The notes under the pieces: model-generated
Told to the model about the DNA's origin: nothing
The model's input: the letters and a program-made list of their open reading frames with translations, nothing else
Database searches by the model: none
From: Enterobacteria phage FrBurgundy
Length of the DNA: 4,200 nucleotides
Strand: one strand, 5' to 3'
Sequence record: PP430142.1
Position numbers and translations under genes: made by a program
Shown here: positions 1 to 4,200 of the stretch, one piece after another
Layout of the letters: every line of letters starts with the position of its first letter
Numbering within the stretch: position 1 is the stretch's first letter

Positions 1-56
1 TCCCCCCTTAGGGGGTCACCTCACACAGCAGTATTTCACTGAGTATGAGAGGACAT
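1..56 (+). other. 5' untranslated region of a Qbeta-like ssRNA phage genome, with a 5'-proximal C-rich/G-rich hairpin (cccccc 2..7, loop tta, ggggg 11..15)
   Basis: Seen in sequence: C-run 2..7 can pair with G-run 11..15 across a 3-nt loop. No ORF begins before position 45. Resembles the Qbeta 5' leader as I recall it, which starts with G residues that are absent here. Confidence 0.7.
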
Positions 57-1319
57 ATGCCTAAATTACCACGTGGTCTGCGTTTCGGAGCCGATAATGA
101 AATTCTTAATGACTTTCAAGAGCTCTGGTTTCCAGATCTCTTTATCGAATCTTCCGACACGCATCCGTGGTACACACTGAAAGGTCGTGTGCTGAACGCC
201 CATCTTGACGATCGCCTACCTAACGTAGGTGGCCGCCAGGTTAGACGTACTCCACATCGTGCTACCGTTCCGATTGCCTCTACAGGCCTTCGTCCGGTAA
301 CAACCGTTCAGTATGATCCTACAGCACTATCGTTCTTATTGAACGCTAGTGTTGATTGGGATTTCGGTAATGGCGATAGCGCGAACCTGGTCATTAATGA
401 CTTTCTGTTTCGCACTGTTGCACCTAAGGACTTCGATTTTTCGAATTCCTTAGTTCCTCGTTATACTCAGGCCTTCTCCGCTTTTAATGCTAAATATGGC
501 ACTATAATCGGTGAAGGGCTCGAGACTATAAAATATCTCGGGCTGTTACTGCGCAGACTGCGTGAGGGTTACCGCGCTGTTAAGCGTGGCGATTTACGTG
601 CTCTTCGTAGGGTTATCCAGTCTTACCATAATGGTAAATGGAAACCGACTACTGCTGGTAATCTCTGGCTTGAATTCCGTTATGGTCTTATGCCTCTCTT
701 CTATGACATTAAAGATGTCATGTTAGATTGGCAGAAACGCCACGATAGGATCCAACGCCTCCTTCGGTTTTCAGTCGGTCATGGTGAGGATTATGTTGTC
801 GAATTCGACAATCTATACCCTGCCGTCGCCTACTTTAAACTTAAAGGTGAGATTACACTCGAACGCCGTCACCGTCACGGTATATCCTACGCTAATCGCG
901 AGGGATATGCTGTTTTCGATAACGGTTCCCTTCGGCCTGTGTCCGATTGGAAGGAACTTGCCACTGCATTCATCAATCCGCATGAAGTTGCTTGGGAGTT
1001 AACTCCCTACAGCTTCGTTGTTGATTGGTTTTTGAATGTCGGTGACATACTTGCTCAGCAAGGTCAGCTATATCATAATATCGATATTGTAGACGGTTTT
1101 GACAGACGTGACATTCGTCTCAAATCTTTCACCATAAAAGGTGAACGAAATGGGCGACCTGTTAACGTTTCTGCTGACCTATCTGCTGTCGATACATTTT
1201 ATAGCCGATTCCATACGAGCAAGCTTCCGTTCGCTACACTTGATCTCGATACTACCTTCAGTTCGTATAAACACGTTCTGGATAGTATCTCTTTATTAAC
1301 CCAACGCATTAAGCGTTGA
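57..1319 (+). CDS. A2: Maturation protein A2 (420 aa), which in Qbeta-like phages binds the F-pilus and also serves as the lysis protein by inhibiting MurA
   Basis: ORF track 45..1319 in frame. Product begins MPKLPRGLRFGADNEILNDF at the ATG at 57..59, preceded by a purine-rich Shine-Dalgarno-like gagagg at 47..52. Length of 420 aa and the sequence match my recollection of Qbeta A2. Stop TGA at 1317..1319. The lysis function is established knowledge for Qbeta, not visible in the sequence. Confidence 0.92.
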   Translation: MPKLPRGLRFGADNEILNDFQELWFPDLFIESSDTHPWYTLKGRVLNAHLDDRLPNVGGRQVRRTPHRATVPIASTGLRPVTTVQYDPTALSFLLNASVDWDFGNGDSANLVINDFLFRTVAPKDFDFSNSLVPRYTQAFSAFNAKYGTIIGEGLETIKYLGLLLRRLREGYRAVKRGDLRALRRVIQSYHNGKWKPTTAGNLWLEFRYGLMPLFYDIKDVMLDWQKRHDRIQRLLRFSVGHGEDYVVEFDNLYPAVAYFKLKGEITLERRHRHGISYANREGYAVFDNGSLRPVSDWKELATAFINPHEVAWELTPYSFVVDWFLNVGDILAQQGQLYHNIDIVDGFDRRDIRLKSFTIKGERNGRPVNVSADLSAVDTFYSRFHTSKLPFATLDLDTTFSSYKHVLDSISLLTQRIKR

Positions 1320-1339
1320 AACTTTGGGTCAATTTGATC

Positions 1340-1741
1340 ATGGCAAAATTAGAGACTGTTACTTTAAGTAACATCGGGAAAGATGGAAAACAAACTCTGG
1401 TCCTCAACCCGCGTGGGGTAAATCCCACTAACGGTGTTGCCGCGCTTTCACAAGCGGGTGCAGTTCCTGCGCTGGAGAAGCGTGTTACCGTTTCGGTATC
1501 TCAGCCTTCTCGTAATCGTAAGAACTACAAGGTCCAGGTTAAAATCCAGAACCCGACCGCTTGTACTGCAAACGGTTCTTGTGACCCATCCGTTACTCGC
1601 CAGGCGTATGCTGACGTGACCTTTTCGTTCACGCAGTATAGTACCGATGAGGAACGAGCTTTTGTTCGTACAGAGCTTGTCGCTCTGCTCGCTAGTCCTC
1701 TGTTGATCGATGCTATCGATCAGCTGAATCCAGCGTATTGA
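1340..1741 (+). CDS. cp: Major coat protein (133 aa including initiator Met)
   Basis: ATG at 1340..1342 gives MAKLETVTLSNIGKDGKQTLVLNPRGVNPTNG...TACTANGSCDPSVTRQAYADVTFSFTQYSTDEERAFVRTELVALLASPLLIDAIDQLNPAY, recognisable as Qbeta-type coat including the two Cys in the FG loop. The ORF-track start at 1316 is a TTG overlapping the A2 stop and is not the real start. Terminates at UGA 1739..1741. Confidence 0.95.
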   Translation: MAKLETVTLSNIGKDGKQTLVLNPRGVNPTNGVAALSQAGAVPALEKRVTVSVSQPSRNRKNYKVQVKIQNPTACTANGSCDPSVTRQAYADVTFSFTQYSTDEERAFVRTELVALLASPLLIDAIDQLNPAY

Positions 1742-2338
1742 ACACTGCTCATTGCCGGTGGTGGCTCAGGGTCTAAACCCGATGATCCGGTTGTTGTTAC
1801 TCCGGATCCACCGATAGATCCGCCGCCAGGGACAGGTAAGTATACCTGTCCCTTCGCAATTTGGTCCCTAGAGGAGGTTTACGAGCCTCCTACTAAGAAC
1901 CGACCGTGGCCTATCTATAATGCTGCTCGACTCCCGCTTCGCCAGTTCGATGTTGCCCTTGAAGATCTTTTGGGCAATACGAAATGGCGTGATTGGGATT
2001 CGCGGCTTAGTTATACCACGTTCCGCGGTTGCCGTGGCAACGGTTATATTGACCTTGACGCGAGTTATCTTGCTACTGATCAGGCTATGCGTGATCAGAA
2101 GTACGATATTCGCGAGGGCAAGAAACCCGGTGCTTTCGGTAACATTGAGCGATTCATTTATCTTAAGTCGATAAATGCTTATTGCTCTCTTAGCGATATT
2201 GCGGCCTATCACGCCGATGGTGTGATAGTTGGCTTTTGGCGCGATCCATCTAGTGGTGGTGCCATACCGTTTGACTTCACTAAGTTTGATAAGACTAAAT
2301 GTCCTATTCAAGCCGTGATAGTCGTTCCTCGTGCTTAG
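1340..2338 (+). CDS. A1: A1 read-through protein (minor capsid protein): coat protein extended by suppression of the coat UGA (decoded as Trp), about 332 aa
   Basis: Same frame as coat (1340 and 1970 both position mod 3 = 2). I translated 1742..1969 by hand and found no in-frame stop between the coat UGA and TAG 2336..2338 (followed immediately by TAA 2339..2341). The extension reads TLLIAGGGSGSKPDDPVVVTPDPPIDPPPGTGKYTCPFAIWSLEEVYEPP...GNTKWRDWDSRLSYTTFRGCRGNGYIDLD...KCPIQAVIVVPRA, matching the Qbeta read-through domain as I recall it. Confidence 0.86.
1739..1741 (+). promoter_or_regulatory. Leaky UGA stop codon of the coat gene (programmed translational read-through site)
   Basis: tga at 1739..1741 followed by an open in-frame extension of 198 codons. 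Read-through of the coat UGA at a low percentage by tRNA-Trp is established for Qbeta. Confidence 0.85.
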
Positions 2339-2342
2339 TAAC

Positions 2343-2348
2343 TAAGGA
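2343..2348 (+). promoter_or_regulatory. Shine-Dalgarno sequence for the replicase gene (taagga)
   Basis: taagga at 2343..2348, 8 nt upstream of the replicase ATG at 2357. Confidence 0.7.
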
Positions 2349-2352
2349 TGAA

Positions 2353-2372
2353 ATGCATGTCTAAGACAGCAT
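2353..2372 (+). promoter_or_regulatory. Coat-protein translational operator hairpin spanning the replicase start codon
   Basis: atgcatgtc-taa-gacagcat: pairs 2353-2372, 2354-2371, 2355-2370, 2356-2369, bulged A2357, then 2358-2368, 2359-2367, 2360-2366, 2361-2365, with 3-nt loop taa 2362..2364. The replicase ATG (2357..2359) lies in the 5' arm. An 8-bp stem with bulged A and 3-nt loop is the known Qbeta operator geometry. Confidence 0.8.
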
Positions 2373-4126
2373 CTTCGCATAACTCTCTCAGCGCACAATT
2401 GCGCCGAGCTGCGAACACAAGAATTGAGGTCGAAGGTAACCTCGCACTTTCCATTGCCAACGATTTACTGTTGGCTTATGGTCAATCGCCATTTAGCTCT
2501 GAGGCTGAGTGTATTTCACTCAGTCCGAGATTCGACGGGACCCCGGATGACTTTAGGATAAATTATCTTAAAGCCGAGATCATGTCGAAGTATGACGATT
2601 TCAGCCTAGGTATTAATACCGAAGCTGCTGCCTGGGAAAAGTTCCTAGCAGCAGAGGCTGAATGTGCTTTAACGAACGCTCGTCTCTATAGGCCTGACTA
2701 CAGTGAGGATTTCAATTTCTCACTGGGCGAGTCATGTATTCACATGGCTCGCAGAAAAATAGTCAAGTTAATAGGAGATGCTCCGTCCGTTGAGGGTATG
2801 TTACGCCACTGCCGTTTTTCCGGTGGTGCCACAACAACGAATAACCGTTCGTACGGTCATCCGTCCTTCAAGTTTGCGCTTCCACAAGCGTGTACGCCTC
2901 GGGCTTTGAAGTATGTTTTAGCTCTTAGAGCTTCTACACACTTCGATATCAGAATTTCTGATATTAGCCCTTTTAATAAAGCAGTTACTGTACCTAAGAA
3001 CAGTAAGACTGATCGTTGTATTGCTATCGAACCCGGTTGGAATATGTTTTTTCAACTAGGTATCGGTGGCATCCTACGCGATCGGTTGCGTTGCTGGGGT
3101 ATCGATCTGAATGATCAGACGATAAATCAGCATCGCGCTCACGAAGGCTCCGTTACTAATAACTTAGCAACGGTTGATCTCTCGGCGGCAAGTGATTCTA
3201 TATCTCTTGCTCTCTGTGAGCTCTTATTGCCCCCAAGCTGGTTTGAGGTTCTTATGGATCTCAGATCACCTAAAGGGCGGTTGCCTGACGGTAGTGTTGT
3301 TACCTATGAGAAAATATCCTCTATGGGTAACGGGTACACATTCGAGCTTGAGTCGCTTATCTTTGCTTCTCTTGCTCGTTCCGTTTGTGAGATACTGGAC
3401 TTAGACTCGTCTGAGGTTACTGTCTACGGAGACGATATTATTTTACCGTCCTGTGCAGTACCTGCTCTTCAGGAAGTTTTTAAGTATGTTGGTTTTACAA
3501 CCAATACTAAAAAGACTTTCTCTGAGGGGCCGTTTAGAGAGTCGTGCGGTAAGCACTACTATTCTGGCGTAGATGTTACTCCCTTTTACATACGTCACCG
3601 TATAGTGAATCCTGCCGATTTAATACTGGTTTTGAATAACCTATATCGGTGGGCCACGATTGATGGCGTATGGGATCCTAGGGCCCATTCCGTATATCTC
3701 AAGTATCGTAAGTTGCTGCCTAAACAGCTGCAACGTAATACTATACCTGATGGTTACGGTGATGGAGCCCTCGTCGGATCGGTCTTGGTCAATCCTTTCG
3801 CGAAAAACCGCGGGTGGATCCGGTACGTACCGGTGATCATAGACCATACAAGGGACCGAGAGCGCGTCGAATCGGGGTCGTATCTCTACGACCTCTTTTC
3901 GCGTTGCTTCTCGGAAAGTAACGATGGGTTGCCTCTAAGGGGTCCGTCGAGTTGCGATTCTGTAGATCTATTTGCCATCGATCAGCTTATCTGCAGGAGT
4001 AATCCTACAAAGATAAGCAGGTCTACTGGCAAGTTCGATATACAGTATATCGCGTGCAGTAGCCGTGTTCTGGCACCCTACGGGGTCTTCCAGGGCACGA
4101 AGGTTGCATCTCTACACGAGGTGTAA
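2357..4126 (+). CDS. rep: RNA-dependent RNA polymerase, replicase beta-subunit (589 aa)
   Basis: ORF track 2348..4126. The true start is the ATG at 2357 (MSKTASSHNSLSAQLRRAANTRIEVEG...), not the ATG at 2348. Catalytic YGDD motif at 3425..3436 (EVTVYGDDIILP). Length and sequence match my recollection of the Qbeta replicase beta-subunit. Stop TAA at 4124..4126. Confidence 0.95.
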   Translation: MSKTASSHNSLSAQLRRAANTRIEVEGNLALSIANDLLLAYGQSPFSSEAECISLSPRFDGTPDDFRINYLKAEIMSKYDDFSLGINTEAAAWEKFLAAEAECALTNARLYRPDYSEDFNFSLGESCIHMARRKIVKLIGDAPSVEGMLRHCRFSGGATTTNNRSYGHPSFKFALPQACTPRALKYVLALRASTHFDIRISDISPFNKAVTVPKNSKTDRCIAIEPGWNMFFQLGIGGILRDRLRCWGIDLNDQTINQHRAHEGSVTNNLATVDLSAASDSISLALCELLLPPSWFEVLMDLRSPKGRLPDGSVVTYEKISSMGNGYTFELESLIFASLARSVCEILDLDSSEVTVYGDDIILPSCAVPALQEVFKYVGFTTNTKKTFSEGPFRESCGKHYYSGVDVTPFYIRHRIVNPADLILVLNNLYRWATIDGVWDPRAHSVYLKYRKLLPKQLQRNTIPDGYGDGALVGSVLVNPFAKNRGWIRYVPVIIDHTRDRERVESGSYLYDLFSRCFSESNDGLPLRGPSSCDSVDLFAIDQLICRSNPTKISRSTGKFDIQYIACSSRVLAPYGVFQGTKVASLHEV

Positions 4127-4200
4127 CCTGGGAGGGCGCCAATATGGCGCCTAATTGTGAATAAATTATCACAATTACTCTTACGAGTGAGAGAGGGGTC
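4127..4200 (+). other. 3' untranslated region (truncated at the window end) containing two perfect hairpins
   Basis: Hairpin 1: ggcgcc 4135..4140, loop aatat, ggcgcc 4146..4151, extendable by a G4134-U4152 wobble. Hairpin 2: aattgtga 4153..4160, loop ataaatta 4161..4168, tcacaatt 4169..4176. The window ends in gagagaggggtc with no terminal CCA, so the 3'-terminal hairpin looks incomplete. Confidence 0.75.

What the first reader, a model, noticed from the sequence alone, without database searches (positions are those of the whole stretch)
1..4200. Window is essentially one Qbeta-like ssRNA phage genome; no novel system evident
Four plus-strand genes in the diagnostic Qubevirus order (A2, coat, A1 read-through, replicase) fill the window with short intergenic regions, and the proteins are recognisable as Qbeta-type. 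There are scattered substitutions relative to the reference as I remember it, but no frameshifts or premature stops. Everything of note in the window is explained by this known architecture, so it is a strain or variant, not a new biological system.
Basis: partly seen in the sequence, partly recalled or inferred. Interest (0 to 1): 0.45.

Follow-up and report, generated by a model that had tools for sequence, protein, structure and literature searches.

The report
Known Qβ-like phage FrBurgundy genome
The window is the almost complete genome of an already isolated and deposited Qβ-type RNA phage of E. coli (FrBurgundy), with the standard four genes and no sign of anything new.

Summary
The 4200-base window is one plus-strand Qubevirus genome. 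It holds A2 (57-1319), coat (1340-1741, leaky UGA), the A1 read-through protein (1340-2338) and replicase (2357-4126), with untranslated stretches of 56, 20, 18 and 74 nt. It is not merely "a variant". All four proteins are exact matches to the GenBank proteins of Enterobacteria phage FrBurgundy (WZB35606-09), an F-pilus-dependent isolate already used in two defence-system studies. Nucleotide identity is 99.9% to FrHibiscus (three internal differences, one non-synonymous: A2 S412 against F412). It is 97.0% to FrMerlot, about 94.4% to laboratory Qβ, about 70% to MX1 and M11 over the whole genome, and 68-69% over partial matches to SP and FI. Substitutions are mostly synonymous, and there are no frameshifts or premature stops. 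The only length change against Qβ is 9 nt (3 codons) in the A1 linker. The coat-binding operator hairpin and the UGA context are identical to Qβ. The record lacks 4-5 nt at the 5' end and 22 nt, including the terminal CCA, at the 3' end. No alternative-frame or minus-strand ORF stays open in M11 and MX1 with its start codon kept. One caveat on the proposed check: RefSeq NC_001890, labelled "Qbeta", is really MX1, so it gives only 69.5-74.7% identity. Verdict: already known, ordinary.

The parts
1..56 (+). 5' untranslated leader, truncated by 4-5 nt (the GGGG(G)A terminus is missing). It contains the 5' hairpin CCCCC/GGGGG at 2-15 and the A2 Shine-Dalgarno region GAGAGGA.
   Evidence: Alignment with Qbeta, HL4-9 and VK; fold.
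57..1319 (+). A2 maturation/lysis protein gene, 420 aa.
   Evidence: Exact match to WZB35606.1, A2 of FrBurgundy. PF03863 E=4e-136. PDB 5VLZ/5VM7/7LHD E=1e-281. 95.7% aa identity to Qbeta A2.
1340..1741 (+). Coat protein gene, 133 aa including Met, ending in the leaky UGA.
   Evidence: Exact match to WZB35608.1, WZB35612.1 and ACT66734.1. PF01819 E=3e-61. 97.7% identity to Qbeta coat.
1739..1741 (+). Leaky UGA stop codon of the coat gene, read through to give A1. The context is GCG UAU UGA ACA CUG.
   Evidence: The deposited A1 protein has W at this position (P0019 equals the window translation with W).
1340..2338 (+). A1 minor capsid (read-through) protein, 332 aa. The read-through extension is 1742-2338.
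   Evidence: Exact match to WZB35607.1 and WZB35611.1. PF16814 E=1e-92. PDB 3RLC/3RLK E=3e-123.
1783..1800 (+). Length-variable linker of A1. It has 9 extra nt (3 codons) relative to Qbeta: KPDDPVVVTPDPP against KPDPVIPDPP.
   Evidence: A1 length is 329 aa in Qbeta, 330 in HL4-9 and FrSangria, 331 in GIII_C, and 332 in FrMerlot, FrHibiscus and the window.
1940..1989 (+). Conserved RNA hairpin inside the read-through region. The lineage-specific amino-acid changes at codons 62-74 of the read-through extension lie just upstream of it and within its 5' arm and loop.
   Evidence: Folds in all 10 genomes compared, with paired changes (UUCG/CGAA against UUUG/CAAA; GUUACCC/GGGUAAC in MX1). It is also the source of the spurious Rfam mir-4869 hit.
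2353..2372 (+). Coat-protein operator hairpin AUGCAUGUCUAAGACAGCAU: 8-bp stem, bulged A2357 (the first base of the replicase AUG) and a 3-nt loop. This is the translational repression site.
   Evidence: Fold of 2346-2378 gives -8.1 kcal/mol. The 18-nt intergenic region is 100% identical to all Qbeta-clade genomes. The repressor role is established Qbeta knowledge.
2357..4126 (+). Replicase beta subunit (RdRp), 589 aa, with GDD at residues 358-360 (nt 3428-3436).
   Evidence: Exact match to WZB35609.1 and WZB35613.1. PF03431 E=4e-217. PDB 3MMP, 3AGP, 4Q7J and 4R71 at about 1319 bits. 96.8% identity to Qbeta.
3586..3675 (+). Long stem-loop in the replicase gene, homologous to the region where FrSangria escapes the ApeA defence system.
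   Evidence: -31.2 kcal/mol, z=-3.8, 0 of 200 shuffles fold as well. The same fold occurs in FrHibiscus and FrMerlot. The preprint 10.64898/2026.03.20.713152 gives exactly 3586-3675 for FrBurgundy.
4127..4200 (+). 3' untranslated region with three hairpins, truncated: the last 22 nt (UGCUUUGCCCUCUCUCCUCCCA in FrMerlot and Qbeta) are missing.
   Evidence: Fold gives -27.6 kcal/mol, z=-4.2. Alignment.

Best explanation
The window is the deposited, coding-complete genome of Enterobacteria phage FrBurgundy. This is an F-pilus-specific plus-strand ssRNA phage of the Qbeta lineage (genus Qubevirus, within the range of Qubevirus durum, genogroup III), and it works as Qbeta does. What is shown here by sequence: four intact genes in the Qbeta order; proteins 96-98% identical to Qbeta proteins whose structures are solved; an unchanged UGA read-through context; an unchanged coat-binding operator hairpin over the replicase start; a GDD polymerase motif; and mostly synonymous divergence, as expected under purifying selection. 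What is inferred from established Qbeta biology: A2 binds the F pilus, carries the RNA in, and later lyses the cell by inhibiting MurA, so there is no separate lysis gene. Coat builds the T=3 capsid and represses replicase translation at the operator. A few per cent of ribosomes read the UGA as Trp to make A1, which is needed for infectivity. The replicase beta subunit recruits host EF-Tu, EF-Ts and ribosomal protein S1 to copy the RNA. The 5' GGGG and 3' ...CCCA termini needed for replication are absent only because the sequenced record is truncated.
For: Identity to the deposit: A2, coat, A1 (with W at the UGA) and replicase are exact matches to WZB35606.1-WZB35609.1. WZB35606.1 is named FrBurgundy A2 and sits on a 4200-nt contig. 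The published identity matrix for FrBurgundy (Qbeta 94.3, FrHibiscus 99.9, FrMerlot 97.0, FrSangria 94.7; PMC12169576 S1 Fig) matches the window's values (94.4, 99.9, 97.0, 94.5-94.8). The stem-loop coordinates given for FrBurgundy in the ApeA preprint (3586-3675) equal the window coordinates of the homologous segment. Architecture and families. Solved-structure relatives. Operator, UGA context and GDD. Synonymous to non-synonymous codon differences against Qbeta are 70/18, 9/3, 14/7 and 67/19. Host is E. coli MG1655 carrying F, and the isolate is credited to Quinones-Olvera et al. 2024.
Against: The FrBurgundy nucleotide record itself could not be fetched. It is absent from the 'phages' collection and from the gene-position index, so 100% nucleotide identity is inferred from the four exact proteins, the contig length and the published identities, not shown directly. 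None of the functional steps (MurA inhibition, read-through rate, operator binding) has been tested for this isolate as far as I could find. They are transferred from Qbeta at 96-98% protein identity.
Confidence: 0.97

Rival explanations
1. The window is a different, undeposited sibling of FrHibiscus and FrBurgundy (another plaque or a resequenced stock) that happens to encode the same four proteins as FrBurgundy.
For: The nucleotide record of FrBurgundy was not available for direct comparison. Only 3 internal positions separate the window from FrHibiscus, so such siblings clearly exist.
Against: The private A2 residue S412 is shared with FrBurgundy only (F in Qbeta, FrMerlot and FrHibiscus). 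The coordinate offset matches the published FrBurgundy coordinates.
Confidence: 0.02
2. The genome hides an additional overlapping gene. The candidate is the hydrophobic 84-aa +1-frame ORF at 1920-2174 inside the A1 read-through region, by analogy with the small overlapping lysis genes of other ssRNA phages.
For: The frame is free of stops in all 7 Qbeta-clade genomes compared as well as in the window, although HL4-9 lacks its ATG. The product is strongly hydrophobic.
Against: The frame has 3 stops in M11 and 2 in MX1, and the ATG is ACG in HL4-9 and MX1. At 92-97% nucleotide identity an 84-codon open frame persists easily by chance. Alternative frames of coding sequence are commonly hydrophobic. 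Qbeta lysis is fully accounted for by A2 (established knowledge), and no Shine-Dalgarno sequence is evident.
Confidence: 0.01
3. The window represents a new Qubevirus species rather than a Qbeta strain.
For: The GenBank taxonomy of FrHibiscus, FrMerlot and FrSangria stops at genus level. Against the RefSeq record labelled Qbeta, identity is only 69.5-74.7%.
Against: That RefSeq record is MX1. Identity to genuine Qbeta is 94.4% at nucleotide level and 96.8% for the RdRp protein. M11 and MX1, at about 70% RdRp identity, are themselves filed under Qubevirus durum in NCBI taxonomy.
Confidence: 0.01

Closest known systems
Enterobacteria phage FrBurgundy (proteins WZB35606.1-WZB35609.1; isolate credited to Quinones-Olvera et al. 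2024)
   Same: All four proteins are identical, the contig length is 4200 nt, and the published pairwise identities and coordinates agree.
   Different: Nothing detected. The nucleotide record was not directly comparable with the tools at hand.
Enterobacteria phage FrHibiscus, PP430143.1
   Same: 99.9% nucleotide identity, with identical coat, A1 and replicase proteins.
   Different: Three internal substitutions: window 776 C/T and 2803 A/G are synonymous, and 1291 C/T gives A2 S412 against F412. The record ends are shifted by 4 nt.
Escherichia phage Qbeta, laboratory lineage (AB971354.1 Anc(P1), AY099114.1, GQ1539xx)
   Same: Same gene order, same operator hairpin and intergenic regions (100% identical), and same UGA context. 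Identity is 94.4% at nucleotide level, and at protein level A2 95.7%, coat 97.7%, A1 95.8% and replicase 96.8%.
   Different: 226 substitutions. A 3-codon longer A1 linker. A cluster of six amino-acid changes at codons 62-74 of the read-through extension. An in-frame AUG 12 nt upstream of the A2 start.
MX1 (AF059242, equal to RefSeq NC_001890.1 labelled 'Qbeta') and M11 (AF052431)
   Same: Same genus and architecture, with read-through A1 and no separate lysis gene.
   Different: Only about 70% nucleotide identity over the whole genome. Replicase is about 70% and A2 64-67% identical at protein level.
Genogroup IV Qubevirus (SP, FI / Qubevirus faecium)
   Same: Same genus and gene order.
   Different: Only 42-47% of the window aligns, at 68-69% identity.
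MS2 (Emesvirus zinderi)
   Same: Same family (Fiersviridae), F-pilus-specific, with maturation, coat and replicase genes.
   Different: About 37% nucleotide identity to FrBurgundy according to PMC12169576 S1 Fig. MS2 has a separate overlapping lysis gene and no read-through protein (established knowledge).

Membership tests
Fiersviridae (ssRNA phages, formerly Leviviridae) | Small genome of about 3.5-4.3 kb with maturation, coat and RdRp genes on one strand | tested here: met
   ORFs at 57-1319, 1340-1741 and 2357-4126, all on the + strand. PF03863, PF01819 and PF03431.
Fiersviridae (ssRNA phages, formerly Leviviridae) | RdRp with the palm GDD motif, homologous to the Qbeta replicase beta subunit | tested here: met
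   GDD at residues 358-360. About 1319 bits to PDB 3MMP, 4Q7J and 3AGP.
Genus Qubevirus | Coat gene ends in a leaky UGA, followed in frame by a read-through domain that gives A1 | tested here: met
   TGA at 1739-1741 is the only in-frame stop in 1340-2338. PF16814 E=1e-92. PDB 3RLC. Actual read-through was not measured.
Genus Qubevirus | No separate lysis gene; lysis is carried out by the maturation protein A2 | tested here: inconclusive
   No alternative-frame or minus-strand ORF of 40 aa or more stays open in M11 and MX1 with its start codon kept. The four short ORFs that are stop-free in one or both of them (2424-2561 and 2778-2909 on +; 2335-2460 and 2918-3055 on -) have no start codon there, and 2424-2561 and 2918-3055 carry stops in MX1. 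A2 is 95.7% identical to Qbeta A2, which has a solved MurA complex (5VM7). Lysis by this A2 was not tested.
Genus Qubevirus | Coat-binding operator hairpin with a 3-nt loop and bulged A at the replicase start | tested here: met
   AUGCAUGUCUAAGACAGCAU at 2353-2372 folds as expected. The region is identical to Qbeta.
Qubevirus durum (Qbeta species, genogroup III) | High RdRp and genome identity to Qbeta. My recollection, not verified, is that the ICTV species threshold in Leviviricetes is about 80% RdRp amino-acid identity. | tested here: met
   RdRp is 96.8% and the genome 94.4% identical to Qbeta Anc(P1). This is far closer than M11 and MX1 (about 70%), which NCBI also files in this species.
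Qubevirus durum (Qbeta species, genogroup III) | Infects E. coli through the F pilus | not testable with these tools
   The sister records list the host as E. coli MG1655 + F912. PMC12169576 S3 Table lists FrBurgundy as propagated on MG1655+F.
Complete genome of a Qbeta-type phage | 5'-GGGG... and ...CCCA-3' termini required by the replicase | tested here: not met
   The window starts at UCCCCCC and ends at ...AGGGGUC. Against Qbeta, FrMerlot and HL4-9, 4-5 nt at the 5' end and 22 nt at the 3' end are missing. This is a property of the sequenced record, not of the virus.

The most novel reading that the evidence does not exclude
The most novel reading not excluded is that the 84-codon hydrophobic +1-frame ORF at 1920-2174 is a genuine hidden overlapping gene of the Qbeta clade. 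It lies inside the A1 read-through region and is free of stops in every Qbeta-clade genome compared. A milder version is that the FrBurgundy/FrHibiscus-specific patch of six amino-acid changes at codons 62-74 of the read-through extension, together with the strengthened hairpin at 1940-1989, alters host or defence-system interactions.
Probability: 0.02. Interest if true: 0.5.

Novelty: already known. Interest (0 to 1): 0.04.

Why it matters
It matters little as biology. This is a previously isolated, sequenced and experimentally used Qβ-like phage with the textbook gene set. The practical lessons are for the scan. First, the window can be retired as known. Second, identity thresholds measured against "RefSeq Qbeta" are unsafe, because NC_001890 is really MX1. 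Third, the record is coding-complete but lacks both replicase-recognition termini, so it could not serve unmodified as an infectious-clone template.

Tried and rejected
- Fetching the presumed FrBurgundy record by the neighbouring accession PP430142 failed: it is not in the collections.
- An exact-protein look-up of encoding contigs for the window's A2 found nothing on record.
- An exact 35-mer spanning the private variant at 1291 has no match in IMG/VR viral contigs.
- The Rfam scan at E<=1 gave only two sub-threshold chance hits: mir-4869 (28 bits against a gathering score of 70) and Pseudomonas P24 (17 against 100). Rfam has no usable Qβ element family for this window.
- Seventeen alternative-frame and minus-strand ORFs of 40 aa or more were tested for conservation. 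Thirteen are interrupted in both M11 and MX1. The four that are stop-free in at least one of them (2424-2561 and 2778-2909 on +, 2335-2460 and 2918-3055 on -) are only 41-45 aa and have no start codon in either. The 147-aa minus-strand ORF 1868-2311 is also broken in FrMerlot, GIII_C, HL4-9 and VK. I rejected all of them as genes.
- The primary isolation paper could not be confirmed in the library. The Phage DisCo paper does not mention these phages, and my query on the Quinones-Olvera paper failed on a syntax error and was not repeated. The attribution therefore rests on the S3 Table of PMC12169576.
- The large protein-database searches and structure prediction were deliberately not run, because exact matches and solved structures already answer the question.
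Full report
**1. Observation**

The six-frame ORF list and the transfer of annotation from the closest records give four plus-strand genes:
- A2 at 57-1319 (420 aa).
- Coat at 1340-1741 (133 aa, stop TGA).
- A1 at 1340-2338 (332 aa). Its only in-frame stop is the coat TGA at codon 134.
- Replicase at 2357-4126 (589 aa).

The non-coding stretches are 56, 20, 18 and 74 nt. Pfam assigns Phage_mat-A, Levi_coat, Read-through and RNA_replicase_B with E-values from 3e-61 to 4e-217.

**2. What it is**

Megablast against 50,697 phage records finds 82 matching records, all Qbeta-group. The main identities are:

| Record | Nucleotide identity to the window |
|---|---|
| PP430143.1, FrHibiscus | 99.9% over window 6-4200 |
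| FrMerlot | 97.0% |
| Qbeta GIII_C | 96.1% |
| HL4-9 | 95.7% |
| FrSangria | 94.8% |
| Laboratory Qbeta (AB971354, AY099114, GQ1539xx) | 94.0-94.5% |
| VK group | 91.9% |
| M11, MX1 | about 75% over 83% of the window |

The more sensitive blastn adds SP and FI at 68-69% over 42-47% of the window, and beyond that only tiny fragments of metagenomic ssRNA phages.

A base-by-base comparison with FrHibiscus shows only three internal differences, at 776, 1291 and 2803, plus a 4-nt shift of the record ends. Two of the three are synonymous. The third makes A2 residue 412 Ser instead of Phe.

An exact-sequence look-up shows that this A2 protein is WZB35606.1, [quoted passage not shown], on a 4200-nt contig. 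The coat and replicase proteins equal WZB35608.1 and WZB35609.1. The A1 translation with Trp at the UGA equals WZB35607.1.

Two independent published items agree:
- The identity matrix in S1 Fig of PMC12169576 lists FrBurgundy at 94.3% to Qbeta, 99.9% to FrHibiscus, 97.0% to FrMerlot and 94.7% to FrSangria. My values for the window are 94.4, 99.8-99.9, 97.0 and 94.5-94.8.
- The ApeA preprint gives a stem-loop at 3586-3675 in FrBurgundy and 3582-3671 in FrHibiscus. This is exactly the 4-nt offset seen here.

I conclude that the window is the FrBurgundy deposit. The nucleotide record itself was not in the collections, so this last step is an inference from four exact proteins, the contig length and the published numbers.

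**3. Provenance in the literature**

PMC12169576 states that the Qbeta-like phages FrSangria, FrMerlot, FrHibiscus and FrBurgundy came from M. Baym and colleagues. Its S3 Table credits Quinones-Olvera et al. 2024 and lists the host as MG1655+F. These phages were not restricted by the bNACHT proteins tested. The preprint 10.64898/2026.03.20.713152 reports that Ec1ApeA reduces the plaque size of FrBurgundy, FrHibiscus and FrMerlot and strongly restricts FrSangria, with escape mutations in a replicase-gene stem-loop. PMC12724129 uses FrHibiscus as a phylogenetic reference.

**4. How it works**

Shown by sequence:
- The genes are intact.
- The proteins are 95.7-97.7% identical to Qbeta.
- They match solved structures almost full-length: A2 to 5VLZ/5VM7/7LHD, the read-through domain to 3RLC/3RLK, and replicase to 3MMP/3AGP/4Q7J/4R71.
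- GDD lies at replicase residues 358-360, and the stop context is UAU UGA ACA.
- Both intergenic regions are 100% identical to every Qbeta-clade genome.
- The operator AUGCAUGUCUAAGACAGCAU at 2353-2372 folds into the 8-bp stem, bulged-A, 3-nt-loop hairpin.
- Codon differences from Qbeta are mostly synonymous: A2 70/18, coat 9/3, read-through 14/7 and replicase 67/19. This is the signature of purifying selection on all four genes.

Inferred from established Qbeta biology (my knowledge, consistent with the record notes and with the EF-Ts/EF-Tu/replicase fusion chains):
- A2 binds the F pilus and later blocks MurA to cause lysis.
- Coat assembles the capsid and represses replicase translation at the operator.
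- Rare UGA read-through gives A1.
- The beta subunit works together with EF-Tu, EF-Ts and S1.

**5. Differences from Qbeta, none of which is architectural**

- There are 226 substitutions and 9 extra bases in the A1 linker. Linker length varies among strains, giving A1 of 329-332 aa.
- FrBurgundy and FrHibiscus share a private cluster of six amino-acid changes at codons 62-74 of the read-through extension: VELQPREFDVALK becomes ARLPLRQFDVALE. It lies just upstream of, and within the 5' arm and loop of, a hairpin at 1940-1989. That hairpin is predicted in all ten genomes with paired changes.
- An in-frame AUG at 45 is a common polymorphism, also present in GIII_C, HL4-9 and VK.
- The ApeA-linked stem-loop folds at -31.2 kcal/mol (z = -3.8), identically to FrHibiscus and FrMerlot.

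**6. Search for anything hidden**

Seventeen alternative-frame or minus-strand ORFs of 40 aa or more were projected onto nine relatives.
- Thirteen are interrupted in both M11 and MX1.
- Four short ones are stop-free in at least one of the two: 2424-2561 and 2778-2909 on the plus strand, and 2335-2460 and 2918-3055 on the minus strand (41-45 aa). None of the four has a start codon in either M11 or MX1.
- The 84-aa hydrophobic ORF 1920-2174 is free of stops throughout the Qbeta clade. It has 2-3 stops in M11 and MX1, and its ATG is lost in HL4-9 and MX1.
- The 147-aa minus-strand ORF 1868-2311 is broken in six relatives.

Rfam gives only sub-threshold chance hits. I found no evidence for an extra gene or element.

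**7. Completeness**

The window begins UCCCCCCUUAGGGGG, whereas Qbeta, HL4-9 and VK begin GGGG(G)ACCCCC. It ends ...GAGAGAGGGGUC, 22 nt short of the ...CUCCUCCCA terminus present in FrMerlot, Qbeta, HL4-9, VK, M11 and MX1. The deposit is therefore coding-complete but truncated at both ends.

**8.

NC_001890.1 is titled "Enterobacteria phage Qbeta", but its locus tags are MX1p1-4 and its hit is identical to that of AF059242. The window is 74.7% identical to it over 83% of its length, and 69.5% over the full alignment. Using that record alone would have falsely triggered the "below about 70 percent" refutation.

**9. Verdict**

The window is already known (FrBurgundy), and its interest is very low.

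Noticed in passing
L008 (NC_001890.1), whole record: The RefSeq record titled 'Enterobacteria phage Qbeta' carries MX1 locus tags (MX1p1-4) and gives the same hit as AF059242. It is only 69.5-74.7% identical to genuine Qbeta-lineage genomes such as this window. It also names A2 'head maturation protease' and the coat protein 'minor head protein'.
   Followed up: partly
L004 (LC710219.1) 1335-1736 and 1335-2330: An annotation mix-up in a deposited Qbeta GIII_C record. The coat-gene coordinates are labelled 'lys: lysis protein A2' and the A1 coordinates 'cp: capsid protein A1'. Its replicase feature also ends 9 nt short of the homologous replicase stop in the window (4111 against an expected 4120; 1763 nt, not a multiple of three).
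   Followed up: no
window 1291 (A2 codon 412): TCT (Ser) here against TTT (Phe) in FrHibiscus, FrMerlot and Qbeta. This is the only protein-level difference between FrBurgundy and FrHibiscus, 9 residues from the A2 C-terminus.
   Followed up: partly
window 1925-1963 (codons 62-74 of the read-through extension) and hairpin 1940-1989: FrBurgundy and FrHibiscus share six amino-acid changes within 13 residues (VELQPREFDVALK becomes ARLPLRQFDVALE), absent from FrMerlot, Qbeta, FrSangria and HL4-9. The changes lie just upstream of, and within the 5' arm and loop of, a conserved hairpin, whose predicted stability rises from about -19 to -24.8 kcal/mol. GTCGAA to GCTCGA could be a compensated +1/-1 frameshift.
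   Followed up: partly
window 1742-2338: The read-through domain has a higher share of non-synonymous codon differences than the other genes in some comparisons. Against FrMerlot it is 9 synonymous / 11 non-synonymous versus 79/23 elsewhere (Fisher p=0.006). Against GIII_C p=0.009. The difference is not significant against Qbeta Anc(P1) (p=0.27).
   Followed up: partly
window 45-47: An in-frame AUG lies 12 nt upstream of the annotated A2 start (UAUAAGAGG in Qbeta becomes UAUGAGAGG) and overlaps the Shine-Dalgarno region. It is shared with FrHibiscus, GIII_C, HL4-9 and VK, so it is a common natural polymorphism. It could add MRGH to A2 if used.
   Followed up: partly
window 1920-2174 (+) and 1868-2311 (-): An 84-aa hydrophobic +1-frame ORF is free of stops across the Qbeta clade but broken in M11 and MX1. 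A 147-aa minus-strand ORF is broken in six relatives. Both are judged to be chance.
   Followed up: yes
protein cluster of window 2357-4123: The 90% identity cluster holding the Qbeta replicase also contains many 283-aa bacterial EF-Ts proteins (Pectobacterium, Kluyvera). This is almost certainly because engineered EF-Ts/EF-Tu/replicase fusion chains (PDB 3AGP and others) bridge them. It is a clustering artefact to bear in mind.
   Followed up: partly
protein cluster of window 1340-1738: A 137-aa 'hypothetical protein FIB47_13520, partial [Lactococcus cremoris]' (TNU90119.1, on a 428-nt contig) clusters with the Qbeta coat protein. It is probably Qbeta contamination in a bacterial assembly.
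   Followed up: no
L005 (PP430145.1, FrSangria): The record held here is 4183 nt, whereas the ApeA preprint quotes 4215 nt for the same accession. The published stem-loop coordinates for FrSangria therefore do not map onto this copy.
   Followed up: no
window 1 and L003 position 1: The window and FrMerlot both begin at the same base with U, where Qbeta, HL4-9 and VK have A after GGGG(G). This suggests a shared library or assembly truncation, and possibly a non-templated first base.
   Followed up: no

Follow-up and report, generated by a model that had tools for sequence, protein, structure and literature searches.

An in-frame AUG upstream of the A2 start codon in a Qβ-group phage as the probable by-product of a recurrent A/G toggle in a long-distance regulatory helix

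The stretch of DNA analysed here, referred to throughout as the window, is 4200 nt long, and its gene order and nucleotide identity mark it as an allolevivirus of the Qβ group (Qubevirus durum), with nearly the whole plus strand present. It has the four annotated genes that are shared with Qβ isolates, in the order A2, coat with its A1 read-through, and replicase; all features described below lie on the + strand. The A2 maturation/lysis protein gene occupies positions 57..1319, starts at a canonical AUG (57-59) and encodes 420 amino acids (MPKLPRG...), as supported by both the annotations and PDB matches. According to the annotation, the coat gene spans 1340-1741, its A1 read-through extends as far as 2338, and the replicase gene spans 2357-4126. 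The long A2 open reading frame matches the solved Qβ A2 of PDB 5VLZ (E = 1.3e-281), with residue 1 of that chain aligned to residue 5 of the query, and similarly matches PDB 5MNT (E ~1e-281) over its full length from residue 5. Among sequenced relatives FrHibiscus (PP430143.1) is 99.9% identical to the window, from which it differs internally by three single bases, at 776 (C/T), 1291 (C/T) and 2803 (A/G); the window would accordingly be a close variant of this genome or a different version of it. FrHibiscus is a viable plaque-forming phage that has been employed in published defence-system work. The closest distinct relative after FrHibiscus is FrMerlot, at 97.0% identity (3.0% divergent), and the other natural Qβ isolates range from 91.8 to 96.1%, with laboratory Qβ at ~94% and VK 7.9% divergent. 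At its 5′ end the window reads TCCCCCC (1-7), as does the FrMerlot record, without the true 5′ GGGG(G)A of HL4-9, VK, TW18 and Qβ, and its 3′ end (4190-4200) falls short of the Qβ 3′ terminus by ~20 nt. The absent 5′ G residues pair with CCUC at 19-22, and their loss alters how the leader is predicted to fold; where the 5′ end was restored for folding, the sequence GGGGGA was used, as found in HL4-9, VK and TW18.

Upstream of A2, an ATG at 45-47 lies in frame with the A2 start, 12 nt away, and the codons that link the two (AUG AGA GGA CAU AUG, or MRGHM) are free of stops, such that initiation at this upstream codon, hereafter AUG45, would add MRGH to the A2 protein. The open frame that holds AUG45 is bounded by a UAG at 9..11, the nearest in-frame stop upstream. 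An earlier reading of the letters by themselves, hereafter the sequence-only reading, had taken canonical Qβ to have AUA at this site and had proposed that a single A-to-G change created the AUG. Indeed, the laboratory records AB971354, GQ153931 and JF719735 all have ATA at the aligned site, and alignment to laboratory Qβ confirms that one A-to-G transition makes AUG45. Since the A2 start is numbered 57 in the window and 61 in Qβ, window position 47 equals Qβ position 51, and the G at position 47 (G47) corresponds to the substitution A51G. From the ATG trinucleotide frequency of the window (0.0145), the chance of finding at least one ATG is ~6% within the 4 codons upstream of the start and ~20% within the 15 open in-frame upstream codons. 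The in-frame ATG at 45 is statistically unremarkable.

The distribution of the two alleles was surveyed by aligning the obtainable Qβ-group 5′ leaders, which represent 11 independent lineages, and position 47 proved to be a polymorphic purine in this alignment. The sequence-only reading had allowed that reference genomes might also carry AUG here, and this is what we found: G (AUG) is present in 5 of the 11 lineages, namely FrHibiscus together with the window, GIII_C (Japan), HL4-9 (USA), TW18 (Taiwan) and VK (Japan), and A (AUA) in the other 6, namely laboratory Qβ (3 records), FrMerlot, FrSangria, BR12, BZ1 and one IMG/VR contig. That contig was the only further Qβ-like sequence returned when IMG/VR and JGI metagenomes were scanned with patterns for the leader. 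An exact 20-nt match to the A2 leader pattern (AGTATAAGAGGACATATGCC) at 2499-2518 of a human-gut metagenome contig was set aside, as it sits in an unrelated DNA context and looks to be a chance match. The allele is discordant with genome phylogeny, in that the close relative FrMerlot has A and the distant VK has G, and Fitch parsimony on a neighbour-joining tree requires a minimum of 4 A/G changes at this position (3-5 in 200 bootstrap trees). No upstream in-frame AUG was found in any of M11, MX1, SP, NL95 and FI, and all five G-allele GenBank records annotate A2 from the canonical AUG. Judged from the compared sequences, AUG45 is a common, recurrent and ordinary natural A/G polymorphism, documented previously in natural isolates as well as in laboratory populations.

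The sequence-only reading had also placed the change within a structured 5′ leader that controls A2 translation, and folding, together with the literature discussed below, bears this out at long range, where position 47 falls within a predicted helix. The 5′ arm of this helix (CUGAGUAUGAGAGGA, 39..53) pairs with a 3′ arm (UCCUCGUUAUACUCAG, 455..470, with G460 bulged) located within A2 codons 133-139 (VPRYTQA), forming 15 base pairs with pair probabilities of 0.85-1.00 when 500, 900 or 1340 nt are folded. A second helix, between 54..61 and 366..372, covers the A2 start codon, and the two helices taken together have pair probabilities of 0.83-1.00. In RNA longer than ~470 nt the first helix is predicted to sequester both AUG45 and the Shine-Dalgarno (SD) element. 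Position 47 is base 9 of the 15-bp helix and its pairing with U462 has a probability of 0.98; correspondingly, AUG45 has an unpaired probability of 0.01 in RNA of at least 470 nt, and thus lies buried in stable structure, as the sequence-only reading had envisaged it might. Both outcomes, the AUG in other genomes and its burial, count against a special significance of AUG45. The local fold of 1-130 is no more stable than that of shuffled sequences (z = -0.63) and, the 5′ hairpin aside, gives no support for a specific local structure in the leader. An Rfam search over the whole window gave zero families at the gathering threshold.

Support for the long-distance helix comes from both energetics and comparison. 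The best duplex of the 5′ arm has an energy of -21.8 kcal/mol, versus -14.4 ± 1.9 kcal/mol for shuffled arms, and across 15 aligned genomes 92.9% of helix cells are paired, as compared to 34-51% when the partner is slid. In the same alignment three helix pairs show both-sided changes in M11/MX1; there the outer helix lies 3 nt (one codon) away from its aligned position, such that not all of these are counted as strict covariation. Full-length folds of M11, MX1, SP, NL95 and FI each pair the SD region with a segment ~400 nt downstream. An RNAduplex scan alone recovered the helix in the Qβ-group genomes and not in these five. Because only full-length folding places the helix outside the Qβ group, support for it across genera is weaker than within the group. 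Within the group, no variation is seen in the pairs next to the SD (49-53/455-459), and mismatches are permitted in the outer half of the helix (39-48/461-470), including A·C at 42/467 in FrSangria, BR12, VK and BZ1, G·A at 43/466 in FrMerlot and FrSangria, and A·C at 41/468 in TW18.

At the polymorphic pair itself, the 15 genomes comprise seven with AU, six with GU, and two outgroups in which 47 and 462 are unpaired. U462 is invariant within the Qβ group, so that A-allele genomes have an A-U pair and G-allele genomes a G·U wobble. Direct reading of the sequence shows that the codon for Tyr136 (UAU) begins at U462. Changing U462 to C would convert Tyr136 to His; therefore, only the 5′ partner at position 47 varies, toggling between A and G. 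The calculated duplex energy of the long helix is -19.5 kcal/mol with G47 and -19.4 kcal/mol with A47, and ensemble energies of the two alleles differ by at most 0.1 kcal/mol at lengths of at least 470 nt. Replacement of the A-U pair by G·U is thus predicted to be without energetic effect on the helix, a point that, like the recurrence of the change, goes beyond the sequence-only reading.

Such an arrangement recalls the control of A-protein synthesis in Qβ, where a long-distance interaction reportedly described by Beekwilder, van Duin and co-workers is said to govern production of the protein. In that system the SD and start codon pair with coding sequence ~310 and ~410 nt downstream, leaving only nascent strands translatable, and the window repeats the Qβ helix base for base but for the G·U that takes the place of one A-U pair. 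We infer that the predicted helix is the published one. The Qβ maturation gene has been described as silenced through long-range structure (PMC2978339), with A2 translation timed by the interval until the polymerase makes the SD complement (PMC6071253). The MS2 maturation gene behaves similarly: its SD is paired at equilibrium, so that translation is confined to RNA that is nascent or has yet to equilibrate (PMC4615214, PMC6071253). In MS2, however, the SD has its complement upstream, within the 5′ UTR, and a delay in folding opens the time window, whereas the Qβ-type partner lies ~400 nt downstream and replicase transit time plays this role.

From these observations we propose, with good though not complete confidence, that G47 represents a near-neutral and recurrent A-U/G·U toggle within a regulatory helix, and that the AUG it produces is a by-product with no function as a start. 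According to this model A2 would be translated from AUG57 by way of the SD core GAGG (49..52), and only on the nascent plus strand. Once replicase had copied approximately nt 455-470 this segment would pair with 39-53, and 366-372 would pair with 54-61, thereby shutting the ribosome-binding site. At position 47, the A-U pair of laboratory Qβ and the G·U pair of the window would be equally tolerated. If correct, the site offers a small and clean case in which a codon that must be kept (UAU, Tyr136) in one strand of a regulatory helix leaves the opposite strand free to switch only between A and G.

The same site also features in laboratory evolution of Qβ. In Table 1 of PMC7354602, Hossain et al. 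2020 list the UTR mutations G47A, A51G, A52G and A54G (Qβ numbering) in laboratory-evolved Qβ; their A51G is the same substitution that separates the window from laboratory Qβ, and it shares the SD/long-distance-helix arm with the recurrent laboratory changes A52G, G47A and A54G. Their Table 1 gives A51G at 45% in laboratory population 37.2_r1, such that G at Qβ 51 is a laboratory polymorphism in the tabulated data and the fixed state in the natural isolate considered here. A52G was fixed in 3 of 3 thermal-adaptation lines according to the same source and recurred in a co-evolution experiment; Kashiwagi and Yomo 2011 (PMC3150450, Table 3) list it together with G47A. In the passages and tables examined from these two papers (PMC7354602, PMC3150450) the mutation is labelled 'UTR', with no remark on the AUG that it creates, and a text search of the literature for A51G and Qβ returned nothing relevant, the mutation appearing only in a table (PMC7354602). 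In the published tables, purine transitions cluster in the 5′ arm and SD, at Qβ positions 47, 51, 52 and 54 (window 43, 47, 48 and 50). A52G turns AAGAGG into AGGAGG, a stronger SD. These data suggest that selection often acts on the A2 ribosome-binding site.

One might then ask if G47 (A51G) adaptively tunes A2 expression or lysis timing, through the ribosome-binding site or through nascent folding and not through the AUG itself, as the neighbouring A52G plausibly does. This alternative is unlikely in our estimation. It draws on the ~4 independent natural origins or losses of the allele, on the over-representation of leader sites 47, 51, 52 and 54 among laboratory-evolution mutations (PMC7354602, Tables 1 and 3; PMC3150450, Table 3), and on the rise of A51G to 45% in the same laboratory line in which A52G fell from 72% to 22%, as tabulated in PMC7354602. 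Moreover, extra G-C pairs that make the ribosome-binding site less accessible are predicted for the G allele at some nascent lengths (260-310 and 380-454 nt). Against this, the two alleles occur at about equal frequency in nature, and the energies of both the helix and the SD/anti-SD pairing (-5.8 kcal/mol for AUG57 in either allele) are the same. The allele-specific nascent hairpin is also lost once the true 5′ GGGGGA is added, and with the authentic 5′ end in place the A and G alleles are identical in nascent folds up to ~250 nt. The hairpin in question (46-49/20-23), which G47 appeared to stabilise by ~3 kcal/mol and which would have hidden AUG45, was discarded as an artefact of the truncated 5′ 'T' of the window. 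Similarly, the 257-263 segment with which the G allele would pair does not co-vary with the allele, being the window sequence in FrMerlot (A) and the laboratory Qβ sequence in GIII_C (G). The transient G-specific helix 42-48/257-263, predicted at 280-310 nt, was rejected on this ground.

Recurrence of the change and its 45% frequency in the laboratory could nonetheless reflect weak positive selection in place of neutrality. In an extended form of this thought, which we hold to be quite doubtful, the A/G difference at Qβ 51 would work as a natural dial: the G allele would slightly alter how ribosomes load onto nascent strands, either with the extra AUG as a weak in-frame start or decoy or through altered transient folding, and would thereby shift the dose of A2 and the time of lysis, and fluctuating selection would keep both alleles. 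Were this minority reading true, site 51 would provide an easy means of adjusting A2 dosage and lysis timing in a phage that is a classic model.

An alternative that concerns the codon directly is that AUG45 is a true minor start, from which G-allele phages would make an A2 isoform extended by MRGH, and this we regard as very improbable. The codon is in frame and stop-free up to 57, and it is retained in five viable plaque-forming isolates. Moreover, nascent-RNA models of 70-160 nt with the 5′ end restored leave AUG45 mostly unpaired (0.63-0.67) and AUG57 likewise (0.69-0.81), in values that are length- and model-dependent. AUG45 is thus predicted to be about as open as AUG57 in nascent RNA, and as far as structure is concerned it may be used in the translatable phase. 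Nor does burial in full-length RNA separate the two codons, because the SD of AUG57 is equally buried. The two codons are told apart instead by SD geometry, for which the sequence-only reading had described no well-spaced element for position 45 and had assigned gagagg (47-52) to position 57. Both statements hold: a functional start would be expected to have an SD ~5-10 nt upstream, and AUG45 has only GAG at 41-43, with a 1-nt spacer and a pairing energy of -2.2 kcal/mol, whereas the GAGG at 49-52 that serves AUG57 has a 4-nt spacer and pairs with the 16S 3′ end at -5.8 kcal/mol. This GAGG is invariant in all Qubevirus sequences compared. Furthermore, AUG45 overlaps the extended SD of AUG57, and from standard initiation geometry a 30S subunit bound to GAGG would set AUG57 in its P site. 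SD-independent initiation does happen at low levels in E. coli.

Conservation points the same way. A functional start should be conserved in close relatives, and the site is AUG in 5 of the 11 lineages and AUA in the other 6; with the AUG missing from about half of the close relatives as well as from M11, MX1, SP, NL95 and FI, it can have no conserved function. Invariance of the 12 bases between the two AUGs is due to the SD and therefore provides no coding signal. All solved A2 chains in the PDB start MPKLPRG, and these derive from A-allele laboratory Qβ. Taken with the SD geometry, the canonical start in the database records agrees with the sequence-only reading that initiation at 57 is most likely. 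AUG45 would be an accidental by-product, and it is almost certainly not used for initiation to an appreciable degree.

The replicase gene offers a precedent within the same genome. An in-frame AUG at 2348, 9 nt before the replicase start at 2357, is embedded in the replicase SD (UAAGGAUGA), and an out-of-frame AUG is present at 2353 as well. The replicase open reading frame is consequently listed as MKCMSKT..., and the annotations and PDB chains begin with MSKT at 2357. Like AUG45, AUG2348 lies in or abuts an SD, is in frame a few codons before the true start, and is not treated as a start; indeed, no annotated record and no structure-deposited replicase sequence begins there, which further argues against a minor start at AUG45. 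The two differ in that AUG2348 is invariant in the Qβ group (2348-2359 is the same in 13 of 13 sequences), whereas AUG45 is polymorphic. Finally, a sequencing or assembly error at position 47 has a negligible probability: the 5′ terminus of the window is clearly flawed (T at position 1, GGGG(G)A missing), but the same G occurs in five records from four studies in three countries (USA, Japan and Taiwan).

For annotation, the polymorphism means that ORF finders that take the first AUG following a stop will give a 424-aa A2 (MRGHMPKL...) in approximately half of natural Qβ-like genomes, where the 420-aa protein from 57 should be annotated. With respect to the replicase start, the record GQ153931.1 (QB_ancestral) reads GTG for ATG (AAATGCGTGTCT), and all other compared Qβ-group sequences have ATG at this position.

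Follow-up and report, generated by a model that had tools for sequence, protein, structure and literature searches.

The DNA analysed here is a stretch of 4,200 nucleotides from Enterobacteria phage FrBurgundy (PP430142.1), given as one strand and referred to as the window; the features described below lie on the plus strand. When the whole 4200-base window was compared with GenBank phage records by megablast, 82 matches were found, all of them to Qβ-type phages. The best match is Enterobacteria phage FrHibiscus (PP430143.1; Qubevirus), which is 99.9% identical over window positions 6-4200, followed by FrMerlot (97.0%) and the classical Qβ isolates (about 94-96%). Base-by-base comparison shows that window coordinates equal PP430143.1 record coordinates plus 4, and that the two sequences differ by three internal substitutions (window 776, 1291, and 2803), none of which falls within 1739-2338. 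Four CDSs are annotated in PP430143.1: the A2 maturation-lysis protein, the coat protein, a “maturation read-through protein A1” nested on the coat gene, and the replicase. The four corresponding open reading frames in the window match, in order, the Pfam families Phage_mat-A, Levi_coat, Read-through, and RNA_replicase_B, each far over the curated cutoff. The resulting gene order, maturation-coat/A1-replicase without a separate lysis gene, is the Qβ order and also the layout of the annotated relatives. Judged by its sequence, the window holds nearly all of a Qubevirus genome of the FrHibiscus lineage, that is, of a Qβ-like single-stranded RNA coliphage.

The major coat protein is encoded at 1340-1738 (133 codons including Met) and matches Levi_coat over its full length (PF01819, E = 2.7e-61); the coat gene is annotated at record positions 1336-1737 in PP430143.1. 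Codon 134 is a UGA (1739-1741) followed by A, the putative recoding site. Downstream of it, the coat frame stays open for 198 sense codons (1742-2335) and is closed by tandem stops, TAG (2336-2338) and TAA (2339-2341). The extension begins with a flexible, Gly/Pro-rich linker (about 1742-1798), after which comes the globular read-through domain (about 1799-2332). The complete A1 CDS, coat plus read-through, spans 1340-2338, and is annotated as “maturation read-through protein A1” in both PP430143.1 and FrMerlot (PP430144.1). With the UGA counted as Trp, the computed product has 332 amino acids and a mass of 36.4 kDa (36.3 kDa without Met). An initial annotation made from the letters alone had placed the coat UGA at 1739, followed by 198 open codons and tandem TAG-TAA stops; translation of 1340-2344 shows these coordinates to be right to the base, although the end at 2338 leaves out the second terminal stop. 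The same annotation had named an in-frame stop between 1742 and 2335 as what would speak against it, and re-translation found zero. Its expected product of about 36 kDa agrees with the computed mass, and the similarity to Qβ A1 that it proposed is borne out by about 95% identity over the whole length of the extension.

We then searched for homologs of the extension. The sole solved protein matched by its 198 residues is the read-through domain of the Qβ “A1 protein” (PDB 3RLC/3RLK, E = 3.2e-123, extension residues 11-198), and the differences from this domain are confined to the linker and one short patch. Residues 20-197 match the Pfam “Read-through domain” (PF16814) at 308.9 bits, the cutoff being 27. 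When phage records were searched by tblastn, 85 records came up, all from Qubevirus, with every match lying under an annotated A1 or read-through CDS. A scan of IMG/VR with a profile of the extension returned four loci, two of them in metagenomic fragments that resemble Qβ and the other two in the genomes of SP and FI, and no relatives of the extension outside Qubevirus were found in it. The extension protein of FrHibiscus (PP430143.1, WZB35611.1) is 100% identical to that of the window, and its gene order and nested coat/A1 annotation are alike. Qβ shares 94.4% genome identity with the window, about 95% identity in the extension, the leaky UGA with its immediate context, the tandem TAG-TAA, and the two-domain architecture. 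More distant relatives also have the leaky UGA and the Read-through domain in common with the window: the extension identity is 70-72% for M11 and MX1 (72-74% by tblastn) and 41-45% for the Q. faecium group, SP, FI, and NL95 (37-45% by tblastn). The extensions of M11, MX1, SP, FI, and NL95 have 195-199 codons and no internal stops, as here, whereas the coat gene has 132 codons in the faecium group and 133 in the window.

The window has the maturation-coat-replicase order and the Levi_coat fold in common with the MS2-like phages (Emesvirus). Emesvirus, however, carries an overlapping lysis gene L at the coat-replicase junction, where the window has instead a 594-nucleotide in-frame coat extension. 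One may ask whether the region encodes an overlapping gene in another frame, either of the Emesvirus type or a new single-gene lysis protein, the open coat frame being secondary. The sole candidate is an open reading frame at 1920-2174 on the plus strand, offset by +1 from the coat frame, which starts with ATG, would encode 84 amino acids, and includes a hydrophobic stretch, AVAVATVILTLTRVILLLI, with a mean Kyte-Doolittle value of 2.5. A 100-codon open stretch at this site is common to the close Qβ-type strains. Nevertheless, HL4-9 and MX1 have ACG in place of the ATG, M11 and MX1 carry stops within the frame, and in NL95, HB-P22, and M11 the long open stretch is either missing or displaced. 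The ATG is also not preceded by a Shine-Dalgarno-like sequence. Were the second frame under selection, the synonymous variation of the A1 frame might be expected to drop within it, but 34 of 51 codons vary synonymously inside the candidate and 38 of 71 outside, which is not lower (P = 0.19, Fisher’s exact test). Moreover, lysis in qubeviruses is assigned to the maturation protein A2 (PMC13114773), and A2 is encoded here, as seen from the Phage_mat-A match. Apart from the replicase frame, no plus-strand open reading frame of at least 40 amino acids crosses 2338-2357. We regard the frame at 1920-2174 as a side effect of the codon pattern of A1, and a gene in another frame is highly improbable as an account of this region; since the sole candidate is not conserved, an Emesvirus-type overlapping lysis gene is not supported. 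The read-through arrangement had been described initially as a hallmark that sets Qubevirus apart from MS2-like phages with their overlapping lysis gene, and this holds for the window: the genome is that of a Qubevirus, and a conserved overlapping open reading frame is absent from the region. A1 is unique to qubeviruses, which lyse their host through the maturation protein (PMC13114773; PMC6071253). The read-through marks the window as the genome of a Qubevirus and explains the 600 nucleotides between coat and replicase.

It could also be argued that the 594-nucleotide stretch is a structured RNA spacer, serving in replicase binding or packaging, which is open by chance or composition and whose product is non-functional. 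The region does hold conserved RNA structure, including the hairpin of 1784-1808, the stem of a kissing loop (1869-1895), and a long hairpin (1922-2006) in which a compensatory pair occurs (PMC8880383; these structures are described below). However, an open frame of this length is hard to obtain by chance: when 1742-2335 was shuffled 20,000 times with its dinucleotide counts preserved, only 2 of the resulting sequences were free of in-frame stops, and the probability from base composition is 1.3×10−4. The other two frames of the same segment contain 7 and 22 stops. The frame is, in addition, kept open in both Qubevirus species despite saturated synonymous sites. In a codon-aware alignment, dN/dS of the extension between relatives and the window is 0.17-0.36, well under 1. 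Substitutions show a third-position bias, the differences from M11 being distributed as 35, 38, and 92 over the three codon positions. Indels are all multiples of three and almost all lie in the N-terminal Gly/Pro-rich linker. Across both species, 59 extension residues are invariant despite an overall identity to the faecium group of 41-45%. The product, moreover, matches a solved protein domain, and early stops in the Qβ extension are reported to give the opposite of viable phage, by the account of Hofstetter et al. (1974) contained in PMC13114773. These patterns of substitution indicate that the extension is under purifying selection in the coat frame. A pure RNA spacer accordingly has a very small chance of being the right description; the RNA structure is an added layer over coding rather than an alternative to it.

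The position of potential start codons bears on how the extension can be translated. The earliest in-frame ATG, GTG, or TTG downstream of the UGA is a TTG at 1970, so that the first 76 extension codons are reachable by read-through only, and 12 invariant Pro, Gly, Cys, or Phe positions lie within these codons. Independent initiation of the extension is ruled out on the same ground, as none of the three start codons occurs in frame between the UGA and 1970.

We further compared the recoding site among 15 relatives, comprising 13 reference genomes that span both Qubevirus species and two IMG/VR metagenomic contigs. UGA closes the coat gene in all 15, with no other stop and no sense codon found at this position, and it stays UGA across lineages whose synonymous sites are saturated. 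None of the 15 extensions, which range from 195 to 199 codons, contains an internal stop. The context from −9 to +12 (ccagcgtat UGA acactgctcatt) is identical in the window and Qβ. All examined genomes of the Q. durum type, including the window, have UGA-A and the tandem TAG-TAA, and those of the Q. faecium type (SP, NL95, FI, and HB-P22) have UGA-G and a single TAA closing A1. An A on the 3′ side reportedly favours UGA leakiness in E. coli (Engelberg-Kulka 1981); given the UGA-G of the faecium group, it is not a universal requirement.

Alignment folds of the segment from −40 to +90 (9 and 12 genomes) support no read-through-stimulating RNA element. The stem around the UGA in these folds is weak, with 4 bp and no two-sided covariation. 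A downstream stem formed by GGUGGUGG and CCGCCGCC is not preserved in the faecium group, and within the durum group it is near-invariant and therefore uninformative. With no supported stimulatory structure, the identity of the stop codon and its immediate context are the best-supported determinants of read-through. When the whole window was scanned against Rfam under permissive filters, no SECIS or other known element was detected, and no match near 1739 was obtained at E ≤ 1. Two sub-threshold matches, to mir-4869 (28 bits against a gathering score of 70) and to Pseudomonas P24 (17 against 100), are taken to be chance. Decoding of the UGA as selenocysteine through a downstream SECIS hairpin, instead of by a near-cognate tRNA-Trp, is vanishingly improbable: selenocysteine does use UGA as its codon, and the folds show some local structure 3′ of 1739-1741, but the Rfam scan is empty around the site, the stem there is as short as stated, and the UGA of Qβ, in a context identical to that of the window, is read as tryptophan (PMC6071253).

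Taken together, read-through of a leaky coat UGA, yielding an A1 protein of the Qβ type, is the reading that we favour for this phage, with a probability of about 97%, and we have seen no sequence evidence against it. Near-cognate decoding of UGA by tRNA-Trp competes with release factor 2 (RF2). By analogy with Qβ, ribosomes translating the coat gene would usually terminate at the UGA at 1739-1741, and tRNA-Trp, in competition with RF2, would misread the UGA, with its following A, a few times per hundred passes (about 5% in Qβ). Translation would then carry on in frame for 198 codons up to the tandem TAG-TAA, and with the UGA read as Trp the junction peptide would be ...NPAY-W-TLLIAGGGSGSK.... 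In the product, a normal coat domain would be joined through the flexible Gly/Pro-rich linker to a globular read-through domain that projects from the capsid. A few A1 copies per virion would replace coat subunits, and they would be needed for infectivity, as in Qβ. The rate of read-through, the insertion of Trp, the incorporation into virions, and the essential role are all carried over from Qβ, whose stop context is identical, and should be regarded as expected for the present phage. In Qβ itself, roughly 5% of ribosome passes decode the UGA as tryptophan (PMC6071253), and the read-through, the insertion of Trp, the presence of A1 in virions, and its part in infectivity go back to Weiner & Weber (1971) and Hofstetter et al. 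(1974), as these works are represented in PMC6071253 and PMC13114773. On the Qβ capsid the read-through domain points outward, and the efficiency of entry changes when it is mutated (PMC12469967). A1 read-through is a founding example of translational recoding and the basis of Qβ display technology. The A1 of the window is thus of the textbook Qβ type, and its mechanism goes no further than that of Qβ; it is already known, being annotated in the public record of essentially the same genome (PP430143.1).

The extension of the window differs from that of Qβ in length, with 198 codons here and 195 in Qβ. The three additional codons lie in the linker (window 1781-1808), which reads DDPVVVT here and D-PV--I in Qβ. 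The same stretch encodes a local RNA hairpin, predicted both by RNAfold and by the alignment fold, in which GAUCCGG (1784-1790) pairs with CCGGAUC (1802-1808). When homologous segments of Qβ-type strains were folded with RNAfold, the 7-bp stem was identical in seven strains, with loops of 5, 8, or 11 nucleotides. The apical loop has 11 nucleotides in the window and 5 in Qβ, an in-frame length polymorphism. Of the extra bases, one GAT is a duplication directly 5′ of the hairpin, and the other six belong to a (GUU)3-ACU run, an expansion of GTT/ACT, in the apical loop. Such tandem triplets, (GAT)2 and (GTT)3, point to slippage of the replicase. The length variation of the protein linker therefore coincides with an RNA loop that is able to absorb it.

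Apart from the linker, A1 in the window differs from Qβ by six substitutions at residues 196-208 (numbered with Met; window 1925-1963) and by T242S. The six are V196A, E197R, Q199P, P200L, E202Q, and K208E. All five A1 substitutions unique to the lineage (V196A, E197R, P200L, E202Q, and K208E) fall within no more than 15 residues, a clustering that is unlikely to arise at random (permutation, P < 1×10−5), and the sixth, Q199P, is otherwise found only in VK. Residue 199 corresponds to Q195 of Qβ. In Qβ, A1930G (Q195R) is a recurrent adaptive mutation in an outward-facing loop that raises viral entry (PMC12469967).

The bases of the substitution cluster also form the 5′ arm of a long RNA hairpin predicted within the read-through coding region (1922-2006). 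Its minimum free energy is predicted to be −40.9 kcal/mol here and −32.8 kcal/mol in Qβ. The core stem was recovered in a consensus fold of 11 sequences, and the window carries a specific compensatory pair of synonymous changes in it, 1948 U>C and 1981 A>G. The chance match to mir-4869, which lies at 1939-1989, is attributable to the shape of this hairpin. It is conceivable, though we hold it to be rather unlikely, that the FrHibiscus lineage has remodelled the outward loop of A1 (196-208) and lengthened the linker by three codons, either as an adaptation to pilus or host, or through co-selection with the stronger hairpin. If true, this would be a compact example of selection on both protein and RNA in a recoded gene. 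The natural variants of the lineage, namely its extended linker and its remodelled loop, in which the Qβ entry site lies, may be of value in follow-up work on A1 function.

A further RNA element, at 1869-1895, is a stem-loop homologous to “RT4” of Qβ, with a sequence identical to Qβ 1861-1894. The cryo-EM model of the Qβ genomic RNA contains a kissing loop in which ACGA of the read-through region pairs with UCGU of the replicase region (PMC8880383). Both partners are conserved in the window, the ACGA loop at 1881-1884 in the read-through gene and UCGU at 2849-2852 in the replicase gene. The A1 coding sequence is demonstrably shared with conserved RNA structures.

We also noticed several features elsewhere in the window. 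Each of its termini differs from PP430143.1 by 4 nucleotides, as is typically seen where assemblies end. Compared with Qβ, both ends (1-20 and 4180-4200) are incomplete: the 5′ GGGGA is replaced by TC and a run of C, and the 3′ end is without roughly the last 22 nucleotides of Qβ (...GATCTGCTTTGCCCTCTCTCCTCCCA). Near the 5′ end, a change of TATAAG to TATGAG creates an ATG at 45, in frame with A2 and four codons before its annotated start at 57 (window 45-59). This upstream ATG is present in GIII_C, HL4-9, and VK and absent in Qβ, FrMerlot, and FrSangria; it is probably unused, since it lies within or adjoins the Shine-Dalgarno-like GAGAGGA. At the start of the replicase gene (2348-2359), where the sequence is identical to Qβ, there are three close ATGs (2348, 2353, and 2357); the mechanical open reading frame begins at 2348, and the annotated start is 2357 (MSKT...), as in Qβ. 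Lastly, the ApeA defence system is reported to sense a stem-loop that FrSangria-like qubeviruses, FrHibiscus among them, carry in the replicase gene (bioRxiv 2026 preprint, 10.64898/2026.03.20.713152), and the location of this stem-loop corresponds to about 3586-3675 in the window (FrHibiscus record 3582-3671).
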